A stretch of 61,688 nt of DNA, the filler included, from Basidiobolus meristosporus CBS 931.73 (Eukaryota; Fungi; Basidiobolomycota), in the NCBI GenBank assembly GCA_002104905.1. It is 4 parts of 4 records of this genome, joined end to end, with 100 filler letters (N's around TTAATTAATTAA, not from the genome) between each part and the next. Parts side by side here need not be neighbours in the genome. Positions count along the whole stretch, not along the records: positions 12,268 to 30,859 come from MCFE01001055.1; 3 more parts are not named here. One strand, 5' to 3'. Shown here piece by piece: positions 1 through 61,688 of the stretch (positions within the stretch are counted from its first letter, which is position 1; the number at the start of each line of letters is the position of its first letter). The notes under the pieces were generated by a model that was not told where the DNA came from, did not search any database, and saw only the letters and a list, made by a program, of their open reading frames with translations. Position numbers and translations under genes: made by a program.

Positions 1-1174
1 GCCAGGCCGTTACTCCTATTTCTTGGAGTTGAGAGGTGAGATACTTGGATTTAAGTGGTAAATGAGCAATGAATTTTTCTCAGCCAATCAACGACCGTAT
101 CCCCTCCACAATTGGCAACAACGGTCAAGTGCCAATGGATTCAGGCGCGGGTCACCCATGAGGTAAGCAAAACTGCCCCTTCAACCACGGGAGTATTCAC
201 CCACAGACTGTGCGAGCGGCAAATAGGACTTTGTGTCTTCAACACGCGAATGACCCGGAGGCTCTCGAGGGGCTCCCTTGCCGGCATAGTTGTGTCGTGC
301 GCTGCATGCGCTCCATTAGCCGTGACGGGGAATCTTCATGAGTAACTGTGCGGACGGAGGTTGTACAGTACCCCCACGCACGCATAAAGGACGTCGAAAT
401 GCAAGTCTTACCAGCTTGCTGTGTCTAAACATGGCTAATTCCATACCCAAACAGAGCTAGATTCTGAGATACACACTATTTGGCATCTCTGGGATATGGC
501 TGACAGAGAGGGCAGGCTCTTACCGCGAAAGCACTTGGCTCACTAATCCATCGGCATTTTGTTTGGATTCCATATCTACCTTCATTTCCTATAGCTGCAG
601 ATAACCACCGAACCTGCTTCTTTAGGGGCGGAATAAGATTCAACCACCACCGCACATTGGCTCACCGTAAATCGGGGATGAGATTTACAGTCATTTAGAA
701 AAAACTCAAATTCACCGAACTGGAATCGATCCCAAAGATAGGCCACAAAAAGATTTTCCCCCTGCCAAAATAGGCAGGGTGATCCTGACGATAGCCACCT
801 ATAGAGAAAGGATCGTCAAATTGGGCTTAGTGATTGACAGGTTATTTCTGCTCGGTTTTGGTAAACACTTGTCTAGCCATGGCTCAACATAATAAACTGC
901 AGGCAAAGGAAAGCCATCTGTAGGGGGCAAATCCCGAAATGATCCGGAGATACAACCGATTAGTCGTCTGGCCATCTGAACTAATGGCAACCATGGTGAA
1001 ATTTTCCACAGGTCCGCATTAGCTATTTTGAGCCAAGCAGTGAGAGATCTCGAACAGTAGGTGATGGATATACGTTTAGTAGGACGTAGAGCTCGGGCAG
1101 CATTTGCTCCAAGACGAGAACTACTTAAACCCACCCTTGGACCAGCACCACATATCAAGAACTCAGTTATTGCA

Positions 1175-3592
1175 ATGATCTATAAGGAATTCCCCAAGTT
1201 CGCTGCTGATGATGAAATCATCTACGACAAAATCGATGAGCAGACTCCAGACAACTGGCTCATGAGACATCCCAACATGATCAGACTTACGGGAAAGCAT
1301 CCTTTCAACGCTGAGCCTCCTCTCACCGAGCTCTACGATGACGGCTATATCACCTCGAATGCCAAGTTCTACGTGCGCAGTCACGGATTCGTTCCCAGAC
1401 TCGAATGGGACACCCACACTGTGGAGGTCTGTGGTTTGGTCGACAAGCCTAAGGTCTTCACCATGGACGAGTTGGCTGCCTTCCCCAAGAGACAGTTCCC
1501 AGTAACCTTCCCTTGTGCTGGTAACCGTCGTAGAGAAGTCAACATGATCAAGCAATCTAAGGGTTTCAGTTGGGGATCCGGTGGTGTCTCTACCTCCATC
1601 TTCGGTGGTCTCATGCTTAGAGATTTGTTGCTTGCTTGTGGAGTTCAAGTTCCTACCGAAGAAGAGGATGACTGGCATGTTCACTTCGAGGGCGTCGAAA
1701 TGCTTCCTAATGGTATCTACGCTACCAGTATCGCCTACTCCTATGCCATGAATGAGGCTAATGAGGTGCTCATGGCCTACGAAATGAACGGGGTCCGCCT
1801 TCCTCCCGATCATGGGTACCCCATCAGACTTCTTGTCCCTGGAACCATTGGTGGCCGTATGGTCAAGTGGGTCAACAAGATCTTTGTTTCCAAGGTTGAA
1901 TCTGACAACTGGTATCATATCTATGATAACCGTGTCGTTCCCTCCCATCTCTCTCCTGAAGAGTCTGTCGCCGGCAACTGGTGGCAAAAGATCAACTACA
2001 TCATCAACCCCATGAACATCAACTCCTCTTTCGTCTATCCCGAGCACGACGAAGTTGTTCCTCTATCTCAGCGCACTTACAACTGCCGTGGTTACGCCTA
2101 CACTGGTAACGGCAGCATGATCACCCGTGTTGAACTCTCCCTCGATGACGGTGAATCCTGGATTTTGTGTAACATCGACCAGCAGGTTCCCTCCCCCATC
2201 AGTAAGAAGTACTGGGCTTGGGCTTTGTGGTCATACGATCTTCCATTAGGAAAGTTGATTAGATGCAAGGAGATCATCGTGCGTGCTTGGGATTCCACCC
2301 TCAACACTCAGCCAGTTAACATCACCTGGAACGTACTTGGTCAAATGAACAATGCCTACTTCCGACTCAGAGTTGATGTCGAAGAAGATGCCGAAGGCCA
2401 AGTGTCATTCAAGTTTGTCCACCCTGCTCCCACTGAGACCACCGGATGGATGGCTGAAAAATACGGAAGAACTCAACCCAAGACCGAGGATGATGACAAG
2501 CCCAAGAGCGGAAAGACATTCACTCAAGCTGAAGTTGCCAAGCACAGAACTCAAGACGATTGCTGGATCATTGTGAAGAAGAGAGTCTACGACATCACCA
2601 AGTTCGTTACCGAGCACCCAGGTGGTATTGCCAGTATCATCCTCAATGCTGGTATTGATTGTACCTCTGATTTCGAGGCGGTTCATTCTTCCACCGCCCA
2701 CCATATTTTGGAGAAGTACTACTTGGGCGATATCGAAGGTGAATTGAACAACGAGCTTTCCGCTCTTCCCCAGGAAGAAGCCGGAGAATTGGTTGCGTTG
2801 TCTAACCAGTACCGCTCATTCCCCTTGATGGCCAGAAGAGAATTAAGCCATGATACTCGCTTGTTCCGCTTCCAGCTACCAAGCCCCGAATACCGCTTGG
2901 GCTTGCCTGTTGGAAAGCACGTCTACCTCAAGGCCAATATCAACGGAAAGGATGTAATCCGTGCCTATACCCCTTACTCGTTGGATGAAGAGTTGGGCTA
3001 TGTTGACCTAATCGTTAAGGTGTACTACAAGAATGTCAATCCTAAATTCCCTGAAGGTGGTTTGATGACCCAATACCTTGACTCGCTCCAGATTGGCGAG
3101 ACCGTCGGAATGAAGGGCCCTGTTGGCCACTTCAAGTACGAGGGTCTTGGTAACTACGATGTTGACTTCAGCAAGTCTAGAAGACACGCTCATATCATCG
3201 GCATGATTGCCGGTGGCAGTGGCATCACTCCCATGCTTCAAGTGATCAAGTCAGTGGTCAACAACCCATTGGACTTCACCAGACTTCATCTGCTGTATGC
3301 CAATCGTACTCCCGAGGATATCTTGCTCCGTGAAGAACTTGATCAGCTTGCTGAAAAGCACTCCGAACAGCTTAAGGTGTGGTATACCGTCGATGGAGAG
3401 GCCCCCGCTGACTGGAAATACTCCGTTGGCTATGTTGACTATGATATGTGCAAGGATCATCTGCCACCTGCCAACAACGACAAGCGTAAGGCCATCATGT
3501 TGTTGTGCGGTCCAACCCCTATGATCCAGAATATATGTCTGCCTACTCTTGAGAAGATGGGTTATGATCCGGAGGCCATTATTACTTTTTAG
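1175..3592 (+). CDS. niaD: Assimilatory nitrate reductase (Moco - dimerisation - cytochrome b5 - FAD - NAD(P)H domains), intronless, 805 aa from ATG 1175
   Basis: Continuous ORF with TPDNW...RLTGKHPFNAEP, Moco cysteine motif CAGNRRRE, DHGYPIRL and GRMVKW. It continues with cyt b5 HPGG...HS, FAD-binding RAYTP, GGSGITPM and C-terminal CGPTPM. The ATG at 1175 is preferred over the track's 1061 start because the upstream 38 codons look non-homologous. Confidence 0.97.
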   Translation: MIYKEFPKFAADDEIIYDKIDEQTPDNWLMRHPNMIRLTGKHPFNAEPPLTELYDDGYITSNAKFYVRSHGFVPRLEWDTHTVEVCGLVDKPKVFTMDELAAFPKRQFPVTFPCAGNRRREVNMIKQSKGFSWGSGGVSTSIFGGLMLRDLLLACGVQVPTEEEDDWHVHFEGVEMLPNGIYATSIAYSYAMNEANEVLMAYEMNGVRLPPDHGYPIRLLVPGTIGGRMVKWVNKIFVSKVESDNWYHIYDNRVVPSHLSPEESVAGNWWQKINYIINPMNINSSFVYPEHDEVVPLSQRTYNCRGYAYTGNGSMITRVELSLDDGESWILCNIDQQVPSPISKKYWAWALWSYDLPLGKLIRCKEIIVRAWDSTLNTQPVNITWNVLGQMNNAYFRLRVDVEEDAEGQVSFKFVHPAPTETTGWMAEKYGRTQPKTEDDDKPKSGKTFTQAEVAKHRTQDDCWIIVKKRVYDITKFVTEHPGGIASIILNAGIDCTSDFEAVHSSTAHHILEKYYLGDIEGELNNELSALPQEEAGELVALSNQYRSFPLMARRELSHDTRLFRFQLPSPEYRLGLPVGKHVYLKANINGKDVIRAYTPYSLDEELGYVDLIVKVYYKNVNPKFPEGGLMTQYLDSLQIGETVGMKGPVGHFKYEGLGNYDVDFSKSRRHAHIIGMIAGGSGITPMLQVIKSVVNNPLDFTRLHLLYANRTPEDILLREELDQLAEKHSEQLKVWYTVDGEAPADWKYSVGYVDYDMCKDHLPPANNDKRKAIMLLCGPTPMIQNICLPTLEKMGYDPEAIITF

Positions 3593-5474
3593 ATGTTAGT
3601 TTCATCAATTGTTAGATTTCATCACCGAATTTAAAATATCTGAGTGCCCTGCAACACAGGAAAGAAATGATTAAATAGATTCATAAACCAAACTGCGCTT
3701 GATATTCCTCTACGCGGCCGGAACTTGTCCCGGCTTGGAATGGTGGCCTTGGCCATTCGTGTATTCGGTCGCAGGGAAATGCATTCCGCGTTTCGATATA
3801 GGGGGCAGGGAACAAAGCAAACCTGAAGGGCTTTGTTTCCGACAGCATGGCGCCGAAATGCGGGATATTAGCCGGTGAACCTGACGCGCATGTTCCAGAC
3901 CCAACGCGAACAAAGCTTTAGGATTGGATTCTGGATATGTGTTCATCCAGACACGACAATTAGGGTTCTACCAAAACGAATTTGATGATGGATTCTCAAA
4001 AATTAACTATTGAGTGACTGTTTTCGATAACACAAAATATGAGTATTACTCGATAAGCATCAGAAAATCCTGAGTGATTGTCTTGCTCCAATCATTAACA
4101 GGACACAATCATCTCTGCCAAATACGTCGATGATTTGAAATTGAATTAAACATAGAGTACTCCACGTTTTCATTTAGAATGGTGAACAGAAATTACCAAT
4201 CACAGGGCTCCATCTCACTATTTCTGAATGCAATCTATGTGGATACTGGGTAATTTTCGGGGATTAGAGCATTACCAACTAGGCCAGATAGTATATGAGA
4301 GAGAATAGGCACGCCATATTTAGGCAAAGCACCGGCGGTTTATAGCAGGTGTTTTGGTTCGTATTGCACTAATCACCTTTGGTGGAGAGTGAGCATCCTT
4401 GTATCTCGTCGGAAAAACTCATTCTAACATACGCCTAGATTCTTCAAGTTGCCATTCCATGAACTACGCAATGTTTGGCTTGAGGTTGCCTCTGTTATGG
4501 TCTTCAAGAAGCTACTTTTACGTAGTATCAGTACAAAGTGGTCACGGAGTCCTTGCCTAGTTAAGAGCCTCCCGGTTATCCTTTGTACCCTTGGCAAATA
4601 TCTAAATCTAGGGATTTGATTACATGTATAATAATTCTTCCGCACTAGACAACTCTGCGCCATATCTTTCACCTACATGCTTAGCGCTCATTGCAAGCCA
4701 TACCACTACTTCAGCCATTCCTTGAGCCTTGTGAAGATGGCATGCCCTGTAGCACGGCTAATATCATTATTGTCACTTTACAGAGAAATCAACAGACTGA
4801 ACCTATATCTAACGAGATGTGTGCTTATGGCATTTGCCTTGACTTCTAAAAAGAGTATTCATGTGACCATCACTTGGTTGAAAGCGCATATTTGGTGACT
4901 CACTTGCTGGATACTGGTAATTACTTGAACGATGAAAATATATTTAGCTTGCGCCGGAGAGTCCACGTCGCCTATGTATTGATAGTAAAATGTATGGGGA
5001 AAGTATCTGGTAGGACATGTGTTAAATAATCTGGATTCTTGTATCCTGTTTGAAGTGCAATGATGCCTTTTTTAATTGAGTAAAGAAGCACAGATACGTC
5101 CACTGCAGGGGGTTTAAATGCATATAATACTATAACCGCTTACCATTCAAGTTACAATCTTAATAGTATAGAGTACATGGTTATGCTTGCTTTGGGCTTA
5201 TAGTAATGCAATAACAGTTAACATAGTGACAATAAATGTCAGAGTTAGGGTTTAAATTCATTTATTGAATCTGACAATGTAAAATAGTACCATTTCAACT
5301 TGTTTCAAGTTGAATACTGCAAATTGTACAAAGCAGTTATATCTAAAATAGAGTAAAGGGAAAAATGCTGCTAAAATTGAGGCGAGTTATGGTAAGAAAT
5401 TTGTCATCAATTTAGGGGGGAGACAGTCACCAACGGGTGAAATCTTTATTTCAGTTGAAACAAAGAAGCCAGCG

Positions 5475-6835
5475 CTACTGTTGTAGCTTTGATACAAGAG
5501 TGTGTAGCTGAGGGGAATTTGTAGGTAAGTTAATAAGAAGTGATGCTAGTTCTTCAGTGGTCAAGACACTGTTCAGTGGGAAGGGGGGTACCAAGAGAGG
5601 TAAGAATGACTTGTGAACAACATTAATGAGGGGAATGTGATAAGGATTGATATTCATCATAAAGGGAGTGTGCTGCTGCAGATATTGCTGCCAAAGGTCT
5701 GTCAAGTACTTCAGGTAGGCCAGCTTAGGTTTTTCTGACTGCAGAATATAGTGAGCAAACTTCTTGACTTCAGGATCTCCAAGTATAGTTCTCCAGCAGA
5801 AGTCAGGTGTAGTGTGGTGTGTTCTCTTCCAGGCCTTAATCAGTGGGTTGTTGCAGTTGTGAAGTCTGAGATATAATCTGGTTCTAAGGTAGAGAAGTCT
5901 GATCTTATAGGGCATAAACCCAAATGCACCAAGAAGAGCATGTCTGTAGGGGCATTCAGGCAAATGAGGCACCAAGGAGGTAATGCACCATACTGAAAAC
6001 TTGTCAAGCTTAGTGCAGTCTCTAGAAGTAAGAGAGAGAAGTGGTAGGCCAAATTCCAGGACAGGGAAGACAAACCGCTTGAGTAGAAGGAGGCAGCTGG
6101 GAGCTGAAGTTGTAGGAGGAGTAACAGCCAGTAGCTTGTGGAGTGCCTGTCTTGCCAGGATAATTCTCCTCTTCAGGTGTGCTTCAGAGTCTAGTCCAGT
6201 AGGAAGGAAAGGAAAGCCAAGATATGTAGCAGAAGCCTGAGCAGGCAGAGTGGAGTTCTCCAAGTTGATGGGAGAGCCCAAAGGTACTGTCTTTGCAATG
6301 GAAAGCTGGAGATTATTCTTCTGCAGATACTGGTGGATGGTCTGGGAGTCTTGTTGCACATTGGAGGAGGATATTCTGATGTCATCTGCAAAGAGAGTAA
6401 CCAGGCAGTCAGCTGAGAGTCTTGGGAAATCATTCAGGAAGATGGCAAACAGTATAGGACCAAGCACACAGCCTTGAACCACTCCATTAGGAACTGAGAA
6501 CACAGCTGATTGCTCACTTGGGTGCAGAATTCTTGCTTGTGGATCCAGAAACAGAGACCTGACAAGGAGGGTGAGAGAGGTACTGGAGAAGCATTGCAAC
6601 TTGGACCAAAGCAGATTTCTATCAACTGAATCAAAGGCCTTAGTAATATCAAACAGAACAGAGGGATACTTGCACTGGAGAGAGTGATCTTGGCTAAGTA
6701 TGACTGGATATTCCAAGGAGAGGCCAGGAACAAAGTCAAACTGTGCAGGGTGAAACTTGAGGGAGTCAGAGTCGAGCTCCTGAGCAGGCAGAAGCTCAAA
6801 CACCTTTCTGCAGGTGGGCAGCAGAGATATGTTGT
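5475..6835 (-). mobile_element. Non-LTR (LINE-type) retrotransposon reverse transcriptase, degenerate
   Basis: ISLLPTCRKVFE (domain 1, in frame just upstream of the track ORF), QFDF.PG, FDITKAFDSVDR, GVVQGCVLGPILF and LFADD. CpG is nearly absent. Confidence 0.9.
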
Positions 6836-7147
6836 GTTGTATTATGATTAGTTTGGGGCTTGTTCTACAATGTAGAGGCTAATCAACAATATACAACAAC
6901 TTCCAGTATGTTAATACTGAAATAGTTTATTGGGAGTTTGATATACCAATAGAAGATATAACTTTCACTAATTTCCTCAATCTTGGGCTCAAAATATACT
7001 GTAGGCAGTGTTTATCACTTCTACAGCAGTGTTCTGACCTTCTGTTGACTAATGGGCTTATTTACTTTTATAGTAACTTTTCCTTATTTGGAAGTCACTT
7101 TCCTTTCTGAGAAAATATTTCCTAATATGGAAATTCTGAACTCCCCT

Positions 7148-7395
7148 TTAACCTAAAGGGGTGTGTTGTAGAAGTCTCTAAAGGGGTCTTTAGACCTAAA
7201 GGGGTGTCTAAAGGGGTGTCTTTAGAGTAAAGGGGCTTCTTGTAGTGGTCTCTAAAGTGGACTTTACACTAAAGGGGTGCCTAAAGGGGCTTCTTTAGAG
7301 TAAAGGGGTTTCTTTAAGGGGTCTCTAAAGGGGTCTTTAGACTAAAGGGGTGTCTAAAGGGGTGTCTTTAGAGTAAAGGGGTTTCTTAGAGGGGA
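7148..7395. repeat. Imperfect G-tract minisatellite (core TAAAGGGG, variants of aaaggggtgtctttagac)
   Basis: More than 15 AAAGGGG cores about 11-20 bp apart. On the minus strand it reads as Pro-rich sequence upstream of the LINE RT. Confidence 0.8.
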
Positions 7396-7639
7396 CTTTT
7401 CCGACAGAAAAGTGGTAGTTTCTTGTAGAACTTAGATTGGATTCTTGTGAGCTTTGCAGTCTCTTTACTGATGTAGTACTGATCAAAGTCAGAATACTCA
7501 ACAGTGCAAGTGATGCAGGGGAAGTCTTATAACCTTTAAACTTGTAATCGTAGTGTGGAGATTCTGGAAAGAGAGGCTCTCCCTTTATTTTTCAGCTGGG
7601 GAAGTCATATATATGAAAATTTTGAAGGATCAAAGTTTT

Positions 7640-7790
7640 TGGGCGATTGCGCAAGCAATACACGTGATACGAAGCTAAAATTTTGCAGTGGCGCAGATCG
7701 GACATAGGCGCAGCACCTGTGAAAATTTCACGTGATTTGATTGGCTGGTTCGAAAGTTACACGCGATCAAAGTCACCATAGTAATCCTAG
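7640..7790. promoter_or_regulatory. CpG-rich promoter-like patch with two CACGTG E-boxes and an ATTGG/CCAAT box; possible 5' promoter of the LINE
   Basis: CACGTG at 7661-7666 and 7729-7734, TTGATTGG at about 7737-7744. CpG is retained here while the flanks are depleted. Confidence 0.3.
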
Positions 7791-8042
7791 CAATAAGGCA
7801 TAGTATATATAATAGTTGGACTCTTTTGGTCATAACTCCTTAAGTACTGCTTCAAATGAGCTGTAATTTGAAACATGTGTTGGCTACTACGTGTTCTGTA
7901 TGACATAATATTCTTGGGTGGATTGCTTGTCAGGGTCTGGAGCATTTGCTCTTCAAAGTTGGAAATTCTTGATCTTTCTCTGGTGTGTTACGATAGCAAA
8001 AAGCAAAATAAAGAAATGAGTGCAATATTGGTTTAGAGATAT

Positions 8043-11000
8043 TGTAGTAATGGAATACTTTCCATTACCACAAGTCTCTCCTAACTTTGAGAAATAATGC
8101 CCTCATTATTACTTCTGATATGGAACTTCTTCAATCTGTTACCAGGTTGTGTCAGTGCAAGTGGTGTACCGTCAAGTTCTGCTAGTTTGTAAGATCCATT
8201 TTTGTTTGCATGTATGATCTTGTAGGGACCTTGCCATCGCATATCCAGCTTGGATGCCTTGTTTCTTTGGCTTTTTGTGTTGTGAAGTAGTATCAACTCA
8301 CCTACTTCTAACAATGTTTTTCTTAGGCATTTTTGAGTGTCAAAGTACTCCTTGCCAGCCATTCTGGATTTCTTCAGGTTTTCTATTGCATTCTGTTGCA
8401 GAGTGTGTGCTTGTTGAATCTGTTGTACTCTTGCTAGCAATAGCTCTGATGTTGTCATGGTTGGTTTCCATGGGAGGGTAAGCCAATTCTCAAAAGATAT
8501 GTCTATCGGCAAAACAGCTTCATGTCCATATATTAAAAAAAAAGGTGTATACCCTGTACTTCTTTTAACCGTGACTCTATCAGACCAAATTGCTGCATGA
8601 AAGTTATTTGCCCATTTGTTGGGTTCTTCATAGCTAAGCTTTGCTAATGTGTTTGCAAAAGCAGAATGTCCACGTTCAACTGGTGAATTTGCTTGTGGGT
8701 GATATGGCGTAGTATGTATAAGCTTGGTTCCTGTTGTAAAAATTCGTATTTTCCACCTAAATATTCACCTAACTTAGTCACTTAGATCATCACCTTCAAA
8801 TCCTAGAGAATACTGACCAAATTCCTTGTCGGGATTTACTTAGAATATTTTCACCAAAATACCAGGTACCCAGAACATGAAAATTCTCAAAGTTGTCCAA
8901 ACAGCCCCAAACTTTGCACACATGTTCTTGGGACCTTCCTTAACCTATTCTACGTGTTTGTAGTGCCAAGACCATGTAAAAGTATAAATACTACTTTTAC
9001 ATTCAATAAATCATTAAGTGAAAACCACATAATCTACTTGTTCTCCAAATCACTTCCAATATCTCCAAGACTCTTACAACAGTTCCATGCTTTGTTGCTA
9101 GTGCTTGTATTTCATAAGATCCACATTCTCCATTGTCTGCAATAAGGGTGCCAACTGAACCATGTCTGAGATATACATCTTCTTTGAGAAATCTTGCTAC
9201 TGCTTTTGCATTGGCTTGTTTCAGTATTCTAGCCTCTATCCAACCAGTAAAGTTATCACGACAGTCCACCACATACTTATACCCAGCTGTTGCCCTTGGT
9301 AAATGTATAATATCTACATGTGCAATTTGCCAAGCATAAGATGTGTATATACTGTGAAGTGGTTCATGCATCTTTTGGTTGTCTCTTCTTTGACATGGAA
9401 TACATGATTTCACATATTCTTTTGTGTTGGTGTACAGCGTTGGCCAAAAATACCGTAAGGAGATTTTTGCATATGTTGATGTAATTCCCTTATGACCTCC
9501 TGATTCAGATTCATGCAATTCTTGAATGATCTTCTCTTGATCATGCTTGTTATGTATATACCGTCAAGGAACTCCATGTTTGCTTTTTCTGAAAAGTGTG
9601 CCGTCATGCAGTAAAAACTTCAGAACCTTCCTTTTAAAATTTGTGCGTTGATTTGTGGGAATATCAGCAGGAACTTTGAGTGATGTAAGAAATTCCTTGA
9701 TTTGTTGATAATTGCTTTGTATCATATGTCTGAATGAGAATCCAAGACTAGTGTTTTCAAGAAACTCATCAATCTCATCATCATCAGTTGAGTACGGTGA
9801 ATTTGGTTGCTTTCTAGATAAGGCATCAGGTCCTTTGTGATTGGCTCCTGGTATGTGTTGCAGCGTAAAGTCAAAGATCTGGATGTATGATATCTACCGT
9901 GCTAGAATAGGATCAGGCAAAAGCTCCAACTTATTCAACATTCCTAATAATGGCTTGGCATCAACCTCCAGTGTGAAGTGTACTCCTAATAAGTATGGCT
10001 TTAGCTTTTTGAGTACATAGAGTACTCCCAGTGCTTCTTTCTTGATAGATGGATAGTTAAGCTCATTCCCTTTGAATAGTCTGCTAAGATATTTGCAAGG
10101 TTGTCGATGATGATCTTTTGAAACTTGAATCATGATTCCACCAACCCCGATTCCAGAGCTATCAACTGATACAATGATTGGTTGTGAATCAATAACACTG
10201 TAGTCTATAGCTGCTAAGACAGGTGGCTTTGATAATGACTTAAGCAATGTCAACATAGCATTTGCCTGTTCTTCATGCCATTCAAATTTCTGGTTTTTCT
10301 GTAATAACTGAGTCAGTGGCTTAGCAATTTGAGCATAGTTCTTGATCCAGATTCTGAATAGACCAGTAAGTCCTAATAATTGTCTGACTTGATGAATATT
10401 CCTTGGTGGCTTCCAATTTAGTGCCGATGAAAGTTTTGCAGGATCAGGCAATCTCCCTTTTTCAGTAACAAGTTCACCTAGAATGATTGCTTTGTTGTAG
10501 CCAAACTTGCATTTGGCTCCTGATACAGTCAGACCAGAAGCTTGAAGTTTCTTCATGACCCTCTCAACTGTGCTTATGTGATCATAAACATATCTTCTTA
10601 CTTGAGGTAAGACATGCGATGTATCTTTTTCTCCGGACTTATTCTTAACTGCAATGTCATCAAGAAATGGTCGGCATATCTCAGGGAAACAGTCATCCAA
10701 AACTCAAATCATTGCACGTTGATAATTTTGGACAGAGTTTGTCCATCCTTGAGGAATTCTTGTCATCCTTATGAGTCCTATTGGTGTATCCATAGCAGTG
10801 AAATCTCTTGAGGTAGGATCCAGAAGTATTTGGTCATATCCTGAATAAAGATCCAATGTTGTAATCAGAGGATATCCAGTAAATGACTCAATATACTCAT
10901 GTCGTATGGGTGGTTGCATAGCATCTTTGATGGTGACCTTATTCAAATGCTGTACGTCTTGAATAAACCGTAGACTTCCATTTTTCTTCAACGGTGTAAA

Positions 11001-11870
11001 CCAGGGATTGCGATAAGGTCCATAGCTATATTCAATGACTCCACTTTGAAATCTTGATTGTAGCATTTCAATTACTTTGTTCAGTAATCTTGAGGGAATA
11101 GGATATGATCTCAGTGCCCATGGTGTATGTTCAATGGTATGGATCTTAACCGGTGGAAATAGCTCTGTGGATAAACATCCTCTTTGTGCATCATTAAATG
11201 CAAAGACATTGTCATAGAGTTGTAGCATAGTCAAAAAGAGACTTCTCTCCTCAGTGGAAAGAGTAGTCCCAATAGCCAACTCCTTGAGCTTCTCTTCTGT
11301 GAGTCTGATTTTGTCATATTTGTGCAAAGGCTCCATTTGAGGATTGTTGTGGGCAGATGGTGAGATTCCAGTAGATACTGGCTTTGCTTTCAATGCAACT
11401 GGCTTATACTTGGTATTTGTCTTACTTGTTGTCGATGGAATGAAGTGTTGATCATAAAACAAAATATCCTTATGAACCTGTATGTTTTGTACTGGAATGG
11501 TGTCTGCATTTCTTGGATTATTCTCTTCTGCTGCACAAAAGGTTGCCCTTCTTTTTCAATCGTCAGATGTGATTGTCAGCCATAAGCTTCCATCAGGTCT
11601 ATTATCAGCTTGTAGAAGAGATTTTCTCTCATATGGTCGTCCCAACAATACCTCAAAAGTGGGTCCATTGGCAACAATGAAAAAGGGAGAAGTAACCCTG
11701 ATTCCTCCAATTTCAATTGGTACAGAGTGACAAAGTCCAAGCATCTTCTCTGTTGCACCTGTAGCAGTTCTCATATTCCAGTCAACTTCTGTCAATGGCA
11801 ATTTGATTTTTTCAAAAGTCATAGCGGTGATAGCATTGATTTCTGATCCAGAATCAAAAACACATTCCAC
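8043..11870 (-). mobile_element. Ty3/Gypsy LTR retrotransposon, 5'-truncated (pol order PR-RT-RNaseH-IN), frameshifted
   Basis: Protease VFDSGSEINA (11556-11870). RT LDLYSGYDQI, PQGWTNS and FLDD (about 10650-11462). RNase H VDSSGIGVGG, EALG and EVDAKPL (9894-10700). Integrase HESESGGH...CIPC, AHVD, DNGE, TTPYHPQANSPVERGH and WQGPYKI (8081-9518). A purine tract followed by TG comes directly after the stop. Confidence 0.95.
8732..9081. mobile_element. 350-bp solo LTR inserted in the Gypsy integrase
   Basis: Termini TGTTGTAA...TTACAACA (perfect 8-bp inverted repeat), 5-bp TSD GTTCC at 8727-8731 and 9082-9086. Removal rejoins ...ATKHGT-KLIHTTPYHPQ. Confidence 0.9.
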
Positions 11871-12167
11871 TTAGGGTTAGGGTTAGGGTTAGGGTTAGGG
11901 TTAGGGTTAGGGTTAGGGTTAGGGTTAGGGTTAGGGTTAGGGTTAGGGTTAGGGTTAGGGTTAGGGTTAGGGTTAGGGTTAGGGTTAGGGTTAGGGTTAG
12001 GGTTAGGGTTAGGGTTAGGGTTAGGGTTAGGGTTAGGGTTAGGGTTAGGGTTAGGGTTAGGGTTAGGGTTAGGGTTAGGGTTAGGGTTAGGGTTAGGGTT
12101 AGGGTTAGGGTTAGGGTTAGGGTTAGGGTTAGGGTTAGGGTTAGGGTTAGGGTTAGGGTTAGGGTTA
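11871..12167 (+). repeat. Telomeric (TTAGGG)n, about 49.5 units, oriented as a chromosome end to the right
   Basis: Pure TTAGGG array running to the contig end. Confidence 0.98.
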
Positions 12168-12267
12168 NNNNNNNNNNNNNNNNNNNNNNNNNNNNNNNNN
12201 NNNNNNNNNNNTTAATTAATTAANNNNNNNNNNNNNNNNNNNNNNNNNNNNNNNNNNNNNNNNNNNN
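12168..12267. other. Artificial contig linker (44 N + TTAATTAATTAA + 44 N)
   Basis: Identical 100-bp structure at three places; the 12-mer has stop codons in all six frames. Confidence 0.97.
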
Positions 12268-13260
12268 ACTAGGGAATTGAGCTAGTTGATAATTACAATG
12301 CCTCTTTTTACCCCCCCCCACTGAACCTATGCCCCGGCACAGATAATTATTGACCAAAATTATTATGAAAGGCTTGCGTATGCAGGAGTGTCACCATACA
12401 GTCATTCCTGAGGTATGTGGGTGTGGTATGGATCTACTTGGTCCATATATCAATACAGTAACCCGCCCAGTGCGTACTACAACATCAAATGTTTTACATA
12501 TTCCTGTGCAATATACGAGAATCCGTAGGGAGGAACAGCAAAGGAAGCTTAAAGCGTTGATAATACATATTAAAGCATTGCAATAAATAACTCTTAGCCC
12601 CTTCATTTTGATTTTCGAATAAGTTAACAGTTGGGTAGAGTGGCGTCAATCTGTAGCTCAAGCTTCTGGAGAACTGGTTGGGTGAAGGCTTGAGTAGTGG
12701 GTCACTGCTGATGATTTCTATCCATGTTTTTTAGAGCCTAGTGTTGACATGGGCATCTTCAAGTAATTGCGAGATGGCAAGGTTATTACAGACTTGGGGA
12801 ACGCGTGAGGCTGGCAACAGAGCAACGAAAACCAAGCGCACTGGAGCAGTCAGAGGTTGGCAAGTCTGAGTGGATGGTCACCAGTAGCCGCTACAATAAA
12901 GTTCGACTACCGACTTACTCTTTTCCTGCTTTTATGCAAAGTTGTGTACCTGCTTAAACATTCAGTTATGAATTTTGATTTTAAAGATCAGAAAACTGTA
13001 ATCGGAATCAAACAAGTATGTCATTTTGCAAACAAAATTTTAAGCATTTTTCTTTTCAATGTGATTTTGCAGCAATATAAATTGATATTTTGAATGATAG
13101 TTGGATAACAGCAAGCTGTCAGAATGAGCGTACTGGGAATGTACTATATGCATAATCCTGTAAAGTACAGATGCTCTCTATTTATAGGAAAAAATTCGTT
13201 AGAAATTTTCACTCATTTCGTTGCCTAATCCCATAATATTGAAATCGACGAAAATAAATG
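12268..13260. repeat. Segmental duplication, copy 1 (copy 2 at about 24227-25400)
   Basis: Long near-identical blocks, e.g. 12640-13060 vs 24530-24970 (gtagagtggcgtc...gcaaacaaaattttaag). Confidence 0.9.
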
Positions 13261-13269
13261 TATTATATG

Positions 13270-13598
13270 TACTGTTGTGGACTGCTTGGCGTATTCCAGC
13301 GCGTTGGCCCCACCCTCCAGGTCGAGACTGGGTCCTGCTTGATACTTGGTATTGAAGCCTTTATAGCTGTTGGAGTTAGCAATGTTTAGGTTATTGTGGT
13401 TTCTGGTCACGGTGGTCAAACCTGGCACAATAACGGGGATTGAACATTGGACGTCTTAACAACGTTTTGGTAGCAATCATTCGTATACTGTACACATGGT
13501 AAACTGCGATAATGAACCCTTCTATACTCGCGAGTGCATGGAGAGTAACCGCCGATTGCGGCAAGGTCTAGAATCACTGCTACGGTAATAAAGCGCAT
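13270..13598 (-). pseudogene. Family A secreted-protein paralog, pseudogene
   Basis: MRFITVAVILDLAA then a deletion of the signal-peptide end, CTREYRRVHYRSLPC, a frameshift near 13430, and 3' truncation relative to 15181-15678. Confidence 0.85.
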
Positions 13599-13946
13599 GT
13601 GGAGTGAATAACGTATTTGTGGGCTGGTATATAGGCTTGGCTGGACAAATTGCTATAACTTATTTCATGGATTAATCAGGTCATTACTCACACTATCGCT
13701 ATGATACTTATATGCTGCCCTTGTATATTGTTGATGTAACACCACTTTGTGCTGCATATCCAATACTATACGAGATAATCCCTACTCCACCATGCCACTA
13801 AATTCCTTGAAAGTTACTGTTTCCGCACTTGCTCCTCTCCCTTTTTGCTGGGTAACCCCACAGACTAGGCTTAAGTTCTCCCGGCTTTTTCTGTCTTCTA
13901 AAAGCGATCCAGGGCGACAAAAAATACGTCAATCCCATCAGTTGCA

Positions 13947-14204
13947 TCATGAACACGCTTTGCCACGCTTCCACTCTGTGTACCTAGGCTTTGAGAAAGC
14001 TCCTGGATCATCCTCACGCATTCTGCGAACCTTACTTCCTGTCCAGAATGAAGATGGAAACTCTTCATTACACGCCTTTACGTTTTTATATAGCTCTACA
14101 TACTCGAGGGTTGCCGTAGTATTGGGTCGGTTGCGTTCAAGAGGAGCGGCAAAAGAGGATGCAAGTATCAAAGCACTGACTAAGAGGATATCTTGAGTAG
14201 ACAC
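13947..14204 (-). pseudogene. Family C small secreted protein (85 codons) with GTG where the paralog has ATG; start-lost or non-ATG
   Basis: (V)STQDILLVSALILASSFAAPLER... reads like a signal peptide, with TATAAAG just upstream. The paralog remnant at about 27690 reads ATG CTT TTC ATA AAT ATC CTC TTA, aligning ATG with GTG at 14202-14204. Confidence 0.55.
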
Positions 14205-14727
14205 TCCTCTACGGCCTTTATATTCGTTATTATACCTTCTTGGTTTGTAAGTCACACAACATGCAACTTTAATATTAATCACGCTTGGGAAGAACCCAGG
14301 GATGATTTAAACAGTCTAGTTCATCTGGTATAAAGTAGCACTTTTCTTGGATTGGATTCATCACTAAGCCATATCTCTTACATCTGTGCATCGATAACAG
14401 CAGTGTCTTGAACGATCATTACTCACTACTCAGTATCATCTAGACAATTGCCTCGTTTACAACTGGTTTATTGACCATTACATAGGAAAAGATCTATGTA
14501 CTTCGTCTTTGAGGCATCCATTGAATTTCAGTTTAATTTAGTCTGCCAAACCCGGGATTTTGTATTTATTGATCGTAAATTCGATTGCCATTTCTTCATT
14601 ATGAAAAGACACTGATGGGTAACGACAAAACAATAGGTAAAGATACTTTGTGATGCTTGCTTTGAGTGATGGTAGTACTTCAAGAATATTTGATTCGATA
14701 CGTTTTCGTAAGGTCCAAGTACAAGCT

Positions 14728-14809
14728 GGTGAGGTGGCCGAGTGGTCTAAGGCGCTGCGTTCAGGTCGCAGTCTCTTCGGAGGCGTGGGTTCGAACCCCA
14801 CCCTCATCA
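14728..14809 (+). tRNA. tRNA-Leu(CAG): tRNA-Leu (anticodon CAG), intronless, 82 nt
   Basis: Acceptor stem GGTGAGG/CCTCATC, D-arm GCCGAGTGGTCTAAGGC, anticodon arm CTGCG-TTCAGGT-CGCAG, long variable arm, GGTTCGAACCC T-arm, followed by TTTT. Confidence 0.97.
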
Positions 14810-15180
14810 CTTTTGTTATATTCCTATAGCTTGCACAAAAATTATAAGAGAAAATATCACAATGCTAACAGTTGCTGAGTAGTCTGTCAATCTCGAATAT
14901 TTGTGTTACCAAAGTCAATCCGGTAACCCTGCCAGGCATTCTCTCTGATATCAACCTTTTCAGTGGAGGGCAGCATCACTAAAGACTGAGGGTGAGTATG
15001 TTAGTACGTAAGCGAATATCTAATATTAATGCCCGCAGCTCTGATCATGATACAGGTGCGTGCAAGTAAAAAGCTAATCATAAGTAACAAATATAAGAAT
15101 GTCATTTGAACTTTATTGATTGAGGATTTTTACTAATAATGTGGTGACGGCTGCCTACATCTTCAGCTCATGTCATCGCA

Positions 15181-15678
15181 CTAATTGTATTGAACGTTTT
15201 GCTCTGGACAATCTTCTACGCATTGCATCTCTGCCACAGGGGTTGTGTATTGTATATCTTGGGTGGGCTGCATCAGGACGTAGGGAGAGAAAGAACCATC
15301 TTCCAAGTGTTCCGCTCCCTTTTGCTTAGCATATTCTAATGCGTTGGCCCCACCCTCCAGTTCGAGACTGGGCCCTGCTTGATACTTGACATTGAAGCCT
15401 TTGTTGCTGTTGGCGTTAGCAATGTTCAGGTTATCGTGCTTTCTGGTCACCGTGGTGAAAACCTGGCGCAATAACGGGGATTGGACATTCGTCGTCTTAA
15501 CGACAGGCAAAACTCGAGCGTTTTGGTAGCAATCGCTCGCATACTGTGCACATGGTAAGCTGCGATAATGCACCCTTCTATACTCGCGAGTGCATGGAGA
15601 AGAACAGCCGATTGGGACAGCAACGGCAACTTGAAGAGCGGCAAGGCCTAGAATCACTGCTACGGTAGTAGAGCGCAT
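15181..15678 (-). CDS. Family A predicted secreted protein, 165 aa, unknown function
   Basis: Signal peptide MRSTTVAVILGLAALQVAVA-VP, TATA element about 45 bp upstream, and two further paralogs in the contig. Confidence 0.8.
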   Translation of the reverse strand: MRSTTVAVILGLAALQVAVAVPIGCSSPCTREYRRVHYRSLPCAQYASDCYQNARVLPVVKTTNVQSPLLRQVFTTVTRKHDNLNIANANSNKGFNVKYQAGPSLELEGGANALEYAKQKGAEHLEDGSFSPYVLMQPTQDIQYTTPVAEMQCVEDCPEQNVQYN

Positions 15679-16030
15679 GCTGAAGAATAGCTGAGAAATG
15701 AGTTAGTTGCATAGGCCGCTATATAGCATGGGAGGCTATATAATAAGGCTAAGTCGAGGGCATAAAGTGAGTCTTGTTACATTCTATAGACTTTATTGAG
15801 GAAGCCTGTAACATATAAAACACATGCACTGGAATGACAGCCTCTGTATATATATATGGCTCTATCACCGCTGCCCATACTTCTCTTCAATACTCACAAT
15901 GACATTGTGTACAACGATAAGTGCCACTGTTTCTGTGTGTGCATATCAGCAAATTCTTGAGTACTGTACATCATCAGTATACCGAGTAATATGTTGCTCA
16001 TTTTATTTCGTAAATTTACTTTCACTAGAC

Positions 16031-16576
16031 TTAATATCTGTTTCCACTGAAATATCTAACTTTGAAGTGGCGACGAGCAGATCTCTTATACTTCTTGTAC
16101 CCACCTTTAAGCGCACGCGCTGCTGGCTGAGTGATGATAATTTGTGACTGTTGCTGCTTGGGCTGGTACAGGGTTTGGTCGATGACTTGCGCTTGGTCGA
16201 ACTGGTTTGAGTTGGACAAGGCATTGGCTTTACTGGAGGAATGGCCATTGATTTTGTCCAGCAAGGCTTGGGATGGTTGAAGATTGGAAATATCGAACCC
16301 TTGCAACCCAGAGAATCCTGGCTGCTCACCCGAAGTCTCGCTTGTCTGCATTGGCTCACTCATCTCCGAATCATCCCCCTCCTCAGTTGACGGCTGGTAT
16401 TCTTGACTGGGGGCCGAAGTGTCCTGATAACAAGCACCCTGTTGTTCGACGCATGGCTCATTGGTGAAGGCTACCGGGGAGTCACCGAGTGGGGTAGCGG
16501 AGATTGCTTGCAACGAAGCGATGGCGGAAACTAGCAAGAGGAAGGAAAGCTGCATGACTGGCTGGTGGAGTCTCAT
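16031..16576 (-). CDS. Family B predicted secreted Gln/Ser-rich protein, 181 aa (or 174 aa from the second Met), basic C-terminus
   Basis: Signal peptide MQLSFLLLVSAIASLQAISA-TP, TATAAA about 20 bp upstream, paralogs at 26590-27103 and about 30460-30660. Confidence 0.8.
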   Translation of the reverse strand: MRLHQPVMQLSFLLLVSAIASLQAISATPLGDSPVAFTNEPCVEQQGACYQDTSAPSQEYQPSTEEGDDSEMSEPMQTSETSGEQPGFSGLQGFDISNLQPSQALLDKINGHSSSKANALSNSNQFDQAQVIDQTLYQPKQQQSQIIITQPAARALKGGYKKYKRSARRHFKVRYFSGNRY

Positions 16577-17893
16577 GCGAATTTTGCCGATTTATATCAC
16601 CTCGATCCCACTCAATTAGGCTTCGTTCATAGCACTAGCTTTATACGAGCTAGATTGATTTAACCTTTGCTACTTTACCTCTTCGTACCAAGGCTACACA
16701 GTATAGGTTGCACTTCAAAGTGTGAGGAATGAGGGCGATCTGGTCAATGATATCCTTAATATCGTTCCAAATTCTCTCAGTTTTTGCAATAACTATCCGT
16801 GTTAGTAAGGACTTCGGTAATTTTTTACTAATGAGCTTGAGGGTTACCGTCCAGAAAGTCCAAGGTCATTGCGGTCAATTTCAATGGGGTTTGGTACTCT
16901 TTTGTATCAGTGTAGTCCTGTGAGCTTAACATGCACTTTTGGTATCTTTATTCCATCTTTAAGGCAAGTGTCTCTTACAATAGTCCTGTCATTGCCTGGA
17001 AGGTATTGTCCTTTGGTAGTGCTGTTTTCTTGCTGTACACATGATTAAATATATTGCTGATCTGACCCTGCCGCAACTGGAGAGCAGCAACCACGGTCAA
17101 GCTTTGGGGCAGGCTTATTAAATTAACCAGTTATTACAAGAACCTAGGGTTGTTGCTGATTGGTGAACGATACGACTGTCATGGGGTGTACAGCACAGTA
17201 CAGGCGAGAATAAATTGGTTAGTTTTTTGCCAAGAGTTGGGGATATTGAGTGGATAGTGCTTGGGATAGTTGAGGCTGCCTTGGAATTTCTTGTTGTAGT
17301 ACACGCGTTTTCAATTAGTTATTTGTCAAGAAACAAGCCAATTGTGCCTGTTCACTTTATTTGTGTTACGCTTTATCTATGCTGCTACCATTGATAGCTT
17401 GGATGGCGATGCTTTCTTGCAAGACACATGCACTTATCTATTGCAAACTTTACCCTGCCACAGATGGAGTACAGCGTCGGATTAAGAGCTCAGCCACCGA
17501 CTACCACGGTCATTCTTTTGGGCAGGTTGATTATATAACCTGTTATTTCAAGAACAGACTCATTGCTGATTGGTGCAAATCCTTGTCACCAATGACCGGC
17601 ATGGTGCATAGAGACGGTGCCGGCATGAAGGAAATATTCATGGATGTGCTTAGCTAGTACTGGTTTCCTCAGGTAATGTTGCAGATTTGGCCTCAACTGT
17701 AACCATTCATGATTTCTGGATCATTTCTCCAAGCTTGGCCTAAGACTCAGCACTTTAGGTGGGAAGCCGCTATACTTAGTAGAAAAGGGCACATGAAGCA
17801 GCCAACACTAAGCCACCACCTGGATAAGGTGATATAAAGCAGCAGGTGTGGGCTTGTCAGTCTCAAGACCTATTGCACTCCACTTTCTCAGCC

Positions 17894-18112
17894 ATGGTAT
17901 CCGATCAAGAAGCCCGTTTGTATTCTGCCGATGTCAGAGAAGAAATTGCCAGAGCCAAGAGAGCTAACAACGGGAACTACGCCTCAGTCACAGTCAAAGG
18001 GATTCGCTGGACTTGGAGAGGACCCGGAACTGGCGAGCTGTCCTTCAAGCAGATCCTCGAGGGGAGAAAGGGGACTGCCTGCGTGGATAGCCAGACATGG
18101 GCAATCTCGTAG
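17894..18112 (+). CDS. Family D small protein copy 1 (72 aa), no signal peptide, unknown function
   Basis: GATATAAAG about 60 bp upstream and gccATGG context. Differences from copy 2 are mostly synonymous in this frame. Confidence 0.6.
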   Translation: MVSDQEARLYSADVREEIARAKRANNGNYASVTVKGIRWTWRGPGTGELSFKQILEGRKGTACVDSQTWAIS

Positions 18113-18882
18113 GGTTTGGTTGGTGCTTGCGTAGCCGGTGGACTCTTGGAGATGTTACTGTTAAGGATATTTAGCTGAAACATTGCGAAATAAATTCATC
18201 CAAATCCGCATTCCTTTGACCTAGCTGTGATATGCTCAATGATGCAAAAAGCATTGCATTACAAACATCCAGCACATTTGCTACCTCAAGTCCACATAAC
18301 AGTGACATTTTGTACCTTAAGCCTTGCACTTCCACAGTTTTCAACGATATATTACTAGTCACTGGAATATCCAATCCTCAATGCGTATTTTTTAAATCGT
18401 TGCATTATTGAGTCGGTGTGAATCTTCCCTTTAATAACTTACTGCATGGTTAGGCCGTGTACGTGTAACCATCAGTCCATGGAGATGTTGTGGCTGCACA
18501 GTCTTGGCTGTATAACTTACTGAGTGTCATTGTTGCAAGAGATAACAAGTGTGGATATTGGATAATATATACTGATTGTCGTGGGTGTCTTTGGCTTCAC
18601 CACAGTTGGCCATCCAGTCTTTGCATCTGGTTCATGCCATGCTTGACCAATCCACTCAACGTAAACAACTATTCATCTGGAAGGTGCGTGGATGGTGCGT
18701 GGATGGTTCGTTACCGGCGGACAGTCAATCTGGATTACTTGCTATAAATTGTTGCGGGCTGTATGGAATAAGTGAGGCGTCAAAATGCCGTAGTATTGAG
18801 TCACCGTCTGGGCGGGATAGATATAAAGCAGCAGTTGTGGACTTGTCTGTCTTGAGACTTATTGCACTCCACTTCCTCAGCC

Positions 18883-19107
18883 ATGATATCTGATCAAGAA
18901 GCCCGTTTGTACTCTGCTGATGTCAGAGAAGAAATTGCCAGAGCCAAGAGAGCTAACAACGGAAACTACGCCTCAGTCACAGTGAAAGGGATTTGCTGGA
19001 CTTGGAGAGGACTCGAAACTGGCGAACTGTCCTTCAAGCAGATCCTCAAAGGGAGAAAGGGGACCGCCTGCGTGGATAGGTTTGGTTGGTGCCTACATAG
19101 CCGGTAG
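18883..19107 (+). CDS. Family D small protein copy 2 (74 aa)
   Basis: Tandem duplicate of 17894-18112 with the same TATA. An approximately 23-nt indel changes the C-terminus. Confidence 0.55.
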   Translation: MISDQEARLYSADVREEIARAKRANNGNYASVTVKGICWTWRGLETGELSFKQILKGRKGTACVDRFGWCLHSR

Positions 19108-19949
19108 ACTCTTGGAGATGTTGCTGTTAAGGATATTTAGCTGAAGCATTGTGAAGTAATAAACATTCCTTTGACCCAGCTGTATTATGCTCATTGCACT
19201 TTATTAAATATATGTGAATTGCTATTTTGATTGTCTAAGTGTGCAACTGCCATGTACAGGCTAAACTTGCAGCTTTCAGTATCTCAGGTTCTATTGTTTT
19301 TACAGACAAAGATAAATATTTTCTCGGGGGTGAATAGGCTGAACATCCTTTCCACAAGACTTGGTAATATGTTATCGTGAAATTCACACTTACCAGGTGT
19401 GGGGCAAGTATTACTGTTGTCCAAGGTTGATGATTCTGTGAACAGAATAGGAAATTTCAAAGGCGCCTTCATTATACCTTTTTCGAATAACCGTCATACA
19501 GATACAACACGCTTTACGATACAGTTGAAAGATAAAGATGTGATATCGAAGAGTGTTATTGTAGGGATGTGTAGAGTTCAAGAGTGAATGGCAACTACTT
19601 CAACGAATATTCTTGGCGTATTTTTAGTTGCAGTGGAGAGTATTTCTTCAGATACCGGGAGCAAAAACGGATATTTTGAATAAACATTAAAGTGATTTAA
19701 TGGTATCACGGGCCCTGATCTTGGGGGGAATAAATAGTCACATACGTCTACTAGTGTATTTATGCTTATTGTCCAGCATCCACCAGAGGTTTTTGACAGA
19801 GTAGCACTGTTATTTATACCGTTGTAAATGATGTGTAGCATGTATGGTTAGAATACCCCAACATACACTGTTTACTTCTTTATACAGCTACTTTGTATAC
19901 TTGCATTATTTCTAGCATTCAACATTGAACGTATTGGATTTATTGATTA

Positions 19950-20147
19950 TCAGATACAGCATCTCTGGCCAGACTTGCATCCAGTATCCCAGAACACGGA
20001 TCTCCAACCGGTGGGGCAGCCACCAGAAACGCACAAGGAGCCTCTTGAGTTCCCTTGGGCTTGGCACGAGAGAGCATCTACGGAGCCAGAACTGAAGCTG
20101 GCCACAAGGAAGGCGACCATCAAGGAGACTGCAAATTTCTTCATCAT
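19950..20147 (-). CDS. Secreted six-cysteine defensin-like peptide, copy 1 (25-aa signal + 40-aa mature)
   Basis: MMKKFAVSLMVAFLVASFSSGSVDA / LSCQAQGNSRGSLCVSGGCPTGWRSVFWDTGCKSGQRCCI. C-x10-C-x4-C-x12-C-x5-CC spacing; TATATA about 55 bp upstream. Confidence 0.85.
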   Translation of the reverse strand: MMKKFAVSLMVAFLVASFSSGSVDALSCQAQGNSRGSLCVSGGCPTGWRSVFWDTGCKSGQRCCI

Positions 20148-21187
20148 TGTTTTGATTGAGAGCTTAGTGTGTGAATGATGTCTAGCAGCAAGGTTAGCGC
20201 AATATATAGGCGTCATTTCCCCATTGTTGCACATACTTTTGTCAATAGTTGTCTACGAATGGTTGTACAAGAGAAGAAGGTTACCTGGGTAATGTAAACC
20301 AGTTCCAGGAAATTATATGTATTGATGGCCAACATCAAAAGAGCAGTAGCGTTTAAATGGTATTTCTCGTATGGCATAGTGTCACCTCTTTATTCAAACA
20401 TATAAATGATGCGGCAATAATATGCAAAATCTGAACTGGGCTGCTCATCACATTTTGTGCCACACAGCTTTTGCCGTGCAATACACTCATCTACGAAGAA
20501 TGTTCTAAATGCAGTACCACACGGATGAAAGTAAGCCTTCCCTGTTATTTTCAAGTGTAGAACTACTTTGCCGATAGTTCAATAGAAAATTTATTAGGTA
20601 GATACAACATCTTTGGTGTCCCGGAATACCAACCTTTGACCAATACCTGAAGGGCGCAAGTAGAGAGTGTCAACACAGCTGGCCTCAATAATGGCAGGTA
20701 AGGAGAGTTGTAACATGTAAAGTAACCAAGTACTCTTGAAGCATGTGCAATATAGGTCATTACGTACACTGCTAATTATCCAACTCTGTGCAAAGCACTC
20801 ACTCAACGGTTGTTGTGGCTAGGCAGTCTGTAACAGTGGAACATGTAAACCAGCTCTATACACGAATAACAATGTAATGGTTACATTCACTCTACTTATT
20901 GACAGTTATAGCAATCATGATATGCAGCATTGTTGCTTATACAGTGTAAATGATATATAGCACTGTGGCAAACAACAGTTCAATAGATGGTTCCCAATAC
21001 AGTTGCACATATTAAGCCCCAAAGATGAGACCAGCATATTTTGCTATACTATTGACTCCCATTATACTGCTATATAGTTGCTGCTTGCTTCTTAAGCACT
21101 AATCTCCGTATATACAATACGGCTTGTCTCTAGCATCTGCATTGTCATGTGTACGTTCCACATTGAACGTACTGGATTTATTAACTA

Positions 21188-21385
21188 TCAGATACAGCAT
21201 CTTTGGCCAGACTTGCATCCAGTATCCCAGAATACGGATCTCCAACCGGTGGGGCAGCTACCGGAAACGCACAAGGAGCCTCTTGAGTTCCCTTGGGCTT
21301 GGCACGAGAGAGCATCTACGGAGCCGGAACTGGAGCTGGCCACAAGGAAGGCAACCATCAGGGAGACTGCAAGTTTCTTCATCAT
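21188..21385 (-). CDS. Secreted six-cysteine defensin-like peptide, copy 2
   Basis: Intact 65-aa ORF; the mature peptide differs from copy 1 only by G18S. Confidence 0.85.
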   Translation of the reverse strand: MMKKLAVSLMVAFLVASSSSGSVDALSCQAQGNSRGSLCVSGSCPTGWRSVFWDTGCKSGQRCCI

Positions 21386-22461
21386 TGTTTTGATTGAGAG
21401 CTTAGTGTGTGAATGATGTCTAGCAGCGGGGTTGGCTCAATATATAGGCGTCATATCCACATTGTTGTACATACTTTTGTCAATAGTCGCTGTGGCTAGC
21501 TCTAGGAATGGTTGTACAAGAGAAGAAGGCTACCTGGGTAATGTAAACCAGTTACACAGAGCTGCAGCATTGAGATGATATTAATACACAAAAACAAATT
21601 GGCAATCCATGAACCGGGTTGCTCATCAGACATGCCATATATAGTGGTAGTTCTACACCAATAAAGCATCTTTGGCCTCTAACTGGAAAGTAAATCAAGA
21701 CCTCAAGATGCATAGACAATCTTGATAATTACGTTTACTGTAACACGTACATTCCATGACTGTTGTGGCTAAGCAGTCTGTGACAACAGAATGAGTGTGG
21801 ATACATTGATTACAGTCAAATCTACCATTTGAGACTTAAAGCGGTAACGATATTCAATCGAGATATGCAAAGTCCTAGGTAACACTGTCGCTTATAAAGT
21901 ATAAATGAATCTTGATTTTTAAGCCTAGATGCTGCTATTTGCAATAACACGCAAGTATTTGATATAACTTTAGTGTTTGTAACGATTTGCATTGATTTTG
22001 CTACAAGTAAATATAGATATGAGATTGCTGTCCCACTTGGGAATTGAAATATGTTGTGTTCTTTACGACGACTTAGCCGATAATTCATTAGATAATTTAT
22101 TACGTAGATACAACATCTTTGGTGTTCCGGAATATCAAACTTTGACTTACGCCTGAAGGGCGCAAGTAGAGAGTGTCAACACAACTGGCCTCCATAATGG
22201 CAGGTAAGGAAAGTTGTAATATGTAAAGTAAGCAAGTCCTCTTGACGCATGAGCAATACAGGACATCATGTACACTGTTACTTATCCTTCCTCTGTGCAA
22301 AACACTCACTCACATAAAGAGGAGGCTAGCATATTTTGCTACACTTTGGCCATAGTTACTGCTTGCTTCTTAAGCGCCAATCTCCGAATACTCTGTCCTG
22401 TTTCTAGCATCTGCATTATTGTGTGTAAATTCAACATTGAACATATTGGATTTATTAACTA

Positions 22462-22659
22462 TCAGATACAGCATCTTTGGCCAGACTTGCATCCAGTATC
22501 CCAGAACACGGATCTCCAACCGGTGGGGCAGCTACCGGAAACGCACAAGGAGCCTCTTGAGTTCCCTTGGGCTTGGCACGAGAGAGCATCTACGGAGCTG
22601 GAACTGGAGCTGACCACAAGGAAGGCGACCATCAAGGAGACAGCAAATTTCTTCATCAT
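22462..22659 (-). CDS. Secreted six-cysteine defensin-like peptide, copy 3
   Basis: Intact 65-aa ORF; mature peptide identical to copy 2. Confidence 0.85.
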   Translation of the reverse strand: MMKKFAVSLMVAFLVVSSSSSSVDALSCQAQGNSRGSLCVSGSCPTGWRSVFWDTGCKSGQRCCI

Positions 22660-22803
22660 TGTTTTGATTGAGAGCTTAGTGTGTGAATGATGTCTAGCAG
22701 CAAGGTTAGCTCAATATATAGGCGTCATTTCCCCATTGTTGCACATACTTTTGTCAATAGTCGCTGTGGCTAGCTCTACAAATGGTTATGCAAGAGAAGA
22801 AAG

Positions 22804-22815
22804 TTACCCGGGTAA
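22804..22815. promoter_or_regulatory. Palindrome TTACCCGGGTAA about 150 bp upstream of the defensin-like gene; variants upstream of every copy
   Basis: TTACCTGGGTAA at 20281-20292, CTACCTGGGTAA at 21530-21541 and 22835-22846, each followed by TGTAAACCAG. Confidence 0.4.
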
Positions 22816-24226
22816 TGTAAACCAGCTCAGAAGGCTACCTGGGTAATGTAAACCAGTTCCACAAAGCTGCAGCATTATGGCATAGTGGTACAGAGTTAAT
22901 GTGGTATTAATACACAAAATCAAAATCCATAAACCGGGTTGCTCATCAGATATGCTATTGTGTAGGGGTAGTTCTACACCAATAAGGCATCTTTGGTCTC
23001 TAACGGGAAAGTAAATCAGGACCTCGAGATGCATAGACAATGTTGATAATTACGTTTACTGTAGCATGTACATTCTATGGCTGTTGTGGCTAAGCAGTCT
23101 GTAACAATGGAATGAGAGTGAATACCGTTTGAGACTTAAAGCGGTAATGATATTCAATCAACATATGCAACGCCCTAGGTAGCACTGTCGCTTATAAAGT
23201 ATAAATGATATATAACATTGTTGCACATGGTCTGCGATAAACACTAGCTAGAGAACCCCAAAAATACCGATGAATCTTGATTTTAAATCTAGATGCCGCT
23301 ATTTGCAATAACACGCAAGTGTTTGTTGGATGACTCTTTGATTTTTCGTCATTCCACATACAAGTAAATATAGATATGACTAAGTGGTATGCAATGGCTT
23401 TGTGGATAAGAAGCTTACTACTTTTCATTCATTAAAGTAGTGACTAGTGGTGAAGTTTATCCACAGCTTACATTAATAAGACTTTACCCGTGGAAATACA
23501 CACTGAAGATTAAGATATTTACCATCTGGGCACTAACTGCCTGATCCTCTTTCCCTCATATCCCGACATGTGCTTGTGCATACAAGTGCGTTGTTAGACT
23601 TTTAGGTAGCATTGGTATTGCCACTATTGCCCTACTTAGAGTTGAACCAAGAGTACTGGTGAAATGAGCGAAGTGCAATTTAATGAATCAATCAGTGCTG
23701 TTCATTGTCCTTGTCAAGCCATAACAAAATATTCGGTTAGGCCATCAATCCATTCAAATTGTTCATGTCTCTAGAGCGGGCTAAGTCTTGGCATAGTGGT
23801 GGGCTGAGATGATAGACCCGAATCGAGGCTACATTCACTGCGTTGGTGGCAAGAAAACTGAGTATGTAACACCGCAGGTTTGTTCATTCATTTCAATGAA
23901 GCCTTTTTGGATGAGAAATAGAAGTACGATAACAGCCATGCATCCTCAATACTTCGGTGCATGCGTTGGTATGCCGGCCAAACTCCGCACTTCCCATTGT
24001 AAGATGAGCTATGAGGAATCAAGTCGGCAATCTCCAGAATAACCGTGTCAAACACTCTTCTTCCGGATTGAGCGTTTTCTTTGGCGCATTTGTCTACCCA
24101 TAGACCATGGTTACTGAGATGTGAGTGTAATATACAACAATGCAAGGCATATTTTAAGAGAACACGTACGCTTTTGGACCTGACTTACCGGAGTAAGGAC
24201 TTCACCTTTGAAACAGTGTCTGTGGT

Positions 24227-25400
24227 ACTAGGGGATCGAGCTAGAAGCGAGATAAATAGATTGATAATTACAATGCCTCTCTGTACCCCCCCCCCCACTG
24301 GCAATATGCCCCAGCACAGATAGCTATTGCCCGAAATCATTACGCAGGAGTGTCACCATACAGTCATTCCTGAGGTATGTGAGTGTGGTATGGGTCTACT
24401 AAGGAACAGTAAAGGTAACCTAAAGCGATGGTAATGAATATCAAAGTATTGTAATAAATAATCTCAATCCCATAACTCTTAGCCCCTTCATTCTATCTTT
24501 CGCTAAATTTCGATTTTCGAACAAGTGAGCAGTTGGGTAGAGTGGCGTCTATCTGTAGCTCAAGCTTCTGGAGAACTGGTTGGGTGAAGGCTTGAGTAGT
24601 GGGTCCCTGCTGATGATTTCGATCCATGTCGAGGGCGTTGTCCTCTGGAGCCTAGTGTTGACATTGGCATCTTCAAGTAATTGCGAGATGGCAAGGTTAT
24701 TAAAGACTTGGGGAACGCGTGAGGCTGGCAACAGAGCAACGAAAACCAAGCGCACTGGAGCAGTCAGAGGTTGGCAAGTCTGAGTGGATGGTCACCAGTA
24801 GCCGCTACAATAAAGTTCGACTACCGACTTACTCTTTTCCGTTTTTTATGCAAAGTTGTGTGCCCGCTTAAACATTCAGCTATGAGTTTTGATTTTAAAG
24901 ATCAGAAAACTGTAATCGTAATCATACAAGTATGTCATTTTGCAAACAAAATTTTAAGTATTTTTCTTTTCTTTGCTTGCTGATTTTCAATATGAATATG
25001 TAGCGAGAGAGATTGGTATTTTGATTTGATTTTTGAATGATATTTGGTTAACAACAAGCTGTCAGAATGTGCAGACCGTCCTCGCCAGGCTGTTGGAATA
25101 ATCAACCGGCAAGTTCATCAACTGAACAGGTCCTAAGGTCCCGAAAGACCGATCGGCCACTGTTCACACTTCCCTTTACGGACAGCGCACTACGTCTCAT
25201 CTACCAGCTTGGTATTAGTGTCTTTGTTGGGAAACAAAGACTGGGAATGTACTATATACATAATCCTGTAAAGTACAGTCGTAACGATACCAAACGACAG
25301 ATGCCCCCTATTTATAGGGAAAAAATCGATAAAATTTTTCACTTATTTCGTGGCCAAATCCCATAATATTGAAATCGACGAAAATAACAGTATTATATAT
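24227..25400. repeat. Segmental duplication, copy 2 of 12268-13260 (with an extra segment at about 25065-25240)
   Basis: Direct alignment by eye. Confidence 0.9.
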
Positions 25401-25999
25401 ACTACTCCGGACTTGAGTAATTGACTATGAAATAACCAACTACGTAAGAACAGTGCCATTCCTGTGTGCACGCTTCAAGCCCTTGCTTGAGAAATCGTAG
25501 TATGAGTCATTTTGCGTCTCACGAATAATGCAATCGTATGTCGACTTGAACCAAAAATCACATTTACGGCAATTTAACCCCCAATATCGATACAACTATT
25601 TACAGATCGATGGAATGAGTACACAAACATTGAAACTGGCGCTAAATAGGGCTCACTGACATCTTAAGGTAGGAGCCCACCAGTTCTCCAAATGCGGTAG
25701 TTGATACACAACGCTGATTGAGCTTCTCTACCCGGCTATGTTGCATGCACTATTTACCCTACAGTGTCCCTGTTCCTCCGGTGTGTGTCGTTGTGGGGTA
25801 TTGCCAAATGTCGATTCTTTTTGGACTGGTACACCATGTCTACCGTGGATTGATAGTCTATGATACTGTGAGAGTAGGGTAGTCGCGCAAAGAGGGCTTA
25901 TTTGTCTTGCATACTCAATATTCTCAGTTAAGGCTGATTTATCTATTAGGCGCAATTGTCAGCACAATGAGTGTATTGAATATTTTGTTCTTTCACACA

Positions 26000-26428
26000 T
26001 TATGTCTCTGTTACTGGGGTTGTGTACTGTACATCTTGGGTGGGCTGCATCAGAACGTAGGGAGAGAAAGAACTATAGGCCTTTTGCTTGGCATATTCTA
26101 ATGCGTTGCCCCGACCCTCCAGTTTAAGGCTGGGCCCTGCTTGATACTTGACATTGAAGCCCTTATTGCTGTTGGCATTAGCAATGCTCAGGCTATCTTG
26201 CTTTCTGGTCACGGTGGTGAAAACCTGACGCAATAATGGGGATCGGACATTGGGTGTCTTAAAAACAGCCAAAACTCGAACGTTTTGGTGGTAATCGGTC
26301 GCATACTGTACACATGGTAAGCTGCGATAATGAACCCTTCTATACTCGCGAGTGCATGAAGAAGAACAGCCGATTGGGGCAGCAACGGCAACTTGATTCG
26401 CGGCAAGGCCTACAGTAATAAAGCGCAT
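26000..26428 (-). CDS. Family A paralog, 142 aa, open frame but shortened signal peptide (possibly decaying)
   Basis: MRFITVGLAANQVAVAAPIGCSSSCTREYRRVHYRSLPC...; internal deletions relative to 15181-15678. Confidence 0.55.
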   Translation of the reverse strand: MRFITVGLAANQVAVAAPIGCSSSCTREYRRVHYRSLPCVQYATDYHQNVRVLAVFKTPNVRSPLLRQVFTTVTRKQDSLSIANANSNKGFNVKYQAGPSLKLEGRGNALEYAKQKAYSSFSPYVLMQPTQDVQYTTPVTET

Positions 26429-26589
26429 GCGGAGCGAATAACGTATTTGTGGGCTGTTGTATAGCATACAATATGGGTTAGCTGGGAAAATTGCTATTAT
26501 ATATTTCATGGATTAATCAGGTCATTACTCACACAATTATTATGCTTTTTAAGTACCATCGGTATTTTGCATTCCCTTCACTCGTTATT

Positions 26590-27103
26590 TTTTCAATTTT
26601 CTTCCATTATTTTGTGGAACTCACGATGATTTTCTGGAGTATCTTTGAAGTGGCGACGAGCAGAGCTAAAATACTTCTTGTACCCACCTCTACTGCTGGC
26701 TGAGTGATGATAATTTGTAGAGGGTTTGATCAATGACTTGCGCCTGATCGAACTGATTTGAGTTGGACAAGGCATTGGCTTTACTGGCAGAATGGCCATT
26801 GATGTTGTCCAGTAAGGCTTGGGATGGTTGTAAATTTGAAATGTCAAACCCTTGCAACCCGAAGTCTGGCTCGTTTGCATTGGCCCACTCATCTCCGAAT
26901 CATCCACCTCCTCAGTTGACGGCTGGTGTTCTTGACTGGGGGGCTAAGTGTCCTGATAACAAGCACCCAGTTGTTCGACGCATGGCTCATTGGTTGAGGC
27001 TACCTGGGAGCCACCAAGTGGGGCAGCGGAGATTGCTTGCAGTGAAGCGATGGCGGAAACTAGCAACAGGAAGGAAGGCTGCATGACTGATTGGTGAAGT
27101 CAT
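26590..27103 (-). pseudogene. Family B paralog, frameshifted
   Basis: High nucleotide similarity to 16031-16576. Small deletions after the ATG and after the signal peptide give an early TAG. Confidence 0.85.
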
Positions 27104-27439
27104 GCGGACTCTCTCGATCCCACACAATTAGCTTTATGCGAGCTAGATTGATTAACCTGAGTGCCTCGCCGTTTGCTACTTCTCAAAAAATGTGAGACAG
27201 TGCATACACGAAATAGTAATCAGCATTTAATTTCAACCAAGTGCTTATAGTATAAAGCTAGCAGTAGACAATGAGAATGTAGACGTTGGGAAGAGTGATG
27301 CTTAAAAGAGGGCACAGTAGTTCTTGGCGCAATTAGTGTTGTCAAAAACGCAGTCCGAGTCCTTGGTGCATGTCTGATATTCGGAGCCACTGCAAAAAGA
27401 CTTTAGCGTCAGTAAGAATGCAAACTTACTAAACCTTTG

Positions 27440-27700
27440 GATATTGTTGATGTAACACCACTCTGGTGCACTTTGCTACATATCCAATGCCAAACGAGAT
27501 AATCGCTACTCCTCCATGGCACTGAATACCTTGTAAGTTACTGTTTCTGTACAGAAAACTCCATGGCAACTTACCCTTCTCCAGCAGTAGCCTTTGTTAC
27601 ATATCCTTGCCGCCTTTTTGCTTAGTAATCCCACAGACGAGGTTTGAGCTTTTTGCTGTCTGCTCAAAGCGATCCAGCTAAGAGGATATTTATGAAAAGC
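27440..27700 (-). pseudogene. Family C region remnant (paralog of 13725-14204) with large deletions
   Basis: gatgtaacaccact...gagataatc...aagttactgtttc and aaagcgatccag/taagaggata are shared with 13725-14200. Confidence 0.65.
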
Positions 27701-29031
27701 ATTTTGTCGTTAAGTGTTTCTTGAATGGTCACTCCTAACAACTAGCGGATATTGCTTTGCTTTTTTGAGGATGGTTCTTGTTTGCACCCATAATTGCAAT
27801 AATCCTTTGATTGGTCGTAAAGCTGGTTCAGTCGTTGATATACAATCTTCTACGCATCTACGCGGAGCTTTCCCGATTTATTAAACCTTCTCAATCCCAT
27901 TCAATTAGGCTTCGTTCATAGCATTATGCAAGATAGATTGATTTAACCCGGTTGGCTTAGAGTACTCGTGTGAATAAATTTATTTGTTGTTTGTCAAGAG
28001 TCGACAATATTGAGTGGATAGTACAGGGATTAGTTGAGGTTACCTTGGGCTTTCTTGTTGCGATATACGCACTTTTGATTAGTTATATGTGTTCGGCATT
28101 TGACTGTGCCAATACACTCGAAAACCTGGATTCCCACAATTGATTTATCAGTGTAGCTTGCCTGAATGAAGGTTTGATATGACGAGCCCTTTGGTACCCA
28201 TGTTCCATCTCTAAGCAGGGAAGGCGCCACACTCTTTGCCTCTGGCAAGTCGTTGAATAAATGACATAGCTTCTCCCCATGAAATAAGTTTATACGGCAC
28301 AGGTAGCATATCCTCCTGATGCAGAGGTATCAGCCTCATCCAAGATAGCTAGATTGACTCTGTGGTTGAGGCCTTCATTCTTGCCTTGGTTGGCGGCATT
28401 GAAAGTCAGGGTAATGAAGTCAATCTTGGCCAATTTCTTGATGTAAAGGCCCGCAGTATGTTCCTTCACTCCTTGTTCAGGATTGCATTTTAGACTCTCT
28501 TGGGGAGGCAAGGGCACTGCATTGGTACCGCTTCACCGGGTCACTTGAGTTGAGTTAGCACTTAGAGGTCAACATTTTGCATTTACCATTACCATGATGA
28601 GACAATGAACCTATTAAAAGATTTTGACTCTGTTAATCAGTTCTAACCATATGTGAATAATTAAGTAACTGTAATTAAGTTTTGACAGTGATAATGCTTA
28701 TCATTCAGGTACACAGCATTTTCTTCACCATCTCTCTGCCTCAACCAGACATTGCTAGACCAGAAGCTTGGGAGCTTATATAGTCAAGATTGGACTGAAC
28801 CAAAAGGCATTAGAAGAGAATAGGATAAGGTAATATCAAGAACCAAAGGGAGGGCTGGGTGTACTATTTATGTGCTTTTTGGTTGGATCACTGAAGCTGG
28901 GGTTATACTCCTGGCAAAGTATACTGGGGGCCAGAGCTTGATGCATATTTTTGTATTTTCTAATGTATGCTCAAGATAATGAACTAGATATGCAAGCACA
29001 CAAAACCATTGTTTACAGCAAATACATTATA

Positions 29032-29373
29032 TGGTGAATTTTGTAATTACACCTAGAGATCCACCATCATGATTACTTGGATATAGTCCACAGGCTAAGA
29101 GAGCTCTGACTAAGCTCCTTGTTGGGGTTTACTTGGAATAGCTCCACCAAAGTACAGGCACTTAAGAAATGAAATATCTCAAAGTTGCCAATACAATCCC
29201 CAAGCTTTGCACATATACTCTTGGGACATTCCTAAGCATATTTCATAGTGCCTGTCTTGCAAAGAGTATACAAAAGTGCACATACTACTTTAACTTACAA
29301 CATATCATTAAGTGAATGCCAAATAATCTACTTATCTCTTGGTAAACTTGAATACCTCCAAGACTCCACAACA
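29032..29373. mobile_element. Older, diverged copy of the 350-bp LTR seen at 8732-9081
   Basis: Colinear similarity: ctcaaagttg...ctttgcaca...tcttgggac...tcattaagtgaa...ataatctactt...ctccaagact..acaaca. Confidence 0.65.
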
Positions 29374-30459
29374 AACTGATAGCTTGTATCAAAACAGCTC
29401 ACATAAAGTTAGCTTGCCATTGTCTACTAAATTAGCCATTCCTTCAACACTAACCATGAATATTACTAATACATAGCAGCCACTTATCATTACTCATAAA
29501 AGCTAGCCAATCCATATTAGGGTGCATCCAATGTATCCTTGAGAATCGCAATGGTGCATAAGGAATGTGTACCAATACAACCTGGGGAATTAGGCATGTT
29601 GTATTCAGAGTAGGGCTTCTTTAGGATGCCAAGCACTCCTAGATTGTAGATAAACTTGCAATGAATGAGATTCTTTAGTTGGAGAGCATGTTGGAAATGC
29701 TTTTCAGAATATGTGTATGCTGACTACAAGTGATCTATGTATATCATAAATAAAACCATATTGATCAAACTATAAATAGTCACCAATATATACCAACAAT
29801 AGTAGAACTGTATTGCTTGGTCATGAACCAATAGTTTCAATCTACAATGCAAGTATTCAATGCAGAGGAAAGCTACTATGCCACTATAGCTACCCAATCA
29901 CACTTTGGTAAATAAAAACAATATTTGAAGCAAAACATATACACCAGTATGAACTTGGGAATTACAAGCTGACTCCTTGATGTGGCTTAGAGGTGCTATA
30001 TATGGGTGCATAGGCCAGATGAGAACTGCTGGAAATCCTGCCTTCCAAGCTCTCTGTATATGCATGTAGTGGTAGATTTGAATGTGCATTCACAATGTTG
30101 ATATCTTAGCTGTGCTTGCTGCCTTCATTCCTGTGTGTGATTGGTATGAAACTCAGTTGTTTACTCACTTATGAAAGGAGCAAAAGCTGGCTAATAGCAC
30201 ACAGTAACATGAAGCCATATTGAGGTGCATTGTTCTATGTAATACTCAACAATGGTTCTTAATGACTTCGAAGCACATGAGGCTGGCATGTTAGAGTATA
30301 ACCACCAAGCAAATCTCTTACATTCATGATGGGTAGATAGAGGGTCTAATTGATGACCTATGCTTTGTCAAACTACTTAGGGTTTAGTAATGCATTGGCC
30401 TCACTGGAAAAGCAGCCTTTAAAAATGCCGATTCTTTGCAACTTTACTTTTTAGAATTC

Positions 30460-30660
30460 AATCTCTCAAATCTAAGTCGCCTTCATTGTCAGTCAATGAT
30501 AGGTCTTTGTTGTTGGAAGCCAGTGCCTCCTGATAACAAGCTCCCAACTGCTCAGCACATAGGTTGTTGATGTGAGATACCTGAGATTGACAAAGATGTG
30601 ATTGCCGCAACAAGCAAGAGGAAGGAAAGCTGCGTGACTGGATGGCGGAATCCCTCAGAA
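30460..30660 (-). pseudogene. Third family B remnant
   Basis: The minus strand gives HPVTQLSFLLLVAAITSL and, in a shifted frame, LCAEQLGACYQE. Confidence 0.7.
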
Positions 30661-30859
30661 AGTTGCCGTACTTCCATTACTTTCTCTACGCCACTCAAGT
30701 TACCATTTATTTATTTGTGACATTAACTTCATGCTAGTCGAGCAACAGATATCATATATCGCATAAAATTAGTTTCAGTCATCCATTGGTCAATTGTACG
30801 TAGCCATGATAAAATGATCAACAGTGACACTCTCCCAAGTAGTGAAATTCAGAGAACTA

Positions 30860-30959
30860 NNNNNNNNNNNNNNNNNNNNNNNNNNNNNNNNNNNNNNNNN
30901 NNNTTAATTAATTAANNNNNNNNNNNNNNNNNNNNNNNNNNNNNNNNNNNNNNNNNNNN
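30860..30959. other. Artificial contig linker
   Basis: 44 N + TTAATTAATTAA (30904-30915) + 44 N. Confidence 0.97.
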
Positions 30960-31156
30960 CTCCAAGCAACTCGAGATACACATCGCGAAGAACGGAAAAG
31001 TGACCTTTGGAGCAGTGAGGGCCTCTGCCAGCTAGCACTTTAAATAAGCGTCATAATCACATGACCATTCACTACCAATCAATAAAATGCAACGGTACTT
31101 TATTCAAGCACACAGACAAGTGGTGTTGTTGGAGTGAATGAAAGCCTTGATTCTTA

Positions 31157-31609
31157 CTATTCAGCAACCCCAGTCGCATCCACCATACCCTCCATATCCC
31201 CCGTAGCGTCCATATCTCCACCGACCTCCATAACCACCGTAGCGACCGTAACCTCCTCGTCCCCAGTATCTGCCCCTTCGCCGCCATATCCCCCGTATCT
31301 CCCCCATAGCTGGGCCTCTTCAGGATCGCCCTCCTCTTCCTCGACATCTTGGTCGGCGTCTTGCTTATCCGAGAGAGTCTGATCGAACATATTCCTTGAC
31401 ATCTGGCCGAGAATGCCATCAATATAGTGCCGAATATTCTGCGCATCCTCTTCCTTGTTTGACGAGAACCTCTTCACCACTTGGCCGCTTTGTGGGTTCC
31501 TATCGGAGATGGATGCGCTCGCCATATTTGTGCTTGACACATCCACGGGACTTCCAAAGGCACTGACGGCCATTAGTAAAGCACAAGCTGCGGTAAGTTG
31601 TTTGAACAT
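31157..31609 (-). CDS. Family E prepro-protein: signal peptide, KR site, acidic pro-region. An apparent 1-nt deletion at 31283/31284 hides a Gly/Tyr/Arg/Trp-rich C-terminal peptide ending at TGA 31161-31163
   Basis: MFKQLTAACALLMAVSAFG signal, VVKR, DADQDVEEEEGDPEEA, QLWGRYGGYG. The shifted frame continues RRRGRYWGRGGYGRYGGYGGRWRYGRYGGYGGYGGCDWGC*. Confidence 0.75.
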   Translation of the reverse strand: MFKQLTAACALLMAVSAFGSPVDVSSTNMASASISDRNPQSGQVVKRFSSNKEEDAQNIRHYIDGILGQMSRNMFDQTLSDKQDADQDVEEEEGDPEEAQLWGRYGGYGGEGADTGDEEVTVATVVMEVGGDMDATGDMEGMVDATGVAE

Positions 31610-31647
31610 GGTGAATGTTTAATATTCCAATAAAGCTCAGCACCAGC

Positions 31648-31701
31648 CTTTATATACAGATACAAGATCGAGGTCTTTATATACAGATACAAGATGGAGG
31701 T
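31648..31701. promoter_or_regulatory. 27-bp tandem duplication that doubles the TATA box of the family E gene
   Basis: ctttatatacagatacaagat[c/g]gaggt twice; the minus strand reads TATATAAAG. Confidence 0.6.
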
Positions 31702-33239
31702 TGATTGATATCGCATCTAGGAAGCTTCAGTCAAATAATGTAGTCTATTTCGGAGGCAACCACCGCAGCCAAAGTAAAAACACTCGATTTCCGTCAACAA
31801 CAATACTAGTCGTGGTATAGAGATTTCTATACTATGATAAATGAAAGTGGCAAGTATTTCTCTCATAAACGGAAATGGGTAGAAAACCAGTGAGAGCCTC
31901 AAAAGAGAGCCTCAAAAATTGGCATTTATTTCGCATGATTTAGAGTTGTGGATGATCGCAATATTGGTATTAAGCTTAACAGCATGGTGTATTAAATTAG
32001 CATCCCAAGCAAGCCCTCCAAGTTCCCAGCGACCATAACGTCCTCGTCACCTGTTCACTCTGGTGCGAGCGTCTTCTTCCTACACACCGTTTCCGGGCTT
32101 TGGAGAAGAGATGGACACACTTGCCACAATGGCTGTACCGGAATTTAAAAAGCATTAAAACGATGGAAAAGTGCTTGCACATGGTGAAGACCAAAGGATA
32201 AACGGAGCCTCCTCTTGTGTATCCTTAACGTTGTCAATCCTATACCACCATTTGTCGTTCATCATCAAAAGGCATCACCACCACCTGGCTTCCTTCTTCA
32301 GGAGACGAATGAGTGGGCTACCTATGTGTAACACTCAAAATTCCCTCGAACAAACTAAGAATGCACTCAATATTTATAGCCTCAGTGTAACAGAAACTAC
32401 AACACTTTGTTTACGCCTAGATCGCACTCACCGTATTCTACGTAAGTCTCGCTATGATACTAATGGAAGTGAGCAGGCAAAGCATCCGCGCCACATATGC
32501 AGGCCAACACAAGTCATCCTGGTGTTATTGAACAATACAAGGATCAGCAGTTTCCCCTAAAAAAGAGGTGCTTAGCCCAAAGGCAATTTGGAGTGAATGC
32601 GATACTACGGTATATAGTATAAAATATTCCGCTTCATCATCATGGTAGCTCAGCCTGTCTCTCCTTACAAGCCGGGCTAATTCCCTATAAAATCGCTTGT
32701 AATGCTTACCTTATTCATCAGGCATACACACAAAAGCACTCACAATGCGATTCAATACCGTTTTCTGCTCCTTAGCCATGGCACTGCTAGCCTGCATGTC
32801 AACTTCAGCACAATCCTCCAGTGCGCTACTAAGTATGCCATCAGTATATAACTCAACTAGCCACAACCAGTGAGGCTTACTAACCAAATACTTACAATAT
32901 AGAATTGGTGAATACTCCTGAAGATACCGCACAGCAACTACCATTTTCAGCTGGCTCATGCCAACGCGTGACCTACTGCCAGCATCACCCCGGAATCACC
33001 TAGCACCTGCGCCCAAGCAATCCTGTATCCTTCTCTGCAAGATTGTAACAATCGCAGGAACAGGATTGCTGCTATAACATCCAATCATGGAGAGGTACAT
33101 ATCGCAAAGAACGGAAAAGAAGTGACTGTTGGAGCAGTAAGAATATCTGTTAACTAATGCTCAATAAACCGCATTGTTTAGCCAAAAGATACACATAATG
33201 CTAAAGCGTACAGACTGGTGAACGAAAACCTGGAATATG

Positions 33240-33611
33240 CCTACACATCACTCTGATTATCCAGCAAAAGGTGAATGGAGTGTGTCCACCATAGCCTCCA
33301 TATACACCATAGCAACCATAACGTCCTTGTCCTCTGTATCTCCCCCGCCCACCGTCCATATCTACCCCATAGCTTCAGGATTGCTCTCCTCTTCTTTGAA
33401 TCCTTGGTGGACACCTTGGTGGACACCTTATTTGCCCGAGAGTCTAACGAAACGTATAGAATGTCTTTGATATAGTGCCGAATGTTCTGCGCATCCTCTT
33501 CCTTGTTGGACAAGGACTTCTTCGCCACATGCTCGCTTAGTGGGTCACTACCGGAGATGGATACTACATCCAAACCATCATTAGCAGAGCACGAAAAAGT
33601 TGTCCACTCAT
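33240..33611 (-). pseudogene. Family E paralog, multiple frameshifts
   Basis: NKEEDAQNIRHYI is shared with copy 1, followed by LWGRYG and a shifted RGRYRGQGRYGCYGVYGGYGG. The 3' flank 33080-33200 matches 30960-31030. Confidence 0.85.
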
Positions 33612-35502
33612 TCTGAAAATTTATTGCTTGATCAATTCATCTTTTATCAACGCTGCACCTAGCATTAATACACCAAATATCTGTCTGCCTTCCTTCACAA
33701 TGAACATAGTAAGCTCTGTATGATGCTGAAATAACAGTAAGGTTGACAGACCGATATAAGCATATATGTGCCAAAATCGCTGAACAACCCGCATCCCGTT
33801 ATATAGCACTGGTTAATTACCCCACATTAGCTCGATTCTTCTCTATAACGCAAACTCATAAATCCCTCTTTGTGATAATATTGACTCTACAAGATGTTTA
33901 TTCACTTGCCATAACCATCTTCTAAGCTTAGGATGCGCTAGTTTTAGGTTCAAACACAGCGGCTATCAAGGCTTCACAAGCAGGCGTTCGTTTAGATTCC
34001 TACGCATAACTGGCTCTCCTTTAAACTTTACCATTACCTCGTCATTGTCCATTGTTAGCTCCTGCAACCCATGCGTCACTGAGAATACCTCGCACATGAC
34101 GCTCTATGGATACGGTCCTGGTCTTGCACCATGGTTTGCACAATAGTATCAGGCCATTGTCCTTTTATAGTCCAATATGATCAAATGATGACTTGAACAA
34201 TGTCCCTTTGTTAGAACTGGATTTCTACCATTGTTTATATGGATTGGGGAATGGGAACTGAGTCACCGCTCTGTTAGAGAGGGGCTTACTTGCTATTACG
34301 GTGAGTTGAACGTAAATTGGGAATATTTAATGGGGCATTAGCTTATATGTATGACTAATTGATATGAGTCAAATGATGTAGTACATTCCGGAAACAACCG
34401 CCGCAGTTCACTCGCTCATGGAAATAAACCACCATGCAATCAAGCGAAGAGATTTCAATATTAAATCAAGTTGAGCAAAGGGATTTGGATTGAATGCAAT
34501 ACTATGGTATATCGTACAAAACTCATCACTGCCCGAGAGAATCTGATCAAATGTATCCCTTGAAGGATGTTTGCTCAGTGGGTCCTTAGCAGAGCGCAAG
34601 CTACGGGGAGTTGTCCACGCATTGTGAATATTTATTGCTCGCTTTTTCCTCTTATATTAGATGGCGGTTAATTGACATCGCATCTAGGAAGCTTTACAGA
34701 ACTGATGAGTCTCATCAACACTGCATGTCGCATTCAAACACCAAATGTCTGTCTGTCCTCATTTGAAATGAGTATTAGAGGGAAAGTGCATTGTATGAAT
34801 GCGGATCAATCAACATTTAGCATGACGCTTATATTTACAACTAAGCCATTATCAAGTCTCGTATAACTGGCTTCCCCTCAAATTTGCCACTGCAACCATG
34901 AGGCGAGCATTGTTGTTCTGCAGTAAATGCCACGCTACGATCAGTGTGCAAGATTAGAACTGGATGTTGATAAGGCGCTAGCAAGGCTAGGAGGCTATCA
35001 CATTTAGGTACTCAGATCAGTTAACAGCCCCAACTATACGGAATGGCATTTATTTAGTTTGAATTGGCGACGGATGCGCTTGCTTCATATATGCTCAACA
35101 TATTAGTTTATGCATTGCGGATATGGAATGCTGCTTGGTAAACCTGGAGCTCAAACAATATCCGCCTCTCCCTTTCTCGCCATATCCTTCTTGGAGTTCT
35201 GTTCCTTAGGAGCCAACATCTTCACAGATGCAACTATATCCACAATGTCCTCTATTGCTTCAAGTCCTTGTGCCCAATAAATACTCCCCCTTCTTGCATC
35301 TTCTTTCCTGATGTATTTGGGCTTTTTTTTGCTAAAGTAGAGCAAATGCGGTTCTACAGAGCAAAATTGTAGAATGTTGTAGTGTCTTTGTTGCTTTGAC
35401 ACAGTGATATGTGATGTACTTGGCATCACACTCATATGAGCTATTTAACCAAGACCCGCTGTTTCTTTAGGTCACATACACACCACTGTTTGCAACACAT
35501 CC

Positions 35503-36609
35503 ATGCCCACGACTCCACTTTCTTCCGAGATATCTAAGCTGCTTATTGCACTACAGAATGTCTCTGATAGGGATCAGCTATTTGAGCTCCTCCGCGTCTT
35601 CATTGGCCTCCTTTTACGTGAAAAAGGCTTTGTGGATATTATACTGCGGGATTGTTTTCTGTCAGCTTTGCTATCTGATGGGATCCGGAAAGATGATGAT
35701 ATATCTACACCACCCCCAACTACACGATCTCTTATGAAAGGCAAAGAACCTTTGCTAACATCACCCTCATCGCCAGTACCTTGTACTCAACCTCTCCCCT
35801 TCCAAGCCAATTCCTCCCTAGCACATTGTGCCCAAGCACTCCCCTCCCAAGCCAACTCCCCGCTGTTCCATCATACTCAAGCTCCCCCCTCCCAAGCTAA
35901 TTCCTTGCTTGAACATTGTACTCAAGCTGCCCCCTCCCAAGCCAATTCCTTGCCGTCAAATAATTGTCAGGTAAAATGTGGTGCTAATCACTTCCTTCAG
36001 AAGTTGGCAGCAACAATCAAGCTTCATCAGGACTCTCCAAAGGATCTGAATCTAATTGCAGATCTTGATCCTTCCGAGCATTTTCAAGAAATACTCAATA
36101 GCCAACCTGCTTTGCCAGTGGTCCAGATTTCCAGGCTGAGCAATTCTGTGGAGCAGCTGAACGGTCTTGGAGAACTGGCCCTAATTCTGTCTAACATCCA
36201 CCTTTATCGGCTTGCAAGTATTTATGTTGACTTTTGTAGGGGTCAAATTGCTGATAACCCAAGTTGGAGATGTTTGACCCGTATTGGTATTACCAGAAAG
36301 CTCCGCTCAGCCTTATGCGTGCAAGCCGCTGCATGCCATCAGCCACTTAACTACTCAGCTGTAAAGGCAAACCTAGAGAGAGGAGCATCTCTATATTGTC
36401 TTGCCAGCTTCTTGGGTCTTTTGGTTTTATAGTATACTGATACAGTAACCGCAAGAAGAATTAGCGAGCTGTCTCCTGGATGCTGGGAGCTGGTGATTCA
36501 GTATCTAGTTGACAACCCTGACACAAGGGGCTGCTTTGGTGAAAATGAGCAATATGAGCATCTTAACACTCGGCAGCTCTTTGTTTTTGAGAACTACTAT
36601 CTATTATAG
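35503..36609 (+). pseudogene. Unknown protein with four 15-aa tandem repeats, probably TE-associated. A TAG at 36430 is followed by 58 more open codons
   Basis: 45-bp repeats at 35782-35960 (CTQPLPFQANSSLAH-type). The frame stays open from 36433 to TAG 36607-36609. Confidence 0.45.
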
Positions 36610-36887
36610 CTGTATTCAATAAATACCGTCAAGTGCTCTATGCAGCATATTGTCAGAACCAACCACACTAACATCATGGAATACAGGCCAAGTACTGTAG
36701 CTTTGCACTTATCATGCAAGATTACACATATATTAGTTTGTTTCAGAGTAAAATGCCGCCACTATTGACAAGTATTTTATATCCTTGTAAGTCTTGCCTC
36801 TGTAGATAAAGCCTCTATACTCTATGTATTATTCAATTGCATGTGGACTTCTGTATGTTCTTAGTCCCTAATAAAAACTAAATAAAA

Positions 36888-39800
36888 TGCCAGCATAATG
36901 CCATCATAATATCAGCTGAATTCCAAATTAATCAAAACTGACAGTTATCAATATCTCATGCACCAGCTATTGAGCAGATTAGCAACCATATTTTCCAGAA
37001 GGAGACTAGGCCAACCAACATCTATGCCAAGTTTGGTAATTAGCTGATCACTATGTTGACCAAAAATTGTAACATAATATTTGAACATGAAACACTGTGT
37101 GAATACCAGCAGAATACAAGCTGAAAATCAGATGAATTCCTAGTTTGTGATCTTTCATAGGGAGTATTGAGGCTTAGATAATAATAATGCATGTGAGTTA
37201 TGGAGTAAGTTCCTTGGATCTTACACATTTGGCAGCGATACTGCCCATTGTGCCCACAATATCCAGCTATCTTGCTGATGGCCATGGTATCTCCAAAGCA
37301 GATAACAATATGTGCATTAACTTGATGACCATTTACTAGAATTTCACTGGATAGCTTGCATCCTATTGTGGTGAAGTCTGACAAGTTGAGTGCCTTGCAA
37401 AGGTGGCATTCTCATCAGTGTGTGCCATCAACTGTGTGCACATGCTGGTATCAGGAGGATTTTTAGATCATATGTTGACAGGTGCATTACAGTTGTCCAT
37501 CTGTACCAGGCACATGGTAAGTTGCATCCCAAAATGATTTTAGCTAGAAGTAGTAGTAAATCCTCAAAGCCCCCATTACTCATATTGGGGGAAATGTGCC
37601 ACCTCTCTAGCATTTATATCACTTCATTCACCAGTAAATGGATTAATGGGGTCACTTGGCTCCATTGAGTATACTCTGCATTTTGTTCAATAGCTGTTTT
37701 CTCAACACATATTGGGCTCTTACCAGTCTCATGCAGGGTAAAGTTGTGAGGAGAAGTGGGCTTAGAATATATCAGAGAGCCTTCTTCAGAGCTATCACCA
37801 TATGGGCCATATTTGGAAGGCTAAGGTGAGCTGGAAGGTTGCACAGACTTGCCTGACTTATTTTTGGCAAATTGGCACAAGCAGCCAGATGCTGTAATAG
37901 AAGTATGAAGAGGCTGGCAAGACATTTTAGGTGATATAGTGACTGATGAATGTTTATACATGGCTTGTATGGAAAAACACTGGCAGTGATCTTGGTAATA
38001 TTTCCTGTGCTGTCTATGTGCCCCATGGCTGAGGGGCTTATTGTAATAACCACACAGTCTTTTTTCGCTACTCTTGGGGTGTTTTATCAGTGTAATCTTG
38101 TCCATGAGCCAAGTGGCTTGATATTTGACAATGTATTGCTGTTGTATCACTTTCTTGTCAATATTCATGAAAGTCAAGACAGTCATCTATATGAGATATT
38201 GAATCTACATGAATGTAAGATTAAATCATGACTCACAATGCTAATCATTATAAATAAAGTTGTGGCACCACATACCCACATATATGTAGTACTACATCCT
38301 CTTTGGTTTGACTTGCATCATATATATGCAGAAAAAAAATAACCTAACTTTGACTGGTCCCCAACCAACCACAGTGCAGACAGCAGCATAAGAATGGTTA
38401 GACAACAGCTTGCTGCAATGTTTAGTGCAGCAAGTGGAGCCACATCCAAAAAAATCTGCATTGAAAGTGTACTCACTGAAGATAATGATACAGACTCCTC
38501 AGCCTCTCAGTCAACTAGGCACTTGGAAATATCTGGGGAGCCGCAAGCTGACTATAAAGCTCAGGCAGATGGGAGTGTTGCAAATGGAGTATCACTGGTA
38601 GAAGACTGGCAAATGACCATCATGACTACAGCGCCACTGGTACTTGCAAGTATATTATCAGCCTATATCAAAGCATTGAGAGGTGCTTGTGGCAAGTGGC
38701 TAATAGAATAGATGCAATGGCCCAGAGAAATCAGGAAACAGTTCAGGGACAGGATGAGTGGATACTGGGTGTAGAGCAATCAATATCCCAGGTAGAGAAT
38801 GCAGTATTGTTGCCGCAAAGAAGGAACTTAAGCAGCTGTATGATATAGATCAGAATTGAGCTATTTCTTGAAATAGCAGCAGTGGAAAATCACTCCATTT
38901 CTAATGCACAACAACAATGCCTGAAGATAAGGCCCAGAGAAAAGCCTTTCTCAGCATGGGAGGGAGAGACTGTGAGAAACATACCAAAGATTCAATATCA
39001 AAAAACACTGAAAAGCCATCAGGCCATTGAATGCAATGATAATGAGTGGGCACATATTCAAGAGGCCATCAGAAATACTGCATGCACTCATCTAAAGGCT
39101 GGCACACCTAAGGTTTTCAGGAACTATAGGACAGGCAGAGAGCACTTGACCTCCCCCATGAGCATTGTCCTGGACTCAAATAATCAAACAGATCTTGGGG
39201 CAGCACTGAGATGCTAAGAAGATATATAAGAATAGTAGAAACTATCCAGGGCAGAAGAACAATGGAGCCATGGCTAAAAAACAGCAACTTCCTCATGAGC
39301 CCATAGTAAGCAGGACTGAAAGCTTGAAACAAGTGGTAAAAAAGTGTCAAGTTGCTAGAACAGTGCTGTTAAGGGGAAAATAGGCAGAAACAAATACACC
39401 AATGCAGTACTTATCAAGGAAATAGCATGGTACACTACAGAAAGTACTCAGTCAAAGTAGCAGCAAAGAACCTGGCAGTGGTGCAGTGAAAGAAAAAGGG
39501 AAAGTAAAGAAGTTCTACCCAAGCCAGCAGCCAAGAAGTGTGAGGAACAATCTGCAGTTCTCACCAATTGACAACAACAACTTAGAACAGTCTGAAGCTT
39601 GGAGTAGCCAAGAATAATTAGCAACAAGATAACAGCGGTTTTAACAAGAGCTGAAAGCACAGCCAGTTGAACTACTCTCCAGTGAGGTAGATGTGCTTGT
39701 AGAGAAAGGCAATTTGTCTACCATAGCTTTCACAACCTCCACAGCCTCAGTTATATTCACAGTGGAGATCCTACTGGCAAGCAAAGCAACAATGTGAGGA

Positions 39801-40376
39801 AGTCTTAAAAAAGGATGAAAGTACATATGTATATTACAAGGAATTTTTACAAAGACTGGCAGTACAGTGCTGAACTTTCTATAGCTGGCTGAAGACCAGA
39901 ATGTTTGAAAACCAGTGAACAAGCAATGGCACAAAGCCATAGGGTACCTGTCAAAGTCATGGCCAAAGGGTGTCAAGGCAGAGACCCTTATTGAATGGAG
40001 TACTTTAATGGGGGTACTTGCTGTGTGTGAGGTAAGGCTCAGTGTTAGTGCTGGGTATAGGCACTTATATAGGTCAGAACCATATCAAGAAGCTCAAAGT
40101 TGGAATTCATCTGATTTTTAGCTGGTAATCAACTGGCATTATATTTACATATTGCTGGTATTCTACCAGTATATCCCCTTCAAATTGTCAATTGGAATTT
40201 TTAAGCTGGATAGCAGGCAGCTGATTACCAAGTTTAGTGCAAATGCAGGTTGGTGTAGTCATCACCTGGAGAATATGCCTGCATATCTACCTGACAGCTA
40301 GTACCTGATGTGTTGAGAGTGGCCATTTTTGAAAAACTTAGAATTCAGCTGATATTATGATGACATTCAGCTGGCC
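36888..40376 (-). mobile_element. Decayed CMC/EnSpm(CACTA)-like DNA transposon with about 55-bp terminal inverted repeats
   Basis: The inverted repeat gccagc..aatg.catcataatatcagctgaattc occurs at about 36889-36945 and 40321-40375. Tnp2-like fragments GDTMAISKIAGYCGHNGQYRCQMC (37040-37384) and WHISPNMSNGGFEDLLLLLAKIILGCNLP (37428-37613). Confidence 0.6.
39450..39740. repeat. About 290-bp diverged repeat, present in inverted orientation at 43560-43855
   Basis: gctgttatcttgttg...ttcttggcta...ttcagactgttctaag matches on opposite strands. Confidence 0.75.
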
Positions 40377-41037
40377 TGTTGTTGACTTTTCTTCTTAAGC
40401 AGTATAATCTACAATTTACCTACTTCAGACAATTCAACAGAGATAAACTAATTTGTATGCATGAAAAGTAAGTGGAGTGGTGGACTTTGTAATCAAGAAG
40501 TGTGAAGTGAGGCAATAGCCAATCAATATACACAAACAGACAAATTGATTGAGTGTCTGGGATCAGAAAGTGAGAGAAATGGCAAGGAACTAATTGAAAG
40601 CCACTTGTGAACCAATGAAATAAAAATATTTAGCTAAGCTTTTTGTGCAATGTGAAGTGCAATATTATTTGCACAGTTTTTGCATGGTGTCCTGACGGCA
40701 TCAGTACCTCTTGGTCACAGGATATAAATCTTGAGATGGCCTTCTGATGAGATCATCACAATTTATATCATAGTGCTTAGCATCTATAAGTGAGAATTGC
40801 CAGAGATTAGGATGTACTTCACAGGTACTTTTAAGCATCCATTTTAGACTTGTTCTGATGGATAATGCCACACCATATGATACCATAGGCTGCCAATGGC
40901 ACACAGCAGACCTAAATCTGGCCACAGACTGTAAAATATAACTGTACATATTCATACAAGGTAGCCTCTGTGCTTCACCCATTGTTTTAGAGAAAATCTA
41001 CTTTTTGACCTTTTTTTAGGGATGAAATTGTGCAAGA

Positions 41038-41350
41038 TGTCCACAAGTGAGATAGAAATGAAGGCATGCATCTGATATTCAATACCCATGGAACTCTAAC
41101 TCTAACTTTAGGGGGTTTAAGCATGCCATAAAAATGGATGGCACTATCTTAGTCCACTGGTACTATCTGGCACTTTAAAGGCTTCAGATTAAATTTACCA
41201 TAAGGATAATATTCAAGTATAGTACTGGATAGTACCAGTGGACCAAGATAGAGCTATCCATTTTTATAACATGCTTAAACTCCATGCAGCAAGAATTAGA
41301 GTTCTATGAGTATCAAATGCTTGCCTTCATTTCTTTTGCACTTCTGAGCA
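41038..41350. mobile_element. Fold-back MITE-like element, 313 bp, with about 130-bp inverted arms
   Basis: The left arm gaaatgaaggca.gcat.tgata...tttaagcatg..ataaaaatggat.gc.ctatctt.gtccactggtactatc is mirrored on the right. No TSD resolved. Confidence 0.8.
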
Positions 41351-43859
41351 CCATGAATAACATTGACCCCAGAAAATGGTCAAAAGATGAACTTTCTACA
41401 GCACAATAGGTGTAACACATGGGCTGCTATTTGTAAAGATGTGCAATTCTAACTCACAATCTATGGCAAAGTTTAGGATTGATTCATGTCTTTGGCACAT
41501 GGTGGCACTATTTGACACTATCACACAGAGCAATATTGTTCACATCAATCAAACAGCAATTTACACAAAAACATACAGCTCAGTTATTGATTGCCATTTT
41601 CACTTTGAGCATCCACTAGCAGCTGTCAGAGAAAAAGATTGCCCACCTGACCAAAACAACGTTGTTATTCAACGCTATTAGATCAGTGATCATTGCTATT
41701 TTGGTGCCAGCATCAGCTGGCTGCAGCTAGGCAGTTACATTGCTTACATTACTATGGCATCACTGCAATATGAGCTATTAGCTCATATACTTATCACCAT
41801 TTTTGTTACAGCTGGTTACATTGCTCACATGGCTATCACATTATGATCTGAAGCTATTAGCTTGATTGTTCATTAACATTTGTGGTGTTGGCATTAACTG
41901 GCAGCAGTTAGATAAGTCCATTTTTCACATGACTTCAGCAAGATAACAATCTAAAACTACTGCCTCTGTTATCTATTTTCATACTTGGTGTGAGCATTCA
42001 CTGGCTGCCACCAGGCTTTACATTGCTCATATGACCAGAGAAACAGTATATTATGGGACAATTAGATCAAGAAATATCTTGCCATTTTTGGTGAGAGCAT
42101 CCACTAGCTGCTGCCAGACAAATCTACCAATCACATGGCTCAATCAGCAAAATATTCCAAAATTTGCATATCAGTTTTATAGAGGACTTGTTCCATTGTA
42201 CCCTGGCAGCGTGTGTGGCATGACACATGGTCTAAAAGAATAACTGGGTGCATTATTATAATAATTAATAGGCAAAATCATTCTTGGACAATATTGCACT
42301 ATGTGGGACAATCATGCACATAATGCAACAATCTGACACAATAAGGATGGCATGGATGATTACACTAGTCCATAATAGCCATCCCACATTTGCAATCCAA
42401 TACCACCATGATAGCAGGTATAAGAAGGTATATGGATATATTTCTTTTGAAATAATTAGGAATCCACCTGATTATTAATGTATTGTGAACTAGTACTTAG
42501 TTGAAAAGTGTACTTCAGATTGTTCACTTAGAAATTAGTTTATAATGTATATGCTAATTATTCAGAATTAATGAAGTACATAATCTTAAGAAAATTTGAA
42601 ACTTGTCCAAATGAGCTGATACTTGGCACATGTACTCCTGAGAACCTCCAATAATGACCAAATTGCTATATTTACGTAGTCCTGCAATAAGTATAATACT
42701 GTGTTGCAACTCAATAAAGTAGCAAGCAATTAACAGGTAAACCTTCTAATTCTCCAATTCACTTCCAATATATCTATCTAATATTTCAACAGTTTCTGCA
42801 GCATAAAAGGAAATATATGCATATCACACTATAAACCATACTGATACTTAACACTTTGGTTACCCTCATTCTAATTAGATGAAGTGTCAAAGTAGGATTG
42901 GCTTAAAAGTATCATAAAGCTTTAAGCCCCAATTGGTCTAATGGCAAATATGCAGGCTACCTGATTTGCTGTCAAATATCCCATCTCTCCTATTAAGCAA
43001 ACAATTCATAGAACCTAATGATTGGACCAGATGTGATGGTTGCATGTGAATAGTTAGGCAGATGCAAAACAGACCAAATAGCTGCACTGGTGTTGCAGAT
43101 GATGTAGTAATATGCCAGGTGTGTATTTTTAGGGGTAAGTTTCAGGTGTGAGACTACTAAGATATTACTCTTATCTACACCCTATAGACAATGTGAAGAT
43201 CATGTATAATGGCCTTAACAAAATCTTAATCCCATGACCAGGAGGTATTGATGCCATCAGGTCACTGTGCCAAAAATGTTGGAAATAGGTTGCACCTCAA
43301 ATTGTGCAAAACAATTAGTCAAATTTTCTCATTTCTACAGTTCCTAACTTACTTTTGATTGGTTCTTTGTCATTTGTATCACTTTCTACAATACTTCCTT
43401 GCAATATGCAAGTGTATTGCTGTCATTACTGCTTTTGAAAAGGTGCTGCAACACCCTGGTGTGCTTATTGGAGATCCAAAACTCCACTCTAGGTGTTGCA
43501 ATAATCCTCATACTCCTTCAAGCTTGTGCTTTTCTTACAGTGAGATATTCACTCTATGTACAACCAAGGCAGTAGTAGATAAACTGCCTTTGTCTGCAAG
43601 CTCATCTACTTAGCTGGAGTGTAGGTCAACTGGCTGCAATTTAAGCTCTTGGGAAAGAAGCTGTTATCTTGTTGAAGATTCTTCTTGGCTATTACAGTAT
43701 TCAGACTGTTCTAAGCTGACATCATTAATTTGTAAGAGCTGCAGCTTGTTTCTCACATGTCTCTGCCACTGGCTTGGGTGGACTTTTTTTCCTTTCCCTT
43801 TCTCCTTCATTGTACTACTGTCAGGTCTTCACTGCTACTTCTGCTGAGTGCATCTTGTA

Positions 43860-46800
43860 TTGTACTACATTTTTCCACAGACATGTAACTGAATTTCAGC
43901 ATGTGAATCTTCTTTCTCACAGCAGCCACTGGTTGCTCACTGGCATGTGACTGACAACCATGTTGCTAATTTTTAATTTGACAGCAGCCACTTGTTGCCT
44001 GTGGACATGTGACCAACAAACATGATTCTAATTTAATGTAACAGCAGCTACTTGTTGCTCACAGACATGTGACTAAAAACATACACATTGATGATCAGGC
44101 TAACAGCAGCTACCAAATGCCCACAAATATGTGACTGAATGTCAGAATGCCAAATTCCTTACTGACATGTGACTGAATTCCAGCATGCCAATTTTCTTTC
44201 TAACGGCTGCCACTGGTTGCTCACAGGCATGTGACTGACAATCATAATGCTAATTTTTAATCTGACAGCAGCTACTGGTTGCTTACAGACATGTGACTTA
44301 AAATCATTATGCTAAATTTAATCTGACAGCAGCCACTTGTTGCCCACAGACATGTGACTAAAAACCATCAGAATATTGATCAGGCTGACAGCAGCCACCG
44401 GTTGCCCACAGACATGTGACTGAATTTCAGCATGCTAATTTTCTTTGCGACAGCAGCCACTGGTTGCCCACAGACATGTGACGGAATTTTGGTCTGCCAG
44501 TTTTGTCACTAACAACAGCCACTGGTTGCCCTGAGACATGTGACTGAATTTCAGCATGCTATTTTTCTCTGTGATAGCAGCCACTGGTTGCCACATACAT
44601 GTGTTTGAATTTCAGATTGCCAGGTTTTACTGACAGCAGCCACTGGTTGCCCACAGACATGTGACTGAATTTCAGCATGCTAATTTTCTTACTGACAGCA
44701 GCCACTGGTTGCCCACAGACATGTGACTGAATTTCAGCATGCTAACTTCTTTCTGAGCAGCAGCCACTGGTTGCCCACAGACATGTGACTGAATTTCAGC
44801 ATGCTAATTTTCTTACTGACAGCAGCCACTGGTTGCCCACAGACATGTGACTGAATTTCAGCATGCTAACTTTCTTTCTGAGAGCAGCCACTGGTTGCCA
44901 CAGACATGTGACTGAATTTCAGCATGCTAATTTTCTTACTGACAGCAGCCACTGGTTGCCCACAGACATGTGACTGAATTTCAGCATGCTAACTTTCTTT
45001 CTGAGAGCAGCCACTGGTTGCCCACAGACATGTGACTGAATTTCAGCATGCTAATTTTCTTACTGACAGCAGCCACTGGTTGCCCACAGACATGTGACTG
45101 AATTTCAGCATGCTAATTTTCTTTCTGAGAGCAGCCACTGGTTGCCCACAGACATGTGACTGAATTTCAGCTTGCTAATTTTCTTACTGACAGCGCCACT
45201 GTTGCCCACAGACATGTGACTGAATTTCTGCTTGCCAGTTTTCTTATCGCGCACCCTGGTTCCACAGACATGTACTGAATTTCAGCTTGCCAGTTTTCTT
45301 ACTGACAGCAGCCACTGGTTGCCCACAGACATGTGACTGAATTTCAGCATGCTAATTTTCTTTCTGAGAGCATCCACTGCTGGCCACAGACATGTGACTG
45401 AACTTCAGCTTTCCAGTTTTCTTACTGACAGCAGCCACTGGTTGCCCTGAGACATGTGACTGAATTTTGGCTTGCCAGTTTCTACTGACAGCAGCCACTG
45501 GTTGCCCACAGACATGTGACTGAATTTCAGCATGCTGATTTTCTTTGCGACAGCAGCCACTGGTTGCCCACAGACATGTGACTGAATTTTGGTCTGCCAG
45601 TTTTGTCACTAACAACAGCCGCTGGTTGCCCTGAGACATGTGACTGAATTTCAGCATGCTAATTTTGTCTGTGATAGCAGCCACTGGTTGCCCACATACA
45701 TGTGATTGAATTTCAACTTGCCAGGTTTTACTGACAGCAGCCACCGGTTGCCCACAGACATGTGACTGAATTTCAGCATGCTAACTTTCTTTCTGAGAGC
45801 AACCACTGGTTGCCCACAGACATGTGACTGAATTTCAGCTTGCCAGTTTTCTTACTGACAGCAGCCACTGGTTGCCCACATTCATGTGACTGAATTTCAG
45901 CATGCTAATTCTCTTTATGAGAGCAGCCACTGGTTGCCCACAGACATGTGACTGAATTTCAGCATGATAATTTGTCTTACTGACAGCAGCCACTGGTTGC
46001 CCACAGACATGTGATTTCAGCATGCTAACTTTCTTTCTGAGAGTAGCCACTGGTTGCCCACAGTCATGTGACTGAACTTCAGCATGCTAATTTTCTTTCT
46101 GAGAGCAGCCACTGGTTGCCCACAGACATGTTACTGAATTTCAGCTTGCCAGTTTTCTTACTGACAGCAGCCACTTGTTGCCCACAGACATGTGACTACA
46201 AGCCATCAGAATATTGATCATACTGACAGCAGCCACTGGTTGCCCACAGACATGTGACTGAATTTCAGCATGCTAATTTTCTTTCCGACAGCAGCCACTG
46301 GTTGCCCACAGACATGTGACTGAATTTCAGCATGCTAATATTCTATCTGAGAGCAGCCACTGGTTGCCCACAGACATATTACTGAATTTCAGCTTGCCAG
46401 TTTTCTTACTGACAGCAGCCACTGGTTGCCCACAGACATGTGACTGAATTTCAGCTTTCCAGTTTTCCTACTGACAGCAGCCACTGGTTGCCCTGAGACA
46501 TGTGACTGAATTTTGGCTTGCCAGTTTTTACTGACAGCAGCCACTGGTTGCCCACAGACATGTGACTGAATTTCAGCATGCTAATTTTCTTTGCGACAGC
46601 AGCCACTGGTTGCCCACAGACATGTGACTGAATTTTGGTCAGCCAGTTTTGTCACTAACAACAGCCGCTGGTTGCCCTGAGACATGTGACTGAATTTCAG
46701 CATGCTAATTTTCTCTGTGATAGCAGCCACTGGTTGCCCACATACATGTGATTGAATTTCAGCTTGCCAGGTTTTACTGACAGCAGCCACCGGTTGCCCA

Positions 46801-49238
46801 CAGACATGAGACTGAATTTCAGCATGCTAATTTTCTTACTGACAGCAGCCACTGGTTGCCCACAGACATGTGATTGAATTTCAGCATGCTAATATTCTAT
46901 CTGAGAGCAGCCACTGGTTGCCCACAGACATGTTACTGAATTTCAGCTTGCCAGTTTTCTTACTGACAGCAGCCACTGGTTGCCCACAGACATGTGACTG
47001 AATTTCAGCATGCTAATATTCTATCTGAGAGCAGCCACTGATGCCCACAGACATGTTACTGAATTTCAGCTTGCCAGTTTTCTTACTGAAAGCAGCCACT
47101 GGTTGCCCACAGTCATGTGACTGAATTTCAGCATGCTAATTTTCTTTATGAGAGCAGCCACTGGTTGCCCACAGACATGTGACTGAATTTCAGCTTGCCA
47201 GTTTTCTTACCAACAGCAGCCACTGGTTGCCCACAGGCATGTGACTGAATTTCAGCATGCTAATTTTCTTTATGAGAGCAGCCACTGGTTGCCCACAGAC
47301 ATGTGACTGAATTTCAGCTTGCCAGTTTTCTTACCGACAGCAGCCACTGGTTGCCCACAGGCATGTGACTGAATTTCAGCATGCTAATTTTCTTACTGTC
47401 AGCAGCCACTGGTTGCCCACATACATGTGACTGAATTTCTGCTTGCCAGTTTTCTTACTGACAGCAGCCACTGGTTGCCCACAGGCATGTGACTGAATTA
47501 CAGCATGCTAATTTTCTTTGCGACAGCAGCCACTGGTTGCCCACAGACATGTGACTGAATTTCTGCTTGCCAGTTTTCTTACTGACAGCAGCCACTCGTT
47601 GCCCACAGGCATGTGACTGAATTTCAGCATGCTAATTTTCTTTCTGAGAGCATCCACTGGTTGCCCACAGACATGTGACTGAATTTCTGCTTTCCAGTTT
47701 TCTTACTGACAGCAGCCACTGGTTGGCCCTGAGACAGGTGACTGAATTTTGGCTTGCCAGTTTTTACTGACAGCAGCCACTGGTTGCCCACAGACATGTG
47801 ACTGAATTTCAGCATGCTAATTTTCTTTGCAACAGCAGCCACTGGTTGCCACAGACATGTGACTGAATTTTGGTCTGCCAGTTTTGTCACTAACAACAGC
47901 CGCTGGTTGCACTGAGACATGTGACTGAATTTCAGCATGCTAAATTTCTCTGTCATAGCAGCCACTGGTTGCGTACATACATGTGATTGTATTTCAGCTT
48001 GCCAGGTTTTACTGACAGCAGCCACCGGTTGCCCACCAACATGTGACTGAATTTCAGCATGCTAATTTTCTTACTGACAGCAGCCACTGGTTGCCCACAG
48101 ACATGTGACTGAATTTCAGCTTGCCAGTTTTCTTACCGACAGCAGCCACTGGTTGCCCACAGTCATGTGACCAAATTTCAGCTTGTTTTCTTACTGACAG
48201 CAGCCACTGTTGCCCTGAGACAGGTGACTGAATTTTGGCTTGCCAGTTTTTACTGACCAGCAGCCACTGGTTGCCCACAGACATGTGACTGAATTTCAGC
48301 ATGCTAATTTTCTTTATGAGAGCAGCCACTGGTTGCCCAACAGAACATGTGACTGAATTCAGCATGATAATTTGTCCTTACTGATAGCAGCCACTGGTTG
48401 CCCACAGACATGTGACTGAATTTCGGCTGCCAGTTTTACTGACAGCAGCCACTGGTTGCCCACAGACATGTGACTGAATTTCAGCATTGCTAATATCTTA
48501 TCTGAGAGCAGCCACCTGTTGCCCCAGACATGTGACTGAAATCAGCATGCTAATTTTCTTACTGACAGCAGCCACTGGTTGCCCACAGACATGTGACTGA
48601 ATTTCAGCTTGCCAGTTTTTACTGACAGCAGCCACTGGTTGCCCACAGACATGTGACTGAATTTCCGCATGCTAATTTTCTTTCTGAGGGCAGCCACTGG
48701 TTGCCCGCAGACATGTGACTGAAATTCAGCATGCTAATTTTCTTACTGACAGCAGCCACTGGTTGCCCACAGACATGTGACTGAATTTCAGCTTGCCAGT
48801 TTTTACTGACAGCAGCCACTGGTTGCCCACAGACATGTGACTGAATTTCGCATGCTAATTTTCTTTCTGAGGGCAGCCACTGGTTGCCCACAGACATGTG
48901 ACTGAATTTCAGCATGCTAACTTTCTTTCTGAGAGCAGCCACTGGTTGCCCACAGACATGTGACTGAACTTTCAGCTTGCCAGTTTTCTTACTGACAGCA
49001 GCCACTGGTTGCCCACAGACATGTGACTGAATTTCAGGATGCTAACTTTCTTTCTGAGAGCAGCCACTGGTTGCCCACAGACATGTGACTGAATTTCAGC
49101 TTGCCAGTTTTCTCACTGACAGCAGCCACTGGTTGCCCACAGACATGTGACTGAACTTCAGCATGCTAATTTTCTTTCTGAGAGCAGCCACTGGTTGCCC
49201 ACAGACATGTTACTGAATTTCAGCTTGCCAGTTTTCTT
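43860..49238. repeat. Satellite array, about 62-bp unit, roughly 85-90 copies, with higher-order variants; runs into the gap
   Basis: Consensus ctgacagcagccactggttgcccacagacatgtgactgaatttcagcatgctaattttctta. The period was measured from cactgg at 44641, 44703, 44765, 44827 and 44889. Confidence 0.97.
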
Positions 49239-49338
49239 NNNNNNNNNNNNNNNNNNNNNNNNNNNNNNNNNNNNNNNNNNNNTTAATTAATTAANNNNNN
49301 NNNNNNNNNNNNNNNNNNNNNNNNNNNNNNNNNNNNNN
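49239..49338. other. Artificial contig linker
   Basis: 44 N + TTAATTAATTAA (49283-49294) + 44 N. Confidence 0.97.
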
Positions 49339-49515
49339 GCCTGACAGACAAGCTACTGGGCCTTGTATTGGCCCCAGAATCCAGAACCAGGGATTTGATC
49401 TTAAATTACATGTATAGAAGGCTCCTGGACAAAGAATTAAGACACTCAAGCACCAATAAAAAGGACAAAGACAATGCTTTGATAAGCAATGATAACTAGC
49501 AAAGAAGGTACCTGA

Positions 49516-49872
49516 TGTGAGTACTAAATGCAGTACCCACTCTTTGCCCAAGAGTTTTCCTCAGAGTCATACCTGAAGTCCCCCAGTATCCTCCCTGTGA
49601 TTCCCCCACATGCCCTCGCTGCTATCCCTGCCCTTATCCAGTTAGAACACTTATCATAACAGGTAGGTGTTCACACCCCTATTTTATGACACATTGTTTA
49701 TTATCTAAGCCCCCCCAAGTGATATATATATCTACCCAATTGAACCAAGTGAGAGAAGGGGATTTGGCCAGAATAAACACAAGTCTTTATTACCTTGCTA
49801 CCTTCTATTGGAAGCTATTCTGAACCAAGTGGTACTGACTTGACCTACAAGTTCTCCCACTCACCAAGTACA
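49516..49872 (+). repeat. 5' LTR-like direct repeat (TGT...ACA)
   Basis: Aligns along its whole length with 60599-60955. Confidence 0.85.
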
Positions 49873-49893
49873 GCCAGTAATAACCCACATATC

Positions 49894-49905
49894 TGGTGCC
49901 ATCTC
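49894..49905 (+). other. Candidate primer-binding site complementary to the tRNA-His 3' end
   Basis: TGGTGCCATCTC is the reverse complement of ...GAGAUGGCACCA, the yeast-type tRNA-His 3' end as recalled from memory. It sits 21 nt after the repeat end. Confidence 0.55.
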
Positions 49906-50108
49906 TGCAGAAATAAGCACAAGTGAGGTAATGACTACTACAATCAAACTAAAATGTACAAGGGAAAGAGAGAAAAAGCTCTTGAGTGGTTCAATAAGTT
50001 TGAGAGAGTTGTGGTTGATGCAGGATGGGATGACAATAAGAAAGTAAGGGAGCTTGCAAGACATATGGAGGGGTCAGCATGGTGATGGCATTATGGGTTG
50101 GAAGACGC

Positions 50109-51188
50109 TGTGGTGGTGTATAAGTCCAAAGGGCAAAATACGGCCAACACTTCTCAAGTGTGAATGTGTGTGGGGTGTTCACTGGGTGCGATAACCTCTG
50201 GCAAAAGCTTGCTAGGAATACTGGGTCTTTTGTCTAATCTAATGTGATGGGGGATAAAGCCTCAAGCTTGTCAAGGGAAAACTATTGAACTACAATCCCC
50301 AACTTAGTTGGCGTCTTAACAAAAGTTTATAATGGCTTCGACGTCCTTTGAGATGACAATGTACTAAAGCTTCCAAAGTCAAAACAACTGTAAACTCCAC
50401 CAACAGGGACTTGATAAGAATGCAGCTTTGACCAATAGTTACAAAGACTGAAAAGTATCTTTGCCTGTACAAGAACAAACTTGGGAAAACAAACAAATAT
50501 AATAAAATATACCTACTCTGAGTATTCCTCACAAGTAGTGCCTCCAAGGTCAGTTGGCTGTCAGCGCGGTTTCCTGGGAGTGTCGTCAGGTCTGAGTCAG
50601 AAAATAGTGGTAATAGGTAGCGGTGATCTCACTAATCAATAAGTCGGAATATTGGAAGAGGGATGATTTATTTTAAGGGATAGCCTCCCTTATATACTTT
50701 TTTGCTGCTCAATTTCTTGCTAGAAAATACTTTCCGGAAGTTTCCAGAAGGTAGTAGACAACCAATCATGTCTTTGTGTACTAAAAATAGCGCAAATTCT
50801 TGGCGGATTGTTCCATGAGACATAGTAGCACCTAGCCAATCAGGTAGTGGTAACATGAAACCTCTGTGTCATGTGGTTGCCTCTTATGGTAGTGAGATGG
50901 GGGGATTAAGAAACCAAGATGGTCACGTGACATGGGTACTGTTGGGGTACTTGCCTTATAAGGTAACTATCTTATCTTGGCATCTCGGCAAGGGATAAGA
51001 ATAGCTTGTGCAATGGGTTAATAGTGACAAATAGTTTGTCAGGTTGCATAGTAATAATCACATAGACAAAAATAGGAAATATTGCAAATTTGGGACAATA
51101 ATAATATAGGCGGGGTAATCCTTTTTAGGGAAGTGAATGCATAAGAATGAGCACATCTGCCTGTGGGTGTCACTGTGACCCCACTACA
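50109..51188. mobile_element. 1080-bp solo LTR inserted in gag
   Basis: Termini TGTGGTGG...CCACTACA, 4-bp TSD ACGC (50105-50108 and 51189-51192). Removal restores the in-frame gag GLEDADNNNWDSLEEAYKTHF. Contains the palindrome GTCACGTGAC at 50922-50931. Confidence 0.9.
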
Positions 51189-52533
51189 ACGCAGACAACA
51201 ATAACTGGGATTCACTAGAAGAAGCATACAAGACACACTTTCTATATACCAAAGGATACTACAACAAAGCCCTTCTACTGTCCTCACAGAAGAAAAGCAG
51301 TGAGAGCTATGAAGCCTACACTGAACTGTTTCTCTAACAAGTTTGATATCTCCCATAGGAAGAAATTGCCAAACAACAGCTCATGAGGTATTACATCATG
51401 GGCTTAGATGACAAAATAAGACATAGGGCATCCAAAGAACAACAGGGATGCAAAATGTTGCAAGAGTTGGTCAAACAAGTACAAGGGGTCATCTTGCTAT
51501 GGGGGCTACCCTATAGTTATACAAATAATTGAAGGACAGGGATCCCCTGTAAGAAAGGAAAAATAGGCTCCCCAAAAGACCATGAGTTAGAGGAATTACG
51601 GCAAAAAGTCCACAAACTCTCAATCAACAATCTCCAAGAAATCCCCAAAGAAGGTGATAAACTCTGGGAAGCTGTTGTAGATTTAAAGGCCCAGGTACAA
51701 GCCCTGACCTAACAGATGGAACAACCGCAACAACAGTACTCATGTTATGTATGTGGAGAAGTAGGCCACCAAGCCCACAAATGTGAAAAATGGTACAAAC
51801 AAGAACCTGTACCAGACACAAAAGAGAAGGAGGCATCAAAAGACAGTGTCCCTTGCCAGGAGGCCAACAGGACTCAGTCAATTTAAGCCCTCCGGTCAGA
51901 ACAGTCATAGTGCAGAAGAAGAAGCATTGACGTGATGCTTCTAGAGAGGAGGCAAAGGAACCTGTAGTAGAGGTTCTGTCAAAAGGAAAGAATTCCAAAT
52001 TAGGTGAAGTGGTACAGAATGAGCCTTGGGAAGAAGTGTTGAAGCAAACAAAGAATGCTAATACATCTTCCCATGGCCTATTTGACATAATGAAGGTACT
52101 AGAGCAAACCAAGGCAACCCTCCCAGTAACCAATTTACTGGGACTGGCCCTGGCTCTAGTCAAGGAACTGATATAGGAATTGAAGGAGATAACAACCCTT
52201 CATGTCAGCCAGATGGGTCTGCAAAAACCAAATAAAGGTGCATATGTAAAGGTATGTATAGAGAATAAGGATATTCTTGCCCTTATTAACACAGGATCCC
52301 CTACATTGATCATGTCAGAATCATTAGCAAAATGTCTAAAGTTAGATATAAGACTTGTTCTGTTGGATAGTGCCACATAGTGCCAGCCTGTTTATAGTGC
52401 CGGATCAACCTGGCACTCTACGGCACTATCTGGCACTATAATTTCTACCATGATGCCAGTAGTATGATACAGTTACTGGTAATTTTACTCAATCTTACTT
52501 ACGTTGCTCAGAATAGTGCTTTCTTTGCTTTAT

Positions 52534-53460
52534 TTACTCTTCATAATGCTCCAGACACATTTCTCTCAGTGGATGTCTTCTTGTATGAAAATACTGTGCA
52601 TTAATAAGTATCTTAACTATTTTACCTATCCTGCTGTTTTCACCTATATATGACTTTCCTCTGTATTTACCTGCCAATATGCTGAATCTCTTCAGATATC
52701 CAAATGTGTGCTCTACCCTCACTCTGAAATGATTAAATATCTCATTGTAGAGCTTCTGCTTCCTGCTAAGCACACCATTCCTTGGCTTCCTATAAGCTGT
52801 AATACATCCTAATCTCTGACAATCCTCTCCTATATAGGCTAAGTCTGCCATACATTTCTCCCCTCTACTGAATTCAGGATGATTCTCTACCCAGAGTGCT
52901 TTGTCATGCCTACTTCCAGCAAATGGCCCACTAAACCAGATGATGTTACCCTCAATGTCAGACAGTGCTTGAAACTTCACACAGTGTGCCTTGTACTTGC
53001 CAGAATAAAAGTGCCTCTGCCCTCTAGAAGGTCTGTTAATCCTCACTGGGAAGGTATCCAAAATACTCCTGATATGGAACCTGTTGCTGAACACTCTGGG
53101 ATATGGAAGTCTATTGAAGCTTCTGAACCTAGTATTGCAAGCTTGCTCTAAGTCATTCATACCCTCTGCAAGGTGGTTCTCCATTGCTGTCAGCTGGGAA
53201 TGAAAGCTTCTAGGACTTTTGTTGCCATGGATGGTGGGATGAAACCTTGTAGGGCAATAGTTCTTGTAATAGCAGAGAAGCTTAACAAGAGATCTCCTTG
53301 AGTAGATTGGGGTTGATGGTCCACAGTACTTGGTATAGATCTCCTCCAGTGTGTCAAAAGGAAATCCAGTGGTAGTGATGGGATTGATGAGAAAAGACCA
53401 TTCAGATGAGTAAGTCATATTAAAATTGATGGATGATCGTATAAAGGCGGTTTGAATCAA
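52534..53460 (-). CDS. DDE transposase (DDE_Tnp_4 / IS5-Harbinger type), 308 aa, open frame
   Basis: ILDTFPVRINRP...YSGKYKAHCVKFQ...GSRHD...MADLAYIG...YNEIFNHFRVRVEHTFGYLKRF.IL. The track start is non-ATG, so the true 5' end is uncertain. Confidence 0.9.
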   Translation of the reverse strand: MIQTAFIRSSINFNMTYSSEWSFLINPITTTGFPFDTLEEIYTKYCGPSTPIYSRRSLVKLLCYYKNYCPTRFHPTIHGNKSPRSFHSQLTAMENHLAEGMNDLEQACNTRFRSFNRLPYPRVFSNRFHIRSILDTFPVRINRPSRGQRHFYSGKYKAHCVKFQALSDIEGNIIWFSGPFAGSRHDKALWVENHPEFSRGEKCMADLAYIGEDCQRLGCITAYRKPRNGVLSRKQKLYNEIFNHFRVRVEHTFGYLKRFSILAGKYRGKSYIGENSRIGKIVKILINAQYFHTRRHPLREMCLEHYEE

Positions 53461-53870
53461 TTTGGCGCGATCTTTGTTATTTATCTGATTTTTAACACAT
53501 TATGGTTAAATCTCCATCAATTGCCATGTATCCCATCATTATGTCGCAAAAATCATCCGCAAACAATGCCTTGGTACTTTTATTGATGCTTTAATCATAG
53601 GTCTATAATCAAATAGGAAATCTGCAATTGATGTGATCTGATCTGTGTCAACACAATCCAAGATGCATCATGCATAATATATGGAAAACTCAACAATCAC
53701 ATTAGTTTTCATATATATTTCATATAAGACCAGGTTGATGCCAATATACTGCTGTATAAGTATCCAAATCCGTTGCTATGGTCCCCATACCAAGCCTCAA
53801 CTCATCTTTAGTACAACCCAGACAAAACCCATCCCCCAGCTCACAAGCACGGTCTGGACCGGAAAAGTCA

Positions 53871-54953
53871 ATGTCAGATCCGTTTGAGTTCTTGCCAAAT
53901 GATTTTAGTATGGCCCAAGTGTCTATGATGAGCCTTCATACAGATATTTGGGCACTACTGATTAATCTAGCAGAACTAGATACCTCAGAGAGTTGACAAA
54001 GATGGAAGAATTTGAGTAAAAAGCTGTGGCATGAGTTCTACATCAAGATGCCAGCCGATGTATGTAAAAAGATATATAACAAGACAAGTATTGAAATCAA
54101 GAATGAGCTGAGAGTGAGGGGATTTGATGAAGAAGCCGCGCGGGAACAATTTCGCGCGCAATTTGCACAGTACGGGCCGGATGCGTCCATTTGTGCCTCA
54201 ACTTTGGGAACCAAAGAGATTTTGAATGAGTTTTTGCCTCAAATGACTAATGTACTACGTGATATATTAGTAGAGCTAAGTGGCTTCCAAGAGCAATATA
54301 CACAGGACTCATCCAGGCAATAGCTCCAAAGTATCAGACAGAGGGTAAGTGAATACCTTGAGGAATCAGATGGTGAGCTTCAGGAGGAAGAATACAGACC
54401 ACAAGCAACATTGTCCAGATTGAGCCAGCACGCCTTGCTGGATTCCCTATCGTCTCTTGCAACCACAGCGCGCCGGCGCACGTCAGTCCAAACCACGCCA
54501 ACACCCTTTACCAGAACGCCCCGCGTCGAGTCAATGTGCGTTGGGTCAACGCGCGCGCTTCAGAGCAAAACTACAAGAACTTGCCAAACTGCTCATTTAG
54601 ATACGAGTCCATTGGAGCGGACTGAGTTGCATCAACATGCGGCATCACATTGAACTCAGCCAAGGGCCATCTCAACGCGTCAAGGCGTGCCTGTGCGTGC
54701 CGTTTTGCCCGACCATCAGCGAGTTACTTCTGGTGAACTGACTGATGATGACCAACATGAAGTGCCTCAACCACCGGAGCCCTTGGAAGTAAAAGAACGC
54801 GTCAGCGCGTGGCACTACAGGCCGGCTCAGTTGGTTCAGTTGGAGCAATTCAGCGCGGCCAAGCTGCAGCATTGCACTCATCAACTAGGAGGCAAAATAT
54901 TGACTACGAATACACAAGTAGCCAAGATGATAGTCAGCCAGGAAGTAGTATAG
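53871..54953 (+). pseudogene. Second (accessory) gene of the Harbinger-like element, 360 codons, three premature stops
   Basis: Track ORFs 53778, 54012, 54411 and 54687 are all in one frame. They are separated by TGA 53994, TAG 54321 and TGA 54651, each explainable by a single C>T. Includes RWKNLSKK. Confidence 0.7.
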
Positions 54954-57900
54954 GTGTGCAAAGTGAGTCACTACTAAATGCTTCAGTAGTAATCCCTGTG
55001 AGAAAAAGACCCAGGAGAAGATGATGCGATTGCTTTGAATTGCTCACATTTGTAATGATCCCAACAACCCTTTTTTTTTGCGATCCAAATTGAGCCATCA
55101 CAAATCAGTGATCATCAAATTTTTGATATAAGTAATATGAAGGTTGTCTCACATTTGAGACAGAACCCCTATAAATAAGCACCCTGCATATATATACGTC
55201 ATCTGTAATACCAGTGCAGCAATTGGATCTGTTTTGCACCTACATGATTGCTTGCGTGCTAGCTATGACACCTAGCCCAATCACTAGGATCAGGGATTTA
55301 CTTGCTCAATGGGCAAAATGGGATATTTGATGGCAAATCAGGTAGCTTTTTCAGTAGTCAATGAGCCAATTGGGGGCTGCCAGCTTCAGGATACTTTTGG
55401 ACCAATTAACCACTGAGATACCATCCAAATGGAGTGAGGGTAACCAAAATGGTAAGTATCAGTATAGTTTATAGTGTGATACACATTTATTTCCATTTAC
55501 ATTAAAGAAACATATCCAAATACCGGATTTTACCTGCCATTATAGCGGTATCCAATTGCGCACATGATGCAAACATTACGAGTTGGCGCAATCATCCGTG
55601 CCAACCTCATCATGTCAGATTGTGCCATAGTGTGCAAGATTGTCCCGCATTGTGCGAAATTGTCCAAGAACAATCCTGCCTTCTGGTAGCTATGATATTG
55701 CGCCCAATCATTCTTTGCAACCACGGATTGCGCCGCGCACCCTGGCACGGTACAATGGAACAAGTCTATAGTCCCCAACAACACCATTTGGGTATGGCTA
55801 GCAAATGACCAACTGGACACAATAGTAGGAGTGGTGCCTAATTGCCCATCTGGCTAGGCAACTTGACTATACACCAAGATGTTGTGGTTCTACTTGTTGC
55901 AGCCAACAACTTACTCATTGGTGAGAGTTGGTTTATCCAACATAAGATGGATATACTTTACAGTGCATCTGGGCTCAGGTGTGATACCAAGAGTATCCCA
56001 CTGATTTATATCACCATTGAGAACAAGGCATGTAGCAACAGTGTGACAATCAAAGAGGTGTAACCATTGCAGTCTCCAACCATCCCACAAAAGGTGATAA
56101 AGATATCACCTGCCAGTGAGACAGTGATCTCATTAGAGACACCAATTGCTTATTTGACAAGCAGAAGAATGATAACCACAGCAAAGACAGCCAAGCAACT
56201 TGAAGGAATATCAATCCCTAAAGTATGGATACCACCAAAATTTGAGCCGCAAAGTCTGAAGTGTTTAGTGGTTAACAATGGGCAACACACAGTGACACTG
56301 CCTAGAGGAGTGCCATTGTTAAACCTAGAGGAAGTCAACAGAAACAACCAAGGACCACCTACAAACAAGGAACCAGAAGAAGAACTCCCCAAACTAGGTG
56401 TGGACCCTGGTCTACTGCCTACATTACAAGAAAAGTTCCTTGAAGGAATACATCCGCTTGCCCAAGTATTCTCTAAGAACCAAGTAATTGGTCATATACC
56501 TGGGGTATATCACTAAATCCACCTTGCCAACAAATACCGCATCAAGCAAAAAGCCTATAGGAACTCAAAAATTGACATGGACTATATCAAAGAGACAATT
56601 GAAACTTTAATAAAAGACAACTTCATTACAGAGAGCCAGTCTCTGTGGGCCTCCCCTGCAGTCATAGTCCCAAAGAAAGACAGAACGCAACACTTTTGCA
56701 TTGACTACCAAAAATCAAATGCCGTCACCTGGAAGGATGTGTATCTGCTACAACAAATAGACAACCTCTTGGACAGATTAATTGGAGCTAAATATTTTAG
56801 CTCTCTGGACTTACTCTCCAGGTATTGGCAAGTAGAAGTAGCCCCAGAAGATCAACCCAAATCTGCTTTTATAACATTGTTTGGATTATACAAATGGAAC
56901 CAACTACCCTTTGGCTTGTGCAATGCCCCTGCTATGTTTCAAAGGATGATCAAGAAGGTTCTAGGAAGTCTACAATGGGAATGAGCTCTTGTGTATCTGG
57001 ACAACATCACAATATATTCCCCCAATGTAGAAGAACATATACACAATGTGCAATATATCCTGACAGCCCTCCTCAAGAACCAACTCAAACTGCATCCCAA
57101 GAAGTGCCATTTCCTGTATACAAAAGTGTTCCTGGGCCACAAGATCTTGGCAGATGGAATATACCCATCTACTTCACTCCTGAAAGCTGTTCAAGATACA
57201 CCTGCACCAAAAGGTATTAATGCAGTGTTGGGATTCCTAGGATTAGCCGGCTACTATTGCTGCTTTGTCAAGAACTTTGCAACAATAGCAGCCCCCTTAT
57301 GTAAATTGACGCAAAAAGGCCAGTGTTTTGTGTGGTTGGAGCCTCAAAAGAGAGCTTTTCATCAGCTGAAACATTCCCTGCCGTCACCACCAGTGTTACG
57401 TTTCCCCAGTTGGGATACAAGATCTTTTATTAACTGTGATGGAAGTCTCACCGCTATAGGTGCTGTACTGGGACAAGACCACCAACCCAGCAAATTCCAC
57501 CCAATAGTTATGTGAGCTATTTGCTAAACAAACATGAGCATCACTACCCTGTTACCAAAATAGAATGTCTGGCTGTTGTTTATTCAATTAAACAATTCCA
57601 TACATACGTACATGGTTGTCAATTCACAATAGTAACCGACCACAGTGCACTGGTCTGGCTGATGAAAACTAAAGACTTTATTGGTTGACTAGCACATTGG
57701 GCCCTCCAACTACAAGAATACTACTTCAAATAATTCATTGCACTGGCAAGAAGCGCCAAGATGCAGACTTCCGCAGTTGTTATCCTGTTTGCCAAGTACA
57801 CATCAGCAATGACTATGAGGATGTAATCTGCTTTAAAAGAAGAGGGAAGTATCCCAAATATAATGCTACAAACAAGCAGAAGAGAGACTTTTGAAAGAAA

Positions 57901-58643
57901 TGATGTCAGTGCAAAGTGCAAGAAAACCAATTATGGTTCCTTCAAGGACAGTTGAGAGTCAAGGTACCCCCGGTAACTGCCTGCAAAGAAATCATACAAG
58001 AAAGACATATGTCATTAGGGCATGTTAGTCCCCTAGCAACATACGAGATGTTAAGAAAGACATTTTATTGGAAAAAATGATGACCAATGTTGTGAACACA
58101 CTGCAAAGATGCTCCACCTGCAAAAGATTTAACCAGAGTAAGAAGATAGGCACAACCACACCAATGCTGCTTGACCTACCCTTCCACCAGGTAGGGATCA
58201 ACCTTGTTGACCCCTTTATGAAAACAAAGAAAGGAGAATGATACATAATAATTGCTACCAATTATTTCTCAAAGTGGGTAGAAGCCCAAGCCATCCAAAA
58301 TAAAGACCAGAAGACAACTGCCCAATTCATTCTAGAACACCTTATCTGCCGGCACAGATATCCTCAGATACTCCTGTCCAACAATGATGGCTCCTTCCTG
58401 AACAACACCGTGACCCATTTGTGCAAAGTGATGGGCGTGAAACAGGTCTTCACGGCTGCGTATCACCCCCAGACCAATGGATTACCAAGAGGATGAACCA
58501 GACATGTTGCCACATACTTGAGAAGCTCCACTGGGAACTTCCCCAATCATGGGTCAAGCTACTCCCACTGACACTCCTACCAATATGTACAATACCAAAT
58601 AAAACAACAGGTTTCTCCCCATACAAAGTTCTGTATGGACAAA

Positions 58644-58854
58644 AGACTTGTTCCATCATTCCAGCTGATCATAGTGCCCAATAGTGCCATAGCATGCCAG
58701 ATGGTGCCTGATCATGCCACAGAGTGCCAGATGGTGCCATACAGTGCCAATTTGGGATCAAAATTGACATGCATATAACCCTAAAATATCAAATTAATAA
58801 CAAAATATACAGCACTCTCTGGCACTATGATCAATGGCATAATGGAACAAGTCT
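58644..58854. mobile_element. 211-bp MITE of the same Harbinger-like family, inserted in the Gypsy integrase
   Basis: TIR AGACTTGTTCCAT...ATGGAACAAGTCT, TSD AAA, same subterminal repeats. Removal restores SPYKVLYGQTPK. Confidence 0.9.
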
Positions 58855-59390
58855 AAACACCCAAGTGGCGTGAAGAAGCTGGATTAACAATGGCAGGTGT
58901 CCACTGTGCAACACATAACAACTATGTAGAAAGGTTGATACACTGTGTCACCTACCTATGAATCAAAGTATTCAAAAATGTTGACAAGCACCTTCCCCCT
59001 CCACCCAAAAATGAGAAACTAACAGGACAAAAGTGGAAGCCAGGCAATAAAGTGTGGTACAATCAAACTGTTGCAGGCCTCAAGTTTTGCCCACAACCTA
59101 CACCCCAATGGATTGGCCCTGGCACTATTGTTAGTCTGGACCACAGGCCAAAGTACACCATCACCCTGAACAATAAGACAATAAGCAATGTAGTGCCTGC
59201 CCATCTGAAACTGTTTCATGATGATCCACTGATCATCACTGAAACCAAAGTGTGATTAAACAATTATCAGGACAAGGATAGAGGAAGACACAGTATACAT
59301 ACAAAGTTTATTAGAGGAGATTTTAGTCAATATAGGTACAAGTGATATGTGCAAGGAAGTTTGCCCAAAGGGGAGTACTAAAGAATGCAT

Positions 59391-60554
59391 ATGGAAAGCA
59401 CCAAAGGAAACATTTCACCCAAAACTGGCAATACTCCTTCTACCAGCAAGAACCAAGATGATATTGAAAACAAGACCAACCTGCAAGTGTTGAAAGATAT
59501 GGAACAAGCATTATGTGAAACAAGAGCCACCTATGAAGAGCCATTTGCCTGAGCAGTCATGTTGATACAAGACACAATCAGAGATGGACAAGACAAGTTA
59601 CCCACACTGATACAAAGCATGGAGATACTACCCAAGAAAACCATGTACCACCTAAGAGGAGGTTCCTTGATCATTAAGCAGAAGGACACCACACTGATTC
59701 CAGCATCCATACTGGACACAGTCAGACAGAGGACACAAGGAATCAACTGTTGCGCCCTCACAAGAACTCAAGAGCCCCCCTGTTTTGTTGCACACTTGTC
59801 ATTAATAGGTACCACAATTATTGAGGTATACCCAGACCTGATACAAGCAGCAAGAGCACCAGAAGGAGAACTCCCAATCAAAGGACTCCTTCAAGAAATT
59901 TGCAAACATCTCAAACTGCATTCCCAAGAAGGAACTATCTTGGAAAAGATATGCAAACAGACTAAATACACCAACTAGTTAACCCATGCACTCCACCAAG
60001 TTGCTGTGTTACCACTATTACAGTGGTTTACCATAGGACAACTCAGGAACCAGTACAAAGTCCAACTCCAAGAAGCCAAAGAAACCGCCGCAGACTCTGT
60101 AGAAACCATGAGGCAAGTACAAAAGTGCCTCAATTGCACCACAGTTTCTACAGAAGAACTACAATACCTCTTGGAAGAAGCAAAAACTTGCTATCAGCAA
60201 CAGGTGACTGCTGACCAAGTGTACACCCTCTTGAAAAGGTCCCCCACCATTGTATTGAACACAAAAAGGACAAGCCCCAACAACATTTGCAAGATAAAGA
60301 ACCAAGACTTTATTGCGCTATTTCACCTTTTCTTGTTCTCTGACCCTCCCAAGGAACTTACCCAGAACCTTATAGTTTGCCAACTATTTGGCTCTGTGGA
60401 AAACATCCCTCAAGCAACGCAAGCTGCACCTCACTCTGCCACCAAATGGTATCAGGTATTTGCCTGCAACCCCCTTGCAAGTGACAACCAACAATGGTAC
60501 TATGGTGACTCCCCATGCTCCGTGAACAAAATTGACCCTGGAGAAGCAAGTTAG
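59391..60554 (+). pseudogene. Extra ORF between integrase and the 3' LTR, 387 codons, two premature stops
   Basis: ATG 59391, TGA 59550, TAG 59976 and final stop 60554 are all in one frame. No recognisable domain. Confidence 0.6.
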
Positions 60555-60598
60555 TCAAAGAACTTCAAGAACAAAGCTCCCTCTTAAACCCTGGGATA

Positions 60599-60955
60599 TA
60601 TGAGTACTAAATGCAGTACCCACTCTTTGCCCAAGAGTTCTCCCCAGAGTCCTACCTAAGGTCCCCCAGTATCCTCCCTATGATTCCCCCACACACCCTC
60701 CCCCTATCCCTGACCTTGTCTAGTTTGAACACTACCATAACAGGAAGATGCTCACACCCCTATTTTATAACACATTGTTTATTATCTAAGCCCCCCCCCA
60801 AGTGATATATATATCTACCCAATTGAACCAAGTGAGAGAAGGGGATTTGGCCGGAATAAACACAAGTCTTTATTACCTTGCTACCTTCTATTAAAAGCTA
60901 TTCTGAACCAAGTGGTACTGACTTGACCTACAAGTTCTCCCACTCACCAAGTTCA
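60599..60955 (+). repeat. 3' LTR-like direct repeat (termini mutated to TAT...TCA)
   Basis: Aligns with 49516-49872. Confidence 0.85.
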
Positions 60956-61393
60956 GCAAAAGGAAAGGACATGCACCAGACCAATGCCTCACAACAAGAT
61001 AATCAGCAAAAGAAGTCTGAGTCATGAAATGCTGCAACAACTGAAGCTAGACTACTCACAACTACACTAATTATTACCACAAACAAGGATTTCTAAAAGG
61101 GGCATACTGACTTTTGAGCATCTCAGTACTTTATATACCAAAAAAAACTTTTACTGATTATCAAAATATTTGAATCTAGAAGGCTTGCAAGGGTGACCAT
61201 AGAAGATTTGATTCAGTTGCAGAGGGAACCAACAAGTAAGCTTCAAATGCAGTGAAGGAAGCTGCATATCTACCTTCAAAGTAGTACTATATATACTAGT
61301 AATAGCTAGGAATCTATTACATGTAAGCAAGGCCACAGTACCCAATGAAAAATAATTGTGATAATCCTGTCAATAGGCTGTCACAAAAGTAAA

Positions 61394-61688
61394 GTCCCAT
61401 GACTAAGAGGTGTTGATCTCATCTGGACACTTTACAAAGACTGTTGAAAAATGTTACACTACAGATTTCACAAAAAACTAAGCCAAAATTTTCATCACAA
61501 TGATACACCCTATGGAAAATTATTGTGATGTTTGCATCAAAAGGCTGTCAAATATTCTAAGTCCCATGACTAAGAGGTATTGATTTCATCAGGACACTGT
61601 GCAAAGACTGTCAAAAAATAATTGCACCCCAGTTATCATAAAAAACTTGGTCAAAATTTTCATCACAACAATATAAAAGTGGCTTTTG
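61394..61688. repeat. 167-bp tandem repeat (two units visible); related single copy at about 43230-43330
   Basis: gtcccatgactaagaggt starts at 61394 and again at 61561. atcccatgaccaggaggtattgatgccatcagg occurs at about 43230. Confidence 0.75.

Follow-up and report, generated by a model that had tools for sequence, protein, structure and literature searches.

An amplified block of genes for predicted secreted proteins in Basidiobolus meristosporus and its tandem triplet of six-cysteine peptides

Is a short scaffold crowded with small genes, many of them broken, a self-contained arsenal of secreted proteins, or is it one instance of an arrangement that the genome of Basidiobolus meristosporus carries many times over, and which of its products might act outside the cell? 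The DNA that raises this question, positions 12268-30859 of the window (the whole stretch that was analysed, 61,688 nucleotides with filler), is the entire scaffold MCFE01001055.1 of B. meristosporus CBS 931.73, 18,592 bp in length. We consider it probable, on balance, that the scaffold represents one of many copies of a block, amplified by segmental duplication and then left to decay unevenly, and that its triplet of peptides, which are predicted to be exported, has the predicted function of acting on a microbial surface.

Genes, relics and duplications on the scaffold

Five intact genes with signal peptides lie on the scaffold, namely A, B and three tandem genes for 65-aa six-cysteine peptides (the defensin-like genes), and 8 of the 13 protein-family units are broken or doubtful. 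The protein-family units and RNA genes are, in order:

12630..12917, plus strand: SRP RNA gene, damaged (Rfam Metazoa_SRP, 122 bits)
13110..13170, minus strand: U3 snoRNA relic, limits approximate, from alignment to the second segment
13264..13598, minus strand: A'', truncated pseudogene with a 1-nt frameshift and in-frame deletions; homology does not extend into the 3' third of the gene
14728..14810, plus strand: tRNA-Leu(CAG) (ARAGORN; Rfam tRNA, 55.7 bits)
15181..15678, minus strand: A, intact, 165 aa, signal peptide, six cysteines; identical to a protein in a public collection
16031..16555, minus strand: B, intact, 174 aa from the second ATG; 98% identity to P0052
17894..18178, plus strand: C copy 1, without a signal peptide; in-frame stop at 18110-18112, ahead of a hydrophobic tail
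18883..19144, plus strand: C copy 2, its tail put out of frame by a 23-nt deletion
19950..20147, minus strand: defensin-like gene 1, 65 aa, intact
20562..20806, minus strand: D relic 1, without ATG, TATA box or signal peptide
21188..21385, minus strand: defensin-like gene 2, 65 aa, intact
22068..22312, minus strand: D relic 2, a repeat of D relic 1
22462..22659, minus strand: defensin-like gene 3, 65 aa, intact
24532..24831, plus strand: SRP RNA gene, intact (Rfam Metazoa_SRP, 166.6 bits, full model)
25057..25282, minus strand: U3 snoRNA gene (Rfam U3, 66.6 bits, full model)
26000..26428, minus strand: A', with a shortened signal peptide, the fourth cysteine lost and a stop ahead of the C-terminal cysteine motif
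26593..27084, minus strand: B', pseudogene in which an early stop interrupts the frame and 22, 22 and 10 nt are deleted at three places
30298..30652, minus strand: B'', pseudogene with the start codon lost and stops in all frames

The copy numbers given in the first-pass annotation (three each of A, B and the defensin-like gene, two each of C and D) were all recovered, as genes, remnants or repeats. Both of the modes of duplication that it described were also found: the tandem units measure 1238 and 1274 bp, and an old segmental duplication pairs 12286-17326 with 24261-28090 at approximately 80% identity. A, B and the triplet stand intact beside the decayed A', A'', B' and B''; with tandem and segmental paralogues, pseudogenes next to intact copies and heuristically recognised signal peptides, the scaffold is a birth-and-death cluster of genes for predicted secreted proteins, as had been proposed. 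TATA boxes lie 41-64 nt upstream of the ATG of A (-47 and -64), B (-41), C (-61 in copy 1) and the defensin-like genes, and AATAAA is present 3' of A, B (at +24) and the defensin-like genes (at +6). Signal peptides had been ascribed to most of the genes; by a hydrophobicity heuristic, only A, B and the defensin-like genes encode such N-termini, and neither C nor D does.

The scaffold had also been said to hold no housekeeping or enzyme gene. This stands for the protein-coding frames, none of which has a Pfam match (none of 30 scaffold ORFs reached a family's curated cut-off), and fails for RNA: four RNA genes absent from the earlier description, two for SRP RNA, one for U3 snoRNA and one for tRNA-Leu, are present. 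In the damaged SRP RNA gene, helix 5 lacks approximately 11 nt on one side and eight base pairs are broken, and the U3 relic differs from the intact U3 gene by an internal deletion of 165 nt and a further deletion of 22 nt.

Neither inverted repeats nor transposase- or reverse transcriptase-like ORFs were found on the scaffold, and the block therefore shows no sign of being a transposon. The idea of a single island has to be given up, as the A-B pair recurs on many further scaffolds and a defensin-like gene is placed three accessions from A on three others. The block shows how the B. meristosporus genome multiplies secreted-protein genes along with RNA genes.

Families A to D

Family A comprises approximately 93 distinct sequences and family B approximately 70 (summed cluster sizes in each case), all of them from B. 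meristosporus and B. ranarum. Together the two families extend over more than 25 scaffolds; at least 17 contigs carry both, with adjacent protein numbers. Identity to the B. ranarum counterparts is 35-51%, with invariant motifs. B. meristosporus has approximately 16,000 gene models, of which A and B would together make up on the order of 1%, without annotation.

The best Pfam match among the 30 ORFs was that of A to Myticin-prepro, at an E-value of 0.0025 and short of the family's curated cut-off, and the AlphaFold model of A (pLDDT 45.6) predicts a largely disordered protein. A dN/dS of 0.40 between A and A' is a sign of mild constraint only. We also considered derivation of the cysteine-rich N-terminus of A from the peptide domain, and rejected it when hhalign paired the signal peptides only, with a probability of 1.6%. 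The B protein is acidic in its N-terminal half (pI 4.1) and basic in its tail (pI 11.1). A public gene model, P0081, joins pseudogene B' to A'.

Family C gave no Pfam match and no meaningful sequence match in the PDB; its second copy differs from the first by approximately 7-8 synonymous and 5-6 non-synonymous changes, counted by hand. The D relics and the defensin-like genes share just a 31-nt 3' end, made up of the last codons and AATAAA (z approximately 6.9). Descent of D from a decayed peptide gene was dropped as an explanation because the common part is confined to these 31 nt, which we take as a hint. On present evidence, neither C nor D counts as a family of secreted-protein genes.

The six-cysteine peptide and its relatives

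Removal of the predicted signal peptide would leave a mature defensin-like peptide of 40 residues (4.2 kDa), mildly cationic, with six cysteines in the framework C-x10-C-x4-CP-x12-C-x5-CC followed by one last residue. Of the whole tandem unit, this mature part has diverged least: between copies 1-4 of its 120 nt differ (three changes synonymous, one non-synonymous), compared with 5-6 of 75 nt in the signal peptide and 15-33% in the 3' flank. The similarity among the three copies could be due in part to gene conversion. Public models P0001-P0003 splice out the final CC of the peptide, and UniRef names the Basidiobolus peptide models 'CBM1 domain-containing'.

An exhaustive HMMER search gave 21 matches, from which P0083, P0093 and P0099 were discarded as relatives because their scores were sums of short repeated matches. 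In the true homologues, all unnamed, the six cysteines, CP motif and aromatic core are retained (18 of 18), and the domain core holds a conserved trio of aromatic residues. Their sources include Agaricales, Dothideomycetes, sciarid fungus gnats and a springtail, and where a source is named it belongs to one of three phyla of fungi or two groups of arthropods. Spacings of 10-13, 4-8, 12-15 and 5 or more residues characterise the family, and the order of cysteines and the terminal CC are kept in 17 of 17 aligned members. Most members are stand-alone peptides of 63-90 aa, predicted to be secreted; P0084 consists of three tandem six-cysteine units, and in P0088 the unit is added C-terminally to another domain. 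Judged by these sequence relatives, the defensin-like family is not lineage-specific, since fungus-feeding arthropods and fungi of other phyla have it too; the restriction to one lineage that had been proposed holds for A and B, which were found in Basidiobolus only. The family tree did not resolve, and the direction of any transfer between fungi and arthropods therefore cannot be claimed.

The single-sequence AlphaFold model of the peptide (pLDDT 78) has three strands and no helix. Defensin-type folds dominate its Foldseek matches, which are weak (best E 0.25). In the VIA comparison with 48,161 chains, 18 reached a Z of 2 or more, every one of them with a defensin-type fold and again with a weak score (best Z 2.6). 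The folds matched are those of beta-, alpha- and big-defensins and sea-anemone toxins. A three-stranded fold of beta-defensin type is thus predicted, with the caveat that the model may simply echo the cysteine pattern. Loops 2-4 of the family are in or near the beta-defensin ranges; loop 1 has 10-13 residues, where 4-8 are usual in beta-defensins.

Sequence searches named no class. Pfam returned no family for the mature peptide at E-values up to 10 and no defensin family for 17 members at E-values up to 1; searches of PDB sequences with the peptide and with the family profile gave nothing meaningful, and the ESM Atlas no usable match to the peptide. Membership of the cis-defensins (CS-alpha-beta) was rejected, as these combine CxxxC...CxC with a helix, and the peptide ends in CC, has no CxC and is modelled without a helix. 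The CBM1 class was likewise rejected: Pfam CBM_1 gave no match even at an E-value of 10, and no CBM1 chain appeared among the Foldseek or VIA matches.

Of the two superfamilies into which defensins fall, only the cis one is attributed to fungi, and the described fungal defensins belong to it (PMC8877149). The 65-aa peptides may be an undescribed family with the first trans-defensin (beta-/big-defensin) fold in fungi, and their presence in sciarid gnats and a springtail may be the result of transfer between fungi and arthropods that feed on them; we put this forward tentatively, as a possibility clearly less likely than not. If true, a conserved fungal trans-defensin family would bear on the origin of the fold and on whether it passes from one kingdom to another. 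Small and unnamed, the family lends itself to testing by means of a synthetic 40-mer.

Possible functions and comparison with known systems

Three kinds of gene in the block would be working genes for secreted products: the peptide triplet, A and B. The peptide would be exported, fold with three disulfides and bind a target on a microbial surface or wall outside the cell, which would give it an antimicrobial or competitive role. The adjacent pair A and B might, at a guess, supply matrix, wall or precursor proteins for export, largely disordered and with short, very conserved motifs. Of these products, the six-cysteine peptide is the sole plausible candidate for an antimicrobial role.

That peptide might instead be a stand-alone carbohydrate- or wall-binding module, lectin- or CBM-like, that works on the fungus's own wall or anchors partners and kills nothing. 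The aromatic trio in the domain core would suit such a module, as would the tandem and C-terminally added units of P0084 and P0088, the 'CBM1 domain-containing' label, and published cysteine-rich repeats ending in CC that adjoin glycosidase, glucosaminidase and peptidase domains (bioRxiv 10.64898/2026.06.07.730663). We nevertheless regard it as unlikely, if deserving of weight, given the failure of CBM_1 to match in Pfam, the lack of any CBM1 structure among the fold matches, and the prevalence of stand-alone secreted peptides among the members.

A more sceptical reading would make most of the block debris in a repeat-rich, poorly assembled region, its open frames kept since the duplications are recent or homogenised and its products unused. 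The high proportion of broken or doubtful units, the many near-identical copies on short scaffolds and the forced public models (P0081, a fusion of two pseudogenes, and P0001-P0003, without the final CC) all agree with this. It is nonetheless very improbable in view of the preservation of A and B with invariant motifs in B. ranarum, the conservation of the peptide over fungal phyla and into arthropods, and the low divergence of its mature part within the tandem unit. Basidiobolus lives in animal guts, and the products could also be effectors or immune modulators aimed at the gut of an amphibian or reptile host and not at microbes; the expanded secreted families are genus-specific, and peptides with a defensin fold include sea-anemone ion-channel toxins. 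Such a target seems highly unlikely to us, as the peptide family is also present in saprotrophic mushrooms, plant pathogens and arthropods without such a host. We prefer the reading of an amplified block with a peptide triplet directed at a microbial surface.

Among the nearest known counterparts of the peptide are the beta- and big-defensins, in which the disulfides pair C1-C5, C2-C4 and C3-C6 and whose trans-defensin fold is also that of sea-anemone defensin-like toxins. Shared with them are a small, cationic, secreted six-cysteine peptide with a terminal adjacent CC (export being predicted here), multi-copy tandem genes and a predicted three-stranded sheet; no folds but theirs came up in both Foldseek and VIA. 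The Basidiobolus peptide differs in its longer first loop, its intronless gene, the lack of a sequence-profile match and its fungal host, where the cis superfamily is the described kind (PMC8877149).

Like the peptide, the CysRReps of Daugavet et al. (bioRxiv 10.64898/2026.06.07.730663) have six cysteines in approximately 40 residues, a terminal CC and glycines ahead of the second cysteine. They too are patchily distributed over fungi and metazoa, for which gene transfer is discussed there. Their spacing, Cx6-9Cx5-7Cx8-11Cx7-8CC, is not that of the peptide family (10-13, 4-8, 12-15 and at least 5), which by spacing falls outside the CysRReps; theirs flank enzyme domains, whereas the Basidiobolus units stand alone. 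The species that hold the peptide family are absent from the CysRRep matches in the portion of the published text that was available. CBM1 shares with the peptide a small disulfide-bonded sheet (predicted in the peptide), exposed aromatic residues and the UniRef name, but has four cysteines and not six, and offers no Pfam or structural match. Finally, the hairpin-loop peptides, putative antimicrobials of many fungi and a few arthropods whose distribution is explained by transfer from fungi (PMC13357843), resemble the Basidiobolus peptide in having a signal peptide, three disulfides (predicted here) and occurrence in both fungi and arthropods, and differ in their two-helix fold, length of approximately 85 aa, weakly acidic character and unrelated sequence.

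Scaffold architecture and RNA genes

Positions 12268-30859 comprise a complete scaffold (18,592 bp, G+C 37-46%) of Basidiobolus meristosporus CBS 931.73. The 165-residue product of 15181-15678 (- strand) has a letter-for-letter match in the public collection, and the mates in its cluster are all K493DRAFT proteins of CBS 931.73. Gapped and ungapped self-comparisons reveal an old segmental duplication, with 12286-17326 (segment 1) matching 24261-28090 (segment 2) at ~76-84% identity. The order within the duplicated segment is SRP RNA, U3, A and B, where A and B are families of signal-peptide proteins. The two segments flank a tandem array whose units measure 1238 and 1274 bp. The principal features, other than the peptide genes, are as follows.

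12630-12917, + strand: SRP RNA, second copy, damaged (Rfam, 122 bits)
~13110-13170: U3 relic of segment 1, with 165-nt and 22-nt deletions
13264-13598: A'', third A copy, frameshifted and truncated
14728-14810, + strand: tRNA-Leu(CAG) (Rfam / ARAGORN)
15181-15678, - strand: A, intact, 165 aa, exact public protein match
17894-18178 and 18883-19144, + strand: family C copies, TATA box at -61
24532-24831, + strand: SRP RNA, intact (Rfam, 166.6 bits, full model matched)
25057-25282, - strand: U3 snoRNA (Rfam)
30298-30652: B'', third B copy, start codon lost, many stops

Decay of the two segments is complementary. Segment 1 retains intact A and B, with a damaged SRP RNA (~11 nt missing from one strand of helix 5, eight pairs broken) and U3 mostly deleted; segment 2 retains intact SRP RNA and U3, but its B copy (B') has been lost to an early stop codon and deletions of 22, 22 and 10 nt, and its A copy (A') is truncated. 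The A' signal peptide is shortened, one cysteine is gone and a stop falls upstream of the C-terminal Cys motif. Between 28500 and 30250, an A+T-rich stretch (G+C 37%), there is almost no ORF of at least 60 aa, and no repeat or RNA match.

The anatomy described by the first-pass annotation proved sound, apart from the RNA genes. Its statement that no housekeeping gene is present holds for proteins, as none of 30 ORFs has a Pfam match reaching a curated cut-off, but it missed the four RNA genes found with Rfam and ARAGORN. Its interpretation proved partly right: the reading as a birth-and-death block of secreted-protein genes stands, but the block is one of many copies. The function of the block's secreted proteins is something we infer.

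Protein families of the block

We scanned for ORFs of at least 35 aa that begin with ATG, encode a hydrophobic N-terminus and have a TATA box upstream. Apart from one 43-aa ORF without clear meaning, the only ones recovered were A, A'', B and the three peptide genes. TATA boxes lie 41-64 nt upstream of the ATG, and AATAAA follows the stop by 6 nt in the peptide genes, 24 nt in B and 64 nt in A. Judged by the position of its TATA box, B probably starts at the second ATG (16555).

Word-based searches found relatives of A and B in B. meristosporus and B. ranarum only, at 35-51% identity, amounting to ~93 A-like and ~70 B-like distinct sequences (summed cluster sizes). Members of the two families occur together on at least 17 contigs, and their protein numbers are often consecutive. 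Several public models are A/B fusions; one of them, P0081, lies within the window and runs across a stop to link the two pseudogenes B' and A'. In two B. ranarum proteins, P0049 and P0050, a conserved A core is followed by a conserved B core and a basic, Cys-rich B-type tail, and this joining of the two cores in single proteins suggests that the families share an origin. A and A' differ with a dN/dS of 0.40 at a dS of 0.32. An AlphaFold model of A from a 23-sequence alignment (pLDDT 45.6) has hardly any secondary structure past the signal peptide. In B, the N-terminal half is acidic (pI 4.1) and the Q-rich core shows strong conservation. The tail (C-terminal 25 residues, 16031-16105) is basic (pI 11.1), contains dibasic sites and shows high conservation between B. 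meristosporus and B. ranarum. This layout, which recalls that of pro-peptide precursors, invites tentative interpretation as a precursor or a wall-matrix protein.

Families C and D both lack a signal peptide. The family C substitution pattern leans synonymous, and the ORF is followed by a hydrophobic 21-residue tail, which one copy loses to an in-frame stop and the other to a 23-nt deletion; a search for relatives of C gave none. Its TATA box is placed like those of the peptide genes. Family D lacks both ATG and TATA box, and the only sequence it has in common with the peptide genes is a 31-nt 3' end.

The six-cysteine peptide and its relatives

The block's most interesting member is a six-cysteine peptide encoded by three genes (19950-20147, 21188-21385 and 22462-22659, all - strand). 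Each product is 65 aa long, of which 25 residues form the signal peptide and the other 40 the mature part (4.2 kDa, pI 8.7, charge ~+2.7). Between copies, 1-4 of 120 nt differ in the mature part (three synonymous sites, one non-synonymous) and 5-6 of 75 nt in the signal peptide; the upstream 160-170 nt are 6-9% divergent and the 3' flank 15-33%. In the public models P0001-P0003 the final CC-I is swapped for a tail reached via a predicted ~57-nt intron, and P0004 is a fusion of two tandem peptide copies. We take the tails to be gene-prediction artefacts, because in all other species it is the unspliced ORF, with CC at its end, that is conserved. The public models P0001-P0004 and P0081 (21188-21385 and 22373-22408) look forced. 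UniRef names for the near-identical paralogues P0001-P0019 vary ('CBM1 domain-containing', 'SCP domain-containing', 'Uncharacterized'), and none is backed by Pfam for the window's proteins.

A word search with the peptide recovered the Basidiobolus cluster only; HMMER against 1.84 billion representatives gave 21 proteins at E ≤0.001. Three were rejected, their scores being spurious totals over short repeats. In the remaining 18, the six cysteines, a CP pair and an aromatic core are all retained, and most of these proteins stop directly after CC. The named sources are fungi (Pleurotus eryngii, P. djamor, Leucoagaricus, Coprinopsis, Pseudocercospora musae and Septoria linicola), the fungus gnats Bradysia odoriphaga and Pseudolycoriella hygida (on 2.8-Mb and 193-Mb contigs) and the springtail Orchesella dallaii (2.3-Mb contig); relatives with named sources are all annotated as hypothetical. 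The proposed lineage-specific secreted arsenal does not fit this peptide, whose 18 relatives extend to mushrooms, fungus gnats and a springtail.

The arthropod relatives (P0089, P0091, P0103 and P0095) belong to fungus-feeding animals, two sciarid gnats and a springtail. Locus tags of the two Pseudolycoriella genes are consecutive, and in the Bradysia model nine extra residues, which may be an unspliced intron, precede the final CC. In P0084 and P0088, from environmental or run assemblies, the six-Cys unit occurs, respectively, as three tandem units and as a C-terminal addition to a domain with repeated Cys-containing motifs.

Transfer of the peptide gene between fungi and arthropods is plausible, given that springtail transfer candidates often match B. 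meristosporus best (PMC5644144) and that another peptide family has the same fungus-to-insect pattern (PMC13357843). Branching in the six-Cys family tree did not resolve.

Predicted fold and nearest published motif

The peptide has no Pfam family match and no PDB sequence match, and a literature text search found no paper on its core motif. AlphaFold, from the single sequence, predicts three strands (pLDDT 78). Of 48,161 chains compared, only 18 reach Z ≥2, and all 18 are defensin-type folds (beta-, alpha- and big defensins, and sea-anemone peptides); the 49 Foldseek matches are mostly these same folds. The match scores (Z 2.6, E 0.25) are weak, as can be expected of a 40-residue chain, and the cysteine pattern itself may be what the model echoes. 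The peptide belongs to a broader family, undescribed and predicted to adopt a defensin fold. A review (PMC8877149) assigns fungal defensins to the cis superfamily. Among published motifs the closest is the cysteine-rich repeat of Daugavet et al. (bioRxiv 10.64898/2026.06.07.730663); this repeat ends in CC, as does the present family, but in the comparison made here, by cysteine spacing, the two differ.

Follow-up and report, generated by a model that had tools for sequence, protein, structure and literature searches.

A tandem array of three genes in the fungus Basidiobolus meristosporus CBS 931.73 encodes small secreted six-cysteine peptides that are predicted to adopt the beta-defensin (trans-defensin) fold. 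The peptides represent a previously undescribed family found across fungi and fungus-feeding insects. The array lies in a 61,688-nt stretch of joined genomic records, here called the window. The genus Basidiobolus also causes human basidiobolomycosis. Current reviews assign all fungal defensins to the cis (CS-alpha-beta) superfamily and restrict trans-defensins to vertebrates plus some invertebrates (PMC8877149). The family is of interest because only the cis kind was thought to exist in fungi: a conserved, secreted, multi-copy family of beta-defensin fold, spread over four fungal phyla, would extend the range in which the fold is known, reopen the question of the origin of beta- and big defensins, and add a new scaffold to the few fungal peptide antibiotics (plectasin, copsin).

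The three genes are intact and intronless, each with 65 codons plus a stop (Table 1). They sit on a 300-nt repeat family with start-to-start spacings of 1238 and 1274 bp. No fourth copy was found by tblastn within the piece carrying the array. A 15-nt block, GACGCCTATATATTG, occurs exactly upstream of all three copies, about 55-60 nt from the ATG in the third copy, and probably acts as a TATA box. An AATAAA hexamer with a putative polyadenylation function is kept after every stop, and similarity falls about 40 nt past the stop. The array consists of three independent genes, each with its own conserved proximal promoter.

Table 1. Positions of array features along the window.
Feature	Position	Strand	Basis or remark
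Gene copy 1 along the coding strand	22462..22659	-	ORF, regex/translation, start and stop checked
Copy 1, signal peptide	22585-22659	-	
Copy 1, mature peptide	22465-22584	-	
Middle gene copy	21188..21385	-	ORF, regex/translation, six-locus comparison
Middle copy, signal peptide	21311-21385	-	
Middle copy, mature peptide	21191-21310	-	
Third gene copy along the coding strand, nearest the 181-aa gene	19950..20147	-	ORF, translation, start/stop checked
Third copy, signal peptide	20073-20147	-	
Third copy, mature 40-aa peptide	19953-20072	-	
Whole three-unit array	19887..22698	-	Repeat family D1, identity profile, flanks across six loci
Conserved cores (proximal promoter, CDS, about 40 nt of 3' end)	19887-20186, 21125-21424, 22399-22698		Diverged spacers between
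Putative TATA-box block, copy 1	22712..22726	-	GACGCCTATATATTG
Putative TATA-box block, middle copy	21438..21452	-	GACGCCTATATATTG
Putative TATA-box block, third copy	20200..20214	-	GACGCCTATATATTG on the coding strand
AATAAA hexamer, copy 1	22451..22456	-	Past stop
AATAAA hexamer, middle copy	21177..21182	-	Past stop; within the 'intron' of JGI models
AATAAA polyadenylation-like hexamer, third copy	19939..19944	-	6-11 nt past stop

The 65-aa precursor comprises a 25-aa signal peptide followed directly by a 40-aa mature peptide. The signal peptide is classical, with a basic MMKK start, a hydrophobic core and V-D-A ahead of the cleavage site. In all three copies the mature peptide reads C-x10-C-x4-C-x12-C-x5-CC-I-stop, contains two Trp and carries a net charge of +3. 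Two of the three mature peptides are identical, and the third differs by one change, Gly for Ser before the third Cys. The protein of the middle copy is also identical to copies in two other loci of this genome (L002 and L003).

Among the three units, identity was 95-96% in the coding sequences and 93-99% in the 100 nt preceding the ATG, where the putative TATA block lies, whereas the flanks showed many indels and identities of 37-46% (+101 to +450 downstream) and 37-76% (-800 to -301 upstream). These measurements bear out the first-pass annotation, which had described three intact genes on a repeat of about 1.25 kb, nearly invariant 40-aa mature peptides with six Cys, two Trp and a charge of about +3, and spacers diverged by indels. 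Five paralogous loci in the same strain were 91-97% identical to the array locus. Comparison between array positions over the six loci gave scores of 0.96-0.97 for the coding sequence and 0.05-0.19 for the far flanks; where the spacers had become unalignable, coding sequences at different positions stayed about 96% identical. Computed over 11 intact Basidiobolus copies, pN/pS was 0.16 in the mature part against 0.21 in the signal peptide, and the pattern as observed goes far beyond chance. As judged from sequence comparison, the coding region is under purifying selection and the triplication, which the first-pass annotation put down to dosage, is old and stable, not a recent amplification. Synonymous sites and the non-coding proximal promoter are equally conserved, which suggests gene conversion, and this process may contribute to the near-invariance of the copies. 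It is highly improbable that the array is non-functional, that is, decaying repeats or a gene-prediction artefact. The signal-peptide region is broken in 2 of the 17 Basidiobolus copies over the six loci, but the other 15 are intact, pN/pS is low (0.16), promoter, TATA block and AATAAA are all conserved, and homologues are kept across four fungal phyla and insects.

Relatives were sought with the mature peptide of the middle copy, which also forms the first row of A2, one of the family alignments A1-A4. About 40 were detected, in fungi of four phyla (Zoopagomycota, Mucoromycota, Ascomycota and Basidiomycota), sciarid fungus gnats, a springtail and metagenome contigs; none of these has an assigned Pfam family. 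The fungal distribution is patchy, and multi-copy arrays occur in Basidiobolus and in Benniella. The family framework is C-x(10-12)-C-x4-C-x12-C-x(5-6)-CC, with the six Cys and a Pro after the third Cys conserved family-wide, a terminal CC-I/V in almost all members and a hairpin segment, R-S-V-F-W-D, almost invariant. Net charge ranges from -3, in the Leucoagaricus member, to +6. Two earlier descriptions of the peptides consequently hold in part: 'cationic' fits the three array copies and not the family, and 'atypical for fungi' fits the literature and not the genomes. In the sciarid homologues a phase-1 intron of 64-66 nt lies where the signal peptide ends, and the arthropod copies are bona fide arthropod genes. 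Introns at this position are common in genes for secreted proteins. One metagenomic relative, P0026, is fused to beta-trefoil-like repeats that may be lectin-like, with a weak FRG1 match.

Public annotation of the Basidiobolus genes is wrong twice, in splicing and in name, and the present analysis corrects both. JGI models splice out the last Cys of the peptide; nearly all members end in CCI or CCV, and the unspliced ORF is therefore the correct one. The UniProt product name is 'CBM1 domain-containing protein'. Four Basidiobolus models are so named in UniRef, all of them mis-spliced, while Pleurotus, Macrolepiota, Aspergillus and fly members are 'uncharacterized'. The name raises the alternative that the peptide is a carbohydrate- or cell-wall-binding module, an aromatic-rich, disulfide-stabilised wedge for cellulose, chitin or the fungus's own wall. 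CBM1, the fungal cellulose-binding module, has four Cys without a terminal CC, spacings x10 and x5, and the motifs QCGG and YxxQC. It resembles the peptides in being a disulfide-rich domain of about 36-40 aa with aromatics and a similar spacing of the first three Cys (x10, x4 in the family), and the conserved aromatics W/Y/F23, F27 and W/Y28 could make a sugar-stacking face. The family, however, has six Cys with a terminal CC and lacks both motifs. Pfam CBM_1 (PF00734) gave no match at E<=10 in the three window proteins or in 37 family members. Two exhaustive structure searches listed no CBM1 chain at Z>=2, nor was there one in the Foldseek top 40. A wall-binding module is accordingly quite unlikely, and neither Pfam nor structure pointed to a cellulose-binding domain or to the chitin-binding module that the first-pass annotation had raised against a defensin.

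The defensin fold was examined with two AlphaFold2 models from separate alignments (pLDDT 89.1, and 83.8 for the ascomycete subfamily), which may be steered mainly by the Cys pattern. Against 48,161 PDB chains, the first model gave 24 matches with Z>=2, 23 of trans-defensin fold; the ascomycete-subfamily model gave 21, of which 20 had this fold. Beta-defensins were the best matches over the searches (Z 3.2-3.9, rmsd 2.0-2.4, 33-34 residues aligned), Z scores this low being expected for a peptide of 40 residues. The ascomycete-subfamily model matched hBD2 best (Z 3.9, rmsd 2.0, 34 aligned, 35% identity), and a VIA comparison with hBD1 gave Z 3.6, rmsd 2.2 and 33 aligned. Matched folds included beta- and alpha-defensins, big defensin, crotamine and anemone peptides. 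Top Foldseek matches were nearly all defensin-fold at E>=0.38, led by tau-AnmTx Ueq 12-1 (E 0.38, TM 0.58). The nearest structures in the ESM Atlas were Defensin_beta clusters, and language-model neighbours of the Pleurotus member were beta-defensin-like clusters (score 0.78, a lead only). The mature peptide is thus predicted to have a short N-terminal helix and a three-stranded sheet, the trans-defensin fold proposed in the first-pass annotation, and to be a hitherto undescribed fungal version of an established fold. An identity of 35% over 34 residues to hBD2 is attainable only with all six Cys superposed on those of the beta-defensin, and this predicted superposition would imply 1-5, 2-4, 3-6 disulfide pairing.

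Among the three window proteins, the Pfam defensin models PF00711 and PF13841 found no match at E<=10. Defensin_beta gave at best a non-significant match for 1 of 23 members (E=1.5) and none for 14 ascomycete-type members. The family does not fit a fungal cis-defensin: the motifs C-x3-C and C-x-C are absent from all members, as had been noted for the array peptides, and no CS-alpha-beta structure was among the Foldseek or exhaustive-search matches.

Vertebrate beta-defensins (hBD-1, hBD-2, avian AvBD3/AvBD11, crocodile CpoBD13) share with the family a secreted peptide of about 40 aa right after the signal peptide, six Cys of which the last two form a terminal CC, identical spacings C2-x4-C3 and C4-x5/6-CC, and the helix and three strands predicted here, and they were the best structural match in every search. 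The beta-defensin consensus is C-x6-C-x4-C-x9-C-x6-CC. The family agrees with it in Cys order, x4, x5/6 and CC but has two longer loops (C1-C2 10-12 vs 6, C3-C4 12 vs 9). Further differences are the lack of a significant Defensin_beta or Defensin_beta_2 match, a charge that is not cationic throughout, and the fungal host with intronless genes; the two-exon gene of beta-defensins, with a phase-1 intron between signal and mature parts, is not seen in Basidiobolus. Measured against shuffles that kept the Cys fixed, three of six beta-defensins showed no significant similarity outside the Cys, and two more were marginal. Big defensins (oyster Cg-BigDef1, horseshoe crab) have a C-terminal domain of beta-defensin fold with a terminal CC, which was among the structural matches (Z 2.6), and an N-terminal hydrophobic globular domain. 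In the array peptides the six-Cys domain directly follows the signal peptide, with two residues ahead of the first Cys; a big defensin was rejected, as the hydrophobic domain is missing and the precursor is only 65 aa. Sea-anemone and other invertebrate peptides (tau-AnmTx Ueq 12-1, Hact-4, helianthamide, SCRiPs and the tick carboxypeptidase inhibitor) have the same predicted fold. They differ from the family in the number or spacing of their Cys, are not similar to it in sequence, and function in channel modulation or enzyme inhibition.

A likeness in sequence was seen to pit-viper beta-defensin-like peptides tabulated in PMC8777785 (Table 5). Bothrops defbBj, defbBju and defbBn02 have two stretches in common with the family, C-P-x-G-Y/W-x-S-L/V behind the third Cys and a terminal D-C-x-x-G-Q-R/K-C-C-I. 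Alignment A2 matched defbBj by hhalign (probability 95.4, 41% identity, 32 columns), and defbBju scored z = 6.5 against Cys-fixed shuffles. This match is cherry-picked, because the C-terminal motif of the family was itself what the literature was searched for; the remaining snake beta-defensins of that table share nothing past the Cys, and the pit-viper peptides differ in their basic C-terminal tails and shorter C1-C2 loop. The likeness may be chance or convergence. Homology to animal defensins is not established at the sequence level, and we consider true homology of the family with animal beta- and big defensins doubtful. Were it to hold, trans-defensins would be no animal invention. They would trace back to an ancestor shared by fungi and animals or have moved between the two kingdoms, and the intron-bearing sciarid and springtail copies would offer a present-day case of an immune-type peptide gene passing between fungi and arthropods. 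The occurrence of the family in fungus gnats and the springtail is a candidate case of a defence peptide exchanged across kingdoms between grazers and the organism they feed on.

As the most plausible function we infer a role in defence or as an antimicrobial. As a whole, the observations are best explained by a secreted beta-defensin-fold defence peptide made from a multi-copy array, a reading that we judge to stand about evenly between right and wrong. After signal-peptide cleavage the peptide would be released into the surroundings (gut contents, dung, insect remains) as a defence against competing microbes. The three-copy array, present at five or more paralogous loci, would supply many near-identical genes and presumably high output. 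A net charge ranging from -3 to +6 suggests target binding rather than charge-driven membrane lysis, and the invariant R-S-V-F-W-D surface would most likely bind a specific conserved envelope or cell-wall target. That fungus and insect alike have retained the function would fit a target among third-party microbes.

Toxins of ion channels and inhibitors of enzymes are also built on the beta-defensin fold, and the fold alone therefore does not fix function. An animal-directed toxin or inhibitor, acting on ion channels like crotamine and anemone peptides or on enzymes like helianthamide and the tick carboxypeptidase inhibitor, could protect from grazers or act in the gut of amphibian, reptile or insect hosts. 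All of these, with SCRiP, were among the structural matches; the R-S-V-F-W-D segment resembles a specific protein-binding surface, charge is not conserved, and P0026 carries its possibly lectin-like fusion. Fungus-feeding insects and the springtail nevertheless carry and keep the gene, which is odd for an anti-arthropod toxin. The top structural matches are true host-defence beta-defensins, sequence searches matched no toxin or inhibitor family, and we regard this role as unlikely. The strong conservation of one surface across phyla would also suit the ligand of a receptor, as in an endogenous signalling or developmental peptide (a secreted spore or hyphal cue without antagonism). Such a role is very unlikely, since patchy fungal distribution, presence in arthropods, multi-copy arrays and fusions with further extracellular domains typify defence effectors, not core signalling.

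The fungal cis-defensins (plectasin, copsin, eurocin) are the likely functional analogues of the peptides: they too are small, secreted and disulfide-rich, although built on the CS-alpha-beta fold with C-x3-C and C-x-C motifs. The copsin paralogues cpp1 and cpp2 lie in tandem (PMC6461984), as do the array genes described here.

The array comprises three 65-codon genes, which coincide with a 300-nt repeat family at 19887, 21125 and 22399 (spacings of 1238 and 1274 bp). Each ORF has a basic MMKK start, a hydrophobic stretch and a Ser-rich stretch ending V-D-A, followed by L-S-C…. The 40-aa mature part contains two Trp, has a net charge of +3 and a Cys spacing of 10, 4, 12, 5 and 0, and closes with a final Ile before the stop. 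By ORF list, repeat search and tblastn, these features matched exactly the three-gene array described in the first-pass annotation (repeat spacing, Cys pattern, Trp and charge), and tblastn found no further array copy in the piece.

Feature coordinates (window positions unless a locus is named)
Feature	Position	Strand	Source or remark
Peptide gene, 65-codon ORF	19950-20147	-	ORF list
Peptide gene, 65-codon ORF	21188-21385	-	ORF list
Peptide gene, 65-codon ORF	22462-22659	-	ORF list
165-aa signal-peptide ORF	15181-15678	-	within segmental duplication
181-aa signal-peptide ORF	16031-16576	-	within segmental duplication
tRNA-Leu (anticodon CAG)	14728-14810	+	ARAGORN
Sciarid fly gene with intron	L005 10001-10268		
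Sciarid fly gene with intron	L012 10001-10285		
P0005 gene with apparent intron	L006 196-453		

The three repeat units were aligned on the coding strand. Identity was 93-99% over the 100 nt before the ATG and 95-96% in the coding sequence, and the ~40 nt directly after the stop were conserved. Many indels were present from -800 to -301 (37-76% identity) and from +101 to +450 (37-46%). The mature peptides are identical in two of the three copies, and in the third copy Gly replaces Ser before the third Cys: the earlier description of near-invariant peptides set among indel-diverged spacers was thus borne out. Because every unit carries its own TATATA-containing 15-nt block ~55-60 nt upstream of the ATG and its own AATAAA 6-11 nt past the stop, each looks like a self-contained transcription unit with a putative promoter and poly(A) signal. 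A scan for sigma-70 promoters and terminators, bacterial models applied to a eukaryotic host, gave counts similar to those in shuffled sequence. Of the three units, only that of the 22462-22659 gene has a 31-nt tandem repeat (2.3 copies, 22798-22868), ~140-210 nt upstream of the gene.

The public JGI gene models splice these genes, using a GT within the codon of the fifth-to-sixth Cys pair and joining a downstream piece, and end in …SGQRC-YARN… or …YARDKP…. The supposed 3' exon differs among copies and falls in diverged sequence, AATAAA would sit within the supposed intron, and the product would keep only five Cys. In nearly all relatives the stop directly follows CCI or CCV, which confirms the unspliced ORF. 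We judge the public annotation of the array genes to be wrong; one model, P0004, is a fusion of two adjoining genes. UniRef names the models 'CBM1 domain-containing protein'. Pfam CBM_1 gave 0 matches among the window proteins and 37 scanned relatives, even at E<=10, and no CBM1 or CS-alpha-beta structure appeared in any structure-search list. A carbohydrate-binding module is accordingly an improbable identity for the peptide, despite the public name.

The sole close database match of the window was Basidiobolus meristosporus CBS 931.73. Over many kilobases the window is 91-97% identical to five assembly contigs (L001-L004 and L010). Since none of the five contigs is identical to it, the window is either a sixth paralogous or homeologous locus or DNA of a close strain. 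All six loci have the array, with 17 copies counted and 15 intact. In two of the five other loci the middle copy has a disrupted signal-peptide region and an intact mature part (L001 3959-4156, L003 11273-11470); these are pseudogenes or assembly errors. Far flanks at equal array positions across loci gave identity × coverage values of 0.70 upstream and 0.59 downstream, compared with only 0.05-0.19 at different array positions and 0.96-0.97 for the coding sequence in every comparison of copies. As the flanks are alike only between equal positions, the triplication therefore predates the multiplication of the locus. Purifying selection has kept the array core constant (pN/pS: mature part 0.16, signal peptide 0.21). 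Gene conversion probably also contributes, because conservation is equal at synonymous sites and in the non-coding proximal promoter. There is only a very slight chance that the sequence is non-functional.

A phmmer search of 1.84 billion representatives with the mature peptide returned 21 hits, and a profile search added more. Three hits (P0006, P0016 and P0022) were rejected as false positives: they are long repetitive proteins matching over a short stretch only. Fungal members were found in Basidiobolus, Benniella, Pleurotus eryngii and P. djamor, Leucoagaricus, Macrolepiota, Coprinopsis, Cyathus, Pseudocercospora, Septoria, Thermomyces (two species), Aspergillus lentulus and A. sclerotialis, Penicillium bovifimosum, Fusarium chlamydosporum and Aphanocladium. 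The Benniella paralogues are numbered consecutively (KAK3821542-49) on a single contig. Arthropod members came from the sciarid flies Bradysia odoriphaga and Pseudolycoriella hygida and the springtail Orchesella dallaii. The consensus is x-S-C-Q-x-Q-G-…-C-V-x-G-x-C-P-x-G-W-R-S-V-F-W-D-x-G-C-x-x-G-Q-R-C-C-I, and net charge ranges from -3 to +6. In one subtype (Basidiobolus, Agaricales, Benniella and arthropods) the domain directly follows the signal peptide; the second, ascomycete subtype has a propeptide, ending K-R in some members.

No Pfam domain was present in any of the named members, and their names are uninformative. The Pfam scan of members, defensin models included, gave no significant match, only stray single-member hits (E-values: Lustrin_cystein 0.023, DUF6991 0.031, CLIP_SPH_mas 0.09-0.25, Defensin_beta 1.5). 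In the ESM Atlas feature search the window protein had no usable match and two relatives gave only sub-threshold leads. Aphanocladium album (Hypocreales) and Aspergillus lentulus (Eurotiales) have the same 42-aa mature domain, residue for residue (P0042/P0043), which in fungi of different classes suggests extreme constraint or recent transfer. In P0026, a larger secreted relative (330 aa, ENA metagenome), the family domain sits at the C-terminal end, so the domain can act as a module. P0026 also has a second Cys-rich region and three G-L-K-A-D-x-G-K-Y/W-x-A-R-C-x-x-C repeats, beta-trefoil or fascin-like; P0011, a shorter protein of the same cluster, showed only a weak FRG1 match.

AlphaFold2 modelled the Basidiobolus peptide from a 23-row alignment with a pLDDT of 89.1, as a short N-terminal helix plus strands. 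The Foldseek list against the PDB was nearly all defensin-fold (tau-AnmTx Ueq 12-1, hBD-1, hBD-2, AvBD3, Crp4 and AvBD11), with no significant E-value, as is usual at 40 residues. VIA-align to hBD-1 gave Z 3.6 and an rmsd of 2.2 Å over 33 aligned residues. A Foldseek-independent search of 48,161 chains returned only 24 at Z>=2, and 23 of these have the trans-defensin fold: avian, crocodile and human beta-defensins, alpha-defensins, oyster big defensin and crotamine, as well as helianthamide, SCRiP, tick carboxypeptidase inhibitor, platypus DLP-1 and gallin. That the peptide is instead a toxin or enzyme inhibitor aimed at animals and built on this same scaffold is unlikely, though not negligible. 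The nearest ESM Atlas clusters were Defensin_beta and Defensin_beta_2.

The model was replicated with a Thermomyces member and an alignment of the other, ascomycete subtype only. Secondary structure was as in the Basidiobolus model (pLDDT 83.8), and 20 of 21 chains at Z>=2 had the trans-defensin fold. The best match was hBD-2 (Z 3.9, rmsd 2.0 Å, 34 aligned, 35% identity): its 12 identities over 34 positions are attainable only with all six Cys superposed, and the model thereby implies 1-5, 2-4, 3-6 disulfide pairing. In absolute terms the Z values are low, and AlphaFold2 may be relying on the Cys pattern. The beta-defensin-like fold proposed in the first-pass annotation thus stands as a prediction.

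PDB sequence searches with both family profiles found no match at E<=10. A paper search with the C-terminal motif of the family turned up pit-viper beta-defensins (PMC8777785, Table 5). Two motifs, C-P-x-G-Y-x-S-L and D-C-x-x-G-Q-R/K-C-C-I, are common to the fungal family (alignment A2) and Bothrops defbBj, defbBju and defbBn02, but are not shared by other snake and human beta-defensins. By hhalign the family matched defbBj, itself chosen via the motif, with a probability of 95.4 and 41% identity over 32 columns. Because the match had been selected by motif, six beta-defensins from the same table, with holders of the search key left out, were each compared with 1000 Cys-fixed shuffles. Similarity beyond the Cys framework was strong in Bothrops defbBju alone (z 6.5), marginal (p about 0.06) in crotasin and hBD2, and not significant in crotamine, defbBd03 and defbLm02. 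The predicted fold makes a good link to animal defensins; in sequence only one of the six stood out, and the likeness is a lead only. The literature assigns fungal defensins to the cis type and trans-defensins to animals (PMC8877149). No description of the family was found in the literature searched for fungal trans-defensins, Basidiobolus defensins and the family motifs; we rate the family as new, and its predicted fold as known but so far unreported in the fungal kingdom.

The analysis shows a secreted mini-protein that is conserved and encoded by multiple gene copies. The fold, precursor design, array organisation and retention in fungi and arthropods give a roughly even chance that it is a secreted defence or antimicrobial peptide. 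The array recalls the tandem defensin paralogues of Coprinopsis (PMC6461984). Retention by both fungi and arthropods would fit action on third-party microbes, and the target would be specific rather than a matter of generic membrane attack, because the R-S-V-F-W-D segment is invariant and charge is not conserved. A signalling peptide is quite improbable.

In the sciarid genes (Pseudolycoriella and Bradysia) a GT-AG phase-1 intron of 64-66 nt directly precedes the D-A ending the signal peptide. Given this intron, Mb-scale contigs and about 35% GC, the fly members are real insect genes. The fungal family genes have no such intron. Outside Basidiobolus the closest relative is P0005 (locus L006), 78% identical to the Basidiobolus peptide in the mature part; its gene has an apparent intron at the fly site, which the published model reads through in frame, and its neighbour had no Pfam match. 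The sciarid and fungal genes are a candidate case of fungus-arthropod transfer, whose direction could not be read from the mostly unresolved 42-column family tree. Among 185,579 prokaryotic genomes there was one partial match only (alignment A4), in the Acidobacteriaceae MAG JASHTH010000128.1 (L011 203-301), the sole prokaryotic match to the R-S-V-F-W-D-x-G-C pattern that tblastn backed. Neither the first Cys region nor the terminal CC is present, and the match lies in GC-rich DNA with overlapping ORFs; we regard it as probably due to chance.

A segmental direct duplication flanks the array on both sides (12300-17300 and 24300-28100; blocks 76-95% identical). Its 165- and 181-aa ORFs recur in altered or frame-shifted form as second copies at 26000-26509 and about 26590-27100, and a third copy of the signal-peptide region of the 181-aa gene lies at 30591-30652. 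The 165-aa ORF matched Pfam Myticin-prepro, a mussel antimicrobial peptide precursor, below threshold (E 0.0025; 18.4 bits vs a cut-off of 28.5) over nearly the full profile length. This may be chance or a hint that the locus is a defence-peptide cluster. Between the 181-aa gene and the array is a local tandem duplication (17831-18193 and 18820-19159), about 340 nt long, 90-92% identical and about 970-990 bp apart.

What the first reader, a model, noticed from the sequence alone, without database searches (positions are those of the whole stretch)
31157..31609. Hidden Gly/Tyr/Arg/Trp-rich cationic peptide behind a one-base frameshift in a prepro-protein
Seen: the ORF track ends in an acidic tail. 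Restoring one base between 31283 and 31284 instead gives QLWGRYGGYGRRRGRYWGRGGYGRYGGYGGRWRYGRYGGYGGYGGCDWGC* after a signal peptide, a KR site and a strongly acidic spacer. The paralog at 33240-33611 has the missing base (TAT GGA CGG vs TAT GG- CGG). Known: an acidic propiece plus a cationic mature peptide is a standard AMP precursor design, and YGG-rich peptides are antimicrobial in C. elegans (NLP-29/caenacin type). Kex2 cleaves after KR. Inference: an undescribed glycine-rich AMP or cell-wall peptide family, with this copy either recently disabled or mis-assembled.
Basis: partly seen in the sequence, partly recalled or inferred. Interest (0 to 1): 0.75.

Follow-up and report, generated by a model that had tools for sequence, protein, structure and literature searches.

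The report
Broken copy of fungal GYR-peptide gene
This is a copy, broken by one missing base, of a small secreted protein gene from the fungus Basidiobolus; dozens of intact sister genes in that genome show that the hidden glycine/tyrosine/arginine-rich tail is the real coding frame, but what these peptides do has not been tested.

Summary
On the minus strand, 31609-31157 encodes a signal peptide, an acidic region and the start of a Gly/Tyr/Arg/Trp tail. The frame then slips at a Gly codon that has only two bases (31285-31284). The other frame runs on for 40 codons to ...CDWGC and a stop.

Read through with X at the break, the product is 149 aa. [quoted passage not shown] Twenty-nine sequences I retrieved end in CDWGC. 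Between its two subfamilies the 49-aa tail is 92% identical and the acidic region 44%. Tail indels among the intact members are in frame. So the GYR frame is the selected one, and the annotated acidic tail is a frameshift artefact.

Relatives exist only in Basidiobolus. B. ranarum models lack the tail, and a sister group carries (GRW)n tails. No Pfam or NCBIfam family matches, and I found no paper describing it.

The KR site is not conserved and does not lie next to the tail. An antimicrobial role is plausible (about 35%) but untested. I could not tell a real mutation from a PacBio assembly error. The window's second copy and a third remnant are clearly dead.

The parts
31157..31609 (-). Copy 1: the whole broken gene. 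The 150-aa ORF as annotated follows frame A to an out-of-frame acidic tail.
   Evidence: (P0001)
31550..31609 (-). Signal-peptide-like N-terminus (aa 1-20, MFKQLTAACALLMAVSAFGS)
   Evidence: Hydrophobicity profile; aligned with the N-termini of the intact paralogs. No signal-peptide predictor was available.
31310..31549 (-). Acidic pro-region or N-domain (aa 21-100, net charge -11). It contains a predicted helix at about aa 52-80 and the EEEEGDPEEAQ spacer.
31469..31474 (-). It is not conserved in subfamily B.
31286..31309 (-). First 8 residues of the cationic tail (LWGRYGGY), still in frame A
31284..31285 (-). The break: a Gly codon with only two bases (GG). From here the reading frame slips.
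31161..31283 (-). Rest of the Gly/Tyr/Arg/Trp tail in frame B: 40 codons, RRRGRYWG...GGCDWGC, plus the TGA stop at 31163-31161
31648..31701 (-). 27-nt tandem duplication carrying TATATAAAG-like boxes, 40-90 nt upstream of the ATG (promoter-like)
33240..33611 (-). Copy 2: a degenerate paralog. ATG at 33611, stop at 33566-33564 after 15 codons, several indels, tail split over two frames, no CDWGC end.
34587..34707 (-). Remnant 3: only the upstream region and the first ~12 codons of a further copy
   Evidence: (repeat D3)

Best explanation
SHOWN. The locus is a member of subfamily A of a Basidiobolus-specific family of small secreted proteins. Members have a signal peptide, an acidic N-part of 70-80 aa, a conserved junction ...PEEA[E/Q]-LWGRY, and a 49-aa tail that is 43% Gly, 20% Tyr, 20% Arg and 8% Trp, carries net +7 to +9, and ends in CDWGC. 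In this copy one base is missing from the codon of Gly109 (31285-31284). The annotated ORF therefore runs into a meaningless acidic tail. The true tail frame stays open, and its 40 frame-B residues differ at two positions from the closest intact paralog. The GYR frame is the one under selection.

NOT DECIDABLE HERE. The missing base may be a recent real mutation (about 55%). This short array is decaying: copy 2, remnant 3 and the neighbouring gene are all broken. Or it may be an indel error of the PacBio assembly (about 45%).

INFERRED mechanism (about 35% likely, the likeliest single option). The protein enters the secretory pathway. The acidic N-part neutralises and chaperones the strongly cationic, aromatic, disordered tail. 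The tail is released at or near the conserved EEA[E/Q]/LWGR junction by a protease that is not Kex2. The free Arg/Tyr/Trp/Gly peptide, perhaps closed by a Cys145-Cys149 disulfide, then acts on the envelopes of competing microbes in dung, litter or the animal gut. The high gene number would serve dosage.
For: Frame break and collinearity. The X read-through is 149 aa, gap-free, and 94% identical to P0012 and P0016.

Family size and source. Clusters of 28 and 11 members, all from B. meristosporus CBS 931.73, often several per scaffold, with subfamily A and B accessions consecutive. Twenty-nine retrieved sequences end in CDWGC.

Selection on the tail frame:
- The tail is 92% identical between subfamilies, against 44% for the pro-region and 36% for the signal peptide.
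- Tail indels in the complete members are 3 or 6 residues long, so they keep the frame; the partial model P0008 lacks 10 tail residues.

Charge complementarity: pro-region -7 to -11, tail +7 to +9.

A sister group in the same genome keeps the acidic spacer and the junction (...PEEAELWGR) but carries (GRW)n tails. The shared theme is therefore a cationic, aromatic, Gly-rich tail and not one exact sequence.

The tail is predicted to be disordered.

YGGYG-repeat peptides of the C. elegans nlp-29 cluster include NLP-31, which is antifungal in vitro (PMC11112505).

The genome was sequenced with PacBio (PMC7466969).
Against: There are no functional, expression or peptide data.

The tail is nearly invariant among the paralogs. 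Many antimicrobial peptide families instead vary most in the mature peptide (my own knowledge). Gene conversion could also homogenise a repetitive tail.

No recognisable processing site lies at the junction. The KR site is far upstream and not conserved.

The three B. ranarum homologs are annotated without any GYR tail. The N-part may therefore have a function of its own, or their gene models may be incomplete.

No codon-level test was done.
Confidence: 0.8

Rival explanations
1. The family makes a secreted material, not an antibiotic. The Gly/Tyr/Arg/Trp tail drives phase separation through cation-pi contacts and may later be cross-linked through tyrosines. It would contribute to an adhesive (Basidiobolus capilliconidia carry a sticky tip; my own knowledge) or to a spore or hyphal wall layer. 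The acidic block would keep it soluble until release, or form a self-coacervating two-block polyampholyte.
For: The composition matches the grammar of phase-separating glycine-rich adhesives, such as the tick cement GRP (bioRxiv 10.1101/2023.03.27.534361 / PMC11794139). The tail is predicted to be disordered. Dozens of near-identical genes suggest bulk production. Low variation in the tail fits a material better than an arms-race peptide. The (GRW)n variants use the same Arg-aromatic grammar.
Against: At 49 residues the tail is short for a structural protein. Charge-matched acidic propieces are typical of toxic cationic peptides (my own knowledge). There are no wall-anchor signals and no neighbouring oxidase, tyrosinase or peroxidase ORF in the 18-kb piece (ORF-level scan only). 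No localisation data exist.
Confidence: 0.2
2. The tail is a polyprotein of short bioactive signals. Cleavage after Arg, by fungal processing enzymes or by host gut trypsins, would release peptides that begin with Tyr-Gly-Gly (YGGYGR, YGGYGGR, YGGYGGYGGCDWGC). These would act on receptors of the fungus itself (pheromone-like) or of its animal hosts (neuropeptide- or opioid-like).
For: Five of the ten Arg residues are followed by Tyr, so an in-silico cut after Arg yields YGG-initial peptides. YGGYG peptides of C. elegans (NLP-24 and the nlp-29 cluster) are reported to act on opioid-type receptors (PMC11112505). Exact sequence conservation fits receptor recognition. Basidiobolus is described as an amphibian gut symbiont (title of PMC7466969); that it also passes through insects is my own knowledge.
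Against: This rests purely on pattern. The sister group with (GRW)n tails shares the precursor design but has no YGG units. No receptor or processing evidence exists.
Confidence: 0.06
3. It is a RiPP or Kex2-processed repeat precursor (KEP). The Tyr/Trp-rich core would be cut out at dibasic sites and cross-linked by dedicated enzymes, as in ustiloxin-type peptides.
For: B. meristosporus CBS 931.73 was reported as the fungus with the most KEPs, 43 (PMC7329392). UniRef labels two family members 'RSAM-associated Gly-rich repeat protein'. Subfamily A has RRR inside the tail.
Against: There are no repeated core peptides flanked by KR/RR, and the dibasic sites are not conserved between subfamilies. 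The family members scanned (P0002, P0011, P0019) have no NCBIfam hit at E <= 1, and the window's own ORF has only a chance-level one (E 0.38), so the RSAM label is not reproduced. None of the ORFs I scanned in the piece (11 long ORFs and one exon of the neighbouring gene) matches DUF3328, tyrosinase or a radical-SAM family. The KEP paper's supplement text held here lists no ORX accessions, so membership in their set could not be checked.
Confidence: 0.04
4. The annotated 150-aa protein with the acidic C-terminus is the real product of this locus, and the GYR frame is a by-product of composition.
For: The ORF is open and was called as a gene (P0001). Ten gene models of the family also end in the same acidic frame. 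All three frames of this G-rich repeat are open.
Against: Most of those models reach the acidic frame by other shifts. Many read the spacer as a basic RKRRAILKRPSYGG stretch, lack the signal peptide, or do both, so they are heterogeneous. At least 29 sequences use the GYR frame and end at the same CDWGC stop. The tail is the best conserved part at protein level and the complete members carry in-frame indels. Copy 1 is collinear with the intact genes apart from one missing base.
Confidence: 0.03

Closest known systems
Intact paralogs in Basidiobolus meristosporus CBS 931.73: ORX78405.1/ORX90180.1 (P0012), ORX91092.1 (P0016), ORX73481.1 (P0002); subfamily B: ORX84462.1 (P0011). All are named 'hypothetical protein'.
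   Same: True homologs. They are 149 aa, gap-free against the X read-through and 89-94% identical (subfamily A). They share the signal peptide, the acidic region, the junction and the CDWGC end.
   Different: They are in one frame. The window's copy lacks one base in the Gly109 codon, and its tail differs from the best matches at two positions, one of which also occurs in other paralogs.
(GRW)n-tailed sister group in the same genome (ORX90058.1 P0047, ORX65005.1 P0043, P0056)
   Same: Signal peptide, acidic spacer, and the same junction ...PEEAELWGR followed by a cationic aromatic Gly-rich tail.
   Different: They are longer (157-213 aa), have a different N-part, and carry tails of WGRGR repeats with no Tyr and no CDWGC.
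C. elegans nlp-29 cluster (NLP-27 to NLP-31, NLP-34) and caenacin-type YGGYG peptides
   Same: Secreted Gly/Tyr/Arg(/Trp)-rich peptides with YGGYG units, encoded by clustered paralogs. NLP-31 is antifungal in vitro (PMC11112505).
   Different: No detectable homology: the profile search of 1.84 billion representatives found no nematode hit at E <= 1e-3. The nematode precursors are short and lack the long acidic N-part (my own knowledge). They also lack the CDWGC end. The likeness is one of composition and is probably convergent.
Antimicrobial peptide precursors with an anionic propiece, such as mammalian alpha-defensins (my own knowledge)
   Same: Signal peptide, then a charge-balancing acidic propiece, then a strongly cationic C-terminal peptide (charges).
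   Different: Here the fold is unrelated, the tail is disordered, no processing site is known, and no activity has been shown.
Tick cement glycine-rich protein (phase-separating adhesive)
   Same: A secreted, disordered protein rich in Gly, Tyr and Arg, in which Arg-aromatic contacts drive condensation (10.1101/2023.03.27.534361).
   Different: No homology. The tick protein has no acidic N-block. The Basidiobolus tail is much shorter.
Fungal Kex2-processed repeat proteins (KEPs)
   Same: Small secreted fungal precursors. B. meristosporus is the richest species in the survey (PMC7329392).
   Different: There are no tandem core peptides bounded by dibasic sites, and the single KR is not conserved.

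Membership tests
Basidiobolus GYR-tail secreted protein family (unnamed; ORX73481.1-like) | Significant sequence similarity over the N-part (signal peptide plus acidic region) | tested here: met
   phmmer E 3e-56 to P0002; tblastn puts P0002 residues 1-109 at 88% identity in frame -2
Basidiobolus GYR-tail secreted protein family (unnamed; ORX73481.1-like) | Conserved junction PEEA[E/Q]-LWGRY and a 49-aa Gly/Tyr/Arg/Trp tail ending in CDWGC followed by a stop | tested here: met
   Both are present, the tail being split over two frames. The 40 frame-B residues differ at two positions from the best matches P0012 and P0016
Basidiobolus GYR-tail secreted protein family (unnamed; ORX73481.1-like) | One uninterrupted reading frame | tested here: not met
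   One base is missing in the Gly109 codon at 31285-31284. This is a broken or mis-assembled member.
Kex2-processed precursor / KEP | Dibasic (KR/RR) sites that flank the released peptide(s) and are conserved in the family; tandem core repeats | tested here: not met
   KR/KK at residues 46-47 occurs only in subfamily A, and subfamily B has TQ/TR. No dibasic site lies at the spacer/tail junction. There are no flanked repeats
Nematode NLP-29/caenacin YGGYG peptides | Homology to the nematode precursors | tested here: not met
   The profile search gave 15 hits at E <= 1e-3, none from a nematode. The non-Basidiobolus hits I looked up are low-complexity matches: an insect suex-1-like protein and unnamed metagenome or run-assembly proteins. 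The weakest hit, P0048, was not looked up
Nematode NLP-29/caenacin YGGYG peptides | YGGYG repeat units in a secreted peptide | tested here: met
   The tail has six YGG units and several YGGYG units. This is a resemblance in composition only.
Cationic antimicrobial peptide precursor with an anionic propiece | Signal peptide, acidic propiece and cationic C-terminal peptide with matching charges | tested here: met
   Pro-region -7 to -11, tail +7 to +9. The signal peptide was judged by hydrophobicity only.
Cationic antimicrobial peptide precursor with an anionic propiece | Proteolytic release and antimicrobial activity of the mature peptide | not testable with these tools
   This needs peptidomics and MIC assays.
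RSAM-associated Gly-rich repeat protein (UniRef label on two members) | Match to the NCBIfam model above its cut-off | tested here: not met
   P0002, P0011 and P0019 have no NCBIfam hit at E <= 1; P0001 has only a chance-level hit to an unrelated model (streptophobe, E 0.38, 9.5 bits against a cut-off of 60)
Dikaritin/ustiloxin-type fungal RiPP | Neighbouring DUF3328 (UstYa) or tyrosinase genes | tested here: not met
   No such Pfam hit in the 11 long ORFs and one exon of the neighbouring gene scanned in the 18-kb piece. This is a limited test: ORFs only, and introns were ignored.

The most novel reading that the evidence does not exclude
The amplified family encodes host-directed or animal-directed bioactive peptides. 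Cleavage after Arg, for example by gut trypsins of the insects, amphibians or reptiles that carry Basidiobolus, would free Tyr-Gly-Gly-initial peptides (YGGYGR, YGGYGGR, YGGYGGYGGCDWGC). These would mimic YGGYG/enkephalin-type neuropeptides and modulate the host gut or host behaviour. That would be a fungal gut symbiont making opioid-like peptides from a ribosomal polyprotein.
Probability: 0.05. Interest if true: 0.85.

Novelty: new variant of a known kind. Interest (0 to 1): 0.45.

Why it matters
For annotation: the deposited 150-aa model of this locus, and about ten sister models, carry a frameshift-derived acidic tail and should be flagged as pseudogenes or assembly errors.

For biology: ribosomal antimicrobial peptides known from fungi are mostly cysteine-stabilised, such as defensin-like and AFP-type peptides (my own knowledge). 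The searches here found no description of a linear Gly/Tyr/Arg/Trp peptide family in any fungus. This one sits behind an acidic N-part and is amplified to dozens of near-identical genes in a fungus described as an amphibian gut symbiont. A sister group carries natural (GRW)n tails.

If the peptides are active, they would be a convergent counterpart of the nematode NLP-29/caenacin peptides and a source of short, easily synthesised cationic peptides. If they are adhesive or wall material, they would be a fungal example of Arg-aromatic condensate chemistry. Either way the hypothesis can be tested directly with a 49-residue synthetic peptide and the existing RNA-seq data.

Tried and rejected
- Intron hypothesis: rejected. 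The X read-through is collinear and gap-free with the intact 149-aa paralogs, and the two frames share base 31283, so exactly one base is missing.
- The window's copy 2 as an intact reference: rejected. It has an early stop and several indels.
- Pfam on P0001, the frame-B ORF, copy 2, P0002, P0011 and P0019: only chance-level hits.
- NCBIfam: nothing.
- PDB sequence search: only a DnaJ Gly-rich stretch at E 0.25.
- AlphaFold2 with the family alignment: mean pLDDT 46.6, with only the signal helix and a helix at 52-80. No fold search was justified.
- ESM Atlas: a 0.83 lead to an oomycete 'glycine-rich protein' cluster for the whole protein, and nothing for the tail. Neither is usable.
- Metagenome contig scan with the family alignment: 67 pattern matches, none a relative.
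- Rfam on the whole piece: no match.
- Literature: 'Basidiobolus' with 'glycine-rich' or 'antimicrobial peptide' gave nothing on this family. The text held here of the KEP paper's supplements lists no ORX accessions, so I could not check whether the family is among its 43 KEPs.
No paralog or B. ranarum DNA could be fetched, and no codon-level (dN/dS) test or check for a missed tail exon was possible.
- The UniRef label 'RxLR effector protein' on a B. ranarum homolog: the sequence has no RxLR motif.
The broken codon was represented by X only.

Full report
**What is there**

The piece (30960-49238) is eukaryotic, about 35-47% G+C in 1-kb windows, with fungal-type introns. On the minus strand an ATG at 31609 opens a 150-aa ORF that ends at 31157. 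It reads as:
- a hydrophobic signal-peptide-like start (MFKQLTAACALLMAVSAFG/SP);
- a region with K46-R47;
- a strongly acidic stretch (...DQDVEEEEGDPEEAQ);
- LWGRYGGYGG;
- and then an acidic tail.

A second frame (31307-31161) reads ...RRRGRYWGRGGYGRYGGYGGRWRYGRYGGYGGYGGCDWGC and then a stop.

**Is the frame change real?**

A word search with the ORF found only proteins of Basidiobolus meristosporus CBS 931.73. The window's own product (P0001) is on record from a contig of 18,279 bases, which is the length of this piece. The window is therefore almost certainly a scaffold of that assembly.

P0002 (149 aa) and P0011 (139 aa) carry, in one frame, the N-part followed by the Gly/Tyr/Arg/Trp tail. 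tblastn of P0002 against the piece puts residues 1-109 in frame -2 (31609-31283) and residues 103-149 in frame -1 (31304-31164), joint E 1.6e-78.

At the codon level:
- Tyr108 is 31288-31286.
- The next Gly codon has only the two bases GG (31285-31284).
- CGG at 31283-31281 starts the Arg run.

The product is 108 + X + 40 = 149 residues. It aligns without a single gap to the intact 149-aa paralogs and is 94% identical to P0012 and P0016. This excludes an intron. Exactly one base is missing.

**The family**

Cluster look-ups show 28 sequences within 90% of P0002 (subfamily A, mostly 149 aa). A further 11 lie within 90% of P0011, plus P0039 (subfamily B, 139 aa). All are from the same genome, often several on one scaffold. 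Consecutive accession numbers alternate between A and B types, which indicates tandem arrays.

Twenty-nine of the sequences I retrieved end in CDWGC.

In the alignment the 49-aa tail is nearly invariant. Between subfamilies the identities are 36% for the signal peptide, 44% for the acidic region and 92% for the tail. The tail indels in the complete members remove 3 or 6 residues, so they keep the frame; the partial model P0008 lacks 10 tail residues. The GYR frame is therefore the frame under selection. Gene conversion may add to the uniformity.

Ten gene models end in the acidic frame instead. They are heterogeneous. Most read the spacer in the same shifted frame, as a basic RKRRAILKRPSYGG stretch. 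Many also start at an internal Met without a signal peptide. They look like pseudogenes or indel-bearing copies and not like an alternative product. All three frames of this G-rich repeat happen to be open, which explains why gene callers accept them.

**Range**

A profile of 22 intact members was scored against 1.84 billion representative proteins. It gave only 15 hits at E <= 1e-3. The real relatives are all Basidiobolus.
- *Further B. meristosporus members.*
- *B. ranarum.* One protein, KAK9693938.1 (P0042), matches over the N-part only. Its two paralogs (P0053, P0054) also end in a short acidic stretch with no GYR tail.
- *A sister group in B. meristosporus* (P0043, P0047, P0055, P0056). 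It keeps an acidic spacer and the same junction ...PEEAELWGR, but continues with WGRGR repeats.

Of the rest, those I looked up are low-complexity look-alikes, such as an insect 'suex-1-like' protein; the weakest hit, P0048, I did not look up. A metagenome scan found no relative. Pfam, NCBIfam, the PDB and the ESM Atlas add nothing. AlphaFold2 predicts only the signal helix and one helix at residues 52-80, with the tail disordered (mean pLDDT 46.6).

**Surroundings**

Copy 1 has a duplicated TATA-like box 40-90 nt upstream.

About 2 kb away lies copy 2 (33611-33240, minus strand). It has a stop after 15 codons, several indels, a tail split over two frames, and no CDWGC.

A third remnant, with only the upstream region and about 12 codons, lies at 34707-34587.

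Each copy is paired tail-to-tail with another small gene that has a signal peptide. That gene runs on the plus strand from 32745 to 33157, has an intron at 32833-32902, and is itself frame-broken. The end of a paralog of it sits at 30960-31035. So a two-gene unit was duplicated and is decaying here.

None of the ORFs I scanned in the piece, 11 long ORFs and one exon of that neighbouring gene, matches a tailoring enzyme, protease or oxidase. The contig ends in a satellite of more than 80 copies of a 62-bp unit.

**Real mutation or assembly error?**

This cannot be settled here. The genome was sequenced with PacBio (PMC7466969), and single-base deletions are the usual residual error of such assemblies (my own knowledge). 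Against that, this small array is visibly degenerating, and the family contains many other broken copies. I put it at about 55% real and 45% error.

**How it probably works**

Shown: a secretion-type N-terminus; an acidic N-part of net -7 to -11; a conserved junction; and a disordered tail of net +7 to +9 that is 43% Gly, 20% Tyr, 20% Arg and 8% Trp, with two Cys four residues apart at the very end.

Inferred: the acidic part masks the cationic tail until release, and the freed peptide acts on microbial envelopes. This is the design of many cationic antimicrobial peptide precursors (my own knowledge). The composition matches the YGGYG peptides of the C. elegans nlp-29 cluster, one of which is antifungal (PMC11112505). 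The (GRW)n sister group points the same way, because the conserved theme is Arg plus aromatic plus Gly and not one exact sequence.

I give this reading about 35%. Points against it:
KR lies before the acidic spacer, not between spacer and tail. It is TQ or TR in subfamily B. The junction EEA[E/Q]/LWGR has no basic pair.
- The tail is nearly invariant. Many antimicrobial families vary most in the mature peptide.
- The B. ranarum models lack the tail.

Rival readings:
- a phase-separating adhesive or wall material, like the tick cement glycine-rich protein: about 20%;
- short YGG-initial signal peptides released by cleavage after Arg: about 6%;
- a RiPP or KEP precursor: about 4%;
- the annotated acidic product being real: about 3%.

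**Safety note**

B. meristosporus has been isolated from a human eye (PMC7466969). Nothing indicates that this gene is a toxin or an effector. An automatic UniRef label, 'RxLR effector protein', on one B. ranarum homolog is not backed by any RxLR motif. I nevertheless kept the break as X throughout and give no restored sequence.

**Verdict**

It is wrong about the Kex2 logic and about the local paralog. The function remains untested. The locus itself is an ordinary broken copy. The family it reveals is an undescribed, genus-restricted and highly amplified set of NLP-29-like cationic peptide genes. It is moderately interesting and easy to test.

Noticed in passing
window 44164-49238 (also 43919-44082): A satellite of at least 82 copies of a 62-bp unit (83% matches) runs to the end of the contig. 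The ORFs listed there on the minus strand are just translations of the repeat.
   Followed up: partly
window 32745-33157 (+) and 30960-31035 (+): A second small gene with a signal-peptide-like start (MRFNTVFCSLAMALLACMSTSAQ) and a canonical fungal intron (32833-32902, GTATGC...CTAAC...TAG) lies tail-to-tail with copy 2. Its frame breaks near 33001. The last ~25 codons of a paralog lie tail-to-tail with copy 1 at the edge of the piece. The two-gene unit was duplicated with a spacing of about 2.05-2.12 kb. No Pfam match.
   Followed up: partly
window 34587-34707 (-): A third remnant of the GYR-peptide gene: a 54-nt upstream block 80% identical to 31687-31740, plus a degenerate ATG and signal-peptide start. 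Nothing further of the gene follows downstream.
   Followed up: yes
window 35503-36432 (+): A 309-aa ORF with four 45-nt repeats (35770-35950) that encode Pro/Ser/Gln-rich units (...PSQANS...). No Pfam match, and I did not check for homologs.
   Followed up: no
proteins P0043, P0047, P0055, P0056 (B. meristosporus, other scaffolds): A sister family has natural (WGRGR)n tails behind the same ...PEEAELWGR junction. P0055 shows the same kind of frame slip within its tail.
   Followed up: partly
proteins P0042, P0053, P0054 (Basidiobolus ranarum): Homologs of the N-part only are annotated. They end in an acidic stretch with no GYR tail. Either the tail was gained in the B. meristosporus lineage or lost in B. 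ranarum, or the gene models miss it. The DNA could not be fetched.
   Followed up: no
window 37040-37384 (-): This ORF has a Cys/His-rich stretch (...GYCGHNGQYRCQMCKIQG...) that recalls transposase zinc-binding regions, but no Pfam family is significant (best E 0.15). The 36-41 kb region looks like degraded repeat or transposon sequence.
   Followed up: partly
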